Origin: an uncultured Candidatus Saccharibacteria bacterium
GTDB lineage: Bacteria; Patescibacteriota; Minisyncoccia; Phycocordibacterales; UBA2100
Reading direction: 5' to 3'
NCBI GenBank assembly: GCA_964410475.1
Contig: CAYPGH010000001.1
Location: 1-52,902, forward strand
Length of the DNA: 52,902 bases
Shown: in pieces, positions 1-52,902 of the stretch
How positions within the stretch are numbered: position 1 is the stretch's first letter
How the letters are laid out: every line of letters starts with the position of its first letter
Notes under the pieces: generated by a model
Told to the model about the DNA's origin: nothing
Database searches by the model: none
Seen by the model: only the letters and a program-made list of their open reading frames with translations
Program-made: the position numbers and the translations under genes

Positions 1-1
1 G

Positions 2-151
2 GTAAAGCATGTCATGGAGCATCCGGAGAAAGTGCGCGCAGTTATTGCGACGGCGTGCGCGATGGTTATGGAAAAGTATGATTGGGACATTATCGCGAAA
101 GACATGCGCGAGCGGGTATTCATGCCGCTTTTGGAGCGAGGGGATAACTGA
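2..151 (+). CDS. C-terminal fragment of a GT-B (group 1) glycosyltransferase; the 5' part lies outside the window
   Basis: Frame 2 is open from the window edge to TGA at 149-151. My translation, ...VKHVMEHPEKVRAVIATACAMVMEKYDWDIIAKDMRERVFMPLLERGITD, looks like the tail of GT4 enzymes. It is absent from the ORF track because it has no start. Confidence 0.45.
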   Translation, partial: VKHVMEHPEKVRAVIATACAMVMEKYDWDIIAKDMRERVFMPLLERGDN

Positions 152-490
152 TTTGTGCGTTCCGGAGGATGGGTGTTTGCTGTGAGCAGAGGGTGTGCAT
201 TTGGCATGCCCGGAAAGAGAGGACGTCATGGATGACGCTACAAGAAATTTCATTCATCTTTGGTGGTTTTTCTATCTCGGCGGGTGGGCGGTCGTTTCTT
301 TCGACGCTGCGATGAGGGCGACGGCTATCGCGACTGGCGACCATCTCGCGTACGTGCGAGGCGAGTCGCCGCCGAGGCGGTGATAGTTCAAGAAATGGGA
401 CGCATGTGAGCCATGCGCCCCATTCCCATTGCGTTGGGTAGCCACAATAGCTTTGAGGACAAAGTTGATGTGGTGGTATACAGTAACGCA

Positions 491-1495
491 ATGCGGATCA
501 TCATCGCAACCGGACTCTATCCGCCGGAAATAGGCGGACCCGCATACTACGCAAGGGGTCTTGAGGAAGCATTTCGCGCGCTTGAGCATGATCCCGTCGT
601 TGTTTCCTACAGAGGATTGAGGCGCCTCCCCACGGGTATAAGTCACGCGCTTTATTTCGCACGTCTTTTTCCCAGACTTTTCGGCGCTCATGCGGTTATA
701 GCACTGGACACCGCAAGCGTAGCTATTCCCTCGGCACTCGCCTGCGTACTCACGGGTACGCAATTCATTGTTCGTACCGGCGGCGATTTTGTCTGGGAGC
801 ACTATCTAGATCGCACGAAAGATATGCTCCCACTCGCGCGCTTTTATGCCGAGCACAAACCGCTCTCCTTCAAAGAACGACTTGTTCTTGCGCTCACGCG
901 CTGGGCTCTTTCACGGGCCGTTATCGTTTTCAGCACAAAGCTTCAGCGTGATGTGTGGATCAAACCCTACGGCCTCGCGCTCGATCGCACAAAGATCATC
1001 GGCAATGCAGTGGATATGCCTCTGCCGCCCGCGCCGCCGCGCGCGAAGAACTTTCTATGGCATGTACGCCCGATAGCAATGAAAAACGGCGAACGCCTAC
1101 ATGCGGCTTTTGCGCGAGCCAAAGCAGAACATCCTGAAATAAAACTTGAGGAAGGATTGATCCACAAGAAAGAACTGCTGGAACGTATGAAAAGTTGTTA
1201 TGCGGTAATACTGCCATCGCTTACCGAGATTAGCCCCAATTACATTTTGGACGCACTGCGATTCAAGAAACCTTTCATTATGGACAAATATTCTGGCTTC
1301 GCGGAGTGGCTTGCGCCATATGGCACACTGGTTGATCCGCTCGATGAGGATGGTATAGTGCGGGCGATATCGGAGCTTGCGGAGGACGCAGGGTACGAGA
1401 GGGCGAAAAAGAAAGCTGACGCGTTCTCCTTTGTTCGCTCATATGATGAAGTAGCCAGTGATTTTCTTGAATTGATTCGAGGATTGAAACCTTGA
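491..1495 (+). CDS. GT-B fold glycosyltransferase (GT4-like)
   Basis: ORF 413..1495. I prefer the internal ATG at 491 because MRIIIATGLYPPEIGGPAYY is a typical GT4 N-terminus. Confidence 0.7.
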   Translation: MRIIIATGLYPPEIGGPAYYARGLEEAFRALEHDPVVVSYRGLRRLPTGISHALYFARLFPRLFGAHAVIALDTASVAIPSALACVLTGTQFIVRTGGDFVWEHYLDRTKDMLPLARFYAEHKPLSFKERLVLALTRWALSRAVIVFSTKLQRDVWIKPYGLALDRTKIIGNAVDMPLPPAPPRAKNFLWHVRPIAMKNGERLHAAFARAKAEHPEIKLEEGLIHKKELLERMKSCYAVILPSLTEISPNYILDALRFKKPFIMDKYSGFAEWLAPYGTLVDPLDEDGIVRAISELAEDAGYERAKKKADAFSFVRSYDEVASDFLELIRGLKP

Positions 1496-1513
1496 AAAAG
1501 GGCCAAAAATCGG

Positions 1514-1519
1514 TATAAT
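1514..1519 (+). promoter_or_regulatory. Candidate -10 box (TATAAT)
   Basis: A perfect TATAAT hexamer lies in the 38-nt gap upstream of the ATG at 1534. No clear -35 box. This is a motif match only. Confidence 0.3.
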
Positions 1520-1533
1520 ACGGCCATTCTCGT

Positions 1534-3501
1534 ATGCGAGTAGTCTCATTTTCAACAGATTGGAGCGTATTTGATGAGCATAGCGCTGTTGCGCGGCGAC
1601 AGCGTATGCAGGCATCAACGCTTGAACGATTGGAAGTATTCGTTCCGCACGGTCCAAAGCAGATAGCACATCTTGCGCCGAACGCTACGATAAGAGGGTT
1701 TGGTCTCGGTAGAACACTTGGTGCGCTACGCGCCATTCTTGCCGCACTTCGTTTGCCGCAACCGGATATAGTTTCCGCACAAGACCCATTTCTTATTGGC
1801 CTTACTGCGTGGTGCGCCGCACGACTGTCGGGTGCCAAACTGCATGTCCAAGTGCATACCGATGTTTTTTCACCGGGGTTCTCCGCACACTCCAGGAAGA
1901 ATCGTCTTTTTGTGGTCCTCGCACGTTTCATTTTGCGCCGCGCTGATGCCGTCCGCGTCGTTTCAGAACGCATCAAAGAAACGCTTAAGCCGCTTCATCT
2001 CACCACTCCAGTATCAGTATTACCCGTGTTTGTTGATGGGGAAGCAATTACTCGCGCAGAAGCAATAGACAAGAAAAAAGAATTTCCCGATTTTCAAAAA
2101 CTCGTACTAGTCGTCTCTCGGCTTGAGCCGGAGAAAAATGTAGCTGCCGCAATACGGGCATTCTTCCAAATCCAAAAGGCGCAAGTCGGGGCCGGTTTGG
2201 TTATCGTAGGGAGTGGAAGCGAGGGAGCGGCACTTTATGAGCTTGCTCAAGAGCTTGGGATTGAGAAGCAAATTGTATTTGTGGGAGCCAGGGATTCACT
2301 TCCGTTTTATAAAGTAGCGGATCTTCTGCTGGTCACCTCTGAGTTTGAAGGGTACGGCATGGTTATTGTGGAGGCGCTCGTCGCCGGATGCCCTGTGGTT
2401 TCCTATGATGTCGGTGTTGCTCGGGAGGCGGGAGCTATCCTTGCGTCTCCGGAGGAACTTCCTTCGCGCGCGATCGCGGTTCTCTCCGAAGGTCGGCGCG
2501 GCTCTCTTTCATTTCCGCTTCTTTCAGAATCAGAATATAGAGACATGTGGCGCGCCGAGATAGGGGGAGCGTTGGCAGAAGGTTCGATGAGTTCTGTTGC
2601 GCAGAAGGAAAAAGTGAAATCTCGCATTGGCTACATCGGGCAAGGCTTCATCGGCAAGAATTATGCCGATGACCTGGAACGCCGCGGATTTGAGGTAGTT
2701 CGGTATGCTCTTGAAGAGCCGTATCGTGCGAACAAAGAGAAAATACGCGATTGCGATATCGTATTCATTGCGGTACCGACGCCGACGACTCCTGAGAAGT
2801 TTGACGACAGCATTGTTCGGAGTGCACTTTCGCTGGTCGGAAAAGGAGAGACGGCAGTCGTTAAGTCTACACTCTTGCCGGGAACCACAGCACAATTGCA
2901 AAAGGCGTATCCGGATATCTTTGTGATGCACTCGCCGGAATTCTTGCGCGAGGCGACGGCTGCGTTTGACGCGTCGCATCCTGATAGGAATATCATCGGT
3001 ATCGCAAATGACACACCTGAAGCGCGACGCAAAGCCGGAGAAGTACTTGCGGTCTTGCCAGCTTCGCCGTTTAGTCTTGTGTGCTCTTCTCTCGAGGCGG
3101 AGATAGTCAAATACGCGGGGAACAGTTGGCTGTATGTAAAGGTCGTGTATATCAACATGCTCTATGATCTCGTACAGAAGCTCGATGGAAACTATGATGT
3201 TGTCCGCGACGCACTTGCCGCCGATCCGCGCGTCGGCCGCTCGCACCTGGATCCCGTGCATCAAAGCGGGCACGGGGGTAAACCCGCGCGTGGGGCCGGA
3301 GGCCACTGTCTTATCAAGGATTTCGAGGCATTGCGGCGTTTGTATGAAGAGAAGGTGGCCGACGAATATGGTGCGCGAGTATTTGACACGTTAGCTGCAA
3401 AAAACCTTGACCTTCTCCTATCAAGCGGCAAGGATATTGATCTTCTAAAGGGTGTATATGGAGAAGATGTGGAGAAGGAGAAAAAGAATCTTCTTGAGTG
3501 A
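1534..3501 (+). CDS. Fusion protein: GT4 glycosyltransferase (N-terminal, about 360 aa) plus a short UDP-glucose/GDP-mannose dehydrogenase-family domain (C-terminal, about 290 aa)
   Basis: One uninterrupted 655-aa ORF. The N-terminal half has the GT4 E-x7-E region (SEFEGYGMVIVEAL). The C-terminal half has IGYIGQGFIGKN (Rossmann fold), AVPTPT, SPEFLREATA and GAGGHCLIKD (catalytic Cys motif of UGDH-type enzymes). Confidence 0.75.
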   Translation: MRVVSFSTDWSVFDEHSAVARRQRMQASTLERLEVFVPHGPKQIAHLAPNATIRGFGLGRTLGALRAILAALRLPQPDIVSAQDPFLIGLTAWCAARLSGAKLHVQVHTDVFSPGFSAHSRKNRLFVVLARFILRRADAVRVVSERIKETLKPLHLTTPVSVLPVFVDGEAITRAEAIDKKKEFPDFQKLVLVVSRLEPEKNVAAAIRAFFQIQKAQVGAGLVIVGSGSEGAALYELAQELGIEKQIVFVGARDSLPFYKVADLLLVTSEFEGYGMVIVEALVAGCPVVSYDVGVAREAGAILASPEELPSRAIAVLSEGRRGSLSFPLLSESEYRDMWRAEIGGALAEGSMSSVAQKEKVKSRIGYIGQGFIGKNYADDLERRGFEVVRYALEEPYRANKEKIRDCDIVFIAVPTPTTPEKFDDSIVRSALSLVGKGETAVVKSTLLPGTTAQLQKAYPDIFVMHSPEFLREATAAFDASHPDRNIIGIANDTPEARRKAGEVLAVLPASPFSLVCSSLEAEIVKYAGNSWLYVKVVYINMLYDLVQKLDGNYDVVRDALAADPRVGRSHLDPVHQSGHGGKPARGAGGHCLIKDFEALRRLYEEKVADEYGARVFDTLAAKNLDLLLSSGKDIDLLKGVYGEDVEKEKKNLLE

Positions 3502-3544
3502 TGTTCGTAGTCCTTCATATAAATATCCGAAAAAATTGTACCGC

Positions 3545-4660
3545 ATGAGTCTCCAAGAAAATGACATGCAAAAGGAACGAATTTCCCTATCTCGCAGGAA
3601 AAAAATACTGATCTGTGCTCAAGCCGTAGATACGCAGGATCTTGCGCTTGGTTTTTTTGTACGCTGGATAGAAGAGTTTGCGAAACACCACGAGCACGTC
3701 TCCGTCATTTGCCTGAAACAGGGCTCTTTTACACTGCCGAAAAATGTGTCTGTATACTCACTGGGAAAAGAGCAGTCCTCTCGTCCACGTCTTTTCCAGC
3801 GTATACGGTATGGCCTGCGTCTCTACAAATATGCATGGAGTCTTCGTCGAGAATATGACATGGTCTTCGTCCACATGAATCAAGAGTACATTCTTGCGGT
3901 GGGCTGGCTCTGGGCTCTCTTGGGCAAGAAGATATACATGTGGCGCAATCACTATGCCGGGAATAGTCTTACTGACATAGCCGCGGCATTTTGTACGAAA
4001 ATCTTTTGCACTTCACGCCACTCATACACCGCACGATATAAAAGATCGGTCCTGATGCCGGTCGGAATAGATGTCGAGACCTACCATGTCATTCCGGGTG
4101 TTGCGAGGATTCCGAATTCTATACTATGGTATGCGAGAATTGCACCGTCCAAGCGTCTGAAGTTGTTTATAGAGACGTTAGGCCTTCTTCGTAGTCGCGG
4201 TGTTTCGTTTTCTGCGTCTGTATATGGGACGCCACTTCCTGAAGATGTAGAATACTATGAAAACATAAAATCACGCGCAGCCGCTTTGAGTATTTCGGAC
4301 TCGGTGCGGTTTTTTTCGGGCGTTCTTCATTCAGAAGGTCCGAATATTTTTAGTGCACACGAATTGTTTGTGAATACATCTCCGGGCGGCATGTATGACA
4401 AAACGATATTTGAGGCGGCAATGTGCAGGTGCATTGTACTTGCGTCGAATCAAGACTTTGCGGGAATCGCCATGTCACACTTAGTGTTTGAGGAGGATAA
4501 CCCTGTTGATTTAGCAGGAAAAATCGCAAAGCTTCTCACTTTACGGTCGGTAGAACGTGAAGAGATAACAGATTCACTCAAAAAAATAGCAGAACGAAAT
4601 AATCTTACTGCGCTTGGAAATGCACTTATCAAAGAAATGCAGAACGCATCCTCTGTATGA
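3545..4660 (+). CDS. GT-B fold glycosyltransferase (GT4-like)
   Basis: ORF 3452..4660. The ATG at 3545 avoids overlap with the upstream gene. The protein has KKILICAQAVD...VFVHMNQEY and a GT1-type C-terminal half. The start is uncertain (3545 or 3566). Confidence 0.6.
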   Translation: MSLQENDMQKERISLSRRKKILICAQAVDTQDLALGFFVRWIEEFAKHHEHVSVICLKQGSFTLPKNVSVYSLGKEQSSRPRLFQRIRYGLRLYKYAWSLRREYDMVFVHMNQEYILAVGWLWALLGKKIYMWRNHYAGNSLTDIAAAFCTKIFCTSRHSYTARYKRSVLMPVGIDVETYHVIPGVARIPNSILWYARIAPSKRLKLFIETLGLLRSRGVSFSASVYGTPLPEDVEYYENIKSRAAALSISDSVRFFSGVLHSEGPNIFSAHELFVNTSPGGMYDKTIFEAAMCRCIVLASNQDFAGIAMSHLVFEEDNPVDLAGKIAKLLTLRSVEREEITDSLKKIAERNNLTALGNALIKEMQNASSV

Positions 4661-5283
4661 CAACAATATACAGAAAGGCGGAACATATGGCGCTCTCCGG
4701 CGTTACTCTTTCTGGAAAGGTGCTTGACCTTGGAGGGCACAAAAACTCTCCATATAGAGATTTGTTTAAGGGTGAATTTTCAATTACCACGGCAGACTTG
4801 TCGTCCGAAGCCGATATCCAATGCAATTTTGAATTACCCTTGCCTATATCTGACGCTTCGTACGATGGAGTGCTACTCATCAACGTCCTCGAGCACATCT
4901 TCGAGTATCGTCAACTAATTGGAGAATGTGCGCGGGTATTGAAGCCTAGGGGCACGATTATCATTGCGGTCCCTTTCTTGTTTCCTTATCACGCGTCCCC
5001 CGATGACTTTCATCGATATACGTCGACCGCGTTAGAGCGTACATTAGCATTGGCCGGTTTCTCGGATATTCATGTACAATCGCTCGGTTCAGGAGTATGT
5101 GCGGTTCGATGGGCACTGGTCGAACGTTTACTGCCCGGGCCGTTTCGAGCGCTCTCCCTTGTTACTGTTCCTTTCGCGAGGTTTTTTGATGGAATAATTA
5201 CTGGATTCGCGCGGGCGTTTGGTAAAAAATACTCACCATCCGATTACTCGCTTGGATATGTGGCCAGTGCTCACAAGAGTTGA
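4657..5283 (+). CDS. Class I SAM-dependent methyltransferase (Methyltransf_11-like)
   Basis: Contains VLDLGG, LLINVLEHIFEY, LKPRGTIIIAVPFLFPYHASPDDFHRYT. ATGA overlap with the upstream gene. Paralogous to the genes at 7034 and 20271. Confidence 0.75.
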   Translation: MTTIYRKAEHMALSGVTLSGKVLDLGGHKNSPYRDLFKGEFSITTADLSSEADIQCNFELPLPISDASYDGVLLINVLEHIFEYRQLIGECARVLKPRGTIIIAVPFLFPYHASPDDFHRYTSTALERTLALAGFSDIHVQSLGSGVCAVRWALVERLLPGPFRALSLVTVPFARFFDGIITGFARAFGKKYSPSDYSLGYVASAHKS

Positions 5284-5915
5284 ATATTTGTATGTATTAC
5301 AACAAAAAAGAGCTTATCGCCGCGCAGATACACAAAGAGGACGTCGTCTTGGATGTGGGTTTTCTTGGGCAGGGTATCAAGAAAGAGAATCCGGATTGGC
5401 CTCATGCTCTCCTCAAGAATTGCGCGAAGGAAGTACATGGGTTGGATCTGGAACTTAGCGACGAATTCAAGAATGATGCTCACTACAAAGAGGCAAGCGC
5501 CGAGGAATTTTCTTTCTCCGTCAAGTTCGATGTCATCACAGCTCTTGATCTCATAGAGCATCTTTCAAATCCGGGTCTATTTATAAGGCGCTGTACGGCA
5601 CACTTGAAACAGAGTGGACGGCTTATTCTAACGACCCCCAATACTTTCAATCTCTTTAATCTTGCAGAGAAACTTACAAAGCGGGAACCAACGACTAATT
5701 CCGACCACACGTTTTACTTTAATAGCAAGACGCTCGGAAAACTATTACAAAAAAACGGCATGGAAGTCACAGAAGTTAGTTTCCTATACACTCTCGGTTA
5801 CGAACACAAAGAAAGCTGGAAAAAGAAGTTTCTCAACGGAGTATACGGATTTCTTTCACTTTTTACCAATAAATTTATGGAAACTTTGGTTGTGGTCGCC
5901 AAGATACGCTCATGA
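5280..5915 (+). CDS. Class I SAM-dependent methyltransferase
   Basis: Contains VLDVGFLGQG, ITALDLIEHLSNPGLFI, SGRLILTTPN. The start is either TTG 5280 or ATG 5292. Confidence 0.7.
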   Translation: MNICMYYNKKELIAAQIHKEDVVLDVGFLGQGIKKENPDWPHALLKNCAKEVHGLDLELSDEFKNDAHYKEASAEEFSFSVKFDVITALDLIEHLSNPGLFIRRCTAHLKQSGRLILTTPNTFNLFNLAEKLTKREPTTNSDHTFYFNSKTLGKLLQKNGMEVTEVSFLYTLGYEHKESWKKKFLNGVYGFLSLFTNKFMETLVVVAKIRS

Positions 5916-7030
5916 AGATCCTCTACATAACAACCGTTCGGATACCGACGGAAAAGGCGCATGGCGTCCAGATTATGAAAATGTGCGAGGCCATAGCTTC
6001 GCTTGGACATACCGTAGAGTTGGTCGTTCCACGTCAGCTGAATAAACTAAAGGACGATCCATTTACCTATTATGCCGTGGATAGGACGTTTACCATCACC
6101 TATGCGAATGCCATCGGTTTTGGTCCCTACAACAGAATCGGCTATTGGATACATCGTCTAACATTTGCTCTTGCTGCTATATGGTTGACGAAACAGCATC
6201 ACGCGGATCTTTTGTACACTCGCGACGAATTGATCGCGGGATTTTTAAGCTTACTCCATAAACGTTTTATTTTTGAAGTTCATGAAGGTCGATGGAACGC
6301 TTTCATGCGGCGAGCTACATTCGCGGCATCGCGGACCGTCGTTCTTACGAAGGGTCTTGCCGACTATCTTGTTGAACGCGGCGTGCCAAAGGAAAAGATT
6401 CATGTTGCGCCGGATGCAGTTGATCAAAGAACTTTTCAAAACCCAGAATCTCTCGAAGCGGCCCGATTGCGCCTCGAGCTCCCGCTTCATGAAAAGATTG
6501 CTCTCTACATAGGACGCATCGATGACTGGAAGGGGACAGACACTTTTTTCAAATCTGCGGCGCTGATGCCGTCTAACATTTTAGTGGCTGTTATCGGTGG
6601 CGAAGAGCAACAGATAGCAGACCTAAAGAAAAGCTATCCGAGGGTGTTATTTTTAGGGTATAGGCCATACCGCGAGCTCGCCAACAACCAAGCAGTAGCA
6701 GATGTGCTTATTCTTCCAAATTCTGCAAAGCATGACATATCAACTCGTGACACTTCTCCATTAAAACTTTTTTCATACATGGCGTCTGGTAAACCAATTG
6801 TGGCATCTGACGTACCAAGTCTACGGGAAATTCTCGATGAGAAAACTGCGTCTTTCTTCAAGCCGGATGATCCTGCCAGTCTTGCCCGAGCAATCGAGTA
6901 TACCCTTGAAGATTCTGTTTCCGCCTCGAAGCGCGCCGAGGCCGCGCGCGTGAAAGTTCAGCAGTTTTCATGGGAAAATCGTGCCAAGCTTATTCTCGCA
7001 TCGCTAAATGATTCCGCGTTCGTGCGGTAA
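5912..7030 (+). CDS. GT4 family glycosyltransferase
   Basis: MKILYITTVRIPTEKAHGVQIMKMCEA at the N-terminus, and a GT1 C-terminal domain (LILPNSAKHDISTRDTSPLKLFSYMASGKPIVASD). ATGA overlap with the upstream gene. Confidence 0.8.
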   Translation: MKILYITTVRIPTEKAHGVQIMKMCEAIASLGHTVELVVPRQLNKLKDDPFTYYAVDRTFTITYANAIGFGPYNRIGYWIHRLTFALAAIWLTKQHHADLLYTRDELIAGFLSLLHKRFIFEVHEGRWNAFMRRATFAASRTVVLTKGLADYLVERGVPKEKIHVAPDAVDQRTFQNPESLEAARLRLELPLHEKIALYIGRIDDWKGTDTFFKSAALMPSNILVAVIGGEEQQIADLKKSYPRVLFLGYRPYRELANNQAVADVLILPNSAKHDISTRDTSPLKLFSYMASGKPIVASDVPSLREILDEKTASFFKPDDPASLARAIEYTLEDSVSASKRAEAARVKVQQFSWENRAKLILASLNDSAFVR

Positions 7031-7033
7031 TAT

Positions 7034-7660
7034 ATGCACGTGAAAAGACCCTGGGACACTTTTGCAGAAGAGAAGATACGACAAATCTTTTCCGACAAGA
7101 AACGCGTCATTGATATCGGCGGCGGTCTGCGCGTTGATAGAGAAAAAAACAATCGGCTCAACGAAGATAGAGCAAAGTGGCTTCTTCCGCTCATAAAGAA
7201 TGTTGAGTACTTAATTCTCGATAAGGTTCCGGATTACAAGCCCGACATAGTGGGCGACGTGCACAATCTTCCTTTTCCAGACGCATCAGAGGAAGCAATT
7301 GTGTGCATAGCGGTATTGGAACATGTAGAAAACCCTATGCAGGCGATGGATGAAATATACAGAACGCTCAAGCCGGGGGGATACGCCTTCATCTATGTTC
7401 CGTTTCTCTATTACTACCATGCGTACCCGGGATATTACGGCGACTATTGGCGGTTTACCAAAGATACGCTGGAACTCTTCGGCAGGCGTTTCTCAACATG
7501 CGAAATTGCGTCTGTGCGCGGGGCCATTGAAACATGGATTAAATTAAGCCCTCTTGGGCGCGTAAACTTCTTTTGCTATATCGGATACATTCTTGATCGT
7601 ATAACCGGAAAAATCCGAAGCGCTCAGACCAGCGGATACAATGTGTTTCTTATAAAATAA
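7034..7660 (+). CDS. Class I SAM-dependent methyltransferase
   Basis: Contains VIDIGGGL, VCIAVLEHVENPMQAMDEIYRTLKPGGYAFIYVPFLYYYHAYPGYYGDYWRFT. Confidence 0.75.
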   Translation: MHVKRPWDTFAEEKIRQIFSDKKRVIDIGGGLRVDREKNNRLNEDRAKWLLPLIKNVEYLILDKVPDYKPDIVGDVHNLPFPDASEEAIVCIAVLEHVENPMQAMDEIYRTLKPGGYAFIYVPFLYYYHAYPGYYGDYWRFTKDTLELFGRRFSTCEIASVRGAIETWIKLSPLGRVNFFCYIGYILDRITGKIRSAQTSGYNVFLIK

Positions 7661-7662
7661 TC

Positions 7663-8100
7663 ATGAATCTGCACGAGTGGCGGTCGGAGTTGGGGAGAAG
7701 AAAAGAAACTATTAAGCAGGTCCTGCGATTCGGGATTTCTGGCGGCATAGCAGTGCTCCTCGGTTTGGTATCCATCTATGTTCTGACCGATATTTTTCAT
7801 GTGTGGTATGTAGTATCAAGCATCATCGCCTTCACGATAACGTTCCTCGTCTCATTCTCCATGCAGAAATTCTGGACGTTCCGGGAAAAGACGATTTCCA
7901 GAATACCCGTCCAGGGTTCGCTTAGTCTAATGCTCGGCGGCCTAAATTTCGTTTTAAACGTTATTCTCATTTACATACTCGTAGATTTTCTTCATATCTC
8001 ATACCTGATTGCTCAAGTCATAATCTACGCATTTTTTGGTGCCCTGGACTTTTTCATCTACAAGCTTGTTATCTTCAAATCGCAACAAAATTATCAGTAA
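7663..8100 (+). CDS. GtrA family membrane protein
   Basis: 145 aa with 4 predicted TM segments. Contains LRFGISGGIAVLLGL...MQKFWTFRE, typical of GtrA-like proteins. Confidence 0.8.
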   Translation: MNLHEWRSELGRRKETIKQVLRFGISGGIAVLLGLVSIYVLTDIFHVWYVVSSIIAFTITFLVSFSMQKFWTFREKTISRIPVQGSLSLMLGGLNFVLNVILIYILVDFLHISYLIAQVIIYAFFGALDFFIYKLVIFKSQQNYQ

Positions 8101-8129
8101 AACATGATTATTCCTTTGCGGAGATATAT

Positions 8130-9410
8130 CTAAACTTTCGAGTTTTTAACTATTCTCAAATCTGGTAGGACCATTACAAAATCGGATTTCAATCCTGCCT
8201 TCTTCAACCTCTTCATAATTACATCGGCATATTGCCATGACATAAGAACGACATAATCCGGTTGTTGTTTAAATAATATCTTTTCGTGTACTACGGGGAT
8301 ATGTTTTCCCGCCAAATACTTGCCCAATTTTAATGACGTCGGTAGCTCTGCCAGATAGGGAATATATTCGGTATCGATGCCGTAGTAATTCAAGAGCGTT
8401 GTGGCTCGTCCCGGGCACGATTTTCCGACGATGGATTTACCGGACCTTTTTACCTTTATCAGGAAATCCATAAATTCAAGACGCGCCTTCTGTGCGCGCC
8501 GTGCGAACTTCTTGTACGTTGCGAGCTTGTCTAACCCGGCCTCCTTCTCCAGTTTCAGCAATTGGGATACACGCGGACTCACGTCTCTTCCCTTACCCTT
8601 CGCGACATGCACGCGGATATTGCCGCCGAAATTACGCCCCCGCTCCACATCGGTCACAGTAAAGTCGTACTGATCAAACAGGGAGATGAGTGAGCGGAGA
8701 GAATATGTCCTTAGATGCGCGTGGTAGATGGTGTCGAATTGACCCACTTCTATCACGTCGAGAAGATAATGCATTTCAGCAATAAATACGCCGTCGTCCT
8801 CCAATAGATTGTGTATTCCCATGATGACCTCACCCATCTCCTGCACATGGGCGAACACGTTCGTCGTGATTATTATCGCCGCCCTGCCGTATTTTTTCTT
8901 GATTTGTTCCGAGGTCTTGATGTCAAAAAACGACTGAATAGTCCGAATGCCATCGGCATTTGCGATTTTAGCGATATTGGTCGGCTCAATCCCCAAGATC
9001 CTCACACCCTCCCTTTTAAAACCGCTAAGCAAAGTGCCGTCGTTTGAACCGATGTCTATAGCGAGATCTTTTGAGGTCAGATTATATTTTTCAATGAGAG
9101 AGATGCATATCTGCCTCTGATAATCTGCCAATGGTTTGGAGATGCCACTACGATATGGATAGTCGGGGTAATACAGTTCTTTACTGTCTACGCAATAATC
9201 TATTTGGACATCGGTGCACGTTTGACACCATACCATGCGCAATGGGTACGTTTTCTCGGGTTCATTAAGTGTCTCTTTGGTAAGCAGGGTGTCACAGAGC
9301 GGTTGGTGCCCGAGATCCAATATGACGTGTACTTTTGACGAATTACAGATTTGACAGCGCTGGACATGCCCTGTTTTCACTGAATGATGTTTAGGGTATG
9401 TCGATTTCAT
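8130..9410 (-). CDS. NDP-hexose C-methyltransferase (Zn-ribbon + Methyltransf_13/14 type, TylCIII-like)
   Basis: ORF 8130..9482. I start it at ATG 9410 (MKSTYPKHH...) because the upstream 24 codons are a translation of repeat copy A. Contains CQICNSSKVHVILDLGHQPLCDTLL, WCQTCTDVQ, AIDIGSNDGTLL. Confidence 0.8.
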   Translation of the reverse strand: MKSTYPKHHSVKTGHVQRCQICNSSKVHVILDLGHQPLCDTLLTKETLNEPEKTYPLRMVWCQTCTDVQIDYCVDSKELYYPDYPYRSGISKPLADYQRQICISLIEKYNLTSKDLAIDIGSNDGTLLSGFKREGVRILGIEPTNIAKIANADGIRTIQSFFDIKTSEQIKKKYGRAAIIITTNVFAHVQEMGEVIMGIHNLLEDDGVFIAEMHYLLDVIEVGQFDTIYHAHLRTYSLRSLISLFDQYDFTVTDVERGRNFGGNIRVHVAKGKGRDVSPRVSQLLKLEKEAGLDKLATYKKFARRAQKARLEFMDFLIKVKRSGKSIVGKSCPGRATTLLNYYGIDTEYIPYLAELPTSLKLGKYLAGKHIPVVHEKILFKQQPDYVVLMSWQYADVIMKRLKKAGLKSDFVMVLPDLRIVKNSKV

Positions 9411-9536
9411 CCCGTTAGAGGCAGGAAGCAACGCTTCCCGTACCTGATTTATTGCCAATAACCGACCCTGCTGATTTTCCACGTAGATGCTTCATATATT
9501 AAGTTTGCCTTCCGCGGCCTCTAACGGGATTCATGA
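9406..9536 (-). repeat. Long-stem element (LSE) copy A, 131 bp
   Basis: Arms ATCCCGTTAGAGGC (9409-9422) and GCCTCTAACGGGAT (9517-9530) form a 14-bp perfect stem. Second stem GGAAG 9424-9428 / CTTCC 9509-9513, with 1-nt and 3-nt bulges. Identical to copy B at 130/131 positions. Confidence 0.9.
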
Positions 9537-9617
9537 CCGAATTGTTGTCTCTTTAGCGGTTCGCAATTATAGCATCTCGCTTTCGTGGCTCAAGGACAGT
9601 GTTTCTGCCGGAGTTTT

Positions 9618-10577
9618 TCATTTTCCGCCCGCTTTACGTCGTCGATAAAAAGCGACCGTCTTTTTAAGACCACTCTCGAAACGAATCTTTGGCTTCCATC
9701 CCAAAGCCTTCTGCGCTTTCAAAGACTTAAGCGCGTAGCGGAAATCGTGGCCGAGCCTGTCCTCAACATGCTCTATCTGCCGCCGATCTTTTCCGAGGGC
9801 GCGTACGAGCATTTGTGCGACTTCTATATTAGGTAGTTCATCATGCCCACCGATGTTGTATATCTCACCGCTCTTTCCTTTGTGGAACGCGAGATCAATA
9901 CCTTTCACGCCGTCCTCGACGTAGAGCCAGCTACGCACATTTTTACCGCTACCATAGAGCGGTACGTTCTTTCCTGCGAGCAGGTTGGTAATTGAAAGTG
10001 GAATGAGTTTCTCCTCGTATTGTCGCGGACCGTAGTTGTTCGAGAGGCGCGTAATCACGATGTCGAGCCCAAAGGTGCGATTGTATGCGAGGACGAGCAT
10101 GTCGGCGCCTGCCTTTGATGCGCTGTATGGGCTACTCGGAGATAGCGTGTCTCCTTCTTTCGAGGGACGCGCATTCTTTGTAAGTGAGCCATACACCTCG
10201 TCGGTCGATATGTGATGAAAGCGTTGTACACAATGGCGTTTCGCGAGGACGAGCAGGTTATGCGTGCCGACGATGTTGGTCTCGATAAAAATGTCGGGAT
10301 TCTTGATACTCACATCGACATGGCTCTCTGCAGCGAAATGGATGATGTGTGTCGGATTATATTTCTTGAATATTCGCTCCATGGCCGCGAGGTTGCGGAT
10401 ATCTGCTTTCACGAACGAGTAATTCTTCGCCCTTGAGATCTCGATGTTTGCGAGGCGGCCTGCATAGGTAAGCACGTCGACGTTTATGAAGCGGTATCGA
10501 GGGTATTTTCGCACTGCATAGTTGAGGTAATTACTACCGATAAATCCCGCACCCCCGGTAACAAGAATAGTTTTCAT
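9618..10577 (-). CDS. rfbB: dTDP-glucose 4,6-dehydratase
   Basis: MKTILVTGGAGFIGSNY, HFAAESHVD, YSASKAGADMLV, and a length of 319 aa. Sits immediately downstream of a sugar-1-P nucleotidyltransferase. Confidence 0.9.
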   Translation of the reverse strand: MKTILVTGGAGFIGSNYLNYAVRKYPRYRFINVDVLTYAGRLANIEISRAKNYSFVKADIRNLAAMERIFKKYNPTHIIHFAAESHVDVSIKNPDIFIETNIVGTHNLLVLAKRHCVQRFHHISTDEVYGSLTKNARPSKEGDTLSPSSPYSASKAGADMLVLAYNRTFGLDIVITRLSNNYGPRQYEEKLIPLSITNLLAGKNVPLYGSGKNVRSWLYVEDGVKGIDLAFHKGKSGEIYNIGGHDELPNIEVAQMLVRALGKDRRQIEHVEDRLGHDFRYALKSLKAQKALGWKPKIRFESGLKKTVAFYRRRKAGGK

Positions 10578-10693
10578 GATGGCAATATAAGAGAGCCGAC
10601 TTGCCCCGTAGCCGACGCGAAGCGTCGCGGTACTGGGGTGAATCCCGCACCACCCGAGACGAGCATCGTTGTCTCTTTCATATTGCGCTTCAT
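10574..10693 (-). pseudogene. Orphan 5' stub of a different SDR epimerase/dehydratase gene
   Basis: Starting at the ATG that follows copy B, the frame reads MKRNMKETTMLVSGGAGF (a Rossmann-fold N-terminus), then loses similarity in a GC-rich imperfect hairpin. It stops at a TGA overlapping the rfbB ATG. Confidence 0.5.
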
Positions 10694-10819
10694 CCCGTTA
10701 GAGGCAGGAAGCAACGCTTCCCGTACCTGATTTATTGCCAATAACCGACCCTGCTGATTTTCCACGTAGATGCTTCATATATTAAGTTTGCCTTCCGAGG
10801 CCTCTAACGGGATTCATGA
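10689..10819 (-). repeat. Long-stem element (LSE) copy B, 131 bp
   Basis: Arms at 10692-10705 and 10800-10813. The only difference from copy A is 10798 a versus 9515 c, in the 3-nt bulge. The TAG stop of the rfbA-like gene (10804-10806) lies inside the arm. Confidence 0.9.
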
Positions 10820-11553
10820 GGTGCGCGCTTTTTCATAAAGAGGGAAGCCTTATGCAAAGCCTCGATGTTGCCAATATCGAACCACTCTTTTTTGAGAACA
10901 TGAGCGTTCAGAGACCCCTCCGCGAGATATAGGGAATTTACCGACGTAATCTCATATTCGCCCCGTTCACTTGGAGACACCCTTCTGATTTTATCAAAGA
11001 CGCTGTTGTCATATATATAGAAGCCGGTAACCGCCATGTTACTTTTTGGTTTGGACGGCTTCTCCTCAAGACTTATTATTTTACCTCTCGGGTTCACCTC
11101 CGCTATGCCAAAGCGCTTTGGGTCGGAGACTTTCTTTAAAAACACAGTGGCGCCCTTTTTGAATTTCTTGATAGCGGGTGAGATATCATCCATGAATATA
11201 TTGTCTCCCAAAAAAAGCACGCAGTTATCGTCTCCTATGTAATCCTCTGCAATATGGAGTCCATACGCGATGCCATTCGGCTCGTTTTGAATGCCGTAGA
11301 CTATCTGTATCTGTCTGGCGGTTGTCGATGTTGTTGGTACAAAGTGCTGTCCTGAACCAAGCAACTTTACGAATGCGTCAATGTGATGAGGAGAGGTTAC
11401 GACCATTATCTTCGTTATACCCGCATCAACCAGCTTCTCTATAGCATAGTAGATGACAGGCTTATTAAATACAGGTAATAGATGTTTGTTTGTAACAAGG
11501 GTTAGCGGGTGCAATCTGATGCCAGACCCTCCTGCGAGGATGACTGCTTTCAT
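10804..11553 (-). CDS. rfbA: Sugar-1-phosphate nucleotidyltransferase (glucose-1-phosphate thymidylyltransferase-like, short form)
   Basis: ORF 10804..11580. I start it at ATG 11553 (MKAVILAGGSGIRLHPLTLVTNKHLLPVFNKPVIYY). The substrate is inferred only from its position upstream of rfbB. Confidence 0.75.
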   Translation of the reverse strand: MKAVILAGGSGIRLHPLTLVTNKHLLPVFNKPVIYYAIEKLVDAGITKIMVVTSPHHIDAFVKLLGSGQHFVPTTSTTARQIQIVYGIQNEPNGIAYGLHIAEDYIGDDNCVLFLGDNIFMDDISPAIKKFKKGATVFLKKVSDPKRFGIAEVNPRGKIISLEEKPSKPKSNMAVTGFYIYDNSVFDKIRRVSPSERGEYEITSVNSLYLAEGSLNAHVLKKEWFDIGNIEALHKASLFMKKRAPHESR

Positions 11554-11674
11554 CCCGTTAGAGGCAGGACGCGGAAACAAAATATGCTCCGCACACTGGC
11601 ATGCTAATGCTAATAAATTTCGATTTCATAAGTAAATTAGCGATGAGTCGTCCGCGGCCTCTAACGGGATTCAT
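11549..11674 (-). repeat. Long-stem element (LSE) copy C
   Basis: Arms at 11552-11565 and 11657-11670, identical to those of A/B. The interior is unrelated. The second stem is GGACG/CGTCC (a compensated change relative to A/B). It ends directly at the rfbA-like ATG. Confidence 0.85.
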
Positions 11675-11831
11675 CCCGTTAGAGGCAGGAAGCTTGCCCC
11701 GTTAGAAATATCGTTTCTAACGGGGCTTGCACTTCCGACTCGGAAATTATTGCTTGTAAGCATACAACTGATGATAAACATATAGAGAATGTAGCACAAC
11801 CGGAACTACCGCGGCTTCTAACGGGATTCAC
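11670..11831 (-). repeat. Long-stem element (LSE) copy D, with a nested hairpin
   Basis: Arms at 11673-11686 (ATCCCGTTAGAGGC) and 11814-11827 (GCTTCTAACGGGAT; one position gives a G-T/G-U pair). Nested perfect hairpin GCCCCGTTAGAAA-TATCG-TTTCTAACGGGGC at 11696-11726. Together with copy C it forms a 30-bp perfect palindrome at 11657-11686. Confidence 0.85.
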
Positions 11832-11870
11832 TGCGGCCATACTATACTTTCCGTGATATAGTGTCCAATC

Positions 11871-12635
11871 ATGTTGAGTGAGGGCAAGAAATCCATATGT
11901 ATTATCCTTGCCTACAACTGCGGCAACGTCCTTGAGAACACGTATAGACGCATACCGAAAGATTCCGTGGACCACATCGTGCTAATTGACGATGGCTCTA
12001 CTGACAATACGCTTGCAGAGGCAAGCCGGCTCGGCATTGAGTACTACACTCACGAGAATCTGGGGTACGGAGGAAATATAAAATACTCCATAAGGAAAAG
12101 CATTGAACTGGGATTCGAATACATAGTCGATTTACACGGAGACGGGCAATACGATCCTACGGCCATACCTATAGCGCTTGCAAAAGCCAGGGAGGGTTAT
12201 GATTTTGTACTGGGGTCCCGCTTCACAGATCCTATGCAGCCGTTGCGGGATGGCATGTCGTGGGCGCGCTATTTTGCAAATATCGGCTTAAGTTCCATTG
12301 AACGTCTTGTGCTCAATCTTCCTCTCACAGAGTTCCACACGGGATTCAGGATCTATACAAAACATCTGGCAGAGACCGTAGCGCTCGAAAACACGTCCGA
12401 CGATTTTCTCTTTAGCTTTCAGATTATCGCGCAAGCCGTTTTTGCCAAGCTCAAGATAGGAGAAGTGCCGATACGTTGTAACTATAAGGAAGAACACTCA
12501 TCCATCTCTATTCCAAGATCCATTAAGTACGCATTTCAAACATTTGGAATTCTCGCACTCTATCTTTTGGCGAGGATGGGTTTCAGAACCAAGCTATTTG
12601 CAAAAAATGATGCCGGACTTAAACGGCAGTATTGA
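11871..12635 (+). CDS. GT2 family glycosyltransferase
   Basis: ICIILAYNCGNVLENT...IVLIDDGSTDNT, then DLHGDGQYDP (DxD-type region). 254 aa. Confidence 0.8.
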   Translation: MLSEGKKSICIILAYNCGNVLENTYRRIPKDSVDHIVLIDDGSTDNTLAEASRLGIEYYTHENLGYGGNIKYSIRKSIELGFEYIVDLHGDGQYDPTAIPIALAKAREGYDFVLGSRFTDPMQPLRDGMSWARYFANIGLSSIERLVLNLPLTEFHTGFRIYTKHLAETVALENTSDDFLFSFQIIAQAVFAKLKIGEVPIRCNYKEEHSSISIPRSIKYAFQTFGILALYLLARMGFRTKLFAKNDAGLKRQY

Positions 12636-12691
12636 GAGGCATTGCAATCCTTCGGTTATCTCTCGCAAAGCGGGCATTGAGGCCACTCTGC

Positions 12692-13375
12692 TTACTCCCT
12701 CTCTGCGAGTATGAGATGTTGATATGCAAAAAATCCGGGAAGAGCCCAGGCGATCGCGAGCCTGATTTTCGAGATTGCTTCAAAAAGAGGATTGTCCCAC
12801 AACGCCTTGGGTAAAAGAAGTTCCACGGGTTCAATACTGGAACTGAACACGCACTTCTTCAGAGGAGGCCCACTGCGGAGAAACTGGCGCACTCGCTTGC
12901 GGGTGAAGAATTGATAATGCGTCCGATCCATGATGCCGCGGTCGTAATAGTCGAATACCCCGAAGAGGAGGGGTATCCTCACGCTCCAGTGCGCGACGTT
13001 GGGCAGGGAAATCAGGACTTTTCCGCCAGGAGCAAGCGTTTTCATGGCGTCGGAAAAAAGGGTCTGCGGGTCTGTCACATGTTCAAGAACGTCAAGAAGA
13101 AGAATCAGGTCGAATGTCCGACCGGAAAATTCCGAGATGTCAGACGCCACCTCCTCATAAATGTCTTTGACATGTTCCCGAGCTTCCGCATCAACCTCGA
13201 CTGCGTACAGGTTTGTGACTCCTTGCATTTTGAGCGCCTGTCCGATCGCTCCAGAACCCGAGCCAACATCCAAGACACGAGTGGAAACGGGAAGTTGAGT
13301 GAGCTGTCGGAGAACCCACCAGTGATTTGAGCCAACGAAAGGTTTGAATTGGTACCGAATGTGTGGAGCGGCCAT
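12692..13375 (-). CDS. Class I SAM-dependent methyltransferase
   Basis: ORF 12692..13609. The ATG at 13375 (MAAPHIRYQF...) is preferred because the upstream part overlaps the divergent gene region. Contains VLDVGSGSGAIG, LILLLDVLEHVTDPQ. Confidence 0.7.
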   Translation of the reverse strand: MAAPHIRYQFKPFVGSNHWWVLRQLTQLPVSTRVLDVGSGSGAIGQALKMQGVTNLYAVEVDAEAREHVKDIYEEVASDISEFSGRTFDLILLLDVLEHVTDPQTLFSDAMKTLAPGGKVLISLPNVAHWSVRIPLLFGVFDYYDRGIMDRTHYQFFTRKRVRQFLRSGPPLKKCVFSSSIEPVELLLPKALWDNPLFEAISKIRLAIAWALPGFFAYQHLILAERE

Positions 13376-13511
13376 AGTTGGTAGTTTATCAAGTGAACTC
13401 TGATATTGAGTATCTATGACTGAACTCGCGACCTTCAATTCGCCACATGATACATCGTTTTTTCTAAGAATCAATTTCGTTGAGAGGCACATGATATAGT
13501 GACTTTTCAAA

Positions 13512-14063
13512 ATGAACAGGATTAATGTAGCAGTGGCAATAGAATATTCATCAGACAAGAATTGCACCGACCTTGCGCCTGCGACTATCGCGACGCTTGA
13601 AGCCGCCACTCTGTTCCTGAACGGTGAACGCGAGAATGACTTTGTACTCGCGTACTGTAATGCAAATCTGCGAAACGCGATGATTCCACAAGAGACAGAA
13701 TCAAAAAAGTCGGAAATTCTCCGTAAGTTGCTGAAGAATCCGGTAAAACGAGTCGTAGTGGAGGCGGGGAACTCGATTGAGGAAGCGAAGAATATCGGCG
13801 ATGCTCTCGCTCAAAATGGCATAGAGCCCAGGAAGATAATCATTTTCTGCGATATTCAGCATAAGCGGCGGCTGTGTATTATCTGGCCACATGTGTTTCC
13901 GGGGAGCGAAATCGAAATCCGGCCTGACCGATATATACACGGGGGAGACTTCAATCAGATTTTCCTGCGCAACAGGTTCACATGGTGGCTCGCCAATGTT
14001 GCCGGGCTGATCGCGATGAAGACGTTCGGGATAGACCGGGTGGCTTCGATTAAAGAGCCATGA
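13512..14063 (+). CDS. DUF218 (YdcF/SanA-like) domain protein
   Basis: AGNSIEEAKNIGDALAQNGIEPRKIIIFCDIQHKRR resembles the NT-x-ENA ... VTS-x-x-H core of DUF218. Weak, by-eye call. Confidence 0.5.
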   Translation: MNRINVAVAIEYSSDKNCTDLAPATIATLEAATLFLNGERENDFVLAYCNANLRNAMIPQETESKKSEILRKLLKNPVKRVVVEAGNSIEEAKNIGDALAQNGIEPRKIIIFCDIQHKRRLCIIWPHVFPGSEIEIRPDRYIHGGDFNQIFLRNRFTWWLANVAGLIAMKTFGIDRVASIKEP

Positions 14064-14119
14064 GGAACTCGTGAGAAATTAGCGTCACTGCGAGCTTCCT
14101 TTTTTTGTTACACTACAGT

Positions 14120-14545
14120 ATGCGAGAGATTCCGCTTCCTCTATTTGCCAAAAAATACGAGCAGATTTTAAGATTCCTCATAGCGGGGGGAATAGCGTTC
14201 ACGGTCAACATCGCCGTGCTGTATCTTTTTACCGACATACTAGGCATCTACTATCTGATTTCCACAGTGTGGGCTTTTGTAATCTCTCTCGGCGTAAGTT
14301 TTCTTCTCCAAAAATTCTGGACGTTCCAAGATGGCTCCCGCGATAAGTTGCATATCCAGCTTCCGCTCTACCTCGGAATGCAGGTCATGAACCTCATCCT
14401 AAATACAGCGCTTATGTATGTATTCGTGGAATACCTGCATTTATGGTACCTGTTTTCTCAAGTGATTATTGCATCTGGGATTGCGTTCAGCAGTTTTTTC
14501 ATTAACAAAACGTACATTTTCAAGTACGATGTTCCGGAATCTTAG
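14120..14545 (+). CDS. GtrA family membrane protein (second copy)
   Basis: ORF 14105..14545 (TTG); ATG at 14120. Contains LRFLIAGGIAFTVNIAVLY...LQKFWTFQD. Confidence 0.75.
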   Translation: MREIPLPLFAKKYEQILRFLIAGGIAFTVNIAVLYLFTDILGIYYLISTVWAFVISLGVSFLLQKFWTFQDGSRDKLHIQLPLYLGMQVMNLILNTALMYVFVEYLHLWYLFSQVIIASGIAFSSFFINKTYIFKYDVPES

Positions 14546-15977
14546 CTGAACGGCCATTATTCTTGATAGCCAATGCATGGCTTTTTGTGTGCTGGAATAA
14601 CGACTCCAGCGCATAAGCCGCGAGAATGAATAGAAGAGGTTCAACGGGAACCCGATAACGCACGCCTACTCCGAGGCCGACAATGATTGTCGTACATGCG
14701 AAATAAGCAATCATTCCCGTAATAAATATTAATTTGGGCGTAAGACCCTTCTTCATCCAATACATAATGGCACCAGCCACAGAGAGTAGGGTTATCGCAA
14801 TCCAGAAGAGTCTTCCCAGCACGACAATAGCTCCGGGTCCCTGCATAAGGTTGCCGAAAAAGGAGACGGCTTCTCTTGGGTGCGTCAATAGCTCAAAGAC
14901 GGGCGGATGAGCATAGGGTATTCCTGCATCAAACCTGTTGTTAAGTAATCCGGCATATCCATCGTGAGTGAAAAATCCGTACATAGTAACTCCGAATAAT
15001 TCTGCGAGTCCTTTCGGATGTTGCCAGAGTTTCGCAAATGCACGCTGTCTGAATTCACTCGTATTTCCGAGATTTACTTCCTCAATACTTTCCGTGCCCA
15101 GGCTACCCAGGAATTGCTTTGCGGCTTCATCAAATGGAATGTTTTGTTCAAGCGCTATCGTTGAGGGCACGAGAAATGCGTATAAAGCGCTAACCGGCTC
15201 AACGTTGAGACTCGTATTTCCGAAAGTCTCGTAATTTCTGTATATCCAAGGCGAAAGTATGAGCAGGAAGACACCCAGGACCACAGGAACTTCTTTCAGG
15301 AGAAATCTCTTGACGTTGAAGCCGCCGTTCCATAACATGATTACGAGCATAAAGATCGGCACATATTGCGTCGTCGGTTTAATAAGCGTTGCGATACCAA
15401 GGAGTGCAGAGGTAAGCACGAGCATTCGCAAGCTTCTGTTTTTAAGATATCGCAAGAAGCAGTATATGAAGCAGAGAAAAACAAACGTAAATAGTGTCTC
15501 GGTCAACACTAAGCCCGTAAGATACGCGGTATACGGCTCTAGAGCCGTCAACAATCCCACAGCAATGCTCAAACGAGGTCCCAAAAACTCTCTCGCAATC
15601 ATCCAGGCAATTACTGCGCTCGCGCTTCCCAAAAGCGCCTGAATAATGAAAAGTGCTTTATAGCTTCCAAAAATATTCAGGATTCCCGCGATAAAAAGTG
15701 GGTAGAGTGGCATCCGCACCGAGTCGGGGACATAAGGTTCACCTGCGCTACGGGTGAAGCCGTGTCCGGCAACGAGGTTGTTGGCTATCTCATAGTATCC
15801 ATCATAGGCGACCGTCATCGGATTAACCGGCTTGTTGTCTACAAGCGAAAAGGGGAGAAAGTATAAGCGTATCGCAAACGCGAGGAGAAAAATCACGAAT
15901 ACTATGGTATATGGACGCGAGATGTTCACGATGGTATCGTACCATGGTGAAGGTATGCAGAAGATACAACTCTCCAT
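14520..15977 (-). CDS. GT-C fold membrane glycosyltransferase (ArnT/PMT_2, GT39/GT83-like)
   Basis: 485 aa with many TM segments. The N-terminal loop has FLPFSLVDNKPVNPMTVAYDGYYEIANNLVAGHGF, typical of dolichyl/undecaprenyl-phosphate-sugar-dependent transferases. Confidence 0.7.
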   Translation of the reverse strand: MESCIFCIPSPWYDTIVNISRPYTIVFVIFLLAFAIRLYFLPFSLVDNKPVNPMTVAYDGYYEIANNLVAGHGFTRSAGEPYVPDSVRMPLYPLFIAGILNIFGSYKALFIIQALLGSASAVIAWMIAREFLGPRLSIAVGLLTALEPYTAYLTGLVLTETLFTFVFLCFIYCFLRYLKNRSLRMLVLTSALLGIATLIKPTTQYVPIFMLVIMLWNGGFNVKRFLLKEVPVVLGVFLLILSPWIYRNYETFGNTSLNVEPVSALYAFLVPSTIALEQNIPFDEAAKQFLGSLGTESIEEVNLGNTSEFRQRAFAKLWQHPKGLAELFGVTMYGFFTHDGYAGLLNNRFDAGIPYAHPPVFELLTHPREAVSFFGNLMQGPGAIVVLGRLFWIAITLLSVAGAIMYWMKKGLTPKLIFITGMIAYFACTTIIVGLGVGVRYRVPVEPLLFILAAYALESLFQHTKSHALAIKNNGRSAKIPEHRT

Positions 15978-16914
15978 CGTCGTGCCCGTTTACAATGAAG
16001 AACGCAACATTCCGGAGCTTACTTCCCGGCTTCTCTCGGTGCTCAGTGGCATAGGACGTCCGTTCGAGATAATCGCGGTTGATGACGGTTCGCGTGACGC
16101 ATCTTTCAAAGTTCTTTCCGAACGCGCCTCTCGTGATTCGCACGTGCATGCGATACGCTTCAAGCGTAATTTTGGCCAAACCGCCGCTCTTGCGGCCGGC
16201 ATTGAATACGCTCACGGAGATACGATAATTACGATTGACAGCGACCTTGAGAACGATCCTGCGGATATACCGCGGATTTTGGAAAAGATAGACGAAGGGT
16301 ATGATGTCGCCTCCGGTTGGAGGCAGGGCAGGTGGAGTGAACAGAAACTTACGCGCAAATTGCCATCGCTTATGGCGAATAAACTAATCTCTACGCTTAC
16401 GGGAGTTCACCTGCATGATTATGGGTGTACGCTCAAAGCCTATCGCGCCGATGTAATCAAAGGTGTCAAGTTATACGGTGAAATGCATCGATTCATTCCT
16501 GCATATGCCGCGTGGCAGGGCGGGCGGGTAGCGGAGGTTCCAGTCAGCCACACGCCGCGAAAACACGGCAAGAGTAACTATGGGCTAAGCCGCATATTTC
16601 GCGTCCTTCTTGATCTTGTGGTCGTCGTCTTCATGTACCGTTATATGAACCGCCCGATGCATTTCTTTGGCATGTGGGGATTGGGGAGTCTCGTTCTTGG
16701 ATCCATCGCAGGGTTTGTCGCAATACTTTTGCGCCTATTCGGCATTTTGCATTTCGTTGAAACCCCGTTGCCTGTGTTTTCAGCGCTATTTATTATAGTC
16801 GGTGTACAGCTCATCATGTTCGGTGTTATCGGTGAAATGCTCATGCGAACATATTATGAATCGCAGGGTCGCCGTCCTTACGTTATATCGGAATCGTCGG
16901 CGGAAAAATTCTAA
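15955..16914 (+). CDS. Polyprenyl-phosphate glycosyltransferase (GT2; GtrB/ArnC/DPM1-like)
   Basis: ORF 15832..16914; ATG at 15955 gives MQKIQLSIVVPVYNEERNIPEL...IIAVDDGSRD, plus two C-terminal TM helices. The start diverges from, and overlaps, the GT-C gene start. Confidence 0.8.
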   Translation: MQKIQLSIVVPVYNEERNIPELTSRLLSVLSGIGRPFEIIAVDDGSRDASFKVLSERASRDSHVHAIRFKRNFGQTAALAAGIEYAHGDTIITIDSDLENDPADIPRILEKIDEGYDVASGWRQGRWSEQKLTRKLPSLMANKLISTLTGVHLHDYGCTLKAYRADVIKGVKLYGEMHRFIPAYAAWQGGRVAEVPVSHTPRKHGKSNYGLSRIFRVLLDLVVVVFMYRYMNRPMHFFGMWGLGSLVLGSIAGFVAILLRLFGILHFVETPLPVFSALFIIVGVQLIMFGVIGEMLMRTYYESQGRRPYVISESSAEKF

Positions 16915-17053
16915 CATGCCCAGCAGGACAATTTGGCATTGCCTTGGTTGTGGAATTCATCAACAAAAATCAGATCGTCTTATGCCGATAAGAATTTCAA
17001 ATTTAAGTGGGATTGGCGTCGGCAGAAACGATGTCAAATTGTACTAGCCGGGT

Positions 17054-18922
17054 ATGTGCGGCATCGCGGGATTTCTTGGTAAGGGCACGCGTGGTGAGCT
17101 TGAGGCGATGATTGGTTCCATCAAGCATCGTGGCCCTGATGATAGCGGTATCTTCCTTGAAAAAAACGTCGGTCTTGCGCACGCGCGACTTGCAATCATC
17201 GATACGAGCCCGACTGGACATCAGCCGATGTCCTTGCCTAACGCATCGGTCACCATAGTATTAAACGGCGAGATTTATAATTATCGCGAATTGCGAGAAG
17301 AACTAATCAAAGATGGATGCACATTTCGCGGCACCTCCGACACCGAGGTTATTCTCTCCCTTTATAAACTAAAGGGCGTTGAGTGTTTCAAAGAGCTAAT
17401 AGGAATGTTTGCGATCGCGCTCTACGACGCGAAGAAAGAAACATTAATTCTTGCGCGAGACAGGATGGGTGAGAAGCCACTGTATTGGACTAAACAAGAT
17501 GGAACGATTCTTTTTGCATCGGAATTGTGCGGCCTGATGGCGATAAATCGTGTGGCTCGGAACATTAATCGGGATGCGCTCAAACACTACCTTTTTTCTG
17601 ATTACGTACCGACGCCGTTAAGTATTTTAGAGAATGTTTTCAAACTTGAACCGGCGACACTTCTTATCTGTACGGAGAATTCGGTTGAGAAAAAGAAATA
17701 CTGGACGCCACCGCAACACACTGTGTCATTATCTCTCGCGGATGCTTCTGCGCAGCTTGAGGAGCTTTTGCAAAAGAGCGTTTCTCGCGAAGTTCTCTCG
17801 GCCGATGTTCCTATAGGTGTGTTTTTGAGCGGAGGATTGGATAGCTCTACCATTGCGTACTTTGCGCAAAAATCTTCCGCACGCCCCATCGATACATTTT
17901 CTATCTCCTTTGACGACCCATCATTCGATGAATCGCGTTACGCTCGTGAGGTTGCCACACACATTGGTTCTAACCACCATGAGGAGAAATTCACTGCCAG
18001 CGCAGCACTCGGATTGGTAGAACAAATCCCGGATATTTTGAGCGAGCCGGTAGCTGACGCGTCGATTCTTCCCACCATGCTCCTTTCGCGTTTTGCACGA
18101 AAATCGGTCGCCGTCGCGCTCGGAGGAGATGGGGGCGACGAGTTATTCGCAGGGTACCCGACGTTTCAGGCCGATATGTTTTCGAACTTGTATACACGCA
18201 TGCCGATAACCTTTCAGCGCATGTTGGAGGCCGGGGGAGACATGCTTCCCGCAAGTCATGAAGATTTTTCGTTCTCCTACAAGCTTCAAAAATTATTATC
18301 AAGCCATGTCAGCGACCTAATAGAACGCCATCTAGAATGGCTTGGATCGTTCCAGCCGAGTGCGCTCGCGAAACTTGCCGGTCCTACACTTAAAAACACG
18401 CATGACCCCGACCTATTTAAACATGCACATCAATATGCAGATGAGATTGACGATAGCGATGCAGGAAATCAACTCTTGTATATGTACGCACGCACGTATC
18501 TCATGGACGAGGTTCTGGTAAAAGTGGATCGCGCGAGCATGCACTATGCGCTCGAAACGCGCGCGCCATTTCTTGATCACACGATTGTGGATTTTGTTTT
18601 CTCGCTTCCGTATTCGCTCAAATATAGAAACGGCACGACCAAGTATATTTTGAAAAGACTCATGGACGGAAAACTTCCTTCACACATTGTCCGAAGGAAA
18701 AAGAAGGGTTTTGGGGTCCCGATTGCACGATGGCTTACGAAAGAGTTGCGGCCGTTGTGCGAAGAACTTCTTTCGCCCAGCTCCCTGAGTGCACACCAAC
18801 TCTTTGACCAAAAGTATGTCGATAGACTGAAAAATGAGCACATGGAAGGCAAGAGAGACAACCGTAAGGAGCTGTGGAACTTGACGGTATTCCAGCTATG
18901 GTACAAGCGGTGGATGCGGTAG
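17054..18922 (+). CDS. asnB: Asparagine synthase (glutamine-hydrolysing) family amidotransferase
   Basis: MCGIAGFLG (N-terminal nucleophile Cys2), and the SGGLDSS PP-loop. 622 aa. Confidence 0.9.
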   Translation: MCGIAGFLGKGTRGELEAMIGSIKHRGPDDSGIFLEKNVGLAHARLAIIDTSPTGHQPMSLPNASVTIVLNGEIYNYRELREELIKDGCTFRGTSDTEVILSLYKLKGVECFKELIGMFAIALYDAKKETLILARDRMGEKPLYWTKQDGTILFASELCGLMAINRVARNINRDALKHYLFSDYVPTPLSILENVFKLEPATLLICTENSVEKKKYWTPPQHTVSLSLADASAQLEELLQKSVSREVLSADVPIGVFLSGGLDSSTIAYFAQKSSARPIDTFSISFDDPSFDESRYAREVATHIGSNHHEEKFTASAALGLVEQIPDILSEPVADASILPTMLLSRFARKSVAVALGGDGGDELFAGYPTFQADMFSNLYTRMPITFQRMLEAGGDMLPASHEDFSFSYKLQKLLSSHVSDLIERHLEWLGSFQPSALAKLAGPTLKNTHDPDLFKHAHQYADEIDDSDAGNQLLYMYARTYLMDEVLVKVDRASMHYALETRAPFLDHTIVDFVFSLPYSLKYRNGTTKYILKRLMDGKLPSHIVRRKKKGFGVPIARWLTKELRPLCEELLSPSSLSAHQLFDQKYVDRLKNEHMEGKRDNRKELWNLTVFQLWYKRWMR

Positions 18923-18923
18923 A

Positions 18924-19496
18924 ATGCCCTCCATGCTAAAAAGGCTCAATCTCGGCTGTGGCGAGGACAAAAAAGTCGGCTACATCAACGTTGATTGGTC
19001 GTCGCTTGTTTCTCCTGATGTGGTACATGATCTGAATAAGGTGCCGTACCCGTTTGAAGACAGTTCCATCGACCGCATCGAGGCATTCCATGTACTCGAG
19101 CATCTGGAAAAACCATTTGTGTTGATGAAGGAATTTCATCGGATACTGAAACGGGGTGGGGAATTGAACATAAAAGTCCCGCATTTCAGCCGTGGCTTCA
19201 CGCATGCCGAACACGAGCACGGATTCGATGTCACGTTCCCCTTGTATTTCAACGAGAACTTCACCAAATCTGGCTACTACGGCGTTCCATTCGAACTCAA
19301 ATCTCTGCGTCTTTCATGGCTCGCATTTTTCCACCTTCTTCCATACATGGGGTATGGGCGCTTCTCCATTTCGATATTGCGCGCCGTGAATGCTTTTATT
19401 TCTACTCTCGCGAATATCTCTCCCACATTCACGAGCCGCATTTGGTGCTTCTGGGTAGGAGGATTCGACGAAATTGAATTTATATTCGTAAAATAG
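18924..19496 (+). CDS. SAM-dependent methyltransferase (Methyltransf_11-like)
   Basis: Contains LNLGCGEDKKVGYINVDW, IEAFHVLEHLEKPFVLMKEFHRILKRGGELNIKVPHF. Confidence 0.7.
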   Translation: MPSMLKRLNLGCGEDKKVGYINVDWSSLVSPDVVHDLNKVPYPFEDSSIDRIEAFHVLEHLEKPFVLMKEFHRILKRGGELNIKVPHFSRGFTHAEHEHGFDVTFPLYFNENFTKSGYYGVPFELKSLRLSWLAFFHLLPYMGYGRFSISILRAVNAFISTLANISPTFTSRIWCFWVGGFDEIEFIFVK

Positions 19497-19504
19497 AAAT
19501 ACCT

Positions 19505-20278
19505 ATGTCATCTGAACATCGATTCGGTTATGAGTGGGATCGCTATTCGCGTATGACCAGTGATTATGAACGTCAGTTTCGTAACTGGACGCACCCGATG
19601 AGGCCTGAAGATTGGAAAGGCCTGCGCATTCTTGATGCGGGATGTGGCATGGGTCGCAATAGCTACTGGCCACTAAAATGGGGTGCCGCATCGGGCGTTG
19701 CTTTTGATTTTGACGAACGATCGGTCGGGAGAACACAAGAAACACTAAAAGATTTTCCGAATGCGCACGTTTTGTTCAGCAGTATCTATGATATCCAATG
19801 GAAGAATGAGTTTGATATCGCATTTTCTATCGGCGTTATTCATCATCTTGCGGAACCGCGCCGCGCGCTATCGCGGCTTGTGGATGCACTCAAGCCGAAG
19901 GGGAGATTGCTTATCTGGGTGTATAGCTATGAAGGAAATGAATGGATAGTTTGGTACGTCGATCCCGTCAGAAAAGTCATCACATCGAAACTGCCCCCTG
20001 TGCTTGTCCATACGCTTTCATATCTCTGCTCAATTCCATTGTATGTTTTCCTTAAAATCATGCGTGGTCCTTCTGCTTACTTACGCCAACTTTCCTCATT
20101 TGATTTCTGGCATATTCACTGTATTGTATTTGACCAGCTCATTCCGGATATTGCCAACTATTGGCGACGCGACGAGGTGCGCGCTCTTGCGGACGGGCTC
20201 CCACTTGCGGATGTGCGCGTTGAGGCGACACCGGAAGGCACGGGGTGGATTTTAACTGCAAAAAAACTATATGACTGA
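19505..20278 (+). CDS. Class I SAM-dependent methyltransferase
   Basis: Contains ILDAGCGMGRNSYW, AFSIGVIHHLAEPRRALSRLVDALKPKGRLLIWVY. Confidence 0.75.
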   Translation: MSSEHRFGYEWDRYSRMTSDYERQFRNWTHPMRPEDWKGLRILDAGCGMGRNSYWPLKWGAASGVAFDFDERSVGRTQETLKDFPNAHVLFSSIYDIQWKNEFDIAFSIGVIHHLAEPRRALSRLVDALKPKGRLLIWVYSYEGNEWIVWYVDPVRKVITSKLPPVLVHTLSYLCSIPLYVFLKIMRGPSAYLRQLSSFDFWHIHCIVFDQLIPDIANYWRRDEVRALADGLPLADVRVEATPEGTGWILTAKKLYD

Positions 20279-20951
20279 TATTCGAGAATTTTTTAAACGC
20301 TGGCCTCGCTTCTACTTTTTCATCGCAACTGTTTTTGGCCCAATGATGTTTTGTGGATTGAGCGCGAAAGATTTTCTCAAACGCTATCCGTCCGTAGGGA
20401 AGACACTTAATCTCGGCTCAGGCCCGCGTGTGCTTCGTGACGATGTGATAAATGTGGATATATATCCATATCCAGGTGTGAAAATTAATGCAGATGTTTG
20501 CGCAATACCTTTGCCTGATGCAAGCGTGGCACGCATAATTTCTGATAACGTTCTCGAGCATGTGAAAAATCCTGTCGCAGCTGTTGCGGAAATGCATCGA
20601 CTTTTAGACGCGGGAGGTTTGGCATACGTTGCAACACCTTTCATGTACCCGTTCCATTCTTCTCCGAATGATTATCAGCGCTGGACAAGGGAAGGCCTCA
20701 TTGAGTTATTTTTCGCATTTGAGATGGTAGAAATAGGTGTGCGTGCAGGGCCATTCTCCGCACTCGATGCGTACTTATGTCATATGACAGGAATTATCTT
20801 TTCTTTTGGTTCACCTGCACTCAACTCACTCATCGCGAATCTTGCGATGTTTGTATTCTTCCCAATTAAGCTTTTAGACCTGGTTTTCAACCATTGGCCG
20901 AATGCACACATGGTGTCCGCAATTTTGTATTGCGTTGTCAGGAAAGAATAA
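20271..20951 (+). CDS. Class I SAM-dependent methyltransferase
   Basis: Contains LNLGSGPRVL, IISDNVLEHVKNPVAAVAEMHRLLDAGGLAYVATPFMYPFHSSPNDYQRWT. Paralogous to the genes at 4657 and 7034. Confidence 0.75.
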   Translation: MTDIREFFKRWPRFYFFIATVFGPMMFCGLSAKDFLKRYPSVGKTLNLGSGPRVLRDDVINVDIYPYPGVKINADVCAIPLPDASVARIISDNVLEHVKNPVAAVAEMHRLLDAGGLAYVATPFMYPFHSSPNDYQRWTREGLIELFFAFEMVEIGVRAGPFSALDAYLCHMTGIIFSFGSPALNSLIANLAMFVFFPIKLLDLVFNHWPNAHMVSAILYCVVRKE

Positions 20952-20958
20952 CTTATCT

Positions 20959-22674
20959 ATGTTGTCTTTCGCGTGTACGCATCGCATCGCCATTCTCGTT
21001 GCTCTCTTAGTTGGGAGTATTACGGTGGCGCCTTCAATCATCGCGCCTCTCTCTTTGGGGAGTGCTTATCAGGGTGTTCAATTTTTGCCTATTGATGACG
21101 AAGAGGTGTACCGCGCGCGCATTCACGAAATAACAGATGGCTATCCGAGAGCGTCTTCGCCGTATTTTCTAGAGTACAAAAATGCTGATTCACCGATGGC
21201 TACTATCAATGACTGGGTCTATGCTCTGCCTGCATTTGTACTCGGGCTCTCGGCAGTCATTGTCATGAGTAAATTTCTTTTTCCGGCGCTTCTATTTTTA
21301 TTGGTGTACTTACTTGTGCGGAGAATCATTGGGGAGCAGAGTGGCGATGCGATTCTCGCCGCGGTTCTCGGTGGGCTACTCGTTGTCTTAGGATACGACC
21401 TTATCGATTACAGGACGGTTCTTGAAGTCCTTAGCGGGACTGCCATTCCCTCATTCCCAGTATGGACGCGTCTTGTGAATCCTATTGTCGGCGCGCTTCT
21501 CTTTTTTGGATTTCTCCACGCTCTTTGGTCAATGGTGGAGAGAAAGAAATATGCGTATGTAGGCACTGGGATACTGATAGCACTCTCAGTCGGTTATTTT
21601 TTCAATTTCGCACTAGCGCTTGCTATTACGGGGTCACTTTTCCTCGTTGCCTTCTTACAGAAGAATTATACGTTGGCTCGTGAATGTGCGTACGCTATAG
21701 GTATATCGGTCGTACTTGACGCATGGTATTGGTACAGCACGCTTACCGCGATCGGTGGCGAGGCGGGCAAAAAGCTCGCGCTTCTCAATGGTATGTTCTT
21801 CACACACGACCCCGTCATCAACATGCTCGTTCTCGCAACGACACTGTTTTTCCTAGGTAGTATTTTTTTGGCGTGGAAGCAGGGAGTTTTGGGAGAAAGA
21901 AGGTTCGCGTGGGGATTTATGGTCGCTCTGCTTTTTGGATCGTGGGTCGCGTTCAATCATCAGATTATTACCGGTCGTACTATCTGGTATTACCACTTTG
22001 TTCAGTATGTGATTCCGCTGTGCCTTGTCGTTGGAATACTCGTTTTACATAGTGTATGGAGACCTCTTGCGCCATGGCTATGGCGCATCAGTATGGTTCT
22101 ACTTGCGGTGTTTGTGTTGGGATACGGAGTCTACGGCGTGCTCCAAGTTAAGAATCACTTGCCCGCGTACGAGCGCCTTCAAAACTACGCAACAGTATTT
22201 GAATATCTTGCGGACGATAAGGAGTGCGTTGTGATGATCTTGGATGACAATGAAGTGCTTGAAAGATTAATCCCTGCATATACAGACTGCAATACGTACA
22301 CTTCTACCTATGTATATTTTGGAGTGCCACAAGAGCGCATATTGCACAATTACTTGTTCACTATGAAGATCAAAGGAATTAGTCCTAAGGAGGTGCGCGC
22401 ATACATAGACGCGCGCCCGGACTTGGTTAGATCATATTTCTTCTCGGATTGGGATCAGATGTTTGGAAGGGATGATGGCACATGGTTTGCCGACACAGTT
22501 GCGTATATTGAGGATGAATATACACAATTTGAAAAAGGAAATATGGATGAACAATTTACGAAATATCAGCTTGACCACATTATTTCAAAGCAACAGCTAT
22601 CAACATCTGTACTCGACATGCTCCCGACTACAGTCGTGGAGAAAAAAGGGGAATTCTTTTTCTACTCGTTTTAG
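20959..22674 (+). CDS. Polytopic membrane protein of unknown function with a soluble C-terminal domain
   Basis: ORF 20902..22674; the ATG at 20959 follows the upstream stop. There are at least 10 hydrophobic segments by eye. I recognise no motif. A GT-C-like role is only a context-based guess. Confidence 0.55.
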   Translation: MLSFACTHRIAILVALLVGSITVAPSIIAPLSLGSAYQGVQFLPIDDEEVYRARIHEITDGYPRASSPYFLEYKNADSPMATINDWVYALPAFVLGLSAVIVMSKFLFPALLFLLVYLLVRRIIGEQSGDAILAAVLGGLLVVLGYDLIDYRTVLEVLSGTAIPSFPVWTRLVNPIVGALLFFGFLHALWSMVERKKYAYVGTGILIALSVGYFFNFALALAITGSLFLVAFLQKNYTLARECAYAIGISVVLDAWYWYSTLTAIGGEAGKKLALLNGMFFTHDPVINMLVLATTLFFLGSIFLAWKQGVLGERRFAWGFMVALLFGSWVAFNHQIITGRTIWYYHFVQYVIPLCLVVGILVLHSVWRPLAPWLWRISMVLLAVFVLGYGVYGVLQVKNHLPAYERLQNYATVFEYLADDKECVVMILDDNEVLERLIPAYTDCNTYTSTYVYFGVPQERILHNYLFTMKIKGISPKEVRAYIDARPDLVRSYFFSDWDQMFGRDDGTWFADTVAYIEDEYTQFEKGNMDEQFTKYQLDHIISKQQLSTSVLDMLPTTVVEKKGEFFFYSF

Positions 22675-22778
22675 AGAAACTAGACAAGTAAGTTTTTGAG
22701 GTTTTTCTACCAAAGTTAAACCTTTCGAAACACAAAACACTCGCTATACGGTTCCGTAAAGTTCGTGACTAAGTGTAG

Positions 22779-24170
22779 CTACACTTTCTGCACGTGCTTC
22801 AGCCGGAAGAAATTCTCAAACGTTTTTTTGACATGCTCTATATGCCCAGCAGTAAGAGCTGGATGACAGCCAATGAAGACAGCGTTATCCCTCAAAAAGC
22901 GCGACACTTGTAAACGACCGACAGACCGATGCGGCTGGTCTCGGAAAGCCGGCTGATCAGGCAAACAGCCATCAAAAAAAGGCCTAGTCTCAATACCGTT
23001 CTTTTCAAGAAATAATATTAGCTCTCTACGCGTGCATGGCGCATCCGGCCGCAGCAAGACTGTATATCCGTAGAAGTTGTGATATGTACCAGGGCGTACT
23101 GTCGGAAGCTGCAGATACTTCTGCCACGGCGATAAAAAGGCAGTGTATTTTTTGACGACCTGCATACGACGGCGATTGAGTTGATCTAACTTCTTCAACT
23201 GTTCGAGTCCTAGCGCTGCCATTACATCGGTCATACGCACATTGAAACCCAGGCGCTGTGTAATATAGCGCGCATCATAATATCCGAGCAGTCGGTCACG
23301 ATAATGCAGTCTACGTGTGCGGATGATATCTATCGGCAATCGGCCAAATTCACGCAAGGATGTCAAAAGATCGTAGTATTTCTTTTTGTTCGTCAATATC
23401 ATTCCACCCTCTCCAGTAGTCATATTGTGCGCCACGAAAAAGCTTAGGGTTGCCATGTCTCCGAAAGAGCCAACTTTTCTTGTGCCAATCATAGCTCCAT
23501 GAGCCTCACAGCAATCTTCCAATACGCATAGATTATGCTTTCTGGCCAAGCGCATAATGGCCGGCATATCAGCAGGATTACCAAAACTATGCACCACCAT
23601 AATGATACGTGTTTCTTTGGTAATCGCCTTTTTTATTTCTCGGGGATCAATATTCCACGTGTCCTTGTCTACGTCGACATACACGGGTTTCATCTTCAAG
23701 TGCAAGACCGGAGAGGCCACAGCCGAAAATGTTGCCGCTGGCATAATGACCTCGGCTCCATCGGGGATGTTATGCGCTTCCTTCAAAGCGGCTAAGGCAA
23801 GCAAATTTGCAGAAGAGCCAGAGTTCACAGCGACCGCTTCCTTGACACCAAGATACTTCGCAAAATTCTCTTCAAAGGCTTTGACTTTCGCGCCCTGAGA
23901 TAATCTCAAATCCAACAGAGAATCTAACGCGTTCAAAATCTCACGCTCATCATACATCGGCCAACTTAAATTGACCTTACCCGGCTTAAGTGCAGATGTA
24001 CCATGACGCTTCACCATTATCCTCTTGACCAAAGCGTTAAGCTGTCGTTGATACCACTTTCTCTTCATAGCGGTATATACAATAGGCCATATATCAGATT
24101 TGTAAAGAACCCTGCGCCAGCGCGCGACTTCCCCGGTGCTTCCAGTAAATACTTCATGAAATTCTTGCAT
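22779..24170 (-). CDS. DegT/DnrJ/EryC1-family PLP enzyme with His in place of the Schiff-base Lys (ColD/E1-like sugar 3-dehydratase)
   Basis: Contains LSQGAKVKAFEENFAKYLG, NSGSSANLLAL, and SFFVAHNMTTGEGG. This aligns with SLNFHKHIHTGEG and SLQSTKHMTPGEGG in the other DegT proteins here, so K becomes H (codon 23427-23429). The start is uncertain (24170, 24068 or 24017). Confidence 0.7.
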   Translation of the reverse strand: MQEFHEVFTGSTGEVARWRRVLYKSDIWPIVYTAMKRKWYQRQLNALVKRIMVKRHGTSALKPGKVNLSWPMYDEREILNALDSLLDLRLSQGAKVKAFEENFAKYLGVKEAVAVNSGSSANLLALAALKEAHNIPDGAEVIMPAATFSAVASPVLHLKMKPVYVDVDKDTWNIDPREIKKAITKETRIIMVVHSFGNPADMPAIMRLARKHNLCVLEDCCEAHGAMIGTRKVGSFGDMATLSFFVAHNMTTGEGGMILTNKKKYYDLLTSLREFGRLPIDIIRTRRLHYRDRLLGYYDARYITQRLGFNVRMTDVMAALGLEQLKKLDQLNRRRMQVVKKYTAFLSPWQKYLQLPTVRPGTYHNFYGYTVLLRPDAPCTRRELILFLEKNGIETRPFFDGCLPDQPAFRDQPHRSVGRLQVSRFLRDNAVFIGCHPALTAGHIEHVKKTFENFFRLKHVQKV

Positions 24171-24187
24171 GGATAGGGTCGGTGCAA

Positions 24188-24193
24188 TATAAT
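24188..24193 (+). promoter_or_regulatory. Candidate -10 box (TATAAT)
   Basis: TATAAT lies in the 43-nt divergent gap, 20 nt upstream of the ATG at 24214. This is a motif match only. Confidence 0.3.
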
Positions 24194-24213
24194 GCCCTCT
24201 GATAAAAAATACT

Positions 24214-24594
24214 ATGGATCAAGCGCGTGCATTACAGTACGATTCCTTCAAAGACATCAGAGGCGAGATTTTCTTCCTGGAAATGAAGGGAATGAAATTC
24301 CATCTTATGTACACTAAGGCGGGCATGCTTCGTGGGGGCGACAGTCATCCCGATGGACAACGTGATTTGATTTTAAAAGGTCAAATGGAAGTAACGACTC
24401 ACGAGAGTGGTAGAGATATGTCTCGTGTGTACGGCCCGAACGAAATGATCAATATACCTGGGAGCGTACCGCATCTGTACCGATCTGTAACCGATACTGT
24501 AATGTTCGAGTGGCGCGACGGAGAGTACAAAGCTGATTACTACGCTCCATTTAGAGAGCAGGTAGAGAAACAGATTAAAGAACTCGAAGAATAG
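24214..24594 (+). CDS. Small cupin-fold protein (WxcM/FdtA-like sugar isomerase/epimerase candidate)
   Basis: 126 aa. [10 protein letters not shown]...[22 protein letters not shown] resembles the D-x-RG ... RG-x-H-x-H cupin pattern of nucleotide-sugar ketoisomerases. Confidence 0.45.
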
Positions 24595-24596
24595 AT

Positions 24597-25697
24597 ATGT
24601 CGCAAAAGAAAGCAATTATCACTGGTATTACAGGTCAGGACGGCTCATATTTGGCAGAGTTGCTACTAGAAAAGGGGTACAAAGTGTATGGCCTTCAGCG
24701 CCGTTCCAGTTTACCCAATACCTATCGCGTTGATCACTTGTACGAGAATACAAAGCATCCGAATTTCAACATGATGTATGGAGATTTGGCAGACAGCTCA
24801 AACCTGTTTCGCCTCATTCATTCCGTGAAGCCGGATGAAATTTATAATCTTGGCGCCCAGAGCCATGTTCAGATCAGCTTCGATATGCCGGAATACACAG
24901 CCAACATCAATGCTATTGGCGCACTTCGAATCCTAGAAATCATCCGCAACCTCCAATTGCCGATAAAATATTATCAAGCAAGCTCATCTGAAATGTTCGG
25001 AAAAGTTTTGACGATACCTCAAAACGAAAAGACCCCATTTAATCCTCGGTCACCCTATGGAGTGTCTAAGGTTTTTGCATTTCAAATAACTAAGGCATTT
25101 CGCGAGAGCTACGGCATATTCGCGGCCAACGGCATCCTATTTAATCACGAGTCACCGCGTCGAGGACTTAATTTCGTTACGAGGAAAATTACCCTCGGCT
25201 TGTCTCGCATAAAGTTGGGACTAATAGATAAGATTCTGCTGGGTAATTTGGACGCTGTGAGAGACTGGGGTCACTCAAAGGATTATGTGAACGCGATCTG
25301 GAAAATACTGCAGCACCGAGAACCTGACGACTTTGTCATATCAACTGGCAAGACACATAGCGTGCGGGAATTTGTCGTCGAAGCCGCGAAAAATCTAGAT
25401 TACGATATCGTCTGGAAAGGAAAGGGCTTGAACGAGAAAGGTATTGATAAAAAGAGCGGTAAAGTATTGATTGAAGTAGATCCGATCTTCTTCCGTCCCA
25501 ACGAGGTCGCCTTCTTGCAAGGAGATTCTAGTAAAGCGAGGAAATTATTGAATTGGGAGCCCAAGGAAACTTTTCAATCGTTGGCTAAACTTATGGTTGA
25601 GTCTGACCTAGAGTACGCTGAAGAAGAGGCCCGCTCACATAGGCCAGTAATCTCGCAAAAGCGGTATACAGTCAAAGAGAAAAAACGTAGGAAGTAA
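24597..25697 (+). CDS. gmd: GDP-mannose 4,6-dehydratase
   Basis: Contains [70 protein letters not shown]. Confidence 0.9.
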
Positions 25698-25745
25698 CGC
25701 GCTTTAAAACTAATAACTAAGCGCACACCATATCTCTGATATCAC

Positions 25746-26951
25746 ATGAAGATTTACTTCATCACGCCCAAACTGGATTTCGTAAAATCCGGAGGTTCGA
25801 CAAGCGAATACGATCTAACCTATCGAACGTTGCAAAAATTAGGGCAGGAAGTTGTGGTAATCACGACCACACCGGAACGCAACCGGATTCCGCATGAACT
25901 ACCTTACACGGTTATAACTGAGGCGCAGGTTCCGCTTAACCGAGGACAGGTCGCAATACAGAAAGGAGTATACAAAGTTCTCCGAAAGTATGAATCTGAT
26001 GCTGATATTTTTCATATCGATGGGCAAGTCTATCTCTATGGCGCGGGACTCTACCGGCTTCTCGGGGGTAAGATTCCTGTTTTTGCGTACTTCAATAGAG
26101 AATTGACAGCGTGGCCAGAGAATTTCTCACCTTTTTTGGGAGTAGCGAAGGTGTCGCTCTATAAAGAAATTAGGCAGAAACTTCGGATCTTCATTGAAAG
26201 ATACATCGGCATGCCGATAGCAAATAGGATAGATTATTTTACTATTACAAATCCTTACTTACTCAAAGCGTACACAGATTTTGGATTCAAGGCAGACAAT
26301 AAGCACGCGATTATCGGTGACCCGTTTGACTACAAACAACTGATGTCCGAGAACAATGTTACGGAACACTCGTATCGACAACGAAACAAGAAGGAAGGCA
26401 CTCTCACTCTATACTCTTCAGGTCGCATGGCTCCCGGCAAGGGTTTTGACTTGCTGCTGACGGCGCTCTCTAAAGTCAAACATAAAGACCAGTTACGTCT
26501 CGTTATCGGAGGAACCGGGCCTGAGGAGAGCAAAATACACCAGCTCGCAAAGGATTTAGATCTTGAGCAGTATGTTGAGTTTCCTGGATGGGTGACAAAG
26601 GAACAGGTACATCTCTACTATTCAACGATCGATATCTTCATCCAGCCCCGTTGGCGTCCAGAATTAATCTCGATTATTTTGATGGAGGCCATGTCCTTTG
26701 GACTACCGATAATCTTGCCAGCTAACGGCGGATTGCAGTGGGTAACAAGCTCGGCAGCGCTCGCGTTTGAACATGACAATCCCGATGATTTGGCCGAGAA
26801 AATAGAGCGTTTAGTTTCTGACAGCTCTCTTCGAGAGCAACTATCGGAAGCGTGTTACGTTCGGCTCAAAGATGATGCATTGAATTACGAGAAAAACATC
26901 GCGAACATGTTGCAGGTCATGCAAACAACATGTTCAGCTAAAGAAGTTTAA
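25746..26951 (+). CDS. GT4 family glycosyltransferase
   Basis: Contains MKIYFITPKLDFVKSGGS, GRMAPGKGFDLLLTAL, and a GT1-type C-terminal domain. Confidence 0.8.
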   Translation: MKIYFITPKLDFVKSGGSTSEYDLTYRTLQKLGQEVVVITTTPERNRIPHELPYTVITEAQVPLNRGQVAIQKGVYKVLRKYESDADIFHIDGQVYLYGAGLYRLLGGKIPVFAYFNRELTAWPENFSPFLGVAKVSLYKEIRQKLRIFIERYIGMPIANRIDYFTITNPYLLKAYTDFGFKADNKHAIIGDPFDYKQLMSENNVTEHSYRQRNKKEGTLTLYSSGRMAPGKGFDLLLTALSKVKHKDQLRLVIGGTGPEESKIHQLAKDLDLEQYVEFPGWVTKEQVHLYYSTIDIFIQPRWRPELISIILMEAMSFGLPIILPANGGLQWVTSSAALAFEHDNPDDLAEKIERLVSDSSLREQLSEACYVRLKDDALNYEKNIANMLQVMQTTCSAKEV

Positions 26952-26995
26952 GAACACATATTTGGCGCAGTAAACGTGAAGTGTATACCGCGTGT

Positions 26996-28534
26996 TTAGG
27001 CGCTGTCCGAAGAATCTTTAGGCCGTACCAATATATTTCCTAGTACAGACATGACGACGAGCTTCAGAGTCGAATATGGACCGCGCTTAAGCACGAGGCC
27101 GAAAAGCGTGATCGTGAGAGCATAGACACTTCCTGCAAGTGCGAACAGGAGGATGTACCCTAGTGTCGTATTGAAGAACGAATAGTCGAGTAGGTATAGC
27201 GCTCCTTCAATCGGTAGCGCGGAGGCTAGTGCGACTATTACTACCGTCCAGGTGATGCGGTAAAGGTTGATGGGGATTCTTGTTAAGATGAAGTAAACGG
27301 TTATTGATGCCGCCGCGAGAACTCCAAAGAGGGCGGCGTATGATGCTCCTAAAATGCCCCACGTTGGCACGAGAAGAAAGAATCCAGAGAGCGTGACGGC
27401 AGTATAAATTAGTCCGACAGCGAATTGTATACGCGGCTTGCCGATGCCGTTGAATACGGCGGATGCGAGGATAACGGTAAGTGCGTTAATCGTTGCGGCG
27501 ACGGTCAGTACTTTGAGTGACGGTGTGAGGGGCGTCCAATTTGGGCCGAGGAGAACAAGAACGAGACGGTTACCTGCGAAAACAATCGCCAGAACGTAAG
27601 GGAGTCCGATGGCAAAAAGGATCTCGAACGTTTTACTTATTCCTTCTCCTATGTGCGGCAGTGAGTCTCGCACATGCAGATACGACGAGAAACTTACTTT
27701 ATTGATACTGCTGATTATCGGCGAAGTCGCAAGCATTGCGAGAGATTTAGCTTTGCCGAAGAGGCCTAGGTCTGCAGGTGTCATGAAGCGACCTATCACA
27801 GAATCTCCGACGGTGCGTTCGAGCTGAGCCATCATCTCCTGGCCGAACAGCCACTGGCTGAAGGAGCGAAGGTCCTCAAGTTTTCTGAACGCGAAGTCCA
27901 GACTCGGTCGGTATGGGTGAAGTGCATAAGTTATGGCCGCTCCTGCCACTGCCGAAACGACGGTAGCGAGGAAGATCGCCCAGAATGAGTGCAGAATAAT
28001 AGCGAGACTTATCGCGGTTACGGAGTAGACAATTTTCTGAAAGACATCTCGGTAGAAGATTTTTTTGAAGTCGAAATTTAGGAAGAAATAACCTTGGCCG
28101 ATGTTTGTTAGGTTCTGGGCGAAGACGACGAGACCCGCCATGTACAGAGCTGGTAGTGCATATTCGATATGGAAGAAGTCTGCAACAAATGGTGCCGCTA
28201 TGAATGATATTAAAAGTATTACAAGCGTTCGTAGGATGTTGAATGTCCATATCACGTCTAAATATGGCCGCATGCCCTCCTTTTTTTGCAGGGCGGATGT
28301 CTCGAATGCGAACGAAGTTATTCCATCTATGAACGTTGGCACAAGGGCAATAAGCACCGCGACACCGAAATCTTGAGGTAAAAGGATACGTGCTAGAACG
28401 AGGAAGGTTCCGATTGTAATAAGCTGCTGCGCGAACATGTTGATGAATTGCCATTGTCCCGCTGCTAGGGAAAGACGTAGCACATCTCGATTTTCCGTAT
28501 TGACCTGAGTTGTGTTCGGTCCCATGGATATCAT
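26996..28534 (-). CDS. wzx: Oligosaccharide flippase (Wzx / MOP superfamily polysaccharide biosynthesis protein)
   Basis: 512 aa with about 12-14 TM segments, and an N-terminal region typical of Polysacc_synt proteins. The symbol denotes the family only. Confidence 0.75.
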   Translation of the reverse strand: MISMGPNTTQVNTENRDVLRLSLAAGQWQFINMFAQQLITIGTFLVLARILLPQDFGVAVLIALVPTFIDGITSFAFETSALQKKEGMRPYLDVIWTFNILRTLVILLISFIAAPFVADFFHIEYALPALYMAGLVVFAQNLTNIGQGYFFLNFDFKKIFYRDVFQKIVYSVTAISLAIILHSFWAIFLATVVSAVAGAAITYALHPYRPSLDFAFRKLEDLRSFSQWLFGQEMMAQLERTVGDSVIGRFMTPADLGLFGKAKSLAMLATSPIISSINKVSFSSYLHVRDSLPHIGEGISKTFEILFAIGLPYVLAIVFAGNRLVLVLLGPNWTPLTPSLKVLTVAATINALTVILASAVFNGIGKPRIQFAVGLIYTAVTLSGFFLLVPTWGILGASYAALFGVLAAASITVYFILTRIPINLYRITWTVVIVALASALPIEGALYLLDYSFFNTTLGYILLFALAGSVYALTITLFGLVLKRGPYSTLKLVVMSVLGNILVRPKDSSDSA

Positions 28535-30078
28535 GTATGCGAAGTGTGTAGGATTTTATCGGCTAGCAAGCGCGCAAGGTTACGAATACCACTGTCCGCG
28601 TGCACCTCTTCGGAGGATGCTCCCTTGTTCCACAGGGCGCTGAAATCTACCGCCACAGAATCCTCGAGTAGCGCGCTCATGTATGCAATTAGAGTCTCCT
28701 CATCATGCCGCCATTCCTCGAGTTGCCTCTTTACGATGAATGGAAGGTTTTCAATGCTTTGGCAACGCTCCACGCCGGGGATGTCGTTAAAGAACACGTC
28801 TCCAAACGTGATCACAGGTTTCTTTAGAAGAACGCTTTCCCACGCGTTTGTACTAGTGATCGTGATAGTAAGCGAGGAGTGCGCGGCGAGATCAAGACCG
28901 GAGACACTCGGCGACATGAGTCGGACGTTGGGGATTTGCGTGAGTTCTCGATAATAGACACGCGTTCGATAGCCCACCATGCCCGGGTGCTCTTTTACGT
29001 ATAGCGGCATGTCAATGGGGAGCGATCGGGCGATCGCACGTATTAGTTCGAGTTGGTTGGTATAGAACGGTGCGTAGAGCATCGTCGCAACTTCTGGATC
29101 TATATGGAGGGGAAAATAGGCGAACTGCTTCTTCATATCGGCTGGGCTGAAGAGGTCGCCTGCGCCTCGAAGTCCACGGATCTTTCGTTTGACCTTGTCC
29201 CACAGGGCCCACCAGAGAAATATATCCGTGTAGTCGGGATCTTTTCTGCGCTTGAAATCCTGCAGGAGCGTTCGAATATGCCAAGGGACACTGCGCGCTA
29301 AGTTCCTTGGTTGCAAGAAGCGTATGTTCGCGAGGCGACCGGTCTGTTTATAGAATTCGGGGACCGCGCTTTCGTCGTAATGCACGGGTGTAGCGCGGAA
29401 TTCCGCGAGGAATCGCTTCGCCTCTTCGTGCATCGGAGAGAGCTGTCCGCTTCGGATCTTCTCGAATTTCTCTCGTACCCACGTGAAGGTGTGATAATTC
29501 TCCGAGAAAACGATTCGGTTGCCGATGCGCGCGAATTCGATTTGTATTGTTTGTATACCACGCTTCTTTGCGATGTGGTGTAGGAGCATTGAACCGACAG
29601 AACCGATTACAGAAATGACCACGGCATCCGGTTGCTCTTTGTCGAGGAACGCGATCACTGCTTTCGCAGTGACCTGAAGCCGTCTTAGCATGTCTTCGTG
29701 CGAGAGAGATGGTGCATCGAAGGGGTATTCACGTACTAGCTGTCCGTTCATAATTACGCGGTCGATATATAGATACGGCCAGAGATTGGGGATTCCATAT
29801 TCATTCTCGAGCCAGCGAAGGTACTTCATATCAAGCTCTTCCGAGTACAGTTTTTTGTGAACGTCCTCTTCAAGCAAGAGTGACGTATAGGCGATATCTC
29901 TCTGTGCTTCAAGAAAACGCAGGCTCGAGCGTTGGCCGATGAGCGCACAAAACTCCATCTTGGGGTCAAAGGTTTTCAAATGGCGTGCCATAGCATGCCC
30001 GATGTAGGCGAAGCGACGTTGTAGGACAAAGCAGGTCTTTCTTGGTCGTGTCATATTAAAGAATAGAGTAAAAAGCAT
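28531..30078 (-). CDS. Capsule polysaccharide biosynthesis protein family (KpsS/KpsC-like, PF05159-type)
   Basis: Contains FAYFPLHIDPEVATMLYAP and LYVKEHPGMVGYR, which resemble the conserved PLQ...D and K-x-HP blocks of this family. Confidence 0.6.
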   Translation of the reverse strand: MLFTLFFNMTRPRKTCFVLQRRFAYIGHAMARHLKTFDPKMEFCALIGQRSSLRFLEAQRDIAYTSLLLEEDVHKKLYSEELDMKYLRWLENEYGIPNLWPYLYIDRVIMNGQLVREYPFDAPSLSHEDMLRRLQVTAKAVIAFLDKEQPDAVVISVIGSVGSMLLHHIAKKRGIQTIQIEFARIGNRIVFSENYHTFTWVREKFEKIRSGQLSPMHEEAKRFLAEFRATPVHYDESAVPEFYKQTGRLANIRFLQPRNLARSVPWHIRTLLQDFKRRKDPDYTDIFLWWALWDKVKRKIRGLRGAGDLFSPADMKKQFAYFPLHIDPEVATMLYAPFYTNQLELIRAIARSLPIDMPLYVKEHPGMVGYRTRVYYRELTQIPNVRLMSPSVSGLDLAAHSSLTITITSTNAWESVLLKKPVITFGDVFFNDIPGVERCQSIENLPFIVKRQLEEWRHDEETLIAYMSALLEDSVAVDFSALWNKGASSEEVHADSGIRNLARLLADKILHTSHT

Positions 30079-30195
30079 TAGGCAATATACCGAGGTGAGT
30101 TACGAGACAATAGTAACGAAATTACACGTGTCTGTAAATTCGGCTCAAAAGCGTCTTTTCGCACGCACTACACTTCTGTATACTGATGTGCACGT

Positions 30196-31410
30196 ATGAC
30201 ACGCAGACGACCGCAGCCACTTTTCCCTCATTTGCAATATTGCACGCGCTGCTGTGTTCCGGAGACACAGGAAGGTATCAGGTTTGACGAAATGAGTATC
30301 TGCCAGGCATGCCAATCCTCGGAACAAAAGATTCATATCAATTGGGTGGAGCGGGAAGGTCAGCTTCGAAAGATATGTGATGAGGCTAAAGCGAAGGCGG
30401 GCGATAACTACGATTGCATTATTCCGATATCGGGCGGGAAAGACAGTGCATATCAATTGCACGTTCTAACAAAAATATATGGCATGAAGCCACTTGCGGT
30501 TACTCATAGTCATAATTGGTGGAGCGAGAGCGGGTGGTACAACCTCCAGAATACTCTGGAGACTTTTAACGTAGACCATATCGTATTCACTCCGAATAGG
30601 GGGCTCATAAATCGATTGGCAAAGAAATCCGTCGAAATGATCGGCGACGTGAGCTGGCACGATCATTCGGGAATCGGCTCCGTCCCGATCGGAATTGCGG
30701 TGCGCTTCAAGATTCCTCTTCTCGTCTGGGGGGAATCGCTCGCGGAGAATTCTGGAAGAGCGACCTATGAAGATCCCGTGCACAAGTGGGACAGGGAATA
30801 TCACCTTAAACAATCGGCGAAAAAGGATGCTGATCAGATGGTGGGCGAGACGCTTTCTTCGCGCGACCTCTATCCGTACATCGTTCCTTCAGAAGAGGAG
30901 ATGAAATCGGTAGGAGTGTGGGGAATACACTTGGGCGATTATATTTTTTGGGATGATGAGCGTCAGACGGAATTTTTGCGCGATACGTACGGGTGGAAAG
31001 AAACGGAAATGGAAAACACCTACAAGCGCTACAAGAGTGTCGAAGACATTATGTCGGGTATGCACGATTTCACCTGCTACCTCAAGCGCGGTTTTAGCCG
31101 TACGACCGAGCAAGCATCGATTGATGTGAGGAACGGCCTCTTGACGCGCGACGAAGCTTTTGCGCTCATCAGAGAGCATGAGTCCGAGCGGCCTGAAGCG
31201 CTTGATTACTATCTGAAAATTACTGATTCGACAGAAGAAGAATTCTATGAGGCCATGAAGAAATTGCGTTTGCCACAGATGAAGGATGTCGACATTCCGG
31301 TAAAGCAGAAAAATCACAAGAACGAAGAGAGACTTGTTCCGTTTCCCGAACAGCTCATTCAGAAATTCAATAAAACCGATTCTAAACGCAAGTATCTCGA
31401 TGAAATATGA
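30196..31410 (+). CDS. N-acetyl sugar amidotransferase (WbpG/PseA-like PP-loop enzyme)
   Basis: Contains YCTRCCVPETQEGIRFDEMSICQACQ (Zn-ribbon) followed by ISGGKDSAYQLHVL (PP-loop). Confidence 0.8.
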   Translation: MTRRRPQPLFPHLQYCTRCCVPETQEGIRFDEMSICQACQSSEQKIHINWVEREGQLRKICDEAKAKAGDNYDCIIPISGGKDSAYQLHVLTKIYGMKPLAVTHSHNWWSESGWYNLQNTLETFNVDHIVFTPNRGLINRLAKKSVEMIGDVSWHDHSGIGSVPIGIAVRFKIPLLVWGESLAENSGRATYEDPVHKWDREYHLKQSAKKDADQMVGETLSSRDLYPYIVPSEEEMKSVGVWGIHLGDYIFWDDERQTEFLRDTYGWKETEMENTYKRYKSVEDIMSGMHDFTCYLKRGFSRTTEQASIDVRNGLLTRDEAFALIREHESERPEALDYYLKITDSTEEEFYEAMKKLRLPQMKDVDIPVKQKNHKNEERLVPFPEQLIQKFNKTDSKRKYLDEI

Positions 31411-31534
31411 ACCTCGTTAGAGACCGCAGTCACACAAAATACACACTACAATGGTACATTCACTTTTCTATTTCACAAATTATATGAGTGACAATAACAA
31501 TACACGACCGCGACCTGTCTCTAACGGGGTGAAC
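31407..31534 (+). repeat. Long-stem element (LSE) copy F (plus-strand sense)
   Basis: ATGAACCTCGTTAGAGACCGCAG ... CGACCGCGACCTGTCTCTAACGGGGTGAAC. The stem 31411-31424 with 31517-30 is 14 bp including one G-U pair. The element fills the whole gap between the amidotransferase TGA and the GTG at 31529. Confidence 0.8.
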
Positions 31535-32881
31535 AAGTTATTTTTTGATAATTCGATTGGTCGTATCATCGAAAAAATACGCGCTAAGGAAATATCCACG
31601 TCAGATGTATTAAACGCATCGATAGAGAACATAAAAGAGTTTGACCCGAAATATTTTGCGTGGGTCACATATCGAGATTCGAAGTGGAAAGCCCCAGAAT
31701 CGCGCGCGCCTATGGACGGCCCCGTTTTAGCATCACGGTTTCTTGATGGAATCCCGGTTGGCATCAAGGATATATACAACACGTATGATTTTCCAACTGA
31801 GATGGGAAGTCCCCTGTGGAAAGGGTTCACCCCAGGGAATGACGCACGTGCGGTTTTCAATCTTAAGCGGCAAGGCGCCATTGTAGTCGGCAAAACGGTA
31901 ACGGCAGAATTTGCTGTTCACGCACTCAATAAGACACTCAATCCCCACGACGTGAGCAAAACGCCGGGCACGTCTTCAAGCGGCTCGGCGGTCGCGCTCG
32001 CGCTCGGCATGGTGCCGATAGCTGTTGGGTCACAAACTGCCGGCTCAATCGTACGCCCAGCCAGTTTTTGCGGTGTGTACGGATGCAAACCATCGTTCGG
32101 CACTATCCCACGCACTGGGACTTTGAAGACTACTGACAGTTTGGATACTCTCGGATTCCTGGTTATTCATCAAGAAGATTTACGACGCGGGTTCGATTCG
32201 ATGCGTGTTTCGGGATTGGATTATCCGATTAGTAATTCAGTGCTTTGCGACGAGTCGCGGCAAAAGAGACCTTCCGGTAGGCCGTGGCGCGTGGGATTTG
32301 CAAAAACACATACGTGGAAGGACGCTCCCAAATATGCAAAGGACGCGATAGAAGGATACGTCAAGAAACTAGCGGTCGAGAAAGATATTGACATTACAGA
32401 AGCGGAACTACCCACACAATTACAGCGTGCACATACTATTCATGAGACGATCTACAACAAAGCGCTGTCGTACTACTTTAAAGGCGAGCACAAACAATCA
32501 GATTTCGTCTCGCCGATTATGAACGAGCTTATCGCAAAAGGGAGCTCGATTGAACTCGATGTATATGCAAAAGCGACTGATGATCAGATGGAGCTTATCC
32601 ACGACATGGACGACTTCTTTTCTGGTTACGATATTCTCATTTCTTTGAGTACCGCGGGCGAAGCGCCTCCGCGTGATATTGCTGAATTACCTGATCCCGC
32701 TCTTATGTGGACACTCGCGCACCTTCCTGTCGTCGCGGTGCCGCAATTCAAATCTCCGAGCGGATTACCGTTTGGCATGCAGGTCGTCGCCAGAAAATAC
32801 AATGACTATCTACTGTTTGATTTTCTTGATAATCTTGCCGCAAGAGATCTCATTTCTAAAACGGGTGTACATATTGTATGA
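31529..32881 (+). CDS. Amidase-signature family enzyme (GatA-like amidase)
   Basis: ORF 31451..32881. Contains GIPVGIKD and GTSSSGSAVALALG (amidase signature). I propose the GTG start at 31529, by analogy with the other LSE-flanked starts. ATG 31484 or 31451 remain possible. Confidence 0.7.
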   Translation: MNKLFFDNSIGRIIEKIRAKEISTSDVLNASIENIKEFDPKYFAWVTYRDSKWKAPESRAPMDGPVLASRFLDGIPVGIKDIYNTYDFPTEMGSPLWKGFTPGNDARAVFNLKRQGAIVVGKTVTAEFAVHALNKTLNPHDVSKTPGTSSSGSAVALALGMVPIAVGSQTAGSIVRPASFCGVYGCKPSFGTIPRTGTLKTTDSLDTLGFLVIHQEDLRRGFDSMRVSGLDYPISNSVLCDESRQKRPSGRPWRVGFAKTHTWKDAPKYAKDAIEGYVKKLAVEKDIDITEAELPTQLQRAHTIHETIYNKALSYYFKGEHKQSDFVSPIMNELIAKGSSIELDVYAKATDDQMELIHDMDDFFSGYDILISLSTAGEAPPRDIAELPDPALMWTLAHLPVVAVPQFKSPSGLPFGMQVVARKYNDYLLFDFLDNLAARDLISKTGVHIV

Positions 32882-33822
32882 CGGAAAAATATCGTGTCGG
32901 TATAATCGGAGCTGGACGAATCGGCTCTTCATTTGATGCACCAGATTCCGAACACGTGCTCACACATGCGCATGCTTTTTCTCGCAATCCAAAATGCGAG
33001 CTCGCAGGAATCATGGATGTTGATTCTGAACAGGGGAAAAAAGAAGCAAAGAAATGGGAAACTGAATTTTTTCCTGACATTGAGTCGCTGTTCTCATCAA
33101 CGAAGCCCGACATCGTCGTCATCGCGACACCGGACGACACGCATGCTGAATTGCTGCTGACTGTGGCAGATAAAGGAGCACGTCTCATTATTTGTGAGAA
33201 GCCTGTATCAGCAAGTAGAGATCAATCCGAGCAGTTGCGCGGCTTTCATGGAGTGCCCGTTATTGTAAATTTTCGCAGACGTTTTGATGATGATGTGCAG
33301 TCCCTCGCAGAAGACATTAAGAGTGGGACATACGGCGCTGTTATCTCTGCGACAGCGATCTACTCGAAGGGTACGTTGCACAACGGTTCGCATATAATTG
33401 ATCTCGCGCGGTTTCTTTTTGGCGAGTTGAAAACAGGCGTGCCACTTTCCCGCATACAGGATTGGGATGGCGAACCCACGGTAAGCGCGTTCATCAGTTT
33501 CGAACGTTGTCCGCGATTTTACTTAACGACAGGCGACGAGCGTGCGTACTCGGTGTTCGAACTTGATATTCTCACGGAGAAAAAAAGATTTCACTTCTCT
33601 GACGAAGGCATGACGCTCTCGACACAGGAAGTCATAGACGACCCGCTCTATAAAGGATTTCGCATATTGGGAGAAAGCACGGTACAAAAGACGAATCTCA
33701 TTCATGCGATGGAAAATATTGCGGAGCATGCTGTACGCGTTCTTGATGGGAGCGAAGAGTCGCGTGCAACTTTGGAGAATGCACTTAAAACACAAGATGC
33801 GTGTTTTCGGTTATTGGAGTAG
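32878..33822 (+). CDS. Gfo/Idh/MocA family NAD(P)-dependent oxidoreductase (WbpB-like candidate)
   Basis: Contains YRVGIIGAGRIG, IVVIATPDDTHAELL, LIICEKP. Confidence 0.8.
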   Translation: MTEKYRVGIIGAGRIGSSFDAPDSEHVLTHAHAFSRNPKCELAGIMDVDSEQGKKEAKKWETEFFPDIESLFSSTKPDIVVIATPDDTHAELLLTVADKGARLIICEKPVSASRDQSEQLRGFHGVPVIVNFRRRFDDDVQSLAEDIKSGTYGAVISATAIYSKGTLHNGSHIIDLARFLFGELKTGVPLSRIQDWDGEPTVSAFISFERCPRFYLTTGDERAYSVFELDILTEKKRFHFSDEGMTLSTQEVIDDPLYKGFRILGESTVQKTNLIHAMENIAEHAVRVLDGSEESRATLENALKTQDACFRLLE

Positions 33823-33831
33823 CATACAGCT

Positions 33832-35142
33832 ATGGCAAAGCTTGCGATAAAGGGTGGAAAGCCGGTGCGGGAGCAATCAGACGTATTTCCAGCATACAAC
33901 ACGATTGGGGAAGAAGAGACTGAGGCAGTTCTGCGCGTCATGAAGACGGGCGCACTATCGAAATATATAGGCGGATGGTGCCCGCAATTTTTCGGAGGCC
34001 CCGAAATCCAGGCCTTCGAAAAAGAGTGGGCTACGAAATTTGGTGTTAAACATGCGGTTGCCATGAATTCGGCCTCATCGGGCCTCATTGCGGCGCTTGG
34101 CGCGATCGGCATAGAACCGGGCGATGAAGTAATCGTTTCTCCGTACTCGATGTGTATTTCGGCGACAGCTCCGCTTTTTTACGGCGCAGTGCCCGTCTTT
34201 GCCGATATAGAGCCGGACTATTTCTGCATCGATCCTGTTTCAGTCGAAAAACTTATAACACCACGCACGAAGGCCATAATTCCAGTAGATATTTTGGGTC
34301 AGTCGCATGACGTGGACGCTATTAACGCGATTGCACAGAAGCACGGACTTAAAGTGATTGTAGACGCGGCGCAAGCGCCCGGTGCTCTCTATAAAGGCAA
34401 GCACGCGGGAACTCTCTCTGACATCGGCGTCTACTCGCTCAACTTCCACAAGCATATACACACTGGCGAGGGAACAGTCGTTGTGACGGACGACGATTCG
34501 CTCGCCGAACGCTTACAGCTTATTCGCAATCATGCCGAGGTTGTAGTAGAAGACAAGGGGGTGAGTGACCTCACTAACATGGTTGGATACAACTTCCGAA
34601 TGCTCGAATTACAGGCTGCGATAGGTCGTGAGCAGCTCAAGAAACTCGATGCGCTTATCGCCGAGCGCCAGAAAAACTGTGAATACATCGCGGAGGGTTG
34701 TCGAGATATGCCTGGCATTCATCCAGTCTCGGTGCGCGAGGAGTGTACCTCCGTCTATTACCAGCACTGTTTTCTCTATGATGAGAATGTCGTTGGGATC
34801 CCGCGTGAGAAATTCATCGTCGCACTTCAGAAGGAACTTCCGCCGACGGAGCTGCAGGAGGAAGAAGGCACGCTCATTTGGGACGGCTACGCTAAGCCCA
34901 TTTATCTAATCGCACTGTTTCAAAAACAAATCGCAATCGGCTCCAAGGGATATCCATTTAATTCTCCTTATTACAAAGGAACGCCAAACTATTCAAAAGG
35001 AATTTGCCCTGTCGTGGAGAAATTGTATGAGAAAGAAGTCATCTCACACGATCTTATGCGCCCTGGTATGACGTCAAAAGATCTCGACGATGTCATAGAG
35101 GCATTTCACAAAGTGTACAATAATCGCAACGAGCTGAAATAA
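33832..35142 (+). CDS. DegT/DnrJ/EryC1/StrS family sugar aminotransferase
   Basis: Contains FEKEWATKFGVKHAVAMNSASSGL, and YSLNFHKHIHTGEG with the PLP lysine present. Confidence 0.85.
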   Translation: MAKLAIKGGKPVREQSDVFPAYNTIGEEETEAVLRVMKTGALSKYIGGWCPQFFGGPEIQAFEKEWATKFGVKHAVAMNSASSGLIAALGAIGIEPGDEVIVSPYSMCISATAPLFYGAVPVFADIEPDYFCIDPVSVEKLITPRTKAIIPVDILGQSHDVDAINAIAQKHGLKVIVDAAQAPGALYKGKHAGTLSDIGVYSLNFHKHIHTGEGTVVVTDDDSLAERLQLIRNHAEVVVEDKGVSDLTNMVGYNFRMLELQAAIGREQLKKLDALIAERQKNCEYIAEGCRDMPGIHPVSVREECTSVYYQHCFLYDENVVGIPREKFIVALQKELPPTELQEEEGTLIWDGYAKPIYLIALFQKQIAIGSKGYPFNSPYYKGTPNYSKGICPVVEKLYEKEVISHDLMRPGMTSKDLDDVIEAFHKVYNNRNELK

Positions 35143-35147
35143 TACGT

Positions 35148-35702
35148 ATGAAGAATCCCTTTTTAATCGGAGAGACTGTCTACTTGCGCACTATTGATGA
35201 GGAAGACCTTAATGCAAACTATCGCGAGTGGCTCAACGATGAAGAAGTGTGTCGTTATAATTCGCATCATCGTTTTCCAAACTACGATGAGAACATGCGC
35301 GATTACTACGAACGCGTGATAAAGTCGCGTGAGAATTTGGTGCTCGCGATTTGTGACAAGAAGACAGACGCACACATCGGCAATATCGCACTTGAGAATA
35401 TCGATACACTCAACCAATCCGCAGAACTGGCCATTTTGATCGGGGATAAATCGGCGTGGGGAAAAGGGTTTGGCACTGATGCGGTACGACTTCTCATCAG
35501 TCACGGATTCAAAGAATTAAATCTGCATAGAATATATTGCGGTACTTCCGAGGACAACAAGGGAATGCAGAAGCTTGCATTATCGCTTGGTTTTACCGAA
35601 GAAGGGCGCGCACGCGATGGAATATTTAAAAGAGGATCCTTCAAGAATGTCATTTACTATAGTTTGATTCGCGATGAATTCGAAACTGGCAAGAAGGCCT
35701 AA
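35148..35702 (+). CDS. GNAT family N-acetyltransferase (RimJ/RimL/PseH-like)
   Basis: 184 aa. Contains IGNIALENID...AELAILIGDKSAWGKGFGTDA. Confidence 0.8.
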   Translation: MKNPFLIGETVYLRTIDEEDLNANYREWLNDEEVCRYNSHHRFPNYDENMRDYYERVIKSRENLVLAICDKKTDAHIGNIALENIDTLNQSAELAILIGDKSAWGKGFGTDAVRLLISHGFKELNLHRIYCGTSEDNKGMQKLALSLGFTEEGRARDGIFKRGSFKNVIYYSLIRDEFETGKKA

Positions 35703-36588
35703 AGTGCTTGTGACGGCACACGACGCGGGTGGGGGCGAGATACTCGCAGCATACATTCGTGCCAACCCGAAGAGCGATTATATCGTGTACGCAGCGGGGC
35801 CTGCGTGGGAAATATTCAAGCGTGAGCGAATTCCTAGTCGCTTGATTATTGAATCTCGGAGTCGGATTAGAACGATAATTGCTCGCCACAGAGACGCCGC
35901 GTTCCTGCTGGTAGGGGCGCGATGGTATACGCATATTGAGAGCATGGCACTTGATGAGGCAAAAAGACTCGGCATTCACTCCGTTGTGTACCTAGACTCC
36001 TGGGTGAACTTTCGCGAGCGGTTTTTCTATCCCCAAACGGACTGGAAGAAGAACTTACCGGATGAACTGTGGGTAGGAGATGAATATGCGCAAGCGCTCG
36101 CGCGCAAACTGTTCCCACGTACGCTACGGATAAAACTTGTAAAAAACCAATATTTTTTTGCAGCAATCAAGCGCTATCGAGCCGCCCGGAAGCATGGCAC
36201 GAAAAGCGACCACATACTCTTTTTGAGTGATGTTTCTGATGCGGCGAAACGCGCCCTCGCCGAGACGCTTGCCATTCTTGCGCACCAGAGCCCGCCGCCA
36301 GTCGTACGAGTACGATTTCATCCTGCCGATGATCGGAACCGGTACGATGTGCTACAAAAGAAGTATCCCGCGATTGAGTTTTCTACTGAAAGGGATCTCG
36401 CGCGAGATCTTGCGGGCGCCCGCATGGTAATAGGCGTCGATACGGTGGCGCTCGCGGTAGCAGTTCTCTGCGGGATACAAACACTTTGTATTCTTGAGCC
36501 CGGGGAGCGTATAATGATTCCGTTCAAAGAAATAATCACTATTCGCAGAATATCCCAGCTGCGACGCGCACTCCAGACAGTACTATGA
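35674..36588 (+). CDS. Hypothetical protein (possible GT-B-like/PseG-like hydrolase; unproven)
   Basis: 304-aa ORF translationally linked on both sides. KVLVTAHDAGGGEIL hints at a Rossmann-like N-terminus. No diagnostic motif recognised. Confidence 0.4.
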   Translation: MNSKLARRPKVLVTAHDAGGGEILAAYIRANPKSDYIVYAAGPAWEIFKRERIPSRLIIESRSRIRTIIARHRDAAFLLVGARWYTHIESMALDEAKRLGIHSVVYLDSWVNFRERFFYPQTDWKKNLPDELWVGDEYAQALARKLFPRTLRIKLVKNQYFFAAIKRYRAARKHGTKSDHILFLSDVSDAAKRALAETLAILAHQSPPPVVRVRFHPADDRNRYDVLQKKYPAIEFSTERDLARDLAGARMVIGVDTVALAVAVLCGIQTLCILEPGERIMIPFKEIITIRRISQLRRALQTVL

Positions 36589-37865
36589 AAGAATTTCTAT
36601 CTCAAACAGCCAATCTAAACCGTGCGATTGTCTCGGACGATTTTCTAAAGACACTCAATATAATCGGAAAGCGAATATCGCTCACGATTCACAAATATGG
36701 TACGGGAACACAATGCTTTGATTGGATTATCCCAAAAAAATGGTCAGTGCGCGGCGCGTATATTGAAACACTGTCGGGCAAACGCATACTCGACTGGAAA
36801 AACAATCCATTGCACATTGTAATTGGATCATTGCCTGTTAAACGCAAGAAAATCGCAAGAGCAGATCTCCTAAAGAAGATCTATGTAAGCAACGAATATC
36901 CATCACACATACCATATCAGTTTAAATACTACGAACTTGACTGGGGATTCTGTATGTCAAAGGACGATGCAGCGAAATTGTCTGAAGAAGAGTACTGGAT
37001 CGAAATTGATTCGGAATATACCGAAGGGAACTTGCTTGTCGGCGAACATGTCATTGAGGGGGAGAGTGAGAAAAGTATTGTACTGCTTTCGCATATTGAT
37101 CATCCCGGGCAGGTCAACGACGGTCTCGCCGGTGCGGCGGTACTGCTTGCGTTAGCTGAGGAGCTCAAAGAGTATAAGCCTACATATACGATTCGTATTC
37201 AGTTTCTCTCGGAGACGATTGGATCAATCGCTCACCTTCACAATCATCAGAAGATCATCCCGCAAATTCTTGGAGCGATATTCCTGGAGATGCCGGGCAC
37301 ACCGGCATACCCGATGGTTCTGCAGCACTCAAAACAAAAGAACTCGCGACTTGATCTCATTGCCGCAGCAGTGTTGCGCGATTCGGGTGAAAAAGTCGAA
37401 TACGCTGAGTGTTTCAAGCACGTTGTCAATGACGATGGCTTCTACAACAGCCCGGGTATTGATGTGCCATGCATCTCGCTCTCACGTTCAAAGAAACTTT
37501 CCCCGGAGAATTGGTACCATTTCCCGTACTATCACACGAGCGGGGATTCCATTGAGAACTTTGATATAGACGCCGCACAGAGATATTTGAAATACTTGAA
37601 AGAAATCTTGGAAATTGCCAATGCAGATCATCGCATCACAAAAAAATATCAAGGCATTCCAAATCTTTCACGACATGGTCTCTGGATTGATTGGCGACTG
37701 TATCCTAAAGCATCTCAGGCCATTGATTCAATACTGTTTAGTCTCGATGATGGGGTCACTATCTTTGACGTTGCGGAACTGACAGGGGTACCGTTTGAAG
37801 AAGTAAATTCTTTTGTAAAGAAGTTGGAGGAAAAAGACTTGGTGTCGCTTTCCATTGTTGTATGA
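36585..37865 (+). CDS. Aminopeptidase-like domain protein (DUF2172/DUF4910 type) with a C-terminal winged helix
   Basis: 426 aa. Contains FDWIIPKKWSVRGAYIE, and LLSHIDHPGQVNDGLAGAAVL (M28-like metal site region). This family recurs in polysaccharide loci. Confidence 0.55.
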   Translation: MKEFLSQTANLNRAIVSDDFLKTLNIIGKRISLTIHKYGTGTQCFDWIIPKKWSVRGAYIETLSGKRILDWKNNPLHIVIGSLPVKRKKIARADLLKKIYVSNEYPSHIPYQFKYYELDWGFCMSKDDAAKLSEEEYWIEIDSEYTEGNLLVGEHVIEGESEKSIVLLSHIDHPGQVNDGLAGAAVLLALAEELKEYKPTYTIRIQFLSETIGSIAHLHNHQKIIPQILGAIFLEMPGTPAYPMVLQHSKQKNSRLDLIAAAVLRDSGEKVEYAECFKHVVNDDGFYNSPGIDVPCISLSRSKKLSPENWYHFPYYHTSGDSIENFDIDAAQRYLKYLKEILEIANADHRITKKYQGIPNLSRHGLWIDWRLYPKASQAIDSILFSLDDGVTIFDVAELTGVPFEEVNSFVKKLEEKDLVSLSIVV

Positions 37866-38665
37866 AAATCGCGCTTTTTACCGGCACGGCATATCGCCAT
37901 CTCTATTATGCGAATACAATCGCGGCGTGCGGTAATGTTGTACTACACGTCAAAACAACCCGGAGCAATAATTTGACCGATGAAGTGAAGGGTGCCTCAT
38001 ACAGCGCGGAAGATACTCGGCTCTTGCAAGAACATAGCGATCTGCGGCTCGCCAAAGAACGTGAGTATTTCCTGTCGCGCGCTGAAGAGCAATCCGGCAT
38101 CCCAATGTCACTCGAGGTTCCAATGAACGAATTAAACACAGAACAGGTAATCGATGCTGTCCGTAAAAGTGCTCCTGATGTCGTGCTTGTGTATGGCACC
38201 GGACTGATTAAATCTGCTCTTCTTTCGGCTATGCCGAAGTGGGTCATTAATCTTCACGCGGGGCTTTCCCCCTACTATCGCGGTGGGGCGACCTTGTATT
38301 GGCCGGTCTATTTCATGCAGCCCCAATACGTTGGTTATACCTTGCACATCATAGATACGCAGATTGATCATGGGGCAATTCTCCATCAGAATAGGCCGGA
38401 GATTAAAGCTGGGGATACCATCCATGATCTTGGATGCAGAACGATTGTTGTTGCGGCCGCGGACACATTGAAACTCCTGGACAAGATCAAAAGGAACGAT
38501 ATCGAATTCCATGAGCCACACTCGGCGGGCAGGGTATTTTACGAGGCAGACTTCAAACCATACCACTTGCGTGTTACTGATTATTTGATGAAAAATGGAT
38601 TGTTTGCGGAATATTTACAACATAAAGACTTGTTTCCAGATCCGCGCATTATTCAGCAGGTATAG
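37862..38665 (+). CDS. Formyltransferase family protein (Fmt/PurN-like N-terminal domain)
   Basis: VINLHAGLSPYYRGGATLYWP matches the formyl_trans_N HxSLLPxxRG block. Confidence 0.65.
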   Translation: MKIALFTGTAYRHLYYANTIAACGNVVLHVKTTRSNNLTDEVKGASYSAEDTRLLQEHSDLRLAKEREYFLSRAEEQSGIPMSLEVPMNELNTEQVIDAVRKSAPDVVLVYGTGLIKSALLSAMPKWVINLHAGLSPYYRGGATLYWPVYFMQPQYVGYTLHIIDTQIDHGAILHQNRPEIKAGDTIHDLGCRTIVVAAADTLKLLDKIKRNDIEFHEPHSAGRVFYEADFKPYHLRVTDYLMKNGLFAEYLQHKDLFPDPRIIQQV

Positions 38666-38669
38666 TGGG

Positions 38670-39707
38670 ATGCTTGATTTAGGCCGTGAAGAGGCTACTA
38701 TGGTCCGCATGTCGGCCGATATAATCACTGGGAAAACTGTACTTATTACAGGAGGTACGGGCTCTTTCGGCAGAGCATGCGTTCGGAAGCTCCTCACAGA
38801 ACACAAGCCGAAAGCGATTCGCGTTTTCAGCCGCGACGAGCTAAAACAGTGGGAGATGCGACATGAGTTTAAGGACGACCCACGACTGCGTTTCCTAATA
38901 GGTGATGTGCGTGATGCGGGGCGCATCAATCGTGCGACTGAAGATGTAGATATCATTATTCATGCGGCGGCCATGAAGCAGGTGCCTGCGTGCGAGTACA
39001 ATCCGATTGAGGCCATTCGGACCAATGTGGACGGCGCCGTCAACGTTATAAACGCGGCACTCGACAATAATGTGCCGCGCGTAGTTGCGCTCTCGACCGA
39101 CAAAGCAGTGAGCCCCGTGAACCTCTACGGCGCGACTAAACTTTGCTCTGACAGACTTTTCATACAATCGAATGAATACCGAGGTTCGAAGCGCACCACG
39201 ATGTTTAGTGTTGTTCGCTACGGCAACGTGATGGGAAGCCGCGGCTCTGTCATTCCGCTTTTTCGCGCACAGAAGGAGAAAGGGGAGTTGACGATTACCC
39301 ATGAGGACATGACGCGCTTTTGGATTTCACTACCTGAAGCGGTGGATCTAGTGCTCTCATCACTCCAAGTAATGCAAGGGGGAGAACTTTTTGTGCCGAA
39401 GATTCCGACGATGAAAATCGTGGATCTCGCAAAGACAATTGCTCCGAAAGCAACGTGTCGGATCATTGGAATCCGTCCTGGCGAAAAGGTGCACGAGTGC
39501 CTCGTTACCAAAGAAGAGGGGCGCCACGTGTACGAGTTGAAAGATCGCTACATAATTATATCGCCGTCGCTCTCCGATATGCCCGATATAAAGAAATACA
39601 AAGGCGCGAAGCGCATGAAAAATGGTTTTGAATATCACAGCGACACGAACCATCACTACCTATCGGTTTTAGACATGAAAGATCTTTTGTCCAAGATGGA
39701 CCACTGA
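38670..39707 (+). CDS. pseB: UDP-N-acetylglucosamine 4,6-dehydratase (PseB/FlaA1/CapD-like)
   Basis: ORF 38595..39707; ATG at 38670 follows the upstream stop. Contains GKTVLITGGTGSFGRACVRKLL, VFSRDELKQWEM, FLIGDVRD, IIIHAAAMKQVPACEYNP. I cannot tell PseB from LegB-type by eye. Confidence 0.8.
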   Translation: MLDLGREEATMVRMSADIITGKTVLITGGTGSFGRACVRKLLTEHKPKAIRVFSRDELKQWEMRHEFKDDPRLRFLIGDVRDAGRINRATEDVDIIIHAAAMKQVPACEYNPIEAIRTNVDGAVNVINAALDNNVPRVVALSTDKAVSPVNLYGATKLCSDRLFIQSNEYRGSKRTTMFSVVRYGNVMGSRGSVIPLFRAQKEKGELTITHEDMTRFWISLPEAVDLVLSSLQVMQGGELFVPKIPTMKIVDLAKTIAPKATCRIIGIRPGEKVHECLVTKEEGRHVYELKDRYIIISPSLSDMPDIKKYKGAKRMKNGFEYHSDTNHHYLSVLDMKDLLSKMDH

Positions 39708-39708
39708 T

Positions 39709-40782
39709 ATGAAGAAGTCGTTCCAGTTCTCGCGGACAATCACCATTGACGGGCGCCGAATTGGGGAAGAACAACCTACATATTTCATTGCCGATATTGG
39801 TGCTAATTTCGATGGAGACCTGAAAAAAGCAAAAAAGCTAGCCCTTGAAGTGAAGCAGGCTGGTGGCGATGTTGCGAAAATTCAAAGCTTCAAAGCAAAA
39901 AAGATAGTGTCGAGCAAAGGATTCGCCTCAATGAAACTGAAAGGTGTTCACGGAAGCTGGAAACGGCCGGTTAATGAGGTATTTGCCGAAGTCGAATTCC
40001 CACGCAAGTGGCATAAAGATTTTTTTGAATATTGTCGCTCCATTGGCATCACGCCCTCATCTTCCCCATATGATTACGAAGCAGTAGATTTGATGGAAGA
40101 AATAGGCACTGATTTTTACAAAATAGGTTCGGGCGATATCACGTGGCTTGAGATGGTGGAATATATCGCGCGCAAGGGAAAACCCGTGATTCTTGCCACA
40201 GGCGCTTCTACTCTCTCTGAGGTAGACGAGGCGGTGCGAGTAATAGAAAAAACTGGGAATAGAGATCTAGCAATACTCCAGTGCATAACAAACTATCCTT
40301 CAAAGATAGAGAGTGCGAATATCAACGTGCTCAAAACCTACCAAGAGGCATTCGGCGCGATAGTCGGTTACTCTGACCACTCGCCGGGGGATACAGTTGT
40401 CTTGGGCTCAGTTGCATTGGGAGCCAAAGTTATCGAAAAACATTTTACACTGAGTAAGAAAGACAAAGGGCCAGATCATCCGCATTCAATGGAGCCGCAA
40501 GAATTCGCCGATATGATCCGCCGTACGCGCGATCTGGAAAGCGCGATGGGCTCTTCGAGAAAAGATGTTGTTGTAGAAGAATCGGAGACCGTTATCGTTC
40601 AGCGTCGCGGACTGACCGTGGCAAAAGATGTTGCGAAGGGCGCGACGTTAAAGAAAAGTGACATTATCGAATTACGCCCCGCACTCGGCATCTACCCCAA
40701 ATTTAAAGATGCTGTCGTCGGCAAGAAGGTGAAAAAGGCACTAAAAGCTGGCGAGCCGATTCGCTGGGAGGATATCGCGTAA
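39709..40782 (+). CDS. NeuB-family nonulosonic acid synthase (NeuB/PseI/LegI) with a C-terminal SAF domain
   Basis: Contains YFIADIGANFDGDLKKAKKL, KIGSGDITWLEM, ILQCITNYPS, VGYSDHSPG, EKHFTL. Confidence 0.85.
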   Translation: MKKSFQFSRTITIDGRRIGEEQPTYFIADIGANFDGDLKKAKKLALEVKQAGGDVAKIQSFKAKKIVSSKGFASMKLKGVHGSWKRPVNEVFAEVEFPRKWHKDFFEYCRSIGITPSSSPYDYEAVDLMEEIGTDFYKIGSGDITWLEMVEYIARKGKPVILATGASTLSEVDEAVRVIEKTGNRDLAILQCITNYPSKIESANINVLKTYQEAFGAIVGYSDHSPGDTVVLGSVALGAKVIEKHFTLSKKDKGPDHPHSMEPQEFADMIRRTRDLESAMGSSRKDVVVEESETVIVQRRGLTVAKDVAKGATLKKSDIIELRPALGIYPKFKDAVVGKKVKKALKAGEPIRWEDIA

Positions 40783-40788
40783 CGCTCT

Positions 40789-41358
40789 ATGTCTCGAGAG
40801 GAATTCGTGACGCTCATTGAGAAGGATGTACCGCGCACAGCAGACGTCATTTTTCTCTTGCAGGGAGACGGGCTCAACCGTGTGCCCTTTGCCGCTGATC
40901 TATTCGCGAAAGGTTATGCGCCGATTGTAGCGATAGTTGGCAGTGATACGCGTCGTGATTACGGAAGTTTCCCTGGCACGGAAATTAGGGAAGCACTTTT
41001 GGAATGCGGTGTCCCATCCTCTTCCATACACCTTGAGGAAATAGCGCCACATACCAAAGCGGAGGCCGTGCGAGCAATGGAGCTTGCGAAAGAGAGAAAG
41101 TGGCGCACAATTCTTATCGTCACGTCGCCTCACCACCAATACCGCGCATTTCTCACGTTTCTTCAGTCCATGAAAGATGCCGGTCTTTCTCTCACGCTCG
41201 TCAATGTATGCGCGCCGCTCTCGTGGGAAGAAGACACGCCGTGGGGCCAGCGCAAAGATCATCTAGAAGGAGAACTTCAGAAGATAAGAGACTATGGTTT
41301 GCGGGGAGATGTTGCAACATATGAAGAGGGGTTAGAATATCTTAAAGAGAGACTATGA
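40789..41358 (+). CDS. DUF218 (YdcF-like) domain protein
   Basis: Contains ADVIFLLQGDG, IVAIVGSD, ILIVTSPHHQYRAFLTF. Confidence 0.6.
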   Translation: MSREEFVTLIEKDVPRTADVIFLLQGDGLNRVPFAADLFAKGYAPIVAIVGSDTRRDYGSFPGTEIREALLECGVPSSSIHLEEIAPHTKAEAVRAMELAKERKWRTILIVTSPHHQYRAFLTFLQSMKDAGLSLTLVNVCAPLSWEEDTPWGQRKDHLEGELQKIRDYGLRGDVATYEEGLEYLKERL

Positions 41359-41972
41359 ATGAAGAAACAGCACGACAAATATTGGGAAAACACTTTATTG
41401 GCTCGGAAGAACTAAAAAGTCTCCCCATCTTGTTTCAATGTAAAAACGTGAATGCTCCGGACATCTCATTTACCGCCGATGTACTTCGTGAACGAGCAAA
41501 AACACATATATTGATTCTCACCCCACCGATAGAGGACATCACACTCAACGGTCTGCGTGAAAAATTCGGAATGGATCCTGCCGTATCAGAGCCGTGTATG
41601 TACAACCAAGATTGGTACGTGAAAGAAACATTTGCGAATCTTCCGCTCGATGGAAAGTGGCACTTAATTCGGAAAGATGTACTCGAAGAGGGGCGCTCCA
41701 AACAGCCTGAAGATATCGAGGCGGCGCTCCAAGGAGAAGGATTCCCTAGCGCTATAACTGTGGCATTCACTTTTTTTGTGTGGTGGCATTTGCAAAAGGA
41801 GGTACTGTGGAGACACGATTTTCTCTGGTCTCAAGATCGTGACCACAATAATGATCGTGTCTATGTTGGGCGCTACGAGGACCCTGATGGCGTAAACAAA
41901 AAGGGATTCAACATCCACCGCCATCTTTCGCTCCGCCATTCATACACCGCCGCGCCGGAGGTGATACTATAA
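41355..41972 (+). CDS. Hypothetical protein
   Basis: 205-aa ORF with an ATGA overlap upstream and a 4-nt gap downstream. No recognisable motif. Confidence 0.4.
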   Translation: MNEETARQILGKHFIGSEELKSLPILFQCKNVNAPDISFTADVLRERAKTHILILTPPIEDITLNGLREKFGMDPAVSEPCMYNQDWYVKETFANLPLDGKWHLIRKDVLEEGRSKQPEDIEAALQGEGFPSAITVAFTFFVWWHLQKEVLWRHDFLWSQDRDHNNDRVYVGRYEDPDGVNKKGFNIHRHLSLRHSYTAAPEVIL

Positions 41973-41976
41973 CCGT

Positions 41977-43194
41977 ATGCATGAGTACATAAATCGTATA
42001 GGCGAGAAAGAAAGGATGTATGTCGAGGAAGTGCTTGCAAGTGATTTTTCGAATTCACGGGGCACAAATATGCTGGCGCGATTCGAGAAAGCGTTTGCGG
42101 AAAAGTTCGGCATGAAATATGCGATAGCTCATACGAACGGAACGGCGACTCTACACTCTGCCCTTTATGCCGCGGGTGTGCGTGCGGGCGACGAAGTCAT
42201 AACGACTCCACTCACGATGTCGGCGACATGCATGGCGATTCTGCATGCCGATGCGGTGCCTGTTTTTGCGGATGTTGTTGAATATACATTTCAGATTGAT
42301 CCGAAATCTATTGAAAAATTGATAACCCCGCGCACCAAAGCCATAATGACCGTCGCACTCTACGGGCTTTCGCCAGAGATGGACGAAATTATGGATATCG
42401 CTAAGAGGCACGATCTTGTAGTTATAGAAGATGATGCGCAGTGCTTTCTAGGGTTTTACAAAGGACGCATAGTCGGTTCGATTGCAGACTTCTCGAGTTT
42501 CAGCTTGCAGTCAACTAAACATATGACACCTGGTGAAGGAGGGCTTGTGTGTACCAACAATGCAAGCGCGGCTGACTTAATACGGCGGTTTTCGGTTCTC
42601 GGTTACGGTAGTGTGTCACGCGCAAAAGGGATTATTACAAAGGATGACATTCAGAATCCAAACTACGAGCGGCATGTTCAAATGGGCTACAACTACCGTA
42701 TGCCCGAACTGTGCGCCGCGGTCGCTCTCGGACAGCTTGAGCATCTCGACGAACTCGTACAGCGCCGTGTTGACGTCGCGAATCTTTTCCTCGACTCTAT
42801 GGCGGGATGTTCATGGTTAAAACCGCAAGTCACCCCATCGCATTCAGTGAATTCATACTGGTCTCTTGCCGTGCGTCTGGTAAACGCCGATATAGAATGG
42901 ACAGCATTTCGGAAAAAATATATTGAACTTGGTGGAGACGGTATCTACGCCGCATGGATGCTTTCATACCTCGAACCGATGTTCCAAAAAGAATCGCGCA
43001 ATTTCTCTGGCAAGGAGCGCGTCATAGAGGCGACGTATAAGGGAGAGATGCAGAAATGGAAGACAGGACTGTGCCCGGTCGCGGAAAGGATTCAGCCTCA
43101 GATACTTGCGTTCAAAACGAATTATTGGGATTGGGAACGCGCGAAACAGCAAGCGGAGGTTTTGAGGAAGACAATTGCTTTCTATGGCAATTAA
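41977..43194 (+). CDS. DegT/DnrJ/EryC1/StrS family sugar aminotransferase
   Basis: Contains FEKAFAEKFGMKYAIAHTNGTATL, and FSLQSTKHMTPGEGG with the PLP lysine present. Confidence 0.85.
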   Translation: MHEYINRIGEKERMYVEEVLASDFSNSRGTNMLARFEKAFAEKFGMKYAIAHTNGTATLHSALYAAGVRAGDEVITTPLTMSATCMAILHADAVPVFADVVEYTFQIDPKSIEKLITPRTKAIMTVALYGLSPEMDEIMDIAKRHDLVVIEDDAQCFLGFYKGRIVGSIADFSSFSLQSTKHMTPGEGGLVCTNNASAADLIRRFSVLGYGSVSRAKGIITKDDIQNPNYERHVQMGYNYRMPELCAAVALGQLEHLDELVQRRVDVANLFLDSMAGCSWLKPQVTPSHSVNSYWSLAVRLVNADIEWTAFRKKYIELGGDGIYAAWMLSYLEPMFQKESRNFSGKERVIEATYKGEMQKWKTGLCPVAERIQPQILAFKTNYWDWERAKQQAEVLRKTIAFYGN

Positions 43195-43942
43195 TGGCAA
43201 AAAAGTTGTTGCGACGATAGAAGGTCGTATGACCTCGACACGCCTGCCCGGTAAGATATTAATGCCGCTTGCTGGCAAACCAGTCATGGCACATATGATA
43301 GAGCGACTACGCAGGAGCAAATATACAGACGAGGTAGTGGTCGCGACGACAACAAACACGGCCGATGACCCTGTCGTTGCACTTTGCGAGGAAATGAAAT
43401 GCGCGTATTTTCGTGGGAGTGAAGACGACGTGCTCGGACGTATCGTTGGAGCGGGGGACGAGCATGGCGCCGATATTCTTGTGCAAGGTATGGCCGACAG
43501 CCCACTCGTGGATTGGCGGCTTGTTGATCGATGTGTTGAACTCTTTGAAAAAGAAGGAGCAGATTGCGCGAGTAATGAATTCACCGAAACGTTTCCCGTG
43601 GGTTTCGATGTTCGAGCATACAAATTTGAGACACTTCGCCGGGCGCAGATGCACGATACTGATCCGGCGTACCGCGAGCACGCTGGCTATTCTATCCGTT
43701 CCCAGGCAGGAAAATTCAAGCTTTCCAATTGGGAGGCGGAGGGAGCGATGCATTGGCCAGAACTCCGACTCACACTGGACACCGCCGAGGACTATGCACT
43801 TATTGGTGCAGTGTATGATGCGTTGTATCCTGAGAACCCCGATTTCTCTTCAGAAGATGTGATTGTGTTTTTGAAAAATCGGCCGGATCTTGTGGCTATC
43901 AACAGCGCCGTCGCGCAGAAGGTCCCAACGATATCGACCTGA
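43184..43942 (+). CDS. Cytidylyltransferase (CTP_transf_3; SpsF/PseF/NeuA-like)
   Basis: ORF 43175..43942 (TTG); ATG at 43184. Contains VVATIEGRMTSTRLPGKILMPLAGKPVMAHMIERL, EVVVATT. Confidence 0.75.
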   Translation: MAINGKKVVATIEGRMTSTRLPGKILMPLAGKPVMAHMIERLRRSKYTDEVVVATTTNTADDPVVALCEEMKCAYFRGSEDDVLGRIVGAGDEHGADILVQGMADSPLVDWRLVDRCVELFEKEGADCASNEFTETFPVGFDVRAYKFETLRRAQMHDTDPAYREHAGYSIRSQAGKFKLSNWEAEGAMHWPELRLTLDTAEDYALIGAVYDALYPENPDFSSEDVIVFLKNRPDLVAINSAVAQKVPTIST

Positions 43943-43955
43943 TTTTATTTGTGCT

Positions 43956-44188
<233 letters not shown>

Positions 44189-44264
44189 CTAAATTATAGT
44201 AAGGTCAAACAGGATTTTTAGTTGCACTCTCGCAGAATTCTTGCATGATGAGGGCACAGAGAGT

Positions 44265-45335
44265 ATGAAATCAAAATCACAAAACCGATGGGTCGTCATT
44301 ATGGCGGGAGGGGAAGGAACGCGACTATGGCCCATGAGTAGCGGCGAAAAGCCGAAACAATTCCACTCGTTTCTCGGCGAATTATCCCTCCTACAATCGA
44401 TGTATGCTCTCCTTGCTCAATCGGTCAGAAAAGAACGGATATTGGTTCAAGTTTCTCCGCGTCTCCTTCCTCTGGTTAAGAAACAACTTCCCACACTCTC
44501 AAAGGAGCAGATAGTAGTAGAGCCAGAAGCGCGGGATACGGGGCCGGCATTTGCGTTCGCCGCCGCTTCGATCCTCGTTCGCGACCTGAACGCAGTTATT
44601 GGTTTCTATTATTCTGACCACCTCATACAATCAGAGAAGGCATTTAAGCAAACACTTGAACAAAGCTTCCGGACCGCTGAAGCATTTCCGGACCATCTTG
44701 TACTTGTCGGAGTTCAACCACTCTATCCTCACACTGGCTTGGGCTACATGGAATTGGGCAAGTCGGTCACCAGCTCAGGAGTATCCGCTCAGCAGGTGAA
44801 GTCTTTCATAGAGAAGCCTGACCGTGCCCGGGCAAAACGCATGACACTGTCAAAGCGATATCTTTGGAATACTGGATATAAGATAGCGCCTGCGAAACAT
44901 ATTTTAAAGATGCTTGCCGAATCTGATGCGCTCTATGCCAAACACCTTCCACAACTGAATGATGCGATCCAGAAACATAACGCCCGAGCGATGGCTTCTG
45001 TATTCAAAAAGTTGCCTAAATGCTCCTTTGAATACACCGTAACAGAAAAGGCCACCGGTCTTCTCGCGGTGGAATCCGACATGATCTGGTCCGATATCGG
45101 TGATTGGGAAGCCATCTACCAGACATTGGAGAACAAACGGGAAGGAACACTTCAAATGGTTGGTCGGGTGGCCGAGCACGGTTCACGAAACTCCCTTCTC
45201 GTCAGTTACCATCGTCCCATCGTCGCAGTCGGCCTCGCCAACGTTATTGTTGTTGAAACGAAGGACGGCATCTTGGTCATGGCTAAGGGGCACAGCCAGC
45301 ACGTAAAAAAAGCGCTCTTGAAGCTTCGTTCATAA
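44265..45335 (+). CDS. manC: Mannose-1-phosphate guanylyltransferase-like nucleotidyltransferase
   Basis: ORF 44241..45335 (TTG); ATG at 44265. Contains WVVIMAGGEGTRLWPMSSGEKPKQF, VVEPEARDTGPA, GLGYME. It lacks the C-terminal PMI cupin, which may be the separate gene at 46312. Confidence 0.75.
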   Translation: MKSKSQNRWVVIMAGGEGTRLWPMSSGEKPKQFHSFLGELSLLQSMYALLAQSVRKERILVQVSPRLLPLVKKQLPTLSKEQIVVEPEARDTGPAFAFAAASILVRDLNAVIGFYYSDHLIQSEKAFKQTLEQSFRTAEAFPDHLVLVGVQPLYPHTGLGYMELGKSVTSSGVSAQQVKSFIEKPDRARAKRMTLSKRYLWNTGYKIAPAKHILKMLAESDALYAKHLPQLNDAIQKHNARAMASVFKKLPKCSFEYTVTEKATGLLAVESDMIWSDIGDWEAIYQTLENKREGTLQMVGRVAEHGSRNSLLVSYHRPIVAVGLANVIVVETKDGILVMAKGHSQHVKKALLKLRS

Positions 45336-45351
45336 GCGTTAGCATGTTGGT

Positions 45352-46305
45352 ATGAAGAAAATTCTTGTTACAGGCGGTGCGGGGTTCATTGGCTCCAATT
45401 GTTGCAATGCACTCGCGCGAGATGGGCATATCGTAGTCGCTTTCGATAACTTGTCACTCGGGACGGGAGATGCTCTTGAGCCAGGGGTCCAGTTGGTGAA
45501 GGGAGATGTGCGGGACGCCGCCGCTCTCCAAGCTCTCGGGCCAGTTGACTTCGTGATTCACTTGGCGGCCGCTTCCTCTGCCCCTATGTTTATGGACGAT
45601 TTTATAGGGAGTATAGCTAACAACGTTTTGGGGCACGTCACCGTCTTAGAATATGCCAGGAAGAATGGAGTCCAGAAAGTCCTCTTCGCGTCGACTTCAT
45701 CAATTTACGGCAACAACCCTACGCCGCTCACAGAGGACCAACGCGTTGAGCCGCCAAATTTCTACTCGGTGACGAAACATGCACAAGAAGAATTATCCTC
45801 GGTGTATAGTGCGCTCCATCAGCTTGAGATAATCGGTTTTCGCTTCATGAGTGTCTATGGGCTCCACGAAGAACACAAGGGAAGATTTGCCAACCTCGTT
45901 TCCCAATTTATATGGGGAATAGAAAAGAGGAAGCGTCCTGTTTTGTACGGGGATGGAAATCAAACCCGCGATTTCGTGAATGTACGGGATATCATCGAAG
46001 CCTTCCGGCTTGTCTTAGAGACTCCCAAACGATTCGGATATACGGTATTTAACATTGGTACCGAACGCTCATTAAGTTTACGTGAACTCGTTTCGGTCAT
46101 TGGCGGCGTCATGGGAGAAGCCATTGAGCCGATTCTCATCCCCAACCCAATCTCTAAAGGGTACGTTATGGCACAGCAGGCCGACGCGTCGAAGATAAAA
46201 AGCGAATTGAACTTCGAAGCATCGGTCACGCTCGATACTGGGGTACGAGAAATTGTTGAATATCGCAAGAAACACAAGAAAGAACCAACTTCGCTCAGTT
46301 TTTAA
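45352..46305 (+). CDS. NAD-dependent epimerase/dehydratase (extended SDR)
   Basis: Contains MKKILVTGGAGFIGSN, YSVTKHAQE (YxxxK). 317 aa. Confidence 0.8.
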   Translation: MKKILVTGGAGFIGSNCCNALARDGHIVVAFDNLSLGTGDALEPGVQLVKGDVRDAAALQALGPVDFVIHLAAASSAPMFMDDFIGSIANNVLGHVTVLEYARKNGVQKVLFASTSSIYGNNPTPLTEDQRVEPPNFYSVTKHAQEELSSVYSALHQLEIIGFRFMSVYGLHEEHKGRFANLVSQFIWGIEKRKRPVLYGDGNQTRDFVNVRDIIEAFRLVLETPKRFGYTVFNIGTERSLSLRELVSVIGGVMGEAIEPILIPNPISKGYVMAQQADASKIKSELNFEASVTLDTGVREIVEYRKKHKKEPTSLSF

Positions 46306-46311
46306 CAAAAG

Positions 46312-46731
46312 GTGGATATGGATACTCGGAAGGTCATATCCACGAACGTATTCTCCAGAAGCGCGGTCGTTGTCGAAGTATTTGCGCTCATTGCCTGTGG
46401 CGGCGAGTATTACGGATGGGATACTGGTAAAAACTGGTACGTCAAAACAATGTACGTTAAGCCACAAAAACGTCTCTCTCTCCAGTACCACCATCATCGC
46501 TCTGAACGTTGGATATTGGTGGAGGGCGATCTAACGGCAGTCATTGTAAAGAACGGCATTCGCACTGAACATCCACTCAAGGTAGGCGATACCTTCATCG
46601 TGCATAAAGGAACTGCCCATCGCCTGATGTCCAAGCGTGGAGGAGTGGTCGTTGAGGTAGCTATTGGGAGTACATTCAACGAGGAAGATATTGTGCGTCT
46701 AGAAGATGATCACGGACGAACAACAACCTAA
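46312..46731 (+). CDS. Cupin domain protein (type II phosphomannose isomerase C-terminal-like)
   Basis: VKPQKRLSLQYHHHRSERWILVEGDL...GDTFIVHKGTAHRL matches the PMI type II cupin core. Confidence 0.65.
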   Translation: MDMDTRKVISTNVFSRSAVVVEVFALIACGGEYYGWDTGKNWYVKTMYVKPQKRLSLQYHHHRSERWILVEGDLTAVIVKNGIRTEHPLKVGDTFIVHKGTAHRLMSKRGGVVVEVAIGSTFNEEDIVRLEDDHGRTTT

Positions 46732-46740
46732 ACTTCATAT

Positions 46741-46890
46741 TTCTTAACGGGGTGGTACCCCGTTAGAAACAGGAAGCGAAGCTTGCCGTCTGAAAATTAC
46801 GGAAGGTGAACGATGTACCTCTTTATATTCGAGCAAGAATCCTAATCGCGCAATAACTTCCGCAGCTTCTAATGGGGTGGTACAATCCCG
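46741..46890 (-). repeat. Long-stem element (LSE) copy E (diverged), flanked by half-sites
   Basis: Arms CCCCGTTAGAAAC (46758-46770) and GCTTCTAATGGGG (46865-46877), with 2 non-Watson-Crick positions. The second stem GGAAG/CTTCC is conserved. There is an extra palindrome AACGGGGT-GGT-ACCCCGTT at 46746-46764. Confidence 0.7.
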
Positions 46891-46896
46891 TGCATG

Positions 46897-47032
46897 CCCC
46901 ACACCAGTCATAGCGTAGCGAAGCATTGTTTACCCTATTATATTACTAGGAAACTACGATAATCACATGAGATACATCCACATTACACACCGTATGGCTT
47001 CACAAAACAATAACGCTATGACTGGTGTGGGG
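46897..47032. repeat. 19-bp perfect inverted repeat with a 98-nt spacer
   Basis: CCCCACACCAGTCATAGCG (46897-46915) is the exact reverse complement of CGCTATGACTGGTGTGGGG (47014-47032). The right arm ends 2 nt before the ATG at 47035. Confidence 0.9.
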
Positions 47033-47034
47033 GT

Positions 47035-49389
47035 ATGACGCTTGAGAAAGTCTTGCGATGGATCGCGTTGGGAGGGATTTTTGCTCTCCCATTCATCGTT
47101 TTTCTTGTTTCCACATCACTTTTTTTCCCTTTTATTACGGCGAAGAACTTCGCTTTTCGACTCATCATTGAGGTGATAACAGGTGCATGGTTGGCGCTCG
47201 CACTCGTTAATTCCACGTATCGTCCTCGAAGGCAATGGCTTTTAGGAACATTTGCTGTCTTTGTCATTATCATCGCACTTGCGGACGCCTTTGGCGCGAA
47301 TCCGTTCAAGAGTTTCTGGAGTAACTATGAGCGCATGGATGGATGGATAACGCTCGCACACCTCTTCCTTTACGTTGTTGTCTCGTCGGTGATGCTTTCG
47401 ACGGAAAAATTGTGGCGCGCATTCTTTAGAGTATCTCTTGCCGTTTCGGCAGTTGTTGGTGCGCATGCACTCCTCCAGCTCTTCGGTGTCGCAAGTTTGA
47501 ACCCGGGATTTTCTTCAGAAACTCGTCTTGACGCTACGTTTGGGAACCCAATATATCTCGCGTCTTACATGCTCTTTCACGTCTTCATTGCGGCGCTTCT
47601 CATGGCGCATTCAGGCAAAGAGAAGTGGGACAAGGTTGAACGATATGTTGTCGGAGGAATCTTTGCAGGAGCGGCTATTTTGGGACTTAGTGTCTTTGGC
47701 AAAACAGGTCTAACTTTTTATGCGTTTCTAATAATTCTAGGCACTATTGGAGGGTTCCTGCTTTATAAACGGAAGATGTATCTTCTTGCCTTCATTCTCA
47801 TACTCGACGCGGTCATCCTCTTTCTTACGGGGACACGGGGCACGATACTGGGCTTTACCGGTGGAGTCATACTTGCGGCATCTCTTTTTGCTCTGTTTGC
47901 ACGCGATTACTCAAAGCGTGCGCGTCAATCTGCCGCAGGAGTCGTTGTAATAATTCTCGTTCTTGCCGGAGGGTTGTATTTCGTGAGAGATCAGTCGTGG
48001 GTGCGAGATACACCCGTTCTCGGTCGCATAGTTACGATATCGATCACAGAGTCAACAGCGAAAGCGCGCATCATGAACTGGGGAGTGGCCTGGCAGGGAG
48101 TGAAAGAGAGACCTCTTTTGGGCTGGGGACAGGAGAATTTCGCGATTGTATTCAACAAGTACTACAACCCTCAGATGTATTCGCAGGAACAATGGTTTGA
48201 TCGAGTTCATAATATTATCTTCGATTGGCTTGTGGCGGGTGGAGCTCTTGGACTTCTTGCGTATCTGTCGCTTTTCGTGCTTTCTCTCTGGTATATCTGG
48301 CGACGAGGTGTAGGGGAAAGCGCTTTTACCGTTAGTGAAGGCAGTATTTTGACGGGCCTTCTAGCCGCCTACTTCTTTCATAATCTCTTTGTGTTCGACA
48401 ATGTCATGAGCTATTTCTTTTTCGCATCCGTGCTCGCATTTGTTTCGTTCCGCGCTGGAGAACATGCGAACAGACCTCGTCTCATTACGGCGTCGCTTTT
48501 CCCACTTCGTTCCCTGCCTTTTATTTCAGCGATCATTGCAGTTTCCGTGTTTGGGGTGGTGTGGTTTGCGAACACTAATCCGCTGGCATCGAACAAAGCG
48601 CTTTTGCAGGCGCTGGCTCCGCACTCGGAGGGTCTTCTTAAGAACCTCGATTACTTCGAGAAAGCGATTTCGTATAACACTCTGGGGAACCAGGAAGCTC
48701 GTGAACAGCTCGCGCAGGCCGCTATGCAAATTGCGCGCCGTGAAGAAGTTCCCATTGAAACGAAACAGAAATTTCTGGAAGCCGCGGCGCGAGAGCTTAC
48801 TCTTCAATCCGAAGCGTCTCCACTCGACCCGCGACCTCTGTTATTTCTCGGCGTTCTCTTGAATACCTACGGACTCTACACTGAAGCGGAGCCAATTCTG
48901 GCACGCGCGTACGCGCTCTCGCCCACCAAGCAGTCAATTATTCTCGAAGTTGCCGCGAATGCGATAGCGCGCGATGATATCGAAACAGCTTTGTCTTTCT
49001 ATAAAGAGGCATATGAGTTAGCGCCCAATTTTACAGACGCACATATACTTTACGCTACGGTCGCCATTCATGCGAAGCAGGACAAATTGGCCGAAGAACT
49101 TCTCACACCGCTTATTGCTGCGGGCGATGCAACCGATAAACGTATCGCTTCAGCATATGCTTCACGCGAGCGTTACGACAAAATCGTATCTATCTGGGAA
49201 GCTCATTTACAAAAGAATCCGGAGGATATTCAAGCGCGCTTCACGCTCGCCTCTGCATACTATGCGGCAGGGAACGCACAGCGTGCGATAGAACAGCTTG
49301 AGATCGCCGCGAGAGCAAATCCATCTTATAAGGAACAGGCTGAAACACTTATGCGCGATATCAGGTCAGGCGCTCTGCGCATCGAGTAA
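47035..49389 (+). CDS. O-antigen ligase/polymerase-like (Wzy_C) membrane protein with a C-terminal TPR domain
   Basis: 784 aa with more than 10 TM segments. Contains RPLLGWGQENF and VHNIIFDWLVAGGALGLL (O-antigen ligase-like loop). The C-terminal 250 aa or so is TPR-like (AYALSP, AYELAPNF, ARANPSY). Confidence 0.7.
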   Translation: MTLEKVLRWIALGGIFALPFIVFLVSTSLFFPFITAKNFAFRLIIEVITGAWLALALVNSTYRPRRQWLLGTFAVFVIIIALADAFGANPFKSFWSNYERMDGWITLAHLFLYVVVSSVMLSTEKLWRAFFRVSLAVSAVVGAHALLQLFGVASLNPGFSSETRLDATFGNPIYLASYMLFHVFIAALLMAHSGKEKWDKVERYVVGGIFAGAAILGLSVFGKTGLTFYAFLIILGTIGGFLLYKRKMYLLAFILILDAVILFLTGTRGTILGFTGGVILAASLFALFARDYSKRARQSAAGVVVIILVLAGGLYFVRDQSWVRDTPVLGRIVTISITESTAKARIMNWGVAWQGVKERPLLGWGQENFAIVFNKYYNPQMYSQEQWFDRVHNIIFDWLVAGGALGLLAYLSLFVLSLWYIWRRGVGESAFTVSEGSILTGLLAAYFFHNLFVFDNVMSYFFFASVLAFVSFRAGEHANRPRLITASLFPLRSLPFISAIIAVSVFGVVWFANTNPLASNKALLQALAPHSEGLLKNLDYFEKAISYNTLGNQEAREQLAQAAMQIARREEVPIETKQKFLEAAARELTLQSEASPLDPRPLLFLGVLLNTYGLYTEAEPILARAYALSPTKQSIILEVAANAIARDDIETALSFYKEAYELAPNFTDAHILYATVAIHAKQDKLAEELLTPLIAAGDATDKRIASAYASRERYDKIVSIWEAHLQKNPEDIQARFTLASAYYAAGNAQRAIEQLEIAARANPSYKEQAETLMRDIRSGALRIE

Positions 49390-49475
49390 ACCACAGCAAG
49401 CGCGTAACGTGTTGCCGTACTACTATTTGTATTGTGAGTACCACTAATCGTGTGGCTCTCGAAAGGAATGTCACC

Positions 49476-49510
49476 GAACACCGCCCTCCGGGCGGTGTTT
49501 CAGTTTGTTG
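49476..49510 (+). terminator. Candidate intrinsic terminator
   Basis: AACACCGCCC-TCC-GGGCGGTGTT is a 10-bp GC-rich stem, followed by TTCAGTTTGTT. It lies 87 nt after the stop at 49389. Confidence 0.55.
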
Positions 49511-49627
49511 GCGGCGTAGAACGAGAGTGCGTAGATATGCTCCGTGGGTGGATGACCTGACGTGCGGAGAAAAGAGGTATTGAGTAAAGAGAGAGTAAGA
49601 TATCGGAAATAGTAAACAAATTTCTAT

Positions 49628-50289
49628 TTCCCAAAGTCTAGCCGACCGGCTAGGATATGGGATAATAAGAAGACATGGGAAAGATCGAAGAAAAAGCAAA
49701 GCAAAAAACGAAGAAGAATGCACACGTACAAGATGCAATTCTTCTATACTTTCGCACCGTAGGAGCAATGGCGGCCGTTATACTTTCACCTAATCCGACC
49801 ATGTACAAACTCTTGCGTCAGATGGATCCTAATCCTTCAGGAAAGCGGAATGCCACGCATCGCATCAGAGAAGCTGCAAAACGCCTTGAGGCAGGTGGTC
49901 TCTTGAAGCGGGATCACAAAGGTCAATTTGTTCTCACCAGGAAAGGAGAACAGCGATCTGTCTTTTTAGAGAGCATGCAGAACATGCACATGATGAAACC
50001 GCACCATTGGGACGAGAAGTGGCGTATTGTTATTTTTGACGTGTGGGAGCGCAGGCGCGGGATACGTCAGCGACTGCGGGCGCTTCTTGAGAAGGCAGGG
50101 TTTGTGCGTCTGCAAGACAGCGTATGGGTGTATCCGTATCCATGCGAGGAATTTGTGGCATTTATACGCGCTGACCTACGGCTTGGCCCGGGCATGCTCT
50201 ATATCATTGCAGAAGAGATAGAACATGACCGGCATTTGAAGGAACATTTCGGCATCCCAATATCATGACGGTCGGCTAGACTTTGGGAA
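49628..50289. repeat. 21-bp perfect inverted repeats bracketing a single gene
   Basis: TTCCCAAAGTCTAGCCGACCG (49628-49648) is the exact reverse complement of CGGTCGGCTAGACTTTGGGAA (50269-50289). The right arm begins at the nucleotide after the TGA stop (50266-50268). Confidence 0.9.
49675..50268 (+). CDS. Winged-helix + Cas2-fold (PaaX-like C-terminal) domain protein
   Basis: The N-terminal part ends in a wHTH-like LLKRDHKGQFVLTRKGEQ. The C-terminal WRIVIFDVWERRRGIRQRLRALLEKAGFVRLQDSVWVYPYP follows the beta-alpha-beta pattern of Cas2/PaaX C-domains. Confidence 0.55.
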   Translation: MGKIEEKAKQKTKKNAHVQDAILLYFRTVGAMAAVILSPNPTMYKLLRQMDPNPSGKRNATHRIREAAKRLEAGGLLKRDHKGQFVLTRKGEQRSVFLESMQNMHMMKPHHWDEKWRIVIFDVWERRRGIRQRLRALLEKAGFVRLQDSVWVYPYPCEEFVAFIRADLRLGPGMLYIIAEEIEHDRHLKEHFGIPIS

Positions 50290-50609
50290 TCGTTTATTGT
50301 AGAGCGGGAGATTTTTCCGAAGCGAGGCAATGGGGATGAATGGCGCGTAGAATTTGAAGCGGCCTGTTTTATTCAAAGCGCAGAATTCACCGACAGCTTG
50401 GCCGTTAGTTTATTTTTTGATATCCCGCATCTCGTTTTTTTCTTTATTTTTTTTTGCATGCAATTTTGTCTTTTAGTTATCCACACATGCGCGCGTAAAA
50501 ACACTTATGCGCACATATGAATGCAATAATTAAAAAGTAAAACGCATCTTCGCATGTTTGTGCGCAAGTGCGGGTCGAGTTAATACAAAAAATATTTCTA
50601 TTTATATCT

Positions 50610-50669
50610 ATGGCAAAGAAACGAAAGACAGCAAAGAAGAAGAAGGCGACGAAAAAGAAGCGCCGCTAG
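50610..50669 (+). CDS. Candidate 19-aa polybasic micro-protein
   Basis: My translation is MAKKRKTAKKKKATKKKRR, then TAG, followed within 26 nt by a strong intrinsic terminator. No homology evidence; it is too short for the ORF track. Confidence 0.3.
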   Translation: MAKKRKTAKKKKATKKKRR

Positions 50670-50694
50670 CGCCTCTTCTCTCGAATGTTCGAGA

Positions 50695-50729
50695 AAACAC
50701 ATCGCTCTTGATGGGCGATGTGTTTTTTT
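50695..50729 (+). terminator. Intrinsic terminator
   Basis: ACACATCGC (50697-50705) pairs with GCGATGTGT (50715-50723) around a 9-nt loop, running into a T tract that ends at 50729. Confidence 0.75.
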
Positions 50730-51014
50730 ACCCCGTTATAAGCAGAACGCCCCGCGGCTTGCCGCGGAGATGAATGCTAGTCGGGCTTAGCGAACTCGGG
50801 GTTTAATCCATGCGCAGAATTCCCCGACAGCTTGGCTGCGGGGATGAATGCGCATGAGGAAAGGAGGGTCGGGGAAAACGTAGTTTTCCCCGTGGAGGAG
50901 AGCAGAGAGCCTGTAATCAGGCGAACGTTGAGAACCGAGTGGTTCTCAAAATAAAATACCGCGACAGCTTGGCTACGCGGTAGTTTATTGTTCCGCGTGA
51001 GCTTCTAACGGGGT
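50730..51014 (-). repeat. Long-stem element (LSE) copy G, with a large (257-nt) interior
   Basis: ACCCCGTTATAAGC (50730-50743) pairs with GCTTCTAACGGGGT (51001-51014), 14 bp with one mismatch. A 1-nt bulge plus GAAC/GTTC second stem echo the other copies. The interior holds two of the GACAGCTTGGC hairpins. Confidence 0.6.
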
Positions 51015-51120
51015 TTAGTCCCACACCTTTCGTTTTGTAGCTTCGGATTATCGCGATACGATAAGACGAAAGGTGGGGTATTTTATGATAGGATGCCCGA
51101 ACACTAACTCCGCGCTATCA

Positions 51121-51126
51121 TATAAT
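51121..51126 (+). promoter_or_regulatory. Candidate -10 box (TATAAT) upstream of secA
   Basis: TATAAT lies 65 nt upstream of the secA ATG, with a weak -35-like CGAACA 17 nt upstream of it. This is a motif match only. Confidence 0.3.
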
Positions 51127-51191
51127 GCATGTACTACTTTATGACACGCTTAACAATAAGTCTTCACCAAGCGCGAAGTTAGTGTGCTGGT

Positions 51192-52902
51192 ATGGCCTTC
51201 TGGAAACGGATTTTGGGAGATGAGAATACTGCGGCGCTTAAACGTGCCGAGTCTATTGTCGTGCCGACAAATACGCTGGAAGACGCTACGCAAGCACTCT
51301 CTGATGTCGAATTGAGGGCGAAGACAGATGAGTTCAAAGCTCGATTACAATCCGGAGAGACACTTAATGAGTTAGCGCCGGATGCATTCGCCGTTGTGCG
51401 CGAAGCGTCACGTCGGACGCTTGGCCAGCGCCATTTTGATGTCCAGCTCATTGGAGGGAAGATTCTTCACAATGGCGATATAGCCGAGATGCGGACAGGT
51501 GAAGGGAAGACGCTTGTCGCGACTCTTCCGGCATATTTGAACGCGCTCACAGGGAAAGGTGTCCATGTCGTAACGGTCAATGATTATCTCTCGCGGCGTG
51601 ATGCCGTTTGGATGGGGCAGATCCATCACGCGCTCGGACTCTCTGTCGGAGTATTGAATCACGAGGCCTCATATTTATACGATCCTGCGCATGTGTCCCC
51701 TGAGGTTCTTGCAGAAGAGGACGCGGAGCGCGATAAGACGGGAGGATTCCGTGTGCTACATGATTTTCTTCGTCCGTGCACGCGCACAGAAAGCTATGCG
51801 GCTGATATTACATACGGTACGAATAATGAGTTTGGTTTTGACTATCTGCGCGACAATTTGGAGTACGAACCTGAAAAGCTTCGTCAGCGTGGTTATCACT
51901 ATGCCATTGTGGATGAAATAGACTCTATTTTGATAGACGAAGCACGCACTCCTCTCATTATCTCTGCGCCTGTCGCCGAGGCCGAGAATCTCTACGAGCG
52001 TTTTGTTGCCATAGCTCGCTCTCTTGAACGTGACACGGATTATGAAGTTGACGAGAAACGGAAAGCCATCTCACTTTCAGATGCAGGTATTGAAAAGGCA
52101 CAGGCCGCTCTTGGTATCGAGAATATTTATACTGATGCCGGTATCAAGTACGTCCATCATCTGGAAACTGCGGTGCGCGCCAAAGCGCTCTTTCAGCGTG
52201 ACAAAGAGTACGTCGTAAAGAATGATGAGGTCATCATTGTGGACGAGTTTACCGGGCGTCTTCAGCCCGGGCGGCGCTGGAGCGACGGTCTTCATCAAGC
52301 CATAGAAGCGAAAGAGGGAGTGCGTATTCAGCAGGAATCTCGCACGTTTGCCTCCATCACGTTCCAAAATTATTTCCGTCTCTACGAGAAATTATCCGGC
52401 ATGACAGGGACCGCACTCACAAGTTCGGAAGAGTTTTATAAAGTATACGGCCTCAACACCGTTGCGGTGCCGACCAATAAACCGAGTAAGCGCACTGATC
52501 ACGAAGATTTTATACTCCAGACCGAGGAAGGGAAGATGAAAGCTATCGCGCGAGTAGTGAAGAAGCTCCATGAGAAAGGCCAGCCGGCGCTCATAGGCAC
52601 CGTCTCGGTAGAAAAGAATGAGCTTTTGTCGGCGCATTTTAAGCAGGAGGGAATTCCGCACGAAGTATTGAATGCCAAGAACCACGAACGAGAGGGAGAA
52701 ATAATCGCGCAAGCGGGGCGCAAGAGAGGTGTCACTATTGCGACCAACATGGCGGGACGTGGTGTTGATATCAAGCTCGGTGGCAATCCGGCGACCGATG
52801 AGGAGTATGAGGAGGTGAAGCAACTTGGAGGTCTCTTCGTGCTTGGCACCGAGCGGCACGAAGCGCGGCGCATCGACAATCAGCTACGCGGCCGTTCCGC
52901 TC
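51192..52902 (+). CDS. secA: Preprotein translocase ATPase SecA (N-terminal 570 aa; the 3' end lies outside the window)
   Basis: My translation from ATG 51192 is [18 protein letters not shown]...[61 protein letters not shown]...[18 protein letters not shown]. The frame is open to the window end, so it is not in the ORF track. Confidence 0.95.

Follow-up and report, generated by a model that had tools for sequence, protein, structure and literature searches.

Hairpin repeats at the start codons of CPR bacteria share their ends with a GIY-YIG nuclease gene

Elements A to G in a 52,902-nt window

Two nearly identical hairpin-forming repeats lie in a minus-strand dTDP-sugar operon of an uncultured Candidatus Saccharibacteria bacterium. 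We analysed a stretch of 52,902 nt (the window) in which an earlier note had described them as two 131-bp repeats. As it held, positions 9406–9536 equal 10689–10819 save for one base (c9515 versus a10798), and the similarity ends sharply at both borders. The claimed fold was recovered as well: a 14-bp stem (ATCCCGTTAGAGGC/GCCTCTAACGGGAT) with an internal loop of 1 nt against 3 nt and, in each copy, a GGAAG/CTTCC stem and a GGAAGC-AAC-GCTTCC hairpin. The long stem stands, but its outermost A-T pair does not, its bases belonging to two TTCA flanks and not to the element. On either strand the predicted fold is stable, at -46.7 kcal/mol (z -3.3) for one and -40.9 kcal/mol (z -3.4) for the other. 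Each 131-bp repeat resolves into a 120-bp element (A, 9410–9529; B, 10693–10812), TTCA on either side and three shared bases, TGA, at the right.

Both elements rebuild a start codon. Element A (minus strand) is a short, gene-less member of the GGAAGC subfamily, oriented like its minus-strand host gene, with two perfect arms (9411–9422 and 9517–9528) and the terminal pair T9410/A9529. Its 4-bp duplication, TTCA on the plus strand and TGAA on the gene strand, occupies 9406–9409 on the host-gene side and 9530–9533 upstream. T9410 and the host-side duplication together rebuild the ATG (9410–9408, minus) of a C-methyltransferase gene, whose Pfam methyltransferase zinc-binding domain begins 18 codons further on. 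The old ATG is retained at 9534–9532 (minus), about 30 nt downstream of a promoter-like TTGAGC-16-TATAAT (10/12; 9593–9566, minus). An internal 26-codon ORF (MKHLRGKSAGSVIGNKSGTGSVASCL; 9415–9495, minus) stops at a TAA within the arm, 4 nt ahead of the host ATG. Element B (minus strand), one base off A at a10798, is flanked by its duplication at 10689–10692 on the host side and 10813–10816 upstream. By sequence and strain alignment, its rebuilt ATG (10693–10691, minus) starts what is left of a dehydratase N-terminus, 39 codons long (...MLVSGGAGF...), with a TGA that overlaps the rfbB ATG at 10577. The pair had been said to fill intergenic gaps; instead, each adjoins a start codon, and the arm of B contains the TAG (10806–10804) that ends the upstream nucleotidyltransferase (rfbA-like) ORF.

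The window holds not two copies, as first thought, but at least seven members (A–G), one nested mini-copy and one remnant. The arm motif, allowing up to 3 mismatches, matches 15 times where chance predicts 3.45, and 0 of 100 shuffles reach 15; these matches make up elements A–G and the mini-copy. Element C (11553–11669, minus; 117 bp) belongs to class I (arm-CGC-GGACG ... CGTCC-T-arm), and its flank rebuilds the ATG (11553–11551) of an rfbA-like gene. Element D (11674–11826, minus; 153 bp) stands in tandem with C, sharing the TTCA at 11670–11673 and bounded by another at 11827–11830. Nested within D at 11697–11725 is a mini-copy consisting of arms only, C-CCCGTTAGAAAT-ATC-GTTTCTAACGGG-G, between CTTG flanks (11693–11696 and 11726–11729). 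Element E (31412–31529, plus), also class I, is oriented with its plus-strand host. Its left duplication (31408–31411) provides the upstream gene's TGA, the right one lies at 31530–31533, and G31529 plus TG forms a GTG in frame with an amidase gene.

Two members lie off start codons. Element F (46758–46877, minus) is intergenic, between TGGTA flanks (46753–46757 and 46878–46882), with a 3'-arm remnant, tttcttaacgggg, beside it at 46740–46752. Element G (50731–51013, minus; 283 bp) has family arms, TTTA flanks (50727–50730 and 51014–51017) and a very highly structured interior (predicted fold about -132 kcal/mol) that encodes no GIY-YIG protein. Apart from the twins A and B, the interiors of the window copies are mutually unrelated. 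Four copies gather in one polysaccharide locus, and no full-length, nuclease-coding copy was found in the window.

Strain variants differ in which insertions they carry. An empty-site comparison, one of the checks the earlier note had proposed, revealed that C is missing, exactly, in variants L002, L003 and L004: the empty allele reads ...CGGGA TGAA AGCAGTC and the filled one ...CGGGA TGAA (117 nt) TGAA AGCAGTC. Alternatively, C could have been lost by a deletion between C and its tandem neighbour D, whose ends are identical. The same three variants carry the mini-copy of D as an insert at site A, which lacks it in the window; in L003 it could derive from D by gene conversion.

A CPR-wide family placed on start codons

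The family extends far beyond this genome. Just outside its arms, YCCCGTTAGARRC and GYYTCTAACGGGR, lies a duplicated 4-mer that is mostly TGAA. Further copies, which the note had proposed to seek, turned up in a GTDB scan requiring both exact arms: at least 120 loci, most of the named ones among the matches listed belonging to CPR/Patescibacteria of many classes. All relatives were collected with arm-based patterns, so the arms owe part of their apparent conservation to the search itself. A perfect 4-bp flanking repeat accompanies 84 of 120 copies among the matches listed, against 23% in the control. Within the GGAAGC subfamily, 49 distinct sites include 39 perfect duplications and 46 ATG starts. 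Core lengths across the wider family cluster at 110–125 bp.

The two arms change together. The terminal inverted repeats span 13 bp including the terminal pair, class I cells are paired at about 97.5–99.2%, and AT and GC switch jointly at arm positions 10 and 11. Covariation, another check that had been suggested, is evident in class I, with both partners altered in 7 pairs and an observed value that none of 500 shuffles attains.

Copies sit on start codons in the orientation of the host gene. With copies oriented by internal asymmetry alone, the terminal purine plus TG forms ATG or GTG in 106 of 120 (about 88%) among the matches listed; F, G and about 12% of copies elsewhere lie off start codons. 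The host ATG is kept at the left, and the element's last base (A or G) together with the duplicated TG rebuilds the host ATG or GTG. Copies that have C..G as their terminal pair still show ATG at the left flank and now GTG at the right. Element orientation is coupled to the host-gene strand. One idea about this placement, translational bypassing between duplicated GAA codons, was dropped because copy A lies outside any coding overlap and nothing supported it.

No family in Rfam or in the literature searched accounts for these repeats, in keeping with what had been surmised from the arms. Over the whole window, Rfam gave no matches at gathering thresholds, and relaxing to E up to 10 gave chance-level ones outside the elements. 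Literature searches on the arm sequence, on CPR MITEs and inverted repeats, and on GIY-YIG genes in CPR retrieved no such element; one paper reports just horizontal transfer of GIY-YIG genes in Patescibacteria. A mobile promoter or terminator was considered and rejected, as no consensus sites were found within the elements; the sole good promoter-like site is the one upstream of A.

The full-length form and its probable relay-frame derivatives

The same arms and flanks enclose a nuclease gene. A full-length form of about 275–285 bp consists solely of one 94-aa, single-domain GIY-YIG ORF, with the product MNPVRD...RFLSLTG or MNPVRG...RFLPLTG* and a TGA that overlaps the rebuilt host ATG (ATGA). 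Gene callers report a nuclease overlapping the downstream gene by 4 nt. The arms are themselves coding: they specify residues 3–6 (P-V-R-D/G) and the last codons (L-S/P-L-T-G), and the Asn codon ahead of them is partly host sequence. Residue 6 and the fourth-from-end residue come in the pairings predicted from nucleotide complementarity (D-S 48, A-A 7, N-F 5, G-P 4), with only 5 exceptions.

The protein belongs to a large and recognisable group. It matches the Pfam GIY-YIG domain (PF01541) with E = 1e-17 over residues 10–76 of 94. A search at E <= 1e-5 returned 4214 protein clusters, and the best 120 of the 4214 are nearly all 94 aa with the same termini. In a structure model the arm-encoded tails are low-confidence ends beyond the fold. 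The UPF0213 proteins (BH0048, YazA, YhbQ) and Slx1 are the best sequence and fold matches, with BH0048 (1zg2, E = 4e-10) and Slx1 (TM-score about 0.6 relative to query) as top structural ones. Slx1 cuts branched DNA, stem-loops and junctions. Unlike the 94-aa protein, these relatives are stationary housekeeping genes or complex subunits, without arm-encoded tails, inverted-repeat ends or a multi-site distribution.

In gene-less copies of about 115–120 bp the arms persist, often together with a relay frame that is still open. A, B and other short copies of this kind probably arose from the full-length form by internal deletion. Across copies, the frame ending at the arm TAA has a median open length of 23 codons, compared with 10 and 14 in the other two. 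It is open for at least 20 codons in 60% of copies and in 29% of controls with shuffled interiors. Of 131 copies, 63 have a length divisible by 3. In the GGAAGC (A-type) subfamily, a 39-codon frame runs open from the old ATG to the arm TAA in 24 of 42 copies. That frame is broken by a TAA in both A and B, and the 26-codon ORF of A is its remaining 3' portion.

The 3' arm, CTCTAACGGGATGA, channels every frame to the host start. One of its three frames stops at the TAA 4 nt ahead of that start, and the others stop at the overlapping TGA or read in frame into the host ORF. Since all three end at or enter the host start, ribosomes crossing an element would be passed to the host gene, and the arrangement suggests translational coupling between the two.

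Mobility and competing readings

In our reading, A and B are copies of a mobile element that forms hairpins and is non-autonomous, and their duplication is recent; we put the probability of this reading as a whole at about 0.72. It places them in a CPR-wide family that inserts at start codons, has a GIY-YIG parent, would be mobilised by that nuclease and would remain translationally coupled to its hosts. The first interpretation of the pair lacked two decisive features, namely the placement on and rebuilding of start codons and the descent from a 94-aa GIY-YIG gene with the same ends.

Insertion would borrow the host's expression signals and then repair them. The target would be a host start codon, A|TGNN, whose TGNN becomes duplicated. 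With the left copy, the promoter, ribosome-binding site and ATG of the host would be kept and would now start the element ORF (MNPVR...); on the right, TG would join the element's last base, A or G, to give the host gene a new ATG or GTG. The element ORF would terminate at the TGA overlapping the host ATG and pass its ribosomes on. The nuclease may recognise the arm hairpin or a cruciform, cut at its base, and move full-length as well as short copies, the latter in trans. We know of no GIY-YIG nuclease that forms covalent intermediates of the recombinase type, so rejoining would require host functions.

More tentatively, at somewhat below even odds, the family may represent a new class of prokaryotic transposable element: a lone GIY-YIG ORF whose terminal codons are its inverted repeats, which lacks a promoter, ribosome-binding site and start of its own, inserts at A|TGNN, hands ribosomes over from stop to start and leaves derivatives that keep a relay ORF. 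At about 285 bp it would be, to our knowledge, the smallest autonomous transposable element.

The nearest published system is that of the Ssn nucleases and their hairpin repeats. Ssn nucleases, 94 aa long and made of a single GIY-YIG domain, are encoded by genes with hairpin repeats on either side, and such repeats cluster near surface genes; the repeats carry a conserved 5' GTCA-Y, and the authors likened the repeat-gene-repeat layout to an insertion sequence, in a paper silent on CPR and on start codons (Chenal et al., Nat Commun 2025, PMC11893778). Our family shares the small nuclease, its bracketing by inverted repeats that also occur as many gene-less copies, the orientation of the repeats, their proximity to surface-structure genes and a short motif ahead of the stem (GTCA-Y in Ssn; here TTCA-T, continuing into CCCG). 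The hairpins might accordingly be sites of a domesticated resident nuclease, specific for single strands, that tunes DNA uptake and recombination near surface-polysaccharide genes after the model of NTS and SsnA in Neisseria, spreading as a by-product. This reading, which is compatible with a selfish element, we consider unlikely while giving it real weight. The four window copies in the polysaccharide locus speak for it, as does a full-length copy, P0001, that sits in a polysaccharide cluster.

Several features set the CPR elements apart from Ssn. The two half-sites flank the gene as a single long hairpin, not two local ones, pairing across the gene and forming the first and last codons of its ORF. 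Copies land exactly on the start codon of a host gene, duplicate 4 bp and rebuild the start; a restriction-type role leaves that precision, the duplications and the relay frames unexplained. The gene-less Ssn repeats are hairpins of about 30 nt, which the nested mini-copy alone resembles, and the gene-less CPR copies measure 115–120 bp and have relay ORFs. In our own implementation, the degenerate Ssn motif (HGTCWY-stem-loop-stem-RNCYNB) matches nothing in the window, where the flank is TTCAT rather than GTCWY. Nor does the protein single out Ssn: BLASTP finds it about equally close to B. subtilis YazA (UPF0213; 43% identity, E = 1e-14) and to a hairpin-flanked GIY-YIG protein of the rhizobium S. 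meliloti (2e-13).

An ordinary MITE, moved by the DDE-type transposase of some insertion sequence with the same ends and carrying the GIY-YIG ORF as a passenger, is improbable. Cut-and-paste DDE transposition typically goes with inverted-repeat ends and a duplication of fixed size, here 4 bp, and known MITE parents encode DDE transposases. Across 183 loci, however, paired arms are never separated by over 300 bp and never enclose a transposase gene; beyond the short copies, only members of 275–283 bp were found. The 120 GTDB loci among the matches listed have no recurring neighbour gene, and among longer members coding capacity is confined to the GIY-YIG ORF, which runs end to end with the arms serving as codons. 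REP-type Y1 transposase genes, present in 5 loci, were rejected as partners since their own hairpins are unrelated to the arms.

MITE-likeness as such, which the earlier note had proposed by way of Neisseria Correia elements, is upheld. A and B are 120 bp without a transposase-length ORF, and the family combines inverted-repeat ends, a 4-bp target duplication, many unrelated sites and strain polymorphism with empty alleles. Kinship with Correia/NEMIS proves only generic: both are short, non-coding, multi-copy and co-transcribed, with terminal inverted repeats, target duplication and long hairpins. Correia elements have 26-bp repeats and duplicate TA; here start codons are the target (A|TGNN), TGNN is duplicated, the arm sequences are dissimilar and a GIY-YIG nuclease is the sole coding relative. 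REP/RAYT and IS200/IS605 systems offer another likeness, hairpin repeats spread by a small single-gene nuclease that is flanked by the same repeats and acts on single-stranded hairpins, but their enzyme is an HUH Y1 transposase and leaves no target duplication, unlike the elements here.

A role mainly as a cis-acting structured RNA that benefits the host, whether as RNase III site, translational regulator or mRNA stabiliser, seems to us a poor prospect. The long-stem fold is stable, orientation follows the host gene and copies lie inside transcribed operon junctions. Against this, interiors differ wholly from copy to copy, Rfam is silent, and G-U wobbles, which would betray RNA-specific selection, have no strand bias (15 sense, 19 antisense); duplications, strain polymorphism and a protein-coding parent point to mobile DNA. 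Supply and colleagues are said to have described MIRU (mycobacterial interspersed repetitive units) in 1997 as intercistronic repeats, oriented with the operon, whose small ORFs overlap the flanking stop and start codons. The logic is the same, with translational coupling preserved. MIRUs differ in being direct repeats in tandem that lack inverted ends, target duplication and an associated nuclease.

The earlier note also drew an analogy to the bulged hairpins of integron attC sites. A reading as attC-like single-strand recombination sites bounding gene cassettes has in its favour a bulged hairpin with a variable centre between successive genes, but can be set aside with near certainty: the cores run opposite to the RYYYAAC...GTTRRRY of attC, with GTTAGAG in the 5' arm and CTCTAAC in the 3' one, the strain-variable unit is the element alone and not gene plus site, flanking 4-mers are variable and duplicated, no cassette array was seen and no integrase is among the recurrent neighbour genes.

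If A and B do descend from a start-codon-inserting element mobilised by its GIY-YIG nuclease, GIY-YIG would join the enzyme classes that drive insertion-sequence-like mobility in bacteria, and the question raised with Ssn, whether repeat-nuclease-repeat units move, would gain a concrete and testable answer. Landing on start codons, borrowing expression signals and repairing the damage through a rebuilt start and coupling would suggest how a selfish element persists in very compact genomes that offer hardly any room between genes. Arm-nuclease pairs might also serve as sequence- or structure-specific DNA tools. For annotation, thousands of CPR genes named "GIY-YIG nuclease" or "excinuclease ABC subunit C" would be products of such insertions, and so would many extended or mis-started host ORFs, among them the 450-aa and 476-aa ORFs of the window.

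An element family beyond copies A and B

The repeat pair that was first noticed is real, and it opens onto something much larger than first seen. Realignment bore out the near-identity of 9406–9536 and 10689–10819: c9515 versus a10798 is the sole difference, and similarity stops abruptly at both borders. The described fold is likewise present, with its 14-bp stem, 1-nt/3-nt internal loop, GGAAG/CTTCC stem and GGAAGC-AAC-GCTTCC hairpin, and stable folds are predicted for either strand (−46.7 and −40.9 kcal/mol, z ~ −3.3). The pair stood, but the two-copy picture in the earlier note was incomplete, with seven elements in the window and a wider family outside it.

The window elements share inverted-repeat ends, here called arms. 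With up to 3 mismatches permitted, the arm ATCCCGTTAGAGGC has 15 matches against 3.45 expected, a count reached by no shuffle, and pairing up these matches defines the seven elements. A (9410–9529), B (10693–10812) and C (11553–11669) have minus-strand host genes and TTCA flanks; D (11674–11826, TTCA) stands in tandem with C, and E (31412–31529, TGAA) is oriented opposite to the others. The last two are F (46758–46877, TGGTA) and G (50731–51013, TTTA). An arms-only mini-copy (11697–11725, flank CTTG) is nested in D, and a 3'-arm remnant lies left of F. Short direct repeats bracket every window element, the ends are conserved (YCCCGTTAGARRC ... GYYTCTAACGGGR), and interiors are mutually unrelated except for A versus B.

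The family is widespread in CPR genomes. Scanning GTDB, one genome per species, for both arms (CCCGTTAGARRC, 80–110 nt, GYYTCTAACGGG) matched at least 120 loci, with core lengths tightly clustered at 110–125 nt. Among the loci listed by name, nearly all are CPR/Patescibacteria MAGs of many classes (Saccharibacteria, many Parcubacteria/Paceibacteria lineages, Levybacteria, Berkelbacteria, Kazan and Kerfeldbacteria), and a few are labeled Elusimicrobia or Omnitrophota. When metagenomes were scanned with the left end of A (CCCGTTAGAGGCAGGAAGC), 63 loci were recovered, and most of them carry 118-nt relatives of A at other sites.

Base pairing between the arms is conserved. The earlier note had proposed looking for further copies and for covariation; copies beyond A and B occur in both the window and GTDB, and the arms covary. 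Across 132 unique copies, A-T and G-C switch in concert at arm position 10 (70/57, 5 mismatches) and position 11 (58/61, 13 mismatches), and G-U wobbles show no strand preference (15 versus 19). Two architectures occur. In class I ends (arm-CGC-GRTCGC ... GCGAYC-T-arm; 59 copies), 97.5% of cells are paired and 7 pairs change on both sides, which no shuffle equals. A second helix covaries too: 34 copies have G-C and 20 have A-U. Class II carries a local GC-rich hairpin beside the 3' arm, which in A and B is GGAAGC-GTT-GCTTCC on the gene strand.

Start codons, target duplication and strain variants

Family members sit on start codons. Read along the neighboring gene, almost every copy has the form xxATGAA-T-CCCGTTAGARRC ... 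GYYTCTAACGGG-A-TGAAxx. Orienting 120 copies by internal asymmetry alone (YCT ahead of the 3' arm) gave 106 in which the terminal purine and the following TG make ATG or GTG. A perfect 4-bp repeat flanks 84 of the 120, versus 23% in shuffled pairing, most commonly TGAA (48), TGGA (11) or TGAG (10), and in 92 an A immediately precedes the left repeat. The terminal pair is T..A in 103 copies and C..G in 14; with C..G the right flank is GTG and the left flank remains ATG. These counts indicate that the terminal pair is the element's own, that the duplication is 4 bp and that the original site was a start codon, A|TGNN. The A-type relatives from metagenomes occupy 49 distinct sites, with a perfect duplication in 39 and a rebuilt ATG in 46.

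In the window, A, B, C and E follow this pattern; F and G belong to the minority off start codons. A lies on the methyltransferase ATG (9410–9408), C on the rfbA ATG (11553–11551) and B likewise on a start codon. At E, a GTG at 31529 is in frame with an amidase gene, and the left duplication is the upstream gene's TGA. A and E are opposed on one replichore (GC skew is monotonic), so orientation follows the host gene, not replication. ORF calls run host genes into elements (8130–9482 and 31451–32881; a public call of 450 aa in the retrieved locus L001). N-termini annotated downstream of elements are likely wrong in many CPR genomes.

Strain variants show recent DNA-level change at the dTDP-sugar locus. 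Along the minus strand, D and C precede an rfbA-like nucleotidyltransferase gene; next come B, a 39-codon dehydratase N-terminal remnant, rfbB, a spacer of 80 nt, A and a C-methyltransferase gene. We compared six variants of this polysaccharide locus from metagenomes. C is exactly absent from three (...CGGGA TGAA AGCAGTC, versus ...CGGGA TGAA (117 nt) TGAA AGCAGTC when filled), and these same three have a mini-copy inside their site-A copy. Deletion between the tandem C/D ends could also account for the absence of C, and gene conversion from D for the mini-copy at site A.

Two further features lie in this locus. The 39-codon ORF between B and rfbB (10574–10693, minus strand; MKRNMKETTMLVSGGAGFTPVPRRFASATGQVGSLILPS and a TGA overlapping the rfbB ATG) looks from its sequence like the decayed N-terminus of a second NAD-dependent dehydratase or epimerase. 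This stretch varies among strain variants, and the remnant suggests a past rearrangement at the junction. The rfbB–A spacer contains a sequence closely matching a sigma-70-like promoter (TTGAGC-16-TATAAT, TG upstream; 9566–9593, minus strand), so the methyltransferase may have its own promoter, with A within the first nucleotides of its transcript.

A GIY-YIG form and the frames of the short copies

A longer form of the element, taken as the parent of the short copies, encodes a nuclease-like protein. This ~275-nt form, with the same arms and TGAA flanks, occurs at six metagenome loci and one GTDB locus (L107). Five copies are intact; the other two (L144 and L187) are frameshifted with identical flanks and are probably one site. 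The form is a single ORF from the old host ATG (MNPVRGNQFYYVYVIRSKKD...REKYLKSGMGKRYLKNRLKRFLPLTG and stop), whose TGA overlaps the rebuilt host ATG, and its protein has a GIY-YIG domain (PF01541, E = 1e-17). A protein search found 4214 clusters at E <= 1e-5. The best 120 of these are nearly all 94 aa, with termini MNPVR[DGAN] and RFL[SAFP]LTG, and are annotated at source as GIY-YIG nuclease or "excinuclease ABC subunit C" from CPR MAGs. In gene calls, the 94-aa gene overlaps the next gene by 4 nt, again within a polysaccharide cluster.

The protein termini carry the imprint of the arms. Residue 6 and the fourth-from-end residue pair as D-S (48), A-A (7), N-F (5) and G-P (4), with 5 exceptions, matching the expectation for complementary codons, a constraint without protein-level rationale. 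In an AlphaFold model (mean pLDDT 84.6), arm-encoded residues form low-confidence tails outside the fold. Among solved structures, UPF0213 BH0048 and Slx1-type structure-specific endonucleases come nearest, with UvrC and I-TevI far behind. We found no 94-aa GIY-YIG gene of this family in the window. There is good support for placing A and B, as gene-less members, in an element family that is start-codon-associated and GIY-YIG-derived, and we infer that the nuclease mobilizes the elements.

The short copies also carry open frames toward the host gene. Read from sequence, one frame of the 3' arm CTCTAACGGGATGA stops at a TAA 4 nt before the host start, a second stops at a TGA overlapping that start and the third continues in frame into the host ORF. 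The 5' arm gives an immediate stop in two of three frames, at the duplication TGA or the arm TAG, and the upstream genes at E and B end exactly by these stops. The arm-TAA frame is open for a median of 23 codons, versus 10 and 14 in the other frames, and reaches at least 20 codons in 60% of copies versus 29% with the interior shuffled. In 63 of 131 copies the element length is divisible by three, and in 34 of 107 an ORF from the old ATG spans the whole element, ending at TAA or ATGA. In A's subfamily, 24 of 42 copies retain an intact 39-codon ORF (MNPVRG...SNKSGTGSVASCL) although interiors diverge; in A and B this ORF is broken and begins again at an internal ATG (9495..9415; 10778..10698). 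Short copies may be under selection to keep ribosomes flowing to the host start, and we infer translational coupling of element to host gene. Mycobacterial MIRUs functionally resemble these relay ORFs.

Relation to other hairpin–nuclease systems

Among published systems, the Ssn family (PMC11893778) comes nearest. An Rfam search gave no match, in keeping with the earlier note, and we found no description of the family in the open literature, searched by sequence and topic. Ssn proteins, single-domain GIY-YIG nucleases of 94 aa, cleave single-stranded DNA exclusively, beside an oriented hairpin repeat (PMC11893778). These repeats flank the Ssn genes in an arrangement resembling an insertion sequence and are concentrated near surface genes, and mobility is proposed but not shown; CPR and start codons are absent from that paper (PMC11893778). 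The systems share protein type and motif-plus-stem logic (TTCA-T-CCCG here, GTCA-T-TCCCG in Ssn). The present family does not match the repeat pattern published for Ssn. Its arms extend across the gene and form part of the coding sequence, and it adds start-codon capture, a 4-bp duplication and relay ORFs.

The 94-aa protein resembles B. subtilis YazA about as closely as it does a hairpin-flanked rhizobial GIY-YIG protein. An Ssn-like layout occurs on S. meliloti pSymB (L196, 1664101–1665495), where a 96-aa GIY-YIG gene has hairpin repeats GGATTCCTGTGAC...CAGGAATGAGG on both sides. These repeats gave no match to the published Ssn-related repeat (SRM) pattern as implemented here; pattern or implementation may be too narrow.

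Element G has family arms and its TTTA duplication and does not encode the GIY-YIG protein. Its 257-nt interior is predicted to be extremely structured (~ −132 kcal/mol on either strand), with three similar hairpins of the type CCCCG..CAGCTTGGCT..CGGGG followed by ATGAATGC. A 35-nt piece of G is repeated at 50368–50402, and a 93-nt stretch resembles L081 3851–3932. About 460 nt upstream of G lies a gene with a PaaX central (Cas2-like) domain (49675–50268); we found no evidence linking it to the elements.

Five CPR loci (L073, L079, L099, L106 and L020) have REP-associated Y1 transposase genes no more than a few kb from family members. Judging from the HUH motif, we take them to be IS200-like, COG1943-type. 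Three or four of these loci have their own short GC-rich hairpin beside the Y1 gene (for example GTCCAAAGCCGAGCTTTGGAC and CGAGGTTCGACCTCG), on both sides in L079 and L106. Y1 gene and hairpin form a second hairpin-plus-nuclease system in these genomes, unrelated to the arm family.

Follow-up and report, generated by a model that had tools for sequence, protein, structure and literature searches.

Bacterial MITEs, such as the Correia elements of Neisseria, ERIC, RUP and the Rickettsia palindromic elements, are units of about 100-150 bp that have inverted repeats at their ends and duplicate their target; they have no ORF, lie inside operons, form hairpins in transcripts and can provide gene ends, and the hairpins described here resemble them in all these respects. 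IS200, of about 700 bp, is the usual benchmark for the smallest self-mobilising element. Elements of the IS200/IS605 type have no inverted termini, produce no target duplication and carry a separate hairpin at each end. IS1380 is a bacterial relative of piggyBac (PMC10813416), and GIY-YIG genes have been reported among those transferred from Patescibacteria (PMC12455944).

We analysed a 52,902-nt stretch of DNA from an uncultured Candidatus Saccharibacteria bacterium, referred to below as the window, together with related loci in other genomes. The hairpins that recur in the window, among them those between sugar-pathway genes, are likely, with a probability of roughly 0.75, to belong to a mostly patescibacterial family of very small mobile elements, of which they would be ORF-less, non-autonomous members.

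Hairpin Copies in the Window

The window contains ORF-less copies only, with MITE-like behaviour. The features are as follows.

Copy A: 11553..11669 (arms 11554-11668), minus strand, ORF-less, 115 nt arm to arm plus a terminal T:A pair
Copy B: 10693..10812 (arms 10694-10811), minus strand, ORF-less, at the rmlA/rmlB junction
Copy C: 9410..9529 (arms 9411-9528), minus strand, ORF-less
Copy D: 11674..11826 (arms 11675-11825), minus strand, ORF-less, in tandem with copy A
Copy E: 46758..46877 (arms 46759-46876), minus strand (inferred from the CCTG side), diverged, ORF-less
Copy F: 31412..31529 (arms 31413-31528), plus strand, ORF-less, terminal pair C:G
Copy G: 50731..51013 (arms 50732-51012), minus strand, diverged, about 280 nt
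Solo arm remnant TTTCTTAACGGGG: 46740..46752, unstranded, 5 nt from copy E
Nested 29-nt mini hairpin in copy D: 11697..11725, unstranded, arms only (CCCCGTTAGAAA-loop-TTTCTAACGGGG)
Hairpin of a second, related family: 46897..47032, plus strand, ORF-less, arms CCCCACACC...

The 12-mer arm has 16 matches in the window at up to two mismatches, against 2.7 expected, and none of 100 shuffles reaches 16; the hairpins fold at -33 to -51 kcal/mol (z = -2.3 to -4.3). The copies measure 115-151 nt, except copy G (about 280 nt), which is enlarged by nested small hairpins. ORFs opened by the left ATG end within the element in most copies, and neither a GIY-YIG gene nor similarity to one was found by tblastn in the whole 52.9-kb window.

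Read in operon sense, copies A, B, C, D, and F have the left end RTGAAY-CCCGTTAGAG and the right end CTCTAACGGG-RTGAA. Spelled out, the left ends are ATGAAT, GTGAAT or ATGAAC followed by C(C/T)CGTTAGAG, and the right ends are CCTG(C/T)CTCTAACGGG followed by ATGAA or GTGAA. The first-pass annotation, made from sequence alone, had described such ends for every complete copy, which held for these five; copies E and G are corrected to diverged copies without an adjoining start codon, copy E being intergenic and located after a cupin gene. The coordinates, start codons and stop codons listed in that annotation held. Flush with the 3' arms are the ATG of the rmlA-like gene (11553), the ATG of an SDR stub (10693), the ATG of a C-methyltransferase gene (9410), and the GTG of an amidase gene (31529); the SDR stub, which adjoins the 3' end of copy B, is the dead 5' stub of rmlB. 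The terminal A of copy A (11553) is base 1 of the rmlA start codon, the terminal A of copy C (9410) opens the C-methyltransferase ATG, and the terminal G of copy F gives the amidase GTG (31529). Upstream, the rmlA stop TAG (10806..10804) is supplied by the 5' arm of copy B as the TAG of GTTAGAG, and the left duplicate ATGAAC of copy F preserves the stop TGA (31408-31410) of a gene for a WbuX-type N-acetyl sugar amidotransferase. The gene identities in the window are backed by Pfam. The genome is without Shine-Dalgarno sites.

Copies B and C are 99% identical over 131 nt. The tandem copies D and A share ATGAAT (11674..11669), which is both the right duplicate of D and the left duplicate of A; the left duplicate of copy D has drifted to GTGAAT (11831..11826), and its mini hairpin has GCAAG repeats on both sides. 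The hairpin of the second family (46897..47032) ends 2 nt upstream of the ATG at 47035. A relative of this family in another locus (L129), with CCCACAC arms, sits on the start codon of a GT2 gene and has GIY-YIG similarity (40% identity by tblastn); the window represents the empty site for that insertion, at 11871.

Empty and Filled Sites

Copy A is a recent insertion. It is present in the window and in two further loci (L201 and L209), and it is missing exactly, leaving a single ATGAA, from strains that are at least 99.5% identical (L121 = L204, L202, L203, L205-L208). For instance, a 99.7%-identical strain reads ...CTAACGGG-ATGAA-AGCAGTC where the window has ATGAA-T[115 nt]-ATGAA. Three haplotypes exist at this level of identity (at least 99.5%), and their differences are copy A (121 nt) and a 36-nt nested hairpin. 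More distant rmlA orthologues without arms start with ...GCCGCC-ATGAA-RGC, and the rmlA start occurs in three states among the loci compared, namely empty, with one element, and with two elements.

An orthologous copy D occupies the same site in a locus of 79% identity (L125), where the loop is unbroken at the position of the mini hairpin (GGAAGC-GCAA-GCTTCC), and the site of copy D is empty in L124, L129, L130, L131, L136, L137, and L166. The same 36-nt block that is nested in copy D is present or absent in copy C between strains. In relatives without copy B, the rmlA/rmlB junction overlaps as ATGA or ATGAnnnnTAA. Insertion, target duplication, supply of start and stop codons, and recent mobility are shown directly.

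Distribution and Structure of the Element

Our census comprises at least 136 copies in about 120 species, mostly Patescibacteria (CPR), and the same arms occur in Saccharibacteria, Paceibacteria, Kaiserbacteria, Berkelbacteria, and other lineages. The genome scan gives a lower bound and was restricted to a set arm sequence and to lengths of 104-134 nt, so that copy numbers and the length distribution are biased. A 13-bp terminal inverted repeat, Y-CCCGTTAGAR... / ...YTCTAACGGG-R, delimits the element; its outermost pair is variable (T:A, C:G or G:C) and is complementary in 135 of 136 copies. In the correct register, the flanking 4-nt direct repeat is exact in 90/136 copies, against at most 8 in shifted registers, and it is imperfect in 34% of copies. 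Its types include TGAA (54 of the 136 copies), TGGA (12), and TGAG (9), with TTGA and others also occurring, and the left and right repeats co-vary between copies.

The first-pass annotation had offered two readings, insertion into ATGAA with a target duplication that spares the cistrons, or an ATGAA that belongs to the element. The former is supported by the empty sites, including the element-free rmlA orthologues that keep a single ATGAA start, and by the tabulation of flanks, named beforehand as a test: the repeat varies between copies and co-varies left and right, which satisfies the criterion set there for a true target-site duplication. The repeat itself, given there as TTCAT, is corrected to 4 nt (TGAA) plus the variable terminal base pair of the inverted repeat. 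The latter reading holds for just one base, the one that opens the right-hand start codon: this base (A, or G for GTG) is element-derived, since it pairs and co-varies with the base before the 5' arm (T:A with ATG, C:G with GTG), and the C:G pair goes with a GTG start in other genomes too.

Directly after the 3' arm, 105 of 136 copies have a start codon that opens an ORF of at least 60 codons (median 221), against 1% expected at random positions and 28% at ATGAA sites. The downstream host genes are unrelated and mostly housekeeping. An upstream stop lies within the left duplicate in 13 cases and within the TAG of the arm in 11, and the orientation relative to the gene is 86 versus 3. Arm positions 10 and 11 are Watson-Crick paired in 113/116 and 104/116 copies, respectively, despite a mismatch-tolerant search pattern. 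A second helix beside the gene-proximal arm is found in 72 of 116 ORF-less copies (0.25 in shuffles).

An alternative explanation is that the hairpin is a cis-acting RNA signal for translation or stability, a vertically inherited gene leader that is not mobile. The stable folds, the strict orientation to the gene, and the conserved second helix beside the start codon favor it, and structure near starts could matter because the genome is without Shine-Dalgarno sites. Against it stand the presence/absence polymorphism in near-identical strains, the empty orthologous sites with the same start codon, the co-varying duplications, the tandem copies, and the lack of an Rfam match: no gathering-score match to Rfam 15 was obtained in the whole window, and the region 9350-11900 gave a chance-level match only (E = 1.8). 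Moreover, G:U and A:C arm mismatches are equally frequent (6 versus 6) and thus show no strand-specific RNA signal. We regard this explanation as very unlikely, although a secondary effect of the hairpin on expression remains possible.

Another alternative is that the hairpins are integron-type attC sites, or REP/REPIN sequences, marking gene cassettes in the polysaccharide cluster. GTTAGAG and CTCTAAC look like attC core sites, both the length (about 115 nt) and the variable center agree with attC, and copies are grouped between genes of a variable sugar locus. However, the polarity is inverted (GTTAGAG...CTCTAAC in the element, RYYYAAC...GTTRRRY in attC), the host genes elsewhere are mostly housekeeping, and the scanned window proteins included no integrase; this explanation is all but excluded. 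The RAYT-like genes in L067, L073, L093, and L100, considered for a REP/REPIN system with RAYT, have other hairpins alongside, and this candidate was rejected. An element of the IS200/IS605 type was rejected as well, since here one end is complementary to the other and the element lies between co-varying duplicates.

Coding Copies and the GIY-YIG Protein

At 11 distinct loci, the same arms and flanks enclose a 94-codon gene for a GIY-YIG nuclease. These coding relatives and their reading frame are shown by the sequences: all 11 coding copies are exactly 285 nt from ATG to TGA, the element being 274 bp arm to arm. In a role that lay beyond the view of the first-pass annotation, the arms of these full-length relatives double as coding termini, in that the nuclease ATG is the left duplicate, the termini MNPVRD and FLSLTG are the arms, and the TGA is the right duplicate, which overlaps the host ATG as ATGA. 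A called downstream gene starts 4 nt before the nuclease stop at 9/11 loci; at another (L101), the evidence is limited to the ATGAAA that follows the nuclease stop. At the ABC-transporter locus, the called start is at 1806 in L217 and at the overlap in L218 and L219. Compensatory arm variants, CCTGTTACAG / CTGTAACAGG in L217 and TCCGTTAGAG / CTCTAACGGA in L221, alter both protein termini together, the latter giving MNSVRD...SLTE.

The protein matches the Pfam GIY-YIG family PF01541 (E = 3e-15 and 1e-16; 56.7 and 61.2 bits against a cut-off of 22.6) and belongs to a family with 2328 clusters at E 1e-5 or better. Among the top 120 of these, 97 are 94 aa long, and the arms encode the protein termini across these 97 members, 79 of which end in FLSLTG. 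Residue 2 is restricted to N, S, I, D or R, as expected from a codon 2 composed of two duplicated bases and the T or C of the element. No substitution occurs at Y24, R34 or E70 in either alignment; R32 is invariant in alignment A3 and at least 90% conserved in A4, and Y13, H38, and N84 are at least 90% conserved. The AlphaFold2 model has a pLDDT of 87; its low-confidence blocks span both termini, arm-encoded residues included (mean 58 for residues 1-10 and 63 for 91-94, with only 1-3 below 50). The best PDB matches are UPF0213 BH0048 and Slx1, with E = 1.4e-9 by sequence to 1zg2, and a TMq of about 0.6 at 26-28% identity for Slx1. The catalytic domain alone was detected, and no separate DNA-binding domain was found in the 94-residue protein. 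The ORF-less interiors resemble the gene only at the 5' and 3' ends (about 13 nt and about 20 nt, respectively), and the second helix beside the gene-proximal arm is absent from the coding copies. A longer coding element with the same ends as the ORF-less copies is thus documented at 11 loci; its autonomy is not shown.

The coding copies bear on two further alternatives. The hairpins might be ordinary MITEs moved by an unidentified classical DDE transposase (e.g., IS1380/piggyBac-like), with the GIY-YIG gene a passenger or a secondary acquisition. The 4-bp duplication and the ends beginning with CCC recall piggyBac, a terminal inverted repeat with a target-site duplication is the classical DDE signature, and joining DNA is impossible for a nuclease alone. 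However, the window has no transposase, and no DDE transposase was found between arm pairs in the loci examined, complete genomes being outside this scope; no long arm-bounded unit occurs in element-bearing loci selected as such and totalling about 0.9 Mb; the GIY-YIG gene is the sole gene found between the arms, with constant frame and length; and the protein termini are arm-encoded across the 97 members. We consider this alternative unlikely. The element might instead be a free-standing homing endonuclease that cuts the empty allele and is copied in by homologous repair, with the arms and flanking repeats incidental. GIY-YIG enzymes are classical homing endonucleases, the protein has a weak match to a group I intron endonuclease model, and transfer of GIY-YIG genes from Patescibacteria is on record (PMC12455944). 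However, homing yields no target duplication and requires homologous flanks, the element is found at the starts of dozens of unrelated genes, ORF-less copies such as copy A move too, and the protein lacks a DNA-binding domain of the I-TevI/Seg type, being nearer to UPF0213 and Slx1 than to I-TevI. This alternative is very unlikely.

Proposed Mode of Insertion and Translation

In the preferred reading of a small mobile element family with ORF-less copies, insertion duplicates a 4-bp target, usually TGAA, which typically comprises the TG of a start codon and the next two bases. The end of the element, A (or G), rebuilds the right duplicate as ATGAA (GTGAA), and the host gene keeps its start codon, flush with the arm, because the element ends in that base. 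The left duplicate, ATGAA-T, retains an overlapping upstream stop (ATGA) where one existed; without it, the TAG of the 5' arm can terminate the upstream gene. A full-length member carries one gene, encoding a 94-residue GIY-YIG nuclease of the UPF0213/Slx1 type, which would be translated from the host's own start codon through the left duplicate and the 5' arm (MNPVRD); after read-through of the 3' arm (FLSLTG), it would stop at the TGA that the right duplicate provides. This TGA overlaps the rebuilt host ATG, and translation could continue by ATGA coupling.

The nuclease is inferred to make the cuts, acting in trans for the window copies, with host repair or ligation finishing the move, and arm pairing in single-stranded or cruciform DNA may matter. 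The role of the nuclease as the driver of mobility is an inference and is not shown, as there is no evidence of cleavage of either the arms or the target by it. Because the 52.9-kb window has no GIY-YIG gene, trans-mobilisation is merely assumed for this genome. Further points weigh on this account: neither DNA binding nor joining is an obvious activity of a GIY-YIG domain of 94 residues, the direct repeat is imperfect in a third of copies, the ORF-less interiors do not resemble the gene beyond their ends, and the second helix of the ORF-less copies is left unexplained.

A bolder reading, against which we lean slightly, is that the 274-bp coding element is an autonomous transposon of a new mechanistic class with the GIY-YIG protein as its mobility enzyme; the nuclease would cut the foot of the paired arms and TGAA targets, and host functions would seal the joints. 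If true, this would be the smallest self-mobilising DNA element known to us and the first prokaryotic transposon using a GIY-YIG enzyme. The element has no start or stop codon of its own, both being assembled from the target duplication, and it would parasitise the host translation start and pass ribosomes on via the ATGA overlap. Whatever its mechanism, no description of a small element with such ORF-less and GIY-YIG-coding forms was found in the literature searched.

Comparison with Known Systems

Like integron attC sites, the element is an imperfect hairpin in the 60-140 nt range, located between co-oriented genes, whose outer boxes are conserved, whose center varies, and which has an asymmetric bulge; unlike them, it has inverted core-site polarity and no integron integrase, and the whole hairpin is the inserted unit, with its own target duplication. 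UPF0213 (YhbQ / COG2827) proteins and Slx1 are the closest sequence and fold matches of the encoded protein, with conserved positions of the catalytic Tyr, Arg, His, Glu, and Asn; however, no mobility and no bounding inverted repeats are known for them, and Slx1 requires Slx4 and has a RING domain. Like piggyBac/IS1380, the element duplicates a fixed 4-bp target, has 13-bp inverted repeats that start with CCC, and has a structure that permits exact restoration of the target on loss, whereas no DDE transposase was found for it and its TGAA target is non-palindromic. This likeness is drawn from general background together with one study (PMC10813416), and the relationship is untested.

Similarly to free-standing GIY-YIG homing genes (phage T4 seg, I-TevI family), the full-length element is a small selfish nuclease gene between host genes, but its protein is a 94-residue catalytic domain only, and it has inverted repeats, a target duplication, many unrelated loci, and ORF-less derivatives. 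Finally, unlike the bacterial MITEs, the element targets the start codon itself and donates the first base of that codon, its coding relative is a 274-bp GIY-YIG unit rather than an IS with a DDE transposase, and the same arms are found in many lineages of Patescibacteria.

Element copies and gene boundaries in the window

The window is a glycosylation gene cluster that contains neither a transposase nor an integrase. Its source taxon is only inferred, as Patescibacteria and probably Kaiserbacteria-like. Four copies of one element (A to D) are located within 9406-11831 in minus-strand sense, a fifth (copy F) lies on the plus strand, and two further copies (E and G) have diverged. Copies A-D begin with (A/G)TGAAT-CCCGTTAGA(G/A)GC and end with CCTGCCTCTAACGGG-ATGAA, and copy F begins with ATGAAC-CTCGTTAGAGAC and ends with CCTGTCTCTAACGGG-GTGAAC. 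The 12-mer arm, with up to 2 mismatches, has 16 matches in the window versus 2.7 expected. Copies B and C share 99% identity over 131 nt; the other copies have different interiors.

Element copies and adjoining gene boundaries in the window
9411-9528, minus strand: arms of copy C
10694-10811, minus strand: arms of copy B
11554-11668, minus strand: arms of copy A
11675-11825, minus strand: arms of copy D
31413-31528, plus strand: copy F
46759-46876: copy E, diverged
50732-51012: copy G, diverged
9410: start codon of the C-methyltransferase gene, flush with a 3' arm
10693: start codon of the rmlB stub, flush with a 3' arm
11553: start codon of the rmlA-like gene, flush with a 3' arm
31529: GTG start codon of the amidase gene, flush with a 3' arm
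10804-10806: TAG stop codon of rmlA, within the 5' arm of copy B
31408-31410: TGA stop codon of the WbuX-type amidotransferase gene, within the ATGAAC preceding copy F

The first-pass annotation had described these copies, their boundaries, the gene starts flush with the arms and the stop codons within arms or flank, and on sequence this description held in full. The longest mechanical ORFs of two genes reach upstream into the element on the minus strand, namely 8130-9482 for the C-methyltransferase (450 aa, GTG start) and 10804-11580 for rmlA (258 aa, TTG start); the former extension also appears in public gene calls for an independent assembly (L201). The true starts are the ATG codons flush with the 3' arm, and both longer ORFs are mis-extended. 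Rfam returned nothing relevant, either for the window in full at the gathering score or for 9350-11900 at E <=5; a tRNA/tmRNA scan found none, and no window hairpin has GIY-YIG similarity.

Empty and filled insertion sites

Metagenome relatives of the window's rmlA provided a comparison of empty and filled sites. The rmlA start site exists in three states: empty, with one element (loci L125 and L121), and with two elements (the window). Seven orthologues with 81-88% protein identity represent the empty state, ...GTATAGTATGGCCGCC-ATGAA-RGCCGT without arms, and upstream they have the sequence that borders copy D on its left in the window. Locus L121, at 99.7% identity to the window, lacks exactly 121 nt: its junction ...CTAACGGG-ATGAA-AGCAGTC corresponds to ...CTAACGGG-ATGAA-T(115 nt)-ATGAA-AGCAGTC in the window. 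Independent assemblies encoding an identical RmlA protein fall into three haplotypes, with copy A (the window, L201, L209), without copy A (L202, L205, L207), and without copy A but with a 36-nt mini hairpin nested in copy C (L203, L204, L206, L208). Since the outgroups have a single element, copy A is a gain. Thus, the hairpins are insertions, and copy A is a recent one; its donor was not found among the loci examined.

In relatives without copy B, rmlA and rmlB meet in an overlapping ATGA or ATGAnnnnTAA junction; therefore, copy B landed on the rmlB start, and rmlA is now ended by the TAG of copy B. The terminal pair of copy F is C:G, and therefore the amidase starts with GTG. This coupling recurs at other loci, which speaks for a duplication of 4 bp, with the first base brought by the element, rather than of 5 bp. 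The earlier interpretation of the repeats as insertions with target duplication into ATGAA was thus upheld by the empty and filled sites, and extended.

An arms-only mini hairpin of 29 nt occurs at 11697-11725 of the window and at 8127-8160 of L121, where it sits between GCAAG repeats inside the loop of another copy. Near-identical strains differ in whether copy C contains it. The copy C loop in the window is GTT, whereas the simple empty form is expected to be GCAA, suggesting gene conversion between copies.

Distribution and anatomy of the element

Species-representative genomes were scanned for both arms at a distance of 80-110 nt, which yielded at least 120 loci. Nearly all of them belong to Patescibacteria, spread over many lineages (Saccharibacteria, Paceibacteria, Nomura-, Wolfe-, Kerfeld-, Azam-, Berkel-, Levy- and Kaiser-bacteria, Kazan); a few element-bearing MAGs are labeled Elusimicrobia or Omnitrophota. 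No copy was found in the viral contigs searched. Arm pairs 330-6000 nt apart, as a long autonomous unit would have, turned out to be only combinations of neighboring short copies.

A census of 136 non-redundant copies defines the anatomy. The base preceding the 5' arm pairs with the base following the 3' arm in 135 copies (T:A 111, C:G 21, G:C 3); therefore, the inverted repeat comprises 13 bp with a variable outermost pair. Beyond this pair, an exact 4-nt direct repeat is present in 90 of the 136 copies in the correct register and in no more than 8 in shifted registers, most often as TGAA (54), followed by TGGA (12), TGAG (9) and TTGA/TCAA (6). Two variable arm positions co-vary, being Watson-Crick pairs in 113/116 and 104/116 copies, with a search pattern that permitted any purine with any pyrimidine at these positions.

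The 3' arm is directly followed in 105/136 copies by the start codon (99 ATG, 6 GTG) of an ORF of 60 codons or more (median 221), compared with expected rates of 1% at random positions and 28% over all ATGAA sites. The downstream genes are unrelated to each other and encode, for instance, ribosomal proteins L17, L18, L9 and S2, SSB, trigger factor, GyrA, AlaRS, ligase and sugar enzymes. The upstream gene is terminated by the TGA of the left ATGAAT in 13 cases and by the TAG of the arm in 11; the remaining upstream genes end a few to 47 nt before the element. Three regulatory readings of this position were rejected. A leader-peptide or re-initiation role of ORF-less copies is not general, as only 26 of 77 ORFs beginning at the left ATG terminate at the 3' arm. 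Bridging of a Shine-Dalgarno sequence to the start codon is contradicted by left flanks without one in 84/104 copies and by its absence upstream of the window genes. An outward promoter in the 3' arm would have too little spacing to the ATG, as read from the sequence.

Element orientation is fixed, with the CTG-preceded arm being gene-proximal in 86 cases versus 3, and the duplication in element sense is TGNN in 57 copies versus NNCA in 2. A cohesive-end model was not adopted as the cause: nearly all copies lie at start-like sites, so that mechanism and selection are inseparable here, and the bias may be due to either.

In ORF-less copies a second helix abuts the gene-proximal arm, as a continuation of the main stem (37/116) or as a local hairpin (35/116), against 0.25 expected for both forms together. 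It is built from many different sequences and is missing from coding copies; the element account leaves it unexplained.

A coding form with a GIY-YIG nuclease gene

Among longer copies, locus L101 (2986-3260) contains an intact ORF encoding a GIY-YIG domain. The ORF uses the left-flank ATG as its start codon, crosses the 5' arm as ATG AAT CCC GTT AGA GAC (MNPVRD) and the 3' arm as C CTG TCT CTA ACG GGA TGA (LSLTG-stop), and its TGA overlaps the host ATG. In L122, whose rmlA is 90% identical to that of the window, a GIY-YIG gene of this type, preceded by a TATAAT box, occupies precisely the rmlA start codon. The L101 and L122 proteins both score above the cut-off for Pfam GIY-YIG.

A database search with the protein returned 2328 clusters at E <=1e-5. 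Identity to the query is 65-93% among the best 120, of which 97 have a length of exactly 94 residues; those named by a source are GIY-YIG nuclease family proteins from Patescibacteria, Kaiserbacteria or Paceibacterota. Within the consensus MNPVRD...YTG.TNDLRKRF..H...STKGR...LIYYE...DARSRE..LKSGMGKRYLKNRLKRFLSLTG, there is little or no variation at the Tyr, Arg, His, Glu and Asn positions of catalytic type.

Coding copies were read in eleven distinct genomic contexts. All eleven measure 285 nt from ATG to TGA and have the flanks ATGAAY and RTGAAN; the called downstream gene starts 4 nt before the stop in 9/11 (L101 is outside this gene-call count), and in several the upstream gene also ends in the left ATGA. 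At the ABC-transporter locus the caller placed the downstream start at 1806 in L217 and at the overlapping start in L218 and L219. Residue 2 is limited to N, S, I, D and R and never is K, E or Q, as expected for a codon 2 made up of two duplicated bases plus the T or C of the element. Arm variants are compensated on the opposite arm although both protein ends change, for example CCTGTTACAG/CTGTAACAGG in L217 and TCCGTTAGAG/CTCTAACGGA in L221, which gives MNSVRD...SLTE. The AlphaFold2 model (pLDDT 87) has low-confidence 10-residue blocks at both termini, including the arm-encoded residues (mean 58 for 1-10 and 63 for 91-94). These three observations show DNA-level reasons for the retention of the terminal codons. 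Among solved structures, the nearest to the protein are those of UPF0213 proteins BH0048 and EF2693 and of the structure-specific nuclease Slx1, rather than I-TevI.

At two loci (L215, 1-3260; L222, 1-1685) a full-length element lies between two ORFs of one Pfam family, PEP-utilizers and Exo_endo_phos, respectively. The two ORFs could be paralogues in tandem, or parts of one host gene that was split at an ATGAA within it.

Proposed mechanism

We consider it likely (probability about 0.75 for the main reading as a whole) that the window hairpins are ORF-less derivatives (MITEs) of the GIY-YIG element family. The target, A-TGAA-N, consists of a start codon and the two bases behind it. Once the element has inserted, the left duplicate (ATGAA plus T) either starts the element's own ORF or remains as a vestige, and the right duplicate is made into the host start by the terminal A or G of the element; other frames are closed by the TAG, TAA and TGA of arms and duplicate. 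Coding copies assemble both their start and their stop codon from the duplication. The nuclease would then be translated from the host initiation site, and the host gene may follow via ATGA coupling, a possibility inferred from geometry without expression data. This design accounts for every feature listed in the first-pass annotation.

The nuclease is inferred to be the mobility enzyme, and the paired arms its recognition target. The support is indirect: no other gene was ever seen between the arms, the nearest relatives of the nuclease in structure are enzymes that cleave branched DNA, and compensatory changes keep the arms complementary. A point against is that joining DNA is beyond a 94-residue nuclease.

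Neighboring hairpins and other features of the window

A second hairpin family is represented at 46897-47032 (plus strand) with 20-nt perfect arms, CCCCACACCAGTCATAGCGT/ACGCTATGACTGGTGTGGGG; it lies 2 nt before the ATG (47035) of a Wzy_C/TPR gene and keeps an ATG on its left. In locus L129, 5655-5960 (minus strand), CCCACAC... arms enclose a region of GIY-YIG similarity (tblastn, 40% identity) that is apparently interrupted by stops. This element lies on the start codon of a GT2 gene (CCAATC ATG, element, T ATG TTGAGC), of which window position 11871 is the empty counterpart (CCAATC-ATG-TTGAGT). In two other loci, L131 and L132, an intact GIY-YIG gene is enclosed by arms of a third variant. 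Targeting of start codons thus seems to be shared by a wider group of such elements.

After copy B, 10578-10693 (minus strand) holds a dead 5' stub of an rmlB-type gene (MKRNMKETTMLVSGGAGF...), a second version of the N-terminal part of the real rmlB at 10577 (76% over 33 nt). Next come a small hairpin of another type, CCCCAGTACCGCGACGCTTCGCGTCGGCTACGGGG, and, 7 nt ahead of the rmlB ATG, a TATATT box; in L129 this place is interrupted by a similar hairpin sequence. The region looks like a scar of gene replacement or of another insertion. A family of small GC-rich hairpins containing CGACAGCTTGGC (three copies), together with other short palindromes, is found at 50760-50985 (nested in copy G) and nearby at 50368-50409; all are distinct from the studied element.

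None of about 36 window gene starts examined (e.g., 1534, 10577, 11871, 24214, 30078) has a Shine-Dalgarno sequence 5-12 nt upstream, and several genes have -10-like hexamers only 6-12 nt before the ATG, which suggests mRNAs with no leader or only a very short one in this organism. The 655-residue ORF at 1534-3501 (plus strand) combines GT4 glycosyltransferase domains (residues ~50-314) with N-terminal and central domains of UDP-glucose/GDP-mannose dehydrogenase (401-608) and overlaps the next ORF by 50 nt; it could be either a fusion or a frameshifted pair.

Significance

Landing on a start codon and rebuilding it is an unusual way for streamlined genomes to tolerate mobile DNA, and the coding form uses the host start and the duplicated TGA as its own signals. 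The element accounts for a family of 94-residue GIY-YIG nuclease annotations in Patescibacteria genomes, where the conservation of both termini had no evident protein reason, and explains some GTG starts and changed C-termini of neighboring genes. Annotators should be aware that ORFs running into such arms are mis-extended. The presence/absence polymorphisms are ready strain markers for groundwater populations of Patescibacteria. If the nuclease is the mobility enzyme, it would represent a new enzyme class in transposition and a very small site-directed insertion module, testable for inserting DNA at gene starts.

Comparison with known systems

Neither this repeat, nor its arm motif, nor GIY-YIG elements bounded by inverted repeats are described in the open-access literature searched; GIY-YIG genes are listed among those transferred from Patescibacteria (PMC12455944). 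An attC site was rejected, as the outer box polarity is inverted and there is no integrase. The REP/RAYT criteria failed, and RAYT-like genes near 5/120 loci have their own, different hairpins. Genes for RAYT/IS200-like HUH proteins were located in L067 (6902-7615), L073 (5803-6468), L093 (41-658) and L100 (2793-3467), each beside short palindromes unrelated to the studied arms, such as TGTCCAAAGCCGAGCTTTGGACA on both sides of the L073 gene. The tested criteria also failed for an IS200/IS605-type element and, within the sequence examined, for a DDE transposon. They failed too for an I-TevI/Seg-type homing endonuclease gene, given the lack of a DNA-binding domain, the many unrelated targets and the duplication. 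The 4-bp duplication and CCC ends are similar to those of piggyBac/IS1380 (PMC10813416), which is a resemblance only. In contrast to the rejected systems, the MITE model is met in each criterion tested. The window features are new members of the MITE kind and their family is an unusual variant, possibly even a new class of mobile element should the nuclease prove to be its transposase.

Follow-up and report, generated by a model that had tools for sequence, protein, structure and literature searches.

Correia/NEMIS elements of Neisseria, REPIN-RAYT systems and free-standing GIY-YIG homing endonuclease genes are among the described systems closest to the repeat family reported here. Correia/NEMIS are MITEs of 100-150 bp with terminal inverted repeats (TIRs) and a short target duplication, which occur in many gene-adjacent copies, nested and tandem ones included, and form long hairpins in mRNA. 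All of these features recur in the present family; however, its putative parent is a 285-bp GIY-YIG nuclease gene and not a DDE insertion sequence, its target is a start codon that the element rebuilds, its orientation relative to the gene is fixed and its termini are conserved across a whole superphylum. In REPIN-RAYT systems, hairpin-forming REP doublets are moved by a REP-flanked HUH transposase. Common to these systems and our family are a small nuclease gene accompanied by many short non-coding hairpins with the same inverted flanks, and compensated changes that keep the pairing of the short copies, but here the fold is GIY-YIG and not HUH/Y1, the repeats lie inside the coding sequence, 4 bp are duplicated and the copies sit on start codons.

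Free-standing homing endonuclease genes of the T4 seg and I-TevI type share the GIY-YIG catalytic domain and are likewise selfish genes wedged, co-oriented, between host genes. In contrast to these, the protein described below has 94 aa and no DNA-binding domain, its gene ends in inverted repeats flanked by target duplications, many unrelated sites are occupied per genome and there are non-coding miniature derivatives. The small GIY-YIG proteins of UPF0213/COG2827 are similar in size and also consist of a single domain; the structures of two of them, BH0048 and EF2693, were deposited as hypothetical proteins. Finally, the attC sites of integrons run from a 5' R'' core (RYYYAAC) to a 3' R' core (GTTRRRY), with an integron integrase nearby. 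They resemble our repeats in the short conserved cores that end an imperfect palindrome, in the variable interior and in the extra-helical bases, but differ in that the core order is reversed here, the hairpin itself is mobile, a target is duplicated and no integrase is among the Pfam families listed. To our knowledge, no GIY-YIG enzyme is tied by experiment to transposition that involves TIRs and target duplications. A literature search found no published description of such an element, and searching with the arm sequence gave unrelated primer matches only.

Elements C and D and the other copies in the window

The window, a stretch of 52,902 nt from an uncultured Candidatus Saccharibacteria bacterium, contains seven family members (A-G), which are given here with the direct repeats around C and D.

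9410-9529, minus strand: element A, abutting the start codon of a C-methyltransferase gene (true start 9410, not 9482)
10693-10812, minus strand: element B, one base different from A
11549-11552: TTCA, which reads TGAA on the gene strand; target duplication bordering C towards rfbA
11553-11669, minus strand: element C, miniature non-coding copy with terminal bases T11553 and A11669
11670-11673: TTCA, common to C and D, at the centre of the 30-bp palindrome 11657-11686
11674-11826, minus strand: element D, miniature copy with borders T11674 and A11826, whose second stem holds a nested mini-hairpin in its apical loop
11697-11725: nested mini-element of 29 nt in D, with arms CCCCGTTAGAAA and TTTCTAACGGGG of a sister subfamily and a short loop between them
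11827-11830: TTCA, distal target duplication of D
31412-31529, plus strand: element E, divergent copy at an ATGA stop/start overlap
46758-46877, plus strand: element F, divergent copy flanked by TGGTA repeats
50731-51013: element G, 283 nt, with family arms and TTTA flanks

The first-pass annotation had described C and D as tandem copies with the same arms, and these arms are real: those of C (11552-11565 and 11657-11670; 14 nt) are 100% complementary and those of D (11673-11686 and 11814-11827) 93%. The start codon of the rfbA-like gene lies at 11553-11551 on the minus strand, its A being the last base of C, and the distal TTCA followed by C11831 reads GTGAA on the gene strand, which is presumed to be the original start codon. 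We also recovered the perfect 30-bp palindrome that had been noted at the junction of the two elements, GCCTCTAACGGGAT-TC-ATCCCGTTAGAGGC, and the nested hairpin of D, a perfect 13-nt stem (11696-11708 and 11714-11726) with a 5-nt loop. The mini-element within this hairpin is flanked by CTTG direct repeats (11693-11696 and 11726-11729), an arrangement also found in another genome locus (L090:6132-6158). As to the interiors, which had been called unrelated, A/B, C and D indeed align at their ends only, with the exception that D and A/B share CTTCCTGCCTCTAACGGG beyond the arm at the gene-proximal end; the conserved part is, as had been proposed, the ends and not the interiors. The single-strand folds score z = -5.6 for C and z = -6.0 for D. 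Upstream ORFs are open in both elements as far as TAA-CGGG-ATG, with 38 codons in C and 50 codons in D (from GTG 11831 to the TAA in the arm), and a predicted promoter-like site ends at 11839, upstream of D.

Among the other copies, B contains within its arm the stop codon of the rfbA-like gene (TAG, 10806-10804). At E the upstream gene retains its TGA (31408-31410) and the start of the amidase gene has become GTG through the element's last base, G31529. F runs in reverse orientation, as only a few copies do, with the remnant of a solo arm directly upstream of it (about 46742-46754). The interior of G is non-coding and rich in smaller hairpins; tblastn found neither a GIY-YIG remnant in G nor a full-length GIY-YIG copy in the window. 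Fifteen occurrences of the arm word were counted in the window at no more than three mismatches, compared to 3.45 expected (0 of 100 shuffles reach 15), and CCGTTAGA occurs 14 times compared to 1.4 expected. The window has no Rfam 15 match at gathering score, positions 9300-11900 give one chance-level match at E up to 5, and a tRNA search found none.

Insertion signature and distribution of the family

The family was found at over 120 loci, almost all of them in genomes of CPR/Patescibacteria. Its short copies measure 105-160 nt, hold no conserved ORF and have the termini Y-CCCGTTAGA…TCTAACGGG-R, flanked by a 4-bp duplication that is usually TGAA. The 4 nt outside the terminal Y and R are identical in 89 of 135 copies, compared to 2 of 135 in the control, and TGAA leads the duplicated 4-mers (53), followed by TGGA, TGAG, TTGA/TCAA, CATG and CAAG. 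Copies adjoin a start codon, rebuild it and run in the same direction as the gene: an ORF of at least 60 aa lies directly 3' of 97 of the 108 orientable copies, the orientation relative to the downstream gene is 93 versus 5, and elements with C..G as their terminal pair are followed by a GTG start codon. The genes behind the copies have many functions, essential ones included, and the start codons occupied in other genomes are those of rplQ, rplR, rplI, frr, ssb, tig, gyrA, alaS, topA and ligA. With the same element on these start codons, a function specific to the polysaccharide control region, where C and D lie, is not supported.

Near-identical copies are found at different genes (A and B, and pairs at L042, L115 and L047), and C and D are separate units by the comparison that the first-pass annotation had asked for, since C alone is absent from seven of nine contigs that encode an identical RfbA-like protein, whereas D is present in nine of nine related contigs. 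The contigs without it (L122-L128) lack exactly a 121-nt unit, that is C plus one TGAA, and have an intact empty site, ...CGGGATGAAAGCAG. Terminal inverted repeats, a fixed 4-bp target duplication, near-identical small non-coding multicopy sequences, insertion polymorphism and a coding relative with the same ends (see below) are thus found together, contrary to the first-pass view that the elements are recombination sites or protein-bound hairpins rather than a simple MITE. Nor does the 30-bp palindrome appear to be a site of its own: it recurs at any abutting pair of copies (L040, L007, L062, L098, L078) and is gone in strains without C, which makes it a side product of a second insertion, one into the duplicated target. 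A tyrosine-recombinase core site composed of an arm, a 6-bp spacer and an arm was rejected for the same loss of the palindrome and because the flanking repeats differ between related copies of one genome, which fits a duplicated target.

A further polymorphism concerns element A, in which the nested hairpin of D is present or absent in other strains. One form has TTG where the other has CAAG...CAAG, so this is not a simple insertion and may have arisen by gene conversion between A and D. Searching with the 38-aa upstream ORF put no other insertion site of C on record, and phage carriage gave no confirmed matches in viral contigs.

Paired stems and the full-length GIY-YIG gene

Covariance analysis of the copies showed that pairing is kept through compensated changes, as had been suggested from the second stem of C, where GGACG/CGTCC indeed replaces the GGAAG/CTTCC of A and B. 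Across 105 copies, pairing in the outer helix reaches 99%. In short copies, columns 12/45 are GC in 51 and AU in 50 and columns 13/44 are GC in 50 and AU in 45, and both-sided changes occur at all six pairs of the second stem. It is plausible that the ends are recognised by a protein; the paired ends could be two identical protein-binding sites and not a hairpin, alternatives between which complementarity alone does not discriminate. A ribozyme or a tRNA-like anticodon loop at CGGG-AUUCAU-CCCG found no support.

The same arms also bound a full-length element of about 285 bp that is widespread in the ultra-small CPR/Patescibacteria; nearly all of it is one ORF for a 94-aa GIY-YIG nuclease (MNPVRD…FLSLTG*); the copy at L101:2980-3264, for instance, encodes a PF01541 GIY-YIG protein (E 1.2e-16). 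There are 2296 homologues, and among the best 120 of these 77 start with MNPVRD and 90 end with FLSLTG, the arms being the first and last codons of the gene (ATG AAT CCC GTT AGA GRC ... CTG YCT CTA ACG GGA TGA). Five residues (Y13, Y24, R34, H38 and E58) never vary in an alignment of 58 of these proteins and N84 hardly does, positions that, by this alignment, fit the known catalytic residues of GIY-YIG nucleases; the PF01541 match together with the conserved Tyr, Tyr, Arg, His, Glu and Asn places the protein in the GIY-YIG superfamily. It has no recognisable DNA-binding domain, scores far below the cut-off of the NCBIfam group I intron endonuclease model (18 bits versus 56), and has as its closest solved relatives by sequence BH0048 (PDB 1zg2; E 7e-10) and EF2693 (PDB 1ywl; E 1e-4). 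Full-length copies have neighbours of the same orientation on either side, each joined by an ATGA overlap, and are flanked by TGAA; many older copies are frameshifted and without clean duplications. A homing endonuclease gene, which cuts the empty allele of its insertion site and spreads through repair between homologous loci alone, is not supported, as related copies are found at many non-homologous sites with site-specific 4-bp duplications.

The full-length gene also has the second stem, an internal inverted repeat in which the codons of L-R-K-R-L pair with those of L-K-R-F, so that the last ~29 nt pair with two separate 5' segments. This repeat is 8-13 nt long, constant in position and varying in sequence. 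RNAalifold predicted both helices, with eight compensated pairs, from eight full-length genes, and at the protein level residue 6 from the N-terminus and residue -4 from the C-terminus co-vary as DNA pairing demands (D/S 86, A/A 11, G/P 2). Several observations connect the two size classes: at L217 the arms are identical to those of A-C, the 3' 24 nt (GCTTCCTGCCTCTAACGGGATGAA) are common to A and the spacing from arm to TACGG is 73 nt, compared to 74 nt in A, and the genome GW2011_GWD2_42_14 holds both short copies (L040) and a full-length copy (P0021).

Probable origin and proposed mobilisation of the short copies

Overall, we consider it probable, at about 80%, that A-G are miniature, non-coding, MITE-like derivatives of a very small mobile GIY-YIG gene with terminal inverted repeats. 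The short copies look like the full-length gene minus its apical ~150 nt: they have both stems and would have lost the apical part, which codes for half of the enzyme. It is unlikely that the arms are instead the cis sites of another transposase or recombinase, with the GIY-YIG ORF as cargo or as a homing-type passenger and the short form as the primary one. The window, with its seven short copies and no nuclease gene, would suit such an arrangement, as would the decay of many full-length copies and the 4-bp duplication, which DDE transposases typically make. Against it, in thousands of proteins the arms supply the opening and closing codons of the ORF and nothing else is encoded in between, conserved codons of that same ORF also make up the second stem, no transposase or recombinase domain is among the top 25 Pfam families listed for the window genes and for the genes beside 97 copies, and in 120 loci no classical transposase lies between the arms as in an autonomous copy.

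Stable folds, compensated pairing, the fixed orientation relative to the gene and the position of copies in the rfbA 5' leader, downstream of the promoter-like site, might also be expected of hairpins, in RNA or DNA, that regulate the polysaccharide locus as operators, attenuators or processing sites to which a host protein binds. We regard this as very improbable, since C is dispensable in seven of nine strains with the same operon, the family precedes unrelated housekeeping genes across a superphylum, the copies carry target duplications and derive from a coding gene, and no Rfam family matches. Integron-like attC sites bounding mobile gene cassettes are made very improbable by the core order, GTTAGA being 5' and TCTAAC 3', and by what actually moves, which is the hairpin and not a gene cassette; the 4-bp duplication and the lack of an integrase among the top 25 Pfam families listed for window genes point the same way, even though TCTAAC/GTTAGA resemble the R''/R' cores, the ends are conserved around variable interiors, the bulge is asymmetric and the genes between copies are all co-oriented. 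Invertible promoter switches of glycan genes, as in Bacteroides, where inverted repeats flank invertible segments of surface-glycan loci, are hardly credible either: inverted repeats around ~100 nt in a surface-glycan locus recall them, but the fixed orientation (93 versus 5 across genomes, and one and the same in nine strain contigs) speaks against inversion, no recombinase is nearby and non-glycan genes follow most copies.

The sequences show that the element inserts into a 4-bp target and duplicates it, mostly TGAA within A|TGAA, either at a start codon or at an ATGA stop/start overlap; the last base of the element (A or G) restores the downstream ATG or GTG, and the upstream gene still stops at the upstream copy of TGA. 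Each insertion regenerates an adjacent target and so gives rise to tandem pairs such as C-D with their junction palindrome. The mobilising enzyme, we infer, is the nuclease: a GIY-YIG protein made from a full-length copy elsewhere in the genome would recognise the paired ends and move the short copies in trans. That the ~285-bp GIY-YIG element is an autonomous transposon and the ~115-nt hairpins its MITEs is a more tentative proposal, to which we give somewhat less than an even chance.

Were the element autonomous, it would be smaller by far than any other self-mobilising DNA element known, and a GIY-YIG nuclease would for the first time drive a class of prokaryotic transposons; the element's structured two-helix ends and 'scarless' preference for start codons and ATGA junctions would let it colonise even the essential operons of minimal CPR genomes. 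Were the nuclease the mobilising enzyme, it would represent a new catalytic class for bacterial mobile DNA, and a minimal transposon would consist of one 94-aa protein and ~30 bp of paired ends. Reuse of the host start codon and of the TGA of the ATGA overlap shows how a selfish element can be tolerated before essential genes in very compact genomes. The family also bears on annotation, as start codons are called inside the element (besides that of A, the ORF list gives 11580 where the true start is 11553) and spurious N-terminal extensions enter protein databases. The conserved arms make CPR contigs easy to probe for and allow insertion polymorphism to be followed at the strain level.

How CPR bacteria translate through long 5' hairpins and initiate without a leader likewise becomes testable. 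We propose that the downstream gene might still be expressed because ribosomes traverse the element from the duplicated start codon, stop at the TAA or TGA of the 3' arm, which either lies 4 nt ahead of the real start codon or overlaps it, and re-initiate. The upstream frame stops early in 56 of 86 short copies, so read-through coupling is not a general route of downstream expression; these early stops, together with copy lengths that show no 3-nt periodicity, led us to reject a conserved leader peptide as a general feature. A weaker enrichment of open frames nonetheless persists: among copies with a length of 1 modulo 3, 21 of 41 are open in the frame of the upstream ATG, compared to 4-5 of 41 in the other two frames.

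A terminal-inverted-repeat family in the window

Searches with the arm word, which matches the window 15 times where 3.45 matches are expected, recovered seven copies (A-G) of one family with terminal inverted repeats; for the 8-mer CCGTTAGA the count is 14, where chance predicts 1.4. The arms of C and D, the palindrome at their junction and the hairpin nested in D were all found where the first-pass annotation had placed them.

Family copies and their parts (positions in the window)
9410-9529: element A, family copy
10693-10812: element B, family copy
11552-11565 and 11657-11670: arms of C, 14 nt, perfect
11657-11686: junction palindrome formed by C and D arms, perfect
11673-11686 and 11814-11827: arms of D, one mismatch
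11696-11726: 13-bp hairpin nested inside D, perfect
31412-31529: element E, divergent copy
46758-46877: element F, divergent copy
50731-51013: element G, divergent copy, 283 nt

A single base separates A from B and, apart from this pair, the window copies align at their ends only. Both C and D fold far more stably than shuffled sequence (z-scores of -5.6 and -6.0, respectively), and no Rfam family or tRNA matched the window. The copies lie in a large glycan-biosynthesis gene cluster, and the Pfam families listed for the surrounding window genes include no transposase or recombinase. Directly upstream of F a solo arm remnant (TTCTTAACGGGG, with one extra T; 46742-46757) forms a second, imperfect junction palindrome with the left arm of F. 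The interior of G holds several smaller hairpins (e.g. CATGCGCAGAATTCCCCG-12 nt-CGGGGATGAATGCGCATG and ACCGCGACAGCTTGGCTACGCGGT), some of them ending CCCCG/CGGGG followed by ATGAAT and resembling eroded nested copies. Just upstream of G, 49675-50268 encodes a protein with a PaaX central/Cas2-like domain (PF20803, E 7.6e-18), near which no CRISPR array was noticed.

A scan of a single genome from each species for CCCGTTAGARRC-N(80-110)-GYYTCTAACGGG returned at least 120 loci. Among the matches listed, nearly all are from CPR/Patescibacteria metagenome-assembled genomes (Saccharibacteria, many Parcubacteria lineages, Microgenomates, Berkelbacteria and Kazan), copy length clusters at 114-121 nt and 3-nt periodicity is absent. 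The common layout on the strand of the adjacent gene is ATGAA-T / CCCGTTAGARRC CGC GGTCGC ... GCGACC T GYYTCTAACGGG / A-TGAA-(gene). A few copies lie in bins labelled Elusimicrobia, Gammaproteobacteria/Proteobacteria, Omnitrophota, Bdellovibrionales, Pirellulales or Planctomycetota (loci L025, L037, L039, L057, L075, L078, L085, L098 and L118), which points either to horizontal spread outside CPR or to CPR contigs placed in the wrong bin.

Insertion, target and strain polymorphism

Among the matches listed, 89 of 135 copies have identical 4-nt stretches just outside the terminal Y...R, whereas the next 4 nt outward, taken as a control, agree in only 2 of 135. The flanking repeats of the copies listed are TGAA (53), TGGA (12), TGAG (9) and TTGA/TCAA (6), with CATG, CAAG and others also seen. 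Because related copies within one genome carry differing 4-bp repeats (e.g. loci L077 and L013), the repeat is a duplicated target that lies outside the element. The first base of the downstream start codon is the last base of the element, and a terminal pair C...G is followed by the start codon GTG, not ATG. Among the matches listed, an ORF of at least 60 aa directly follows 97 of 108 orientable copies, and the asymmetric interior has one orientation relative to the gene in 93 copies and the opposite in 5. The first-pass annotation had placed C and D in the divergent control region between the rfbA-like operon and the GT2 gene. A role tied to this glycan region is not borne out, as family copies also precede ribosomal and housekeeping genes (rplQ, rplR, rplI, frr, ssb, tig, gyrA, alaS, topA and ligA among them); it follows that insertion is not confined to glycan loci and that an inserted copy cannot eliminate expression.

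Nine further groundwater-metagenome contigs encode an identical RfbA-like protein. Two of them match the window identically across the C/D region, and the other seven are without exactly 121 nt, corresponding to C plus one TGAA, so that D adjoins the start codon (...CTAACGGG ATGAA AGCAG). This is direct evidence of independent movement by C. Since C alone is absent from the seven contigs, the 30-bp palindrome is a by-product of tandem insertion; it is not supported as a site in its own right. Tandem pairs with one common 4-bp repeat also occur at loci L040, L007, L062, L098 and L078, and are expected if each insertion recreates its own target.

The nested hairpin, which occupies the apical loop of D, belongs to a sister subfamily and is a minimal form reduced to the arms. 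It also occurs in element A of 4 of 7 comparable contigs (CAAG-CCCCGTTAGAAAC GAT GTTTCTAACGGGG-CAAG), at a position where A in the window reads GCG-TTG-C, and in the same context in another genome (L090:6132-6158). Comparison of the related strain contigs L121-L129 with the window shows single-base differences in its 5-nt loop (11709-11713; GATA vs GATG, read on the gene strand) and likewise inside B (CATCTACG vs CATTTACG). Together with the presence or absence of C and the filled or empty state of A, such differences imply at least three haplotypes.

A coding relative with the same ends and helices

At locus L101, one 275-nt 'element' is an intact ORF (MNPVRDDEYYYVYVLRS...GKRFLKNRLKRFLSLTG, then stop) whose product is the GIY-YIG catalytic domain (PF01541, E 1.2e-16). 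Searching 5.8 billion proteins yielded 2296 homologues; among the best 120 of these, almost all are 93-95 aa long, 77 start MNPVRD, 90 end FLSLTG, and where a source names them it calls them Patescibacteria, Parcubacteria or Minisyncoccia proteins. An alignment of 58 proteins shows no or almost no variation at the positions expected for the catalytic residues, and the nearest relatives with a solved structure are UPF0213 proteins, whose function is unknown. Both arms coincide with the coding ends of this ORF (ATG AAT CCC GTT AGA GAC ... CTG TCT CTA ACG GGA TGA). Full-length copies sit between co-oriented genes with a 4-nt ATGA overlap on each side and TGAA flanks, as at locus L133 (...aaagt GTGAA T CCCG...CGGG A TGAA aacgg). 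At locus L217 (MNPVRG...FLPLTG) the arms are identical to those of A-C, and 24 nt of the 3' end (GCTTCCTGCCTCTAACGGGATGAA) are common to L217, A, B and D. N-terminal residue 6 and C-terminal residue -4 pair as D/S (86), A/A (11) and G/P (2), co-varying exactly as DNA complementarity demands; selection on the inverted repeat therefore acts on the nucleotides, even where the protein sequence pays for it.

In the short copies listed, the outer helix is 99% paired, with G-C and A-U nearly equally frequent at two positions (51 to 50 and 50 to 45), and covariance upheld the claim that pairing is kept by compensated change, 6 of 6 second-stem pairs having changed on both sides. The second stem of the short copies is present in the full-length gene also: for eight full-length genes RNAalifold predicted the outer helix together with a 14-bp inner helix that adjoins it without a gap on the 3' side. 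In the inner helix, nt 98-111 (codons L-R-K-R-L) are paired to nt 258-271 (codons L-K-R-F), and 8 pairs are compensated. Many short copies, including A, B and D, carry TTACGG-AAGCG, a 3-4-nt loop and CTTCC-TG-arm, and arm and TACGG are 73 nt apart in L217 and 74 nt apart in A. Structurally, this form corresponds to the full-length gene after loss of the apical ~150 nt. In an alternative short form, exemplified by C, the 5' partner adjoins the 5' arm via a 3-nt bulge; in the copies listed, the second-stem 5' partner is long-range in 62, local only in 31 and neither in 18. The bulge is usually CGC and, with the last arm base and the start of stem 2, spells CCGCGG at the 5' arm junction (e.g. 11651-11656 and 9511-9516) in 51 of 111 family copies among the matches listed. 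CCGCGG is also the sequence recognised by Eco29kI, a GIY-YIG restriction enzyme, a match that may be coincidence.

Overall, the sequence comparisons place C and D among MITE-like elements, as non-autonomous relatives of a TIR-bounded GIY-YIG-encoding element. The sequences directly show how the short form derives structurally, that the target is duplicated, that copies sit on start codons and that C moves independently. The earlier view that they are not simple MITEs gives way to target duplication, insertion polymorphism and a coding relative with the same ends. The 94-aa nuclease would be the mobilising enzyme, and the paired ends would act as a hairpin or cruciform. Literature searches found no description of such an element.

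Downstream expression and gene starts

Upstream of D lies a promoter-like site, a consensus match whose -10 box ends at 11839, placing the transcript start near the GTG of the outer duplication of D (11831). At many family loci a -10 box of this kind precedes the upstream ATG by 6-8 nt, which suggests leaderless mRNAs. From GTG 11831, D is open for 50 codons and then reads TAA-CGGG-ATG; C is open for 38 codons before TAA-CGGG-ATG(rfbA). Among the copies listed, those of length 1 modulo 3 have the upstream-ATG frame open in 21 of 41 cases, compared with 4-5 of 41 for either alternative frame, and the upstream-ATG frame is open in 0 of 19 copies where fusion to the gene would result. In one frame the 3' arm supplies a TAA; in another, its TGA overlaps the ATG. 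Ribosomes would terminate within the 3' arm and reinitiate at the downstream start codon, and the open-frame pattern fits such a mechanism built into the arm. It cannot be the whole story, because two thirds of the copies listed have early stops. Read-through coupling would keep the downstream gene expressed.

In the divergent region (11839-11870 and 11832-11870), -10-like boxes (TATAGT / TAGTAT) lie only 8-9 nt from both starts, GT2 at 11871 and the rfbA-like operon, hinting at leaderless transcripts in this organism. Mechanical calls of the minus-strand ORFs 8130-9482 and 10804-11580 extend into elements, the true starts being likely 9410 and 11553; public gene calls show the same artefact, with the methyltransferase given as 450 aa or 396 aa. 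A 39-codon ORF after B (10574-10692, minus strand; MKRNMKETTMLVSGGAGF...) lies between B and the dehydratase gene 9618-10577, with a good ribosome-binding-site-like AAAGAGACAACG before ATG CTC GTC TCG GGT GGT GCG GGA TTC. Since ATG CTC GTC TCG... encodes the N-terminal Rossmann segment of a sugar dehydratase, this ORF resembles the remnant of a former gene start. The word AAAGAGACAAC occurs again just upstream of A (about 9545-9555).

Follow-up and report, generated by a model that had tools for sequence, protein, structure and literature searches.

The window (the whole stretch of 52,902 nucleotides analysed here, from an uncultured Candidatus Saccharibacteria bacterium) carries a hairpin, copy E of a family that we term LSE, at the junction of two plus-strand genes, and the locus raises the question of what this hairpin is, how it came to lie at a gene start and where the downstream amidase begins. 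The upstream gene (30196-31410) encodes a WbuX N-acetyl-sugar amidotransferase (TIGR03573, 332 bits), and its TGA stop codon (31408-31410) overlaps an ATG at 31407. The copy E region reads ATGAACCTCGTTAGAGACCGCAG ... CGACCGCGACCTGTCTCTAACGGGGTGAAC on the plus strand. Its outer stem (P1) consists of 14 base pairs between ACCTCGTTAGAGAC (31411-31424) and GTCTCTAACGGGGT (31517-31530), with 13 Watson-Crick pairs and one U31414·G31527 wobble. Relative to the arms of copies A-D (ATCCCGTTAGAGGC / GCCTCTAACGGGAT), copy E displays two compensated changes, T:A to C:G at the terminal pair and G:C to A:T at the 11th pair, and one uncompensated C-to-T change, which is the wobble; the preliminary description of a stem in which every change but one U-G is paired is borne out. 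The 5' arm contains, besides U31414, a TAG that is a stop in one frame, and the 3' arm contains a TAA (31522-31524) located 4 nt 5' of a GTG codon at 31529. A second stem (P2) pairs CGCAGTC (31425-31431) with GACCGCG (31506-31512), with one A·C mismatch (31428/31509), and is followed on its 3' side by the 4-nt bulge ACCT (31513-31516); the bulge is conserved, and a CT that likewise follows P2 sets the orientation of the element. RNAfold recovers the stem at -32.9 kcal/mol (z -3.6), and 0/200 shuffled sequences were equally stable.

In an orthologous locus (L127) the stop/start overlap is unbroken (...CTATGAACCG) and the site is empty (ATGAACCGA). Alignment of L127, GATGAACTATGAACCGATTA, with the window, GATGAAATATGAAC[118 nt]GTGAACAAGTTA, shows that the orthologue lacks exactly a 118-nt segment and one TGAA, leaving a single ATGAAC, whereas TGAA is present twice in the window, once on each side of copy E. 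The element proper (31412-31529, plus strand, 118 nt) ends in C31412 and G31529, which pair with each other. The left TGAA (31408-31411) makes up the original ATGA stop/start overlap together with A31407, and the right TGAA (31530-31533) forms GTG-AA with the last element base, G31529. The empty site in L127 and the duplication of TGAA show copy E to be an insertion, a 118-nt nuclease-less derivative placed into the wbuX/amidase ATGA overlap. The left target copy preserves the wbuX stop, and the right copy supplies, with the terminal G, the GTG at 31529. The empty site in a relative and the target duplication are features of a MITE, as is the small size (less than about 600 bp, without a transposase ORF), the longest ORF inside copy E being a uORF of 26 codons. 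We consider it likely, with good confidence, that the locus as a whole is explained by a miniature of a mobile GIY-YIG element, a rebuilt GTG start and a ribosome relay.

Copy E is one of seven copies in the window (A-G), all of which have flanking duplications; the window contains 11 occurrences of the arm decamer, versus 2.4 expected. The other six copies are on the minus strand. Copy A (9410-9529) has TTCA/TTCA flanks, which read TGAA on the minus strand, and its last base starts the ATG of a C-methyltransferase gene (9410 down to 8130). Copy B (10693-10812) terminates the upstream NTP-transferase gene with the TAG of its 5' arm and has a truncated epimerase N-terminus downstream. The last base of copy C (11553-11669) starts the ATG of a nucleotidyl-transferase gene (11553 down to 10804), and this copy contains a full 38-codon uORF that ends at the arm TAA. 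Copy D (11674-11826) is in tandem with copy C, with one TTCA common to both, and harbours a nested arms-only mini-copy (11697-11725) with CTTG/CTTG flanks. Copies F and G are not at gene starts: copy F (46758-46877, TGGTA/TGGTA flanks) is opposed to the neighbouring plus-strand genes, and copy G (50731-51013, TTTA/TTTA flanks) is a long variant of 283 nt with other repeats inside, in which a GIY-YIG match was not found.

The element family is widespread in CPR/Patescibacteria. The two-arm pattern gave more than 120 matching stretches in each of two public collections, against a chance estimate of about 8. We collected 146 copies from genomes and 114 new copies from metagenomes, using a search pattern in which the arms must be intact and one side must carry a CTG, decayed or atypical copies being under-sampled. 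Arms of 13-14 bp, corresponding to the terminal inverted repeats of a MITE, are conserved across the 260 copies; the conserved 13-bp arms provide a simple marker of CPR DNA in metagenomes. As in other dispersed multicopy MITEs, copies within a genome are near-identical (99% for A and B of the window; also in L040, L044 and L054), and the loops are identical within genomes and unrelated between them. A 4-nt flanking duplication is present in 97/146 copies versus 31.7 expected from flank permutation; the duplication is 3, 4 or 5 nt long, and 28/146 copies have none. The terminal pair is Watson-Crick in 146/146 and 113/114 copies (T:A, C:G or G:C), and arm positions 9 and 10 co-vary (A:T 75 / G:C 69 and G:C 70 / A:T 65). 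Plasmid and phage collections searched by blastn with copies E and A, and a scan of viral contigs, gave no match. No description of these elements was found in the literature searched on CPR mobile elements, start-codon insertion and GIY-YIG/UPF0213 proteins.

The position of the element relative to genes is highly constrained. An ATG or GTG begins with the last element base in 126/146 and 104/114 copies (86-91%), with GTG following the 3' arm only where the terminal pair is C:G. For 102 of these 126 genome copies, an ORF of at least 100 codons follows the rebuilt start; the corresponding numbers for the two alternative frames are 2 and 3. The ATG on the right is kept better than that on the left (T 97% and G 87% versus 82% and 66%). 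Copy E was noted in the preliminary description to have the layout of copies A-D and to follow the direction of its operon, and this co-orientation proves to be a rule of the family: 102 copies are co-oriented with the abutted gene and 6 opposed, and the independent set gives 79 versus 2. The genes downstream include those for the essential proteins RF, L17, GyrA, LigA and SSB; no particular function is enriched (154 Pfam families among 99 genes).

For the amidase, ORF finders and gene callers choose an ATG (31451-31453) inside the element loop, 78 nt (26 codons) upstream of the GTG at 31529 and in frame with it. The coding sequence from the rebuilt GTG (31529-32881) specifies 450 aa plus a stop, as opposed to 476 aa for the called protein. 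Translation gives (M/V)NKLFFDNSIGR from GTG 31529, MSDNNNTRPRPVSNGVNK from an in-loop ATG in the same frame (31484-31486), which adds 15 residues, and MVHSLFYF from 31451. All 59 amidase homologues examined (444-469 aa) have an MN(K/R)LF N-terminus exactly at the GTG position, and the N-terminal extension is absent from all 59. Because 59/59 homologues begin there, the alignment supports GTG 31529 as the ancestral amidase start, and annotation of a start at 31451 is an artefact caused by a loop that is open in frame. Placement of 31451 within the loop and the assignment of a GTG start, as proposed in the preliminary description, are thus upheld by the homologues and the empty site as regards the ancestral start. 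More generally, CPR/Patescibacteria genes behind this element are likely to be annotated with a false N-terminal extension, since the 3' arm is open in the gene frame and translates as ...[A/V]SNG[M/V]; the amidase, with 476 aa in public databases versus 450 aa from GTG, is an example of such a miscalled start.

How genes are expressed behind an inserted hairpin is suggested by the reading frames of the loop. Of 45 copies, 24 have an open loop in the frame leading to the arm TAA, compared with 4/45 and 7/45 for the other frames. Computed ribosome paths reach the rebuilt start in 53/89 copies versus 26.3±4.1 for shuffled loops and 22 for the flipped element, and in 40/72 versus 20.2±3.6 in the replicate; such a path is absent from about a third to 40% of copies. 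The relay junctions are ATGA overlaps in 8/24 cases. From these statistics, reading-frame structure suggests that ribosomes are relayed through the element, and, together with the orientation bias, the element seems to be under strand-specific selection at the level of translation. Ribosomes probably initiate at the original start codon with the original signals of the gene; they would then traverse the element, terminate beside the rebuilt start and re-initiate. The genomes concerned have no Shine-Dalgarno sequences and appear to use leaderless transcripts and stop/start coupling instead. No Shine-Dalgarno sequence precedes the genes of the window, and in related genomes an SD-like motif occurs at 12.5% of control starts and 18% of sites upstream of elements; the idea that the element supplies or preserves one was rejected, as it is barely used in these genomes. 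In related genomes, -10 boxes lie at -12 to -7 of the left ATG in about one fifth of copies, and several first genes in the window have -10-like hexamers just 5' of the ATG. The -10-like hexamers in the loop display no positional peak relative to the 3' end such as a positioned outward promoter would produce. Release factor, L17, gyrase, ligase and similar genes tolerate the element at their start codons in SD-less genomes, which makes start-codon choice in CPR directly testable, the candidate mechanisms being leaderless transcripts and coupling of termination to re-initiation across a hairpin.

Two other readings of the loop frame were discarded. In-frame translation through the element, in the style of the Rickettsia palindromic elements, was rejected (0/23 in-frame copies are open). 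A relic of a transposase ORF was also rejected: the nuclease described below ends with a TGA at +1, whereas the miniatures are enriched for a TAA at -7 and their junctions are ATGA overlaps. The length class d≡1 (mod 3) comprises 74/146 copies, an excess that is weak in the replicate (46/114).

In copy E itself, the relay would run from the wbuX stop and ATG 31407 through the 26-codon uORF (31407-31487), which starts at this relic ATG, to the overlap of its TGA stop (31485-31487) with ATG 31484; the uORF falls short of the arm stop. Because this path leads to an ATG in the amidase frame, the amidase may now start at 31484, at GTG 31529 or at both. It is conceivable, although we consider it rather unlikely, that the events at the DNA level were as described and that the start in use today is ATG 31484 (or 31451), with GTG 31529 a mere relic. 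The frame from ATG 31484 is open into the amidase, ATGA overlaps are the usual coupling device of this genome, the first two bases of the GTG (G31529 and U31530) take part in P1 pairing, and initiation at GTG is weaker than at ATG. However, no homologue has the N-terminal extension, in-frame paths are not enriched in the family (4/89 versus about 6 expected), open fusions number 0/23 in the in-frame length class, and the feature conserved across the family is the rebuilt start codon.

The origin of the hairpin is illuminated by longer relatives with the same arms (L088, L120, L250 and L254), which encode a GIY-YIG nuclease, a class without known transposase membership. A GIY-YIG ORF (PF01541, E 1e-16) is located between the arms in these four and in L240 and L194, and only in such long forms; copy E has no such ORF, and tblastn detected neither this ORF nor a full-length copy in the 52.9-kb window. 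The long form surfaced only on inspection of arm pairs about 275 nt apart; searches for an autonomous copy by distant half-site pairing, or through long ORFs with the arm TAA as their stop, returned only read-through host genes. The full-length element is about 285 nt in length and consists of one gene of about 94 aa (GIY-YIG, UPF0213/Slx1 type) that is bordered by inverted arms of 13 bp (N-CCCGTTAGARRC ... GYYTCTAACGGG-N'). Start and stop codons proper to the nuclease ORF are lacking. This ORF uses the original host ATG on the left as its start, spans both arms (MNPVRD...RFLSLTG) and terminates at a TGA, in overlap with the rebuilt host start (GGG-A-TGA-A). The target duplication is 4 nt (sometimes 3 or 5), usually the TGAA of an ATGAA start, and the host start is rebuilt from the last element base (A, or G if the terminal pair is C:G) and the TG of the duplicated target; in L088, L250 and L254 the duplication starts with TGA and the ORF stop overlaps the downstream ATG. 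The protein has 2296 database homologues, and the best 120 of these are mostly 93-95 aa long, with about a dozen shorter ones (86 aa) in which the N-terminal arm peptide is missing. Among 33 of these proteins that were aligned, most start with MNPVRD, and R(F/S)LxLTG is present at the C-terminal arm in 33/33 and terminal in 32. The closest solved structures are UPF0213 BH0048 (E 3e-11) and SLX1.

Because the GIY-YIG gene is exclusively associated with the arms, we infer that its product mobilises the element. Sequence comparison indicates that copy E is a non-autonomous miniature of a small CPR/Patescibacteria mobile element. For the subtype of copy E (CGCGRTCGC...GAYCGCGAYCTG), no nuclease-carrying parent with identical subterminal sequence was found. 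Arm complementarity is probably maintained since the machinery of the element needs a hairpin or cruciform, the likeliest agent being the structure-specific GIY-YIG nuclease acting in trans, and the single wobble of copy E would be a neutral transition.

A more general proposal, which we put forward tentatively as having somewhat less than an even chance of being correct, is that the LSE hairpins are miniatures of an undescribed class of mobile element in which a bare Slx1/UPF0213-type GIY-YIG nuclease acts through the arm hairpin or cruciform. Such an element would be a start-codon parasite without a promoter, start or stop of its own: it would borrow the host start codon and initiation signals for its ORF, obtain its stop from the duplicated target and return the ribosome to the host gene through the ATGA overlap. 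The design would be economical, with the start and stop codons of a selfish gene built from the duplicated target, and the family would add a GIY-YIG nuclease to the few enzymes that move prokaryotic insertion elements. If the proposal is correct, the relay kept by the miniatures explains the copies before essential genes throughout CPR. GIY-YIG-encoding insertions and short ORF-less insertions have been reported in CPR rRNA genes (PMC11270868), and these are possibly accounted for by the same class.

The UPF0213/YhbQ/YazA/Slx1 proteins constitute a structure-specific GIY-YIG (URI) nuclease family (PMC7017083). They are the best sequence matches of the element-encoded protein; the characterised members differ from it in being single-copy housekeeping or repair genes without arms, and Slx1 has a further zinc-finger domain, together with the partner Slx4. 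Cleavage of branched and stem-loop DNA by Slx1 suits an element with arms selected for pairing. Structures of this family include PDB entries 1zg2, 1ywl, 7wme and 7cq2, and we know of no report of mobility for its characterised members. Free-standing homing has been treated elsewhere (PMC2790892). GIY-YIG endonuclease genes of this kind include the phage T4 seg genes and those of I-TevI-type enzymes. Homing genes encode DNA-binding domains, recognize long sites and, through break repair, colonize the corresponding locus of a genome that lacks them, without inverted arms or target duplication. The long form of LSE, by contrast, encodes a bare catalytic domain (about 94 aa) between inverted arms with copy-specific duplications, occupies many unrelated loci per genome and has miniature derivatives.

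It might instead be supposed that the arms belong to an ordinary MITE moved by a transposase that falls into a known class (DDE enzymes that make 4-5-bp duplications are one example), and that the GIY-YIG gene is a passenger or an independent homing gene. We regard this as improbable. Terminal inverted repeats and short target duplications are a hallmark of DDE transposition and fit this reading, as does the occurrence of duplications other than TGRR (CTTG, TGGTA and TTTA), and we know of no biochemical link between GIY-YIG nucleases and cut-and-paste transposition. However, the GIY-YIG ORF takes its first six and last seven codons from the arms in thousands of database proteins, the arms enclose no other ORF, and a longer arm-bounded unit was not found in about 1.7 Mb of flanking DNA. 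Moreover, arm co-variation persists despite the residue changes that it entails (D with S, G with P), which suggests that selection acts on pairing and not on a fixed sequence for protein binding. Neisseria Correia/NEMIS, enterobacterial ERIC and pneumococcal RUP are bacterial MITEs that form transcribed hairpins (PMC2229807; PMC3184786). Like LSE, they are non-coding multicopy elements of about 100-150 bp with terminal inverted repeats and short duplications, lie beside or between co-transcribed genes and form long hairpins in mRNA, but they duplicate TA, are scattered through intergenic regions and derive from DDE insertion sequences. The LSE family differs in sitting on the start codon (86-91%) and supplying its first base, in its co-orientation with the gene (about 17:1), in having only its ends conserved across the superphylum and in a full-length relative that encodes a GIY-YIG nuclease in place of a known transposase.

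Short hairpin-forming mobile inserts in or at coding sequences are also known from the Rickettsia palindromic elements, which are in-frame insertions, and from the 'byp' elements of Magnusiomyces mitochondria and T4 gene 60, which are passed by translational bypass. As with LSE, a duplicated target leaves matching codons on both sides and expression is saved by a translational trick; LSE is distinguished by insertion at the start codon and not inside the ORF, and by a probable termination and re-initiation in place of hopping or read-through.

The preliminary description leaned towards a role of the RNA form, and on such a view copy E might be a conserved, immobile cis-acting RNA of the operon, for example an attenuator or a site for RNase III processing or stability. 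The strong co-orientation with the host gene, the stable hairpin and the location between co-transcribed genes are in accord with this, but the empty-site orthologue and the target duplication, and loops that differ between genomes and are identical within them, make it very improbable. The U-G pair had been read as a hint that the RNA form matters. This is not sustained by the family: stem mismatches in the 146 oriented copies comprise 10 of G·U type and 11 of A·C type on the sense strand, and those in P2 comprise 35 and 24 in one register, with the opposite trend in the other. The A·C mismatch in P2 of copy E (31428/31509) is a G·U on the opposite strand, and the two strands fold about equally well, the minus strand slightly better (-35.7 versus -32.9 kcal/mol). 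Rfam 15 gave no match at the gathering threshold in the window, and around copy E a permissive threshold gave only a chance miRNA match (E 2.6). An effect at the RNA level that followed insertion may nevertheless form part of the preferred model, that of a mobile-element miniature.

Almost no weight can be given to the notion that the copies are an attC cluster without an integrase or REPIN hairpins moved by a RAYT (Y1/HUH) transposase. Integron attC sites have the architecture R''-L''...L'-R' and, like LSE, are bulged imperfect hairpins (57-141 nt, with GTT-purine and pyrimidine-AAC cores) of conserved structure and variable loop that lie between single genes. The arm cores GTTAGAG/CTCTAAC resemble the integron GTTRRRY/RYYYAAC, the size of about 120 nt is suitable and copies A-D separate single genes in a cassette-like manner. 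Nevertheless, attC was rejected on motif order, which is inverted (5'-GTTAGAG...CTCTAAC-3', on either strand, versus 5'-RYYYAAC...GTTRRRY-3'), and on position, as LSE copies lie at gene starts, in some cases those of essential single-copy genes, and not at gene ends; LSE copies also have flanking duplications that are copy-specific, and no tyrosine recombinase was detected among the ten window ORFs scanned against Pfam, which include the flanks of copies A-F. REPINs have no target duplication, in contrast to the duplications present here. RAYT-like genes occur in 5/120 genome-derived loci, close to chance for 120 windows of 8 kb, and a RAYT partner was rejected, as all five are flanked by short hairpins of their own that differ from the LSE arms.

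Element E, a 118-nt hairpin (31412–31529, plus strand), lies between an amidase gene and wbuX, which encodes a WbuX N-acetyl-sugar amidotransferase (TIGR03573); the plus-strand sequence between the upstream stop and the amidase is as given in the preliminary description. Its 14-bp arm stem (P1) pairs ACCTCGTTAGAGAC (31411–31424) with GTCTCTAACGGGGT (31517–31530) through 13 Watson–Crick pairs and a U31414·G31527 wobble and, in agreement with that description, departs from the arms of copies A–D by two changes that are compensated and a transition that is not. A second helix (P2; 31425–31431 with 31506–31512) contains one A·C mismatch and is set off from P1 by four bulged nucleotides (ACCT) in the 3' strand. 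Both helices were found by RNAfold (-32.9 kcal/mol, z = -3.6), and the minus strand gives a slightly more stable fold. The wbuX TGA (31408–31410) overlaps an ATG at 31407. The window comes from a Rifle groundwater metagenome. In locus L127, which contains the closest amidase homologue with genome context among the matches listed (P0002, 77% identity), wbuX and the amidase gene overlap by ATGA and are uninterrupted (...GATGAACTATGAACCGATTA), while the window junction reads ...GATGAAATATGAAC[...]GTGAACAAGTTA. Comparison of this empty site with the junction therefore indicates insertion of 118 nt (31412–31529) with duplication of TGAA (31408–31411 and 31530–31533), the left copy of which retains the wbuX stop.

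The same ends are found in copies A (9410–9529), B (10693–10812), C (11553–11669) and D (11674–11826), all on the minus strand, in F (46758–46877) and in the long copy G (50731–51013). Likeness among the window copies is limited to ∼25 nt at each end and the interiors are unrelated, except for A and B, which are 99% identical. All of these copies are likewise flanked by direct repeats: TTCA (TGAA on their strand) for A–D, TGGTA for F and TTTA for G. A 29-nt mini-copy consisting of arms only (CCCCGTTAGAAATATCGTTTCTAACGGGG; 11697–11725), with CTTG on both sides, lies within the subterminal hairpin of D, which suggests either that the arms alone are enough for insertion or that an internal deletion followed insertion. 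Copy F is opposed to the neighbouring plus-strand genes, away from a start codon, and adjoins via a shared TGGTA a solo 3'-arm-like sequence (TTTCTTAACGGGG; 46738–46757) that resembles the remnant of a tandem copy. Directly after B, a short minus-strand ORF (10600–10693; MKRNMKETTMLVSGGAGF...) repeats the N-terminal part of the epimerase/dehydratase gene that comes next (10543–10575/10641–10673, 76%) and seems to be a piece of a truncated gene, left behind by a rearrangement at the element. A 26–35-nt repeat (AATTCCCCGACAGCTTGGCTGCGGGG) occurs at 50384–50409, 50818–50843 and 50955–50980, twice inside G.

A GTDB scan (one genome per species) with the pattern CGTTAGARRC-N80-110-CTGYYTCTAACGG returned at least 120 stretches, of which ∼8 were estimated to be chance matches. 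Almost all are from CPR/Patescibacteria (Saccharibacteria, many Parcubacteria lineages, Berkel-, Kerfeld- and Levyibacteria), with a few in Omnitrophota, Elusimicrobiota or Planctomycetota MAGs. Together with the window, these loci provided 146 copies for which the CT preceding the 3' arm gave an orientation. The CCCG-to-CGGG distance peaks sharply at 114–121 nt and the family has the stem N-CCCGTTAGARRC/GYYTCTAACGGG-N'; the subtype of E (5' CGCGRTCGC ... GAYCGCGAYCTG 3') is the commonest among the miniatures. The terminal pair N:N' is T:A in 126, C:G in 17 and G:C in three copies, with no mismatch; the counts are A:T 75, G:C 69 and A·C 2 at stem position 9, G:C 70, A:T 65, G·T 6 and A·C 5 at position 10, and C:G 135, T:A 10 and T·G 1 at position 11. 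Pairing of the arms is therefore clearly selected. The G–U pair of E had been read as a hint that the RNA form matters; however, sense-strand stem mismatches in the 146 copies are of G·U type in ten cases and of A·C type in 11, and P2 of the family shows no consistent bias between the two, so that the wobble is uninformative about RNA and the argument is wrong. A 4-nt direct repeat surrounds 97 of the 146 copies (TGAA 55, TGGA 13, TGAG 11 and others), compared with 31.7 expected from permuted flanks; repeats of 3 and 5 nt surround 11 and nine copies, respectively. A further 114 copies, new and non-redundant, came from an independent scan of metagenomes and agree with these figures: the terminal pair is Watson–Crick in 113, and a 4-nt repeat is present in 74.

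The element has no family match in Rfam, its relatives were not found in the phage collection, the plasmid collection or viral contigs, and a literature search found no descriptions of such elements. An attC site was rejected, since the motif order is inverted, copies are located at gene starts and duplications are present. A REPIN was also rejected: RAYT-like Y1/HUH transposase genes (YHxxNRG...NHFHLL...YIHxNP) are present in five CPR genomes (L009 4170–4985, L062 6905–7615, L067 5803–6465, L081 41–655 and L087 2796–3467), but these loci carry different hairpins of their own. Each gene has its own short GC-rich palindrome on both sides, so these loci are CPR REP/RAYT-type systems unrelated to the arms studied here.

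The search pattern left the flanks free, and N' with the next two bases forms ATG in 118 and GTG in eight of the 146 copies (86%); GTG is restricted to copies whose terminal pair is C:G. Of these 126 codons, 102 open an ORF of 100 codons or more; the other two frames give two and three. The rebuilt codon on the right is more conserved than the ATG on the left (T, 97% versus 82%; G, 87% versus 66%), a pattern that fits a functional right codon and a left one decaying as a relic. In 14 copies the stop codon of the upstream gene is the TGA within the left ATGA, and in 13 it is the TAG of the 5' arm. The earlier proposal that a copy follows the direction of its host gene is right and general, as 102 copies are co-oriented with the abutted gene and six are opposed. 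The metagenome set has a start codon in 104/114 copies (ATG 99, GTG 5), with two opposed to a gene start. The downstream genes are mutually unrelated and include those for release factor, L17, trigger factor, SSB, GyrA, ligase, topoisomerase I and PriA. Tandem arrays with C:G terminal pairs and TTGA/TCAA/TGAC flanks occur in the few non-CPR or unclassified MAGs (Planctomycetota, Elusimicrobiota; L085 6099–6400, L106 2965–3094, L112 1156–1398 and L054 1301–1545); they are not at ATG codons, so the association of the arms with start codons is not universal.

Genomes carrying the elements hardly use Shine–Dalgarno sequences, and no such motif precedes any gene of the window. TATAAT-like boxes ending 7–14 nt before the ATG of several operon-first genes (starts e.g. 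10577, 30078, 1534 and 24214) suggest leaderless or near-leaderless mRNAs, while internal genes mostly overlap the previous stop (ATGA) or start within 10 nt of it. No positioned promoter was found inside the element; upstream of the left ATG, TANNNT peaks at -12 to -7 (15 copies versus 3.9 per position), which is the geometry of a leaderless transcript. At both ends the arms close two of the three frames, the 5' end by TGA and TAG and the 3' end by a TAA lying 4 nt ahead of the start codon and a TGA that overlaps it. The loop is open in the left-ATG frame to the arm TAA in 24/45 copies (other frames, 4/45 and 7/45) and in 0/23 of the in-frame (fusion) length class; the TAA-ending frame is open for at least 30 codons in 50/125 copies and the gene's own frame in 11/126. 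A ribosome path, which must end at a stop no more than 12 nt from the rebuilt start and may re-initiate at -4 to +12 nt of each stop, was found in 53/89 copies, compared with 26.3 ± 4.1 for loop shuffles (maximum 38 in 300) and 22 with the element flipped; without re-initiation the values are 28/89, 7.9 ± 2.6 and 7. The replicate set gave 40/72 (control 20.2 ± 3.6) and 24/72 (control 6.7 ± 2.4), respectively. ATGA overlaps account for eight of 24 relay junctions, and the path is absent in about a third to 40% of copies. From these statistics we infer selection for handing ribosomes from the original to the rebuilt start codon: ribosomes would begin at the original start, traverse the element and pass to the rebuilt one. 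Such selection would give a reason for the orientation bias.

Arm pairs ∼275 nt apart enclose a gene. In L088 (ATG AAT CCC GTT AGA GAC GAT GAG TAT TAT TAC GTC TAT ... CGT TTC CTG TCT CTA ACG GGA TGA) the ORF starts at the left duplicated host ATG, continues through both arms and stops at a TGA overlapping the rebuilt host ATG; it encodes MNPVRDDEYYYVYVLRS...GRLYTGYTNDLRKRLREHN...KRFLSLTG with a GIY-YIG domain (PF01541, E = 1.2e-16). Further long forms are found in L120, L240, L194 and L172, the arms of L240 being altered on both sides to TACG...CGTA. A database search with the nuclease gave 2296 homologues, the best 120 of which are mostly 93–95 residues long. Of 33 of these 120 that were aligned, the majority start with MNPVRD and every one has R(F/S)LxLTG; both motifs are translations of the arms, and their residues change together in the manner of the arms themselves (D with S, G with P). 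Two loci retrieved on the basis of such proteins show an ATGA overlap between the nuclease gene and the ATG of the following gene, with TGAA flanks. Among solved structures, the closest are BH0048 and EF2693, both UPF0213 proteins, together with SLX1; they represent the YhbQ/YazA/Slx1 group, whose nucleases are structure-specific (PMC7017083). No copy of the nuclease gene was found within the 52.9-kb window, and G, despite its 283 nt, has no GIY-YIG signal or detectable coding potential. Judged from sequence, E is a typical member of a remarkable family, a putative nuclease-less miniature of the GIY-YIG element, and the family appears to capture and rebuild start codons. Other small GIY-YIG genes lack CCCGTTAGA arms (L010 2202–2474, L181 123–317, L024 3578–3688, L150 11861–12058, L224 and L041); several sit between other palindromes, e.g. 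GCAGTAGCTCTCCGCCAGCTGGCGGAGG on both sides in L010, which suggests that several families of arm-bounded GIY-YIG cassettes exist. Insertions reported in CPR rRNA genes, some encoding GIY-YIG proteins without being introns and many others short and ORF-less (PMC11270868), may be related to this family.

The proposed GTG start of the amidase (31529) shares its reading frame with ATG 31451, the start chosen by the ORF finder. All 59 homologues aligned from the best 120 begin MN(K/R/T/S)(L/I/F)F... exactly at Val27 of the called 476-residue protein, with no conserved residue encoded upstream of 31529, so that the refuting result named in the preliminary description did not arise; the homologues are 444–469 residues long, compared with 450 from the GTG. 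Before the insertion the gene therefore started with ATGAACAAG (MNK); the interrupted gene takes the first base of its start codon from the end of the element, G31529, which is paired with the element's first base, C31412. The homologues and the empty site thus establish GTG 31529 as the ancestral start, and it is probably also a start in use today. In E, a 26-codon uORF from ATG 31407 ends at TGA 31485–31487, overlapping ATG 31484 in the amidase frame, so a coupled start giving an amidase longer by 15 residues is a live alternative to GTG 31529. Called proteins extended upstream through the 3' arm acquire a recurring false N-terminal peptide, ...[A/V]SNG[M/V], as in SRSASNGVKKAF (L012 6775–7884), TVSNGMNPVRD (P0238) and window positions 31451–31528, a systematic annotation error in CPR genomes.

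Elsewhere in the window, an unrelated hairpin (46897–47032) with perfect 20-nt arms (CCCCACACCAGTCATAGCGT/ACGCTATGACTGGTGTGGGG) and a 96-nt loop is preceded by ...GCATG and ends 2 nt before the ATG (47035) of a Wzy_C/TPR gene; it may represent another start-codon-associated element family. At 49628–50289, 36-nt inverted repeats (81% complementary) surround a 197-residue ORF with a PaaX central/Cas2-like domain (PF20803), which may be a small gene cassette bounded by inverted repeats.
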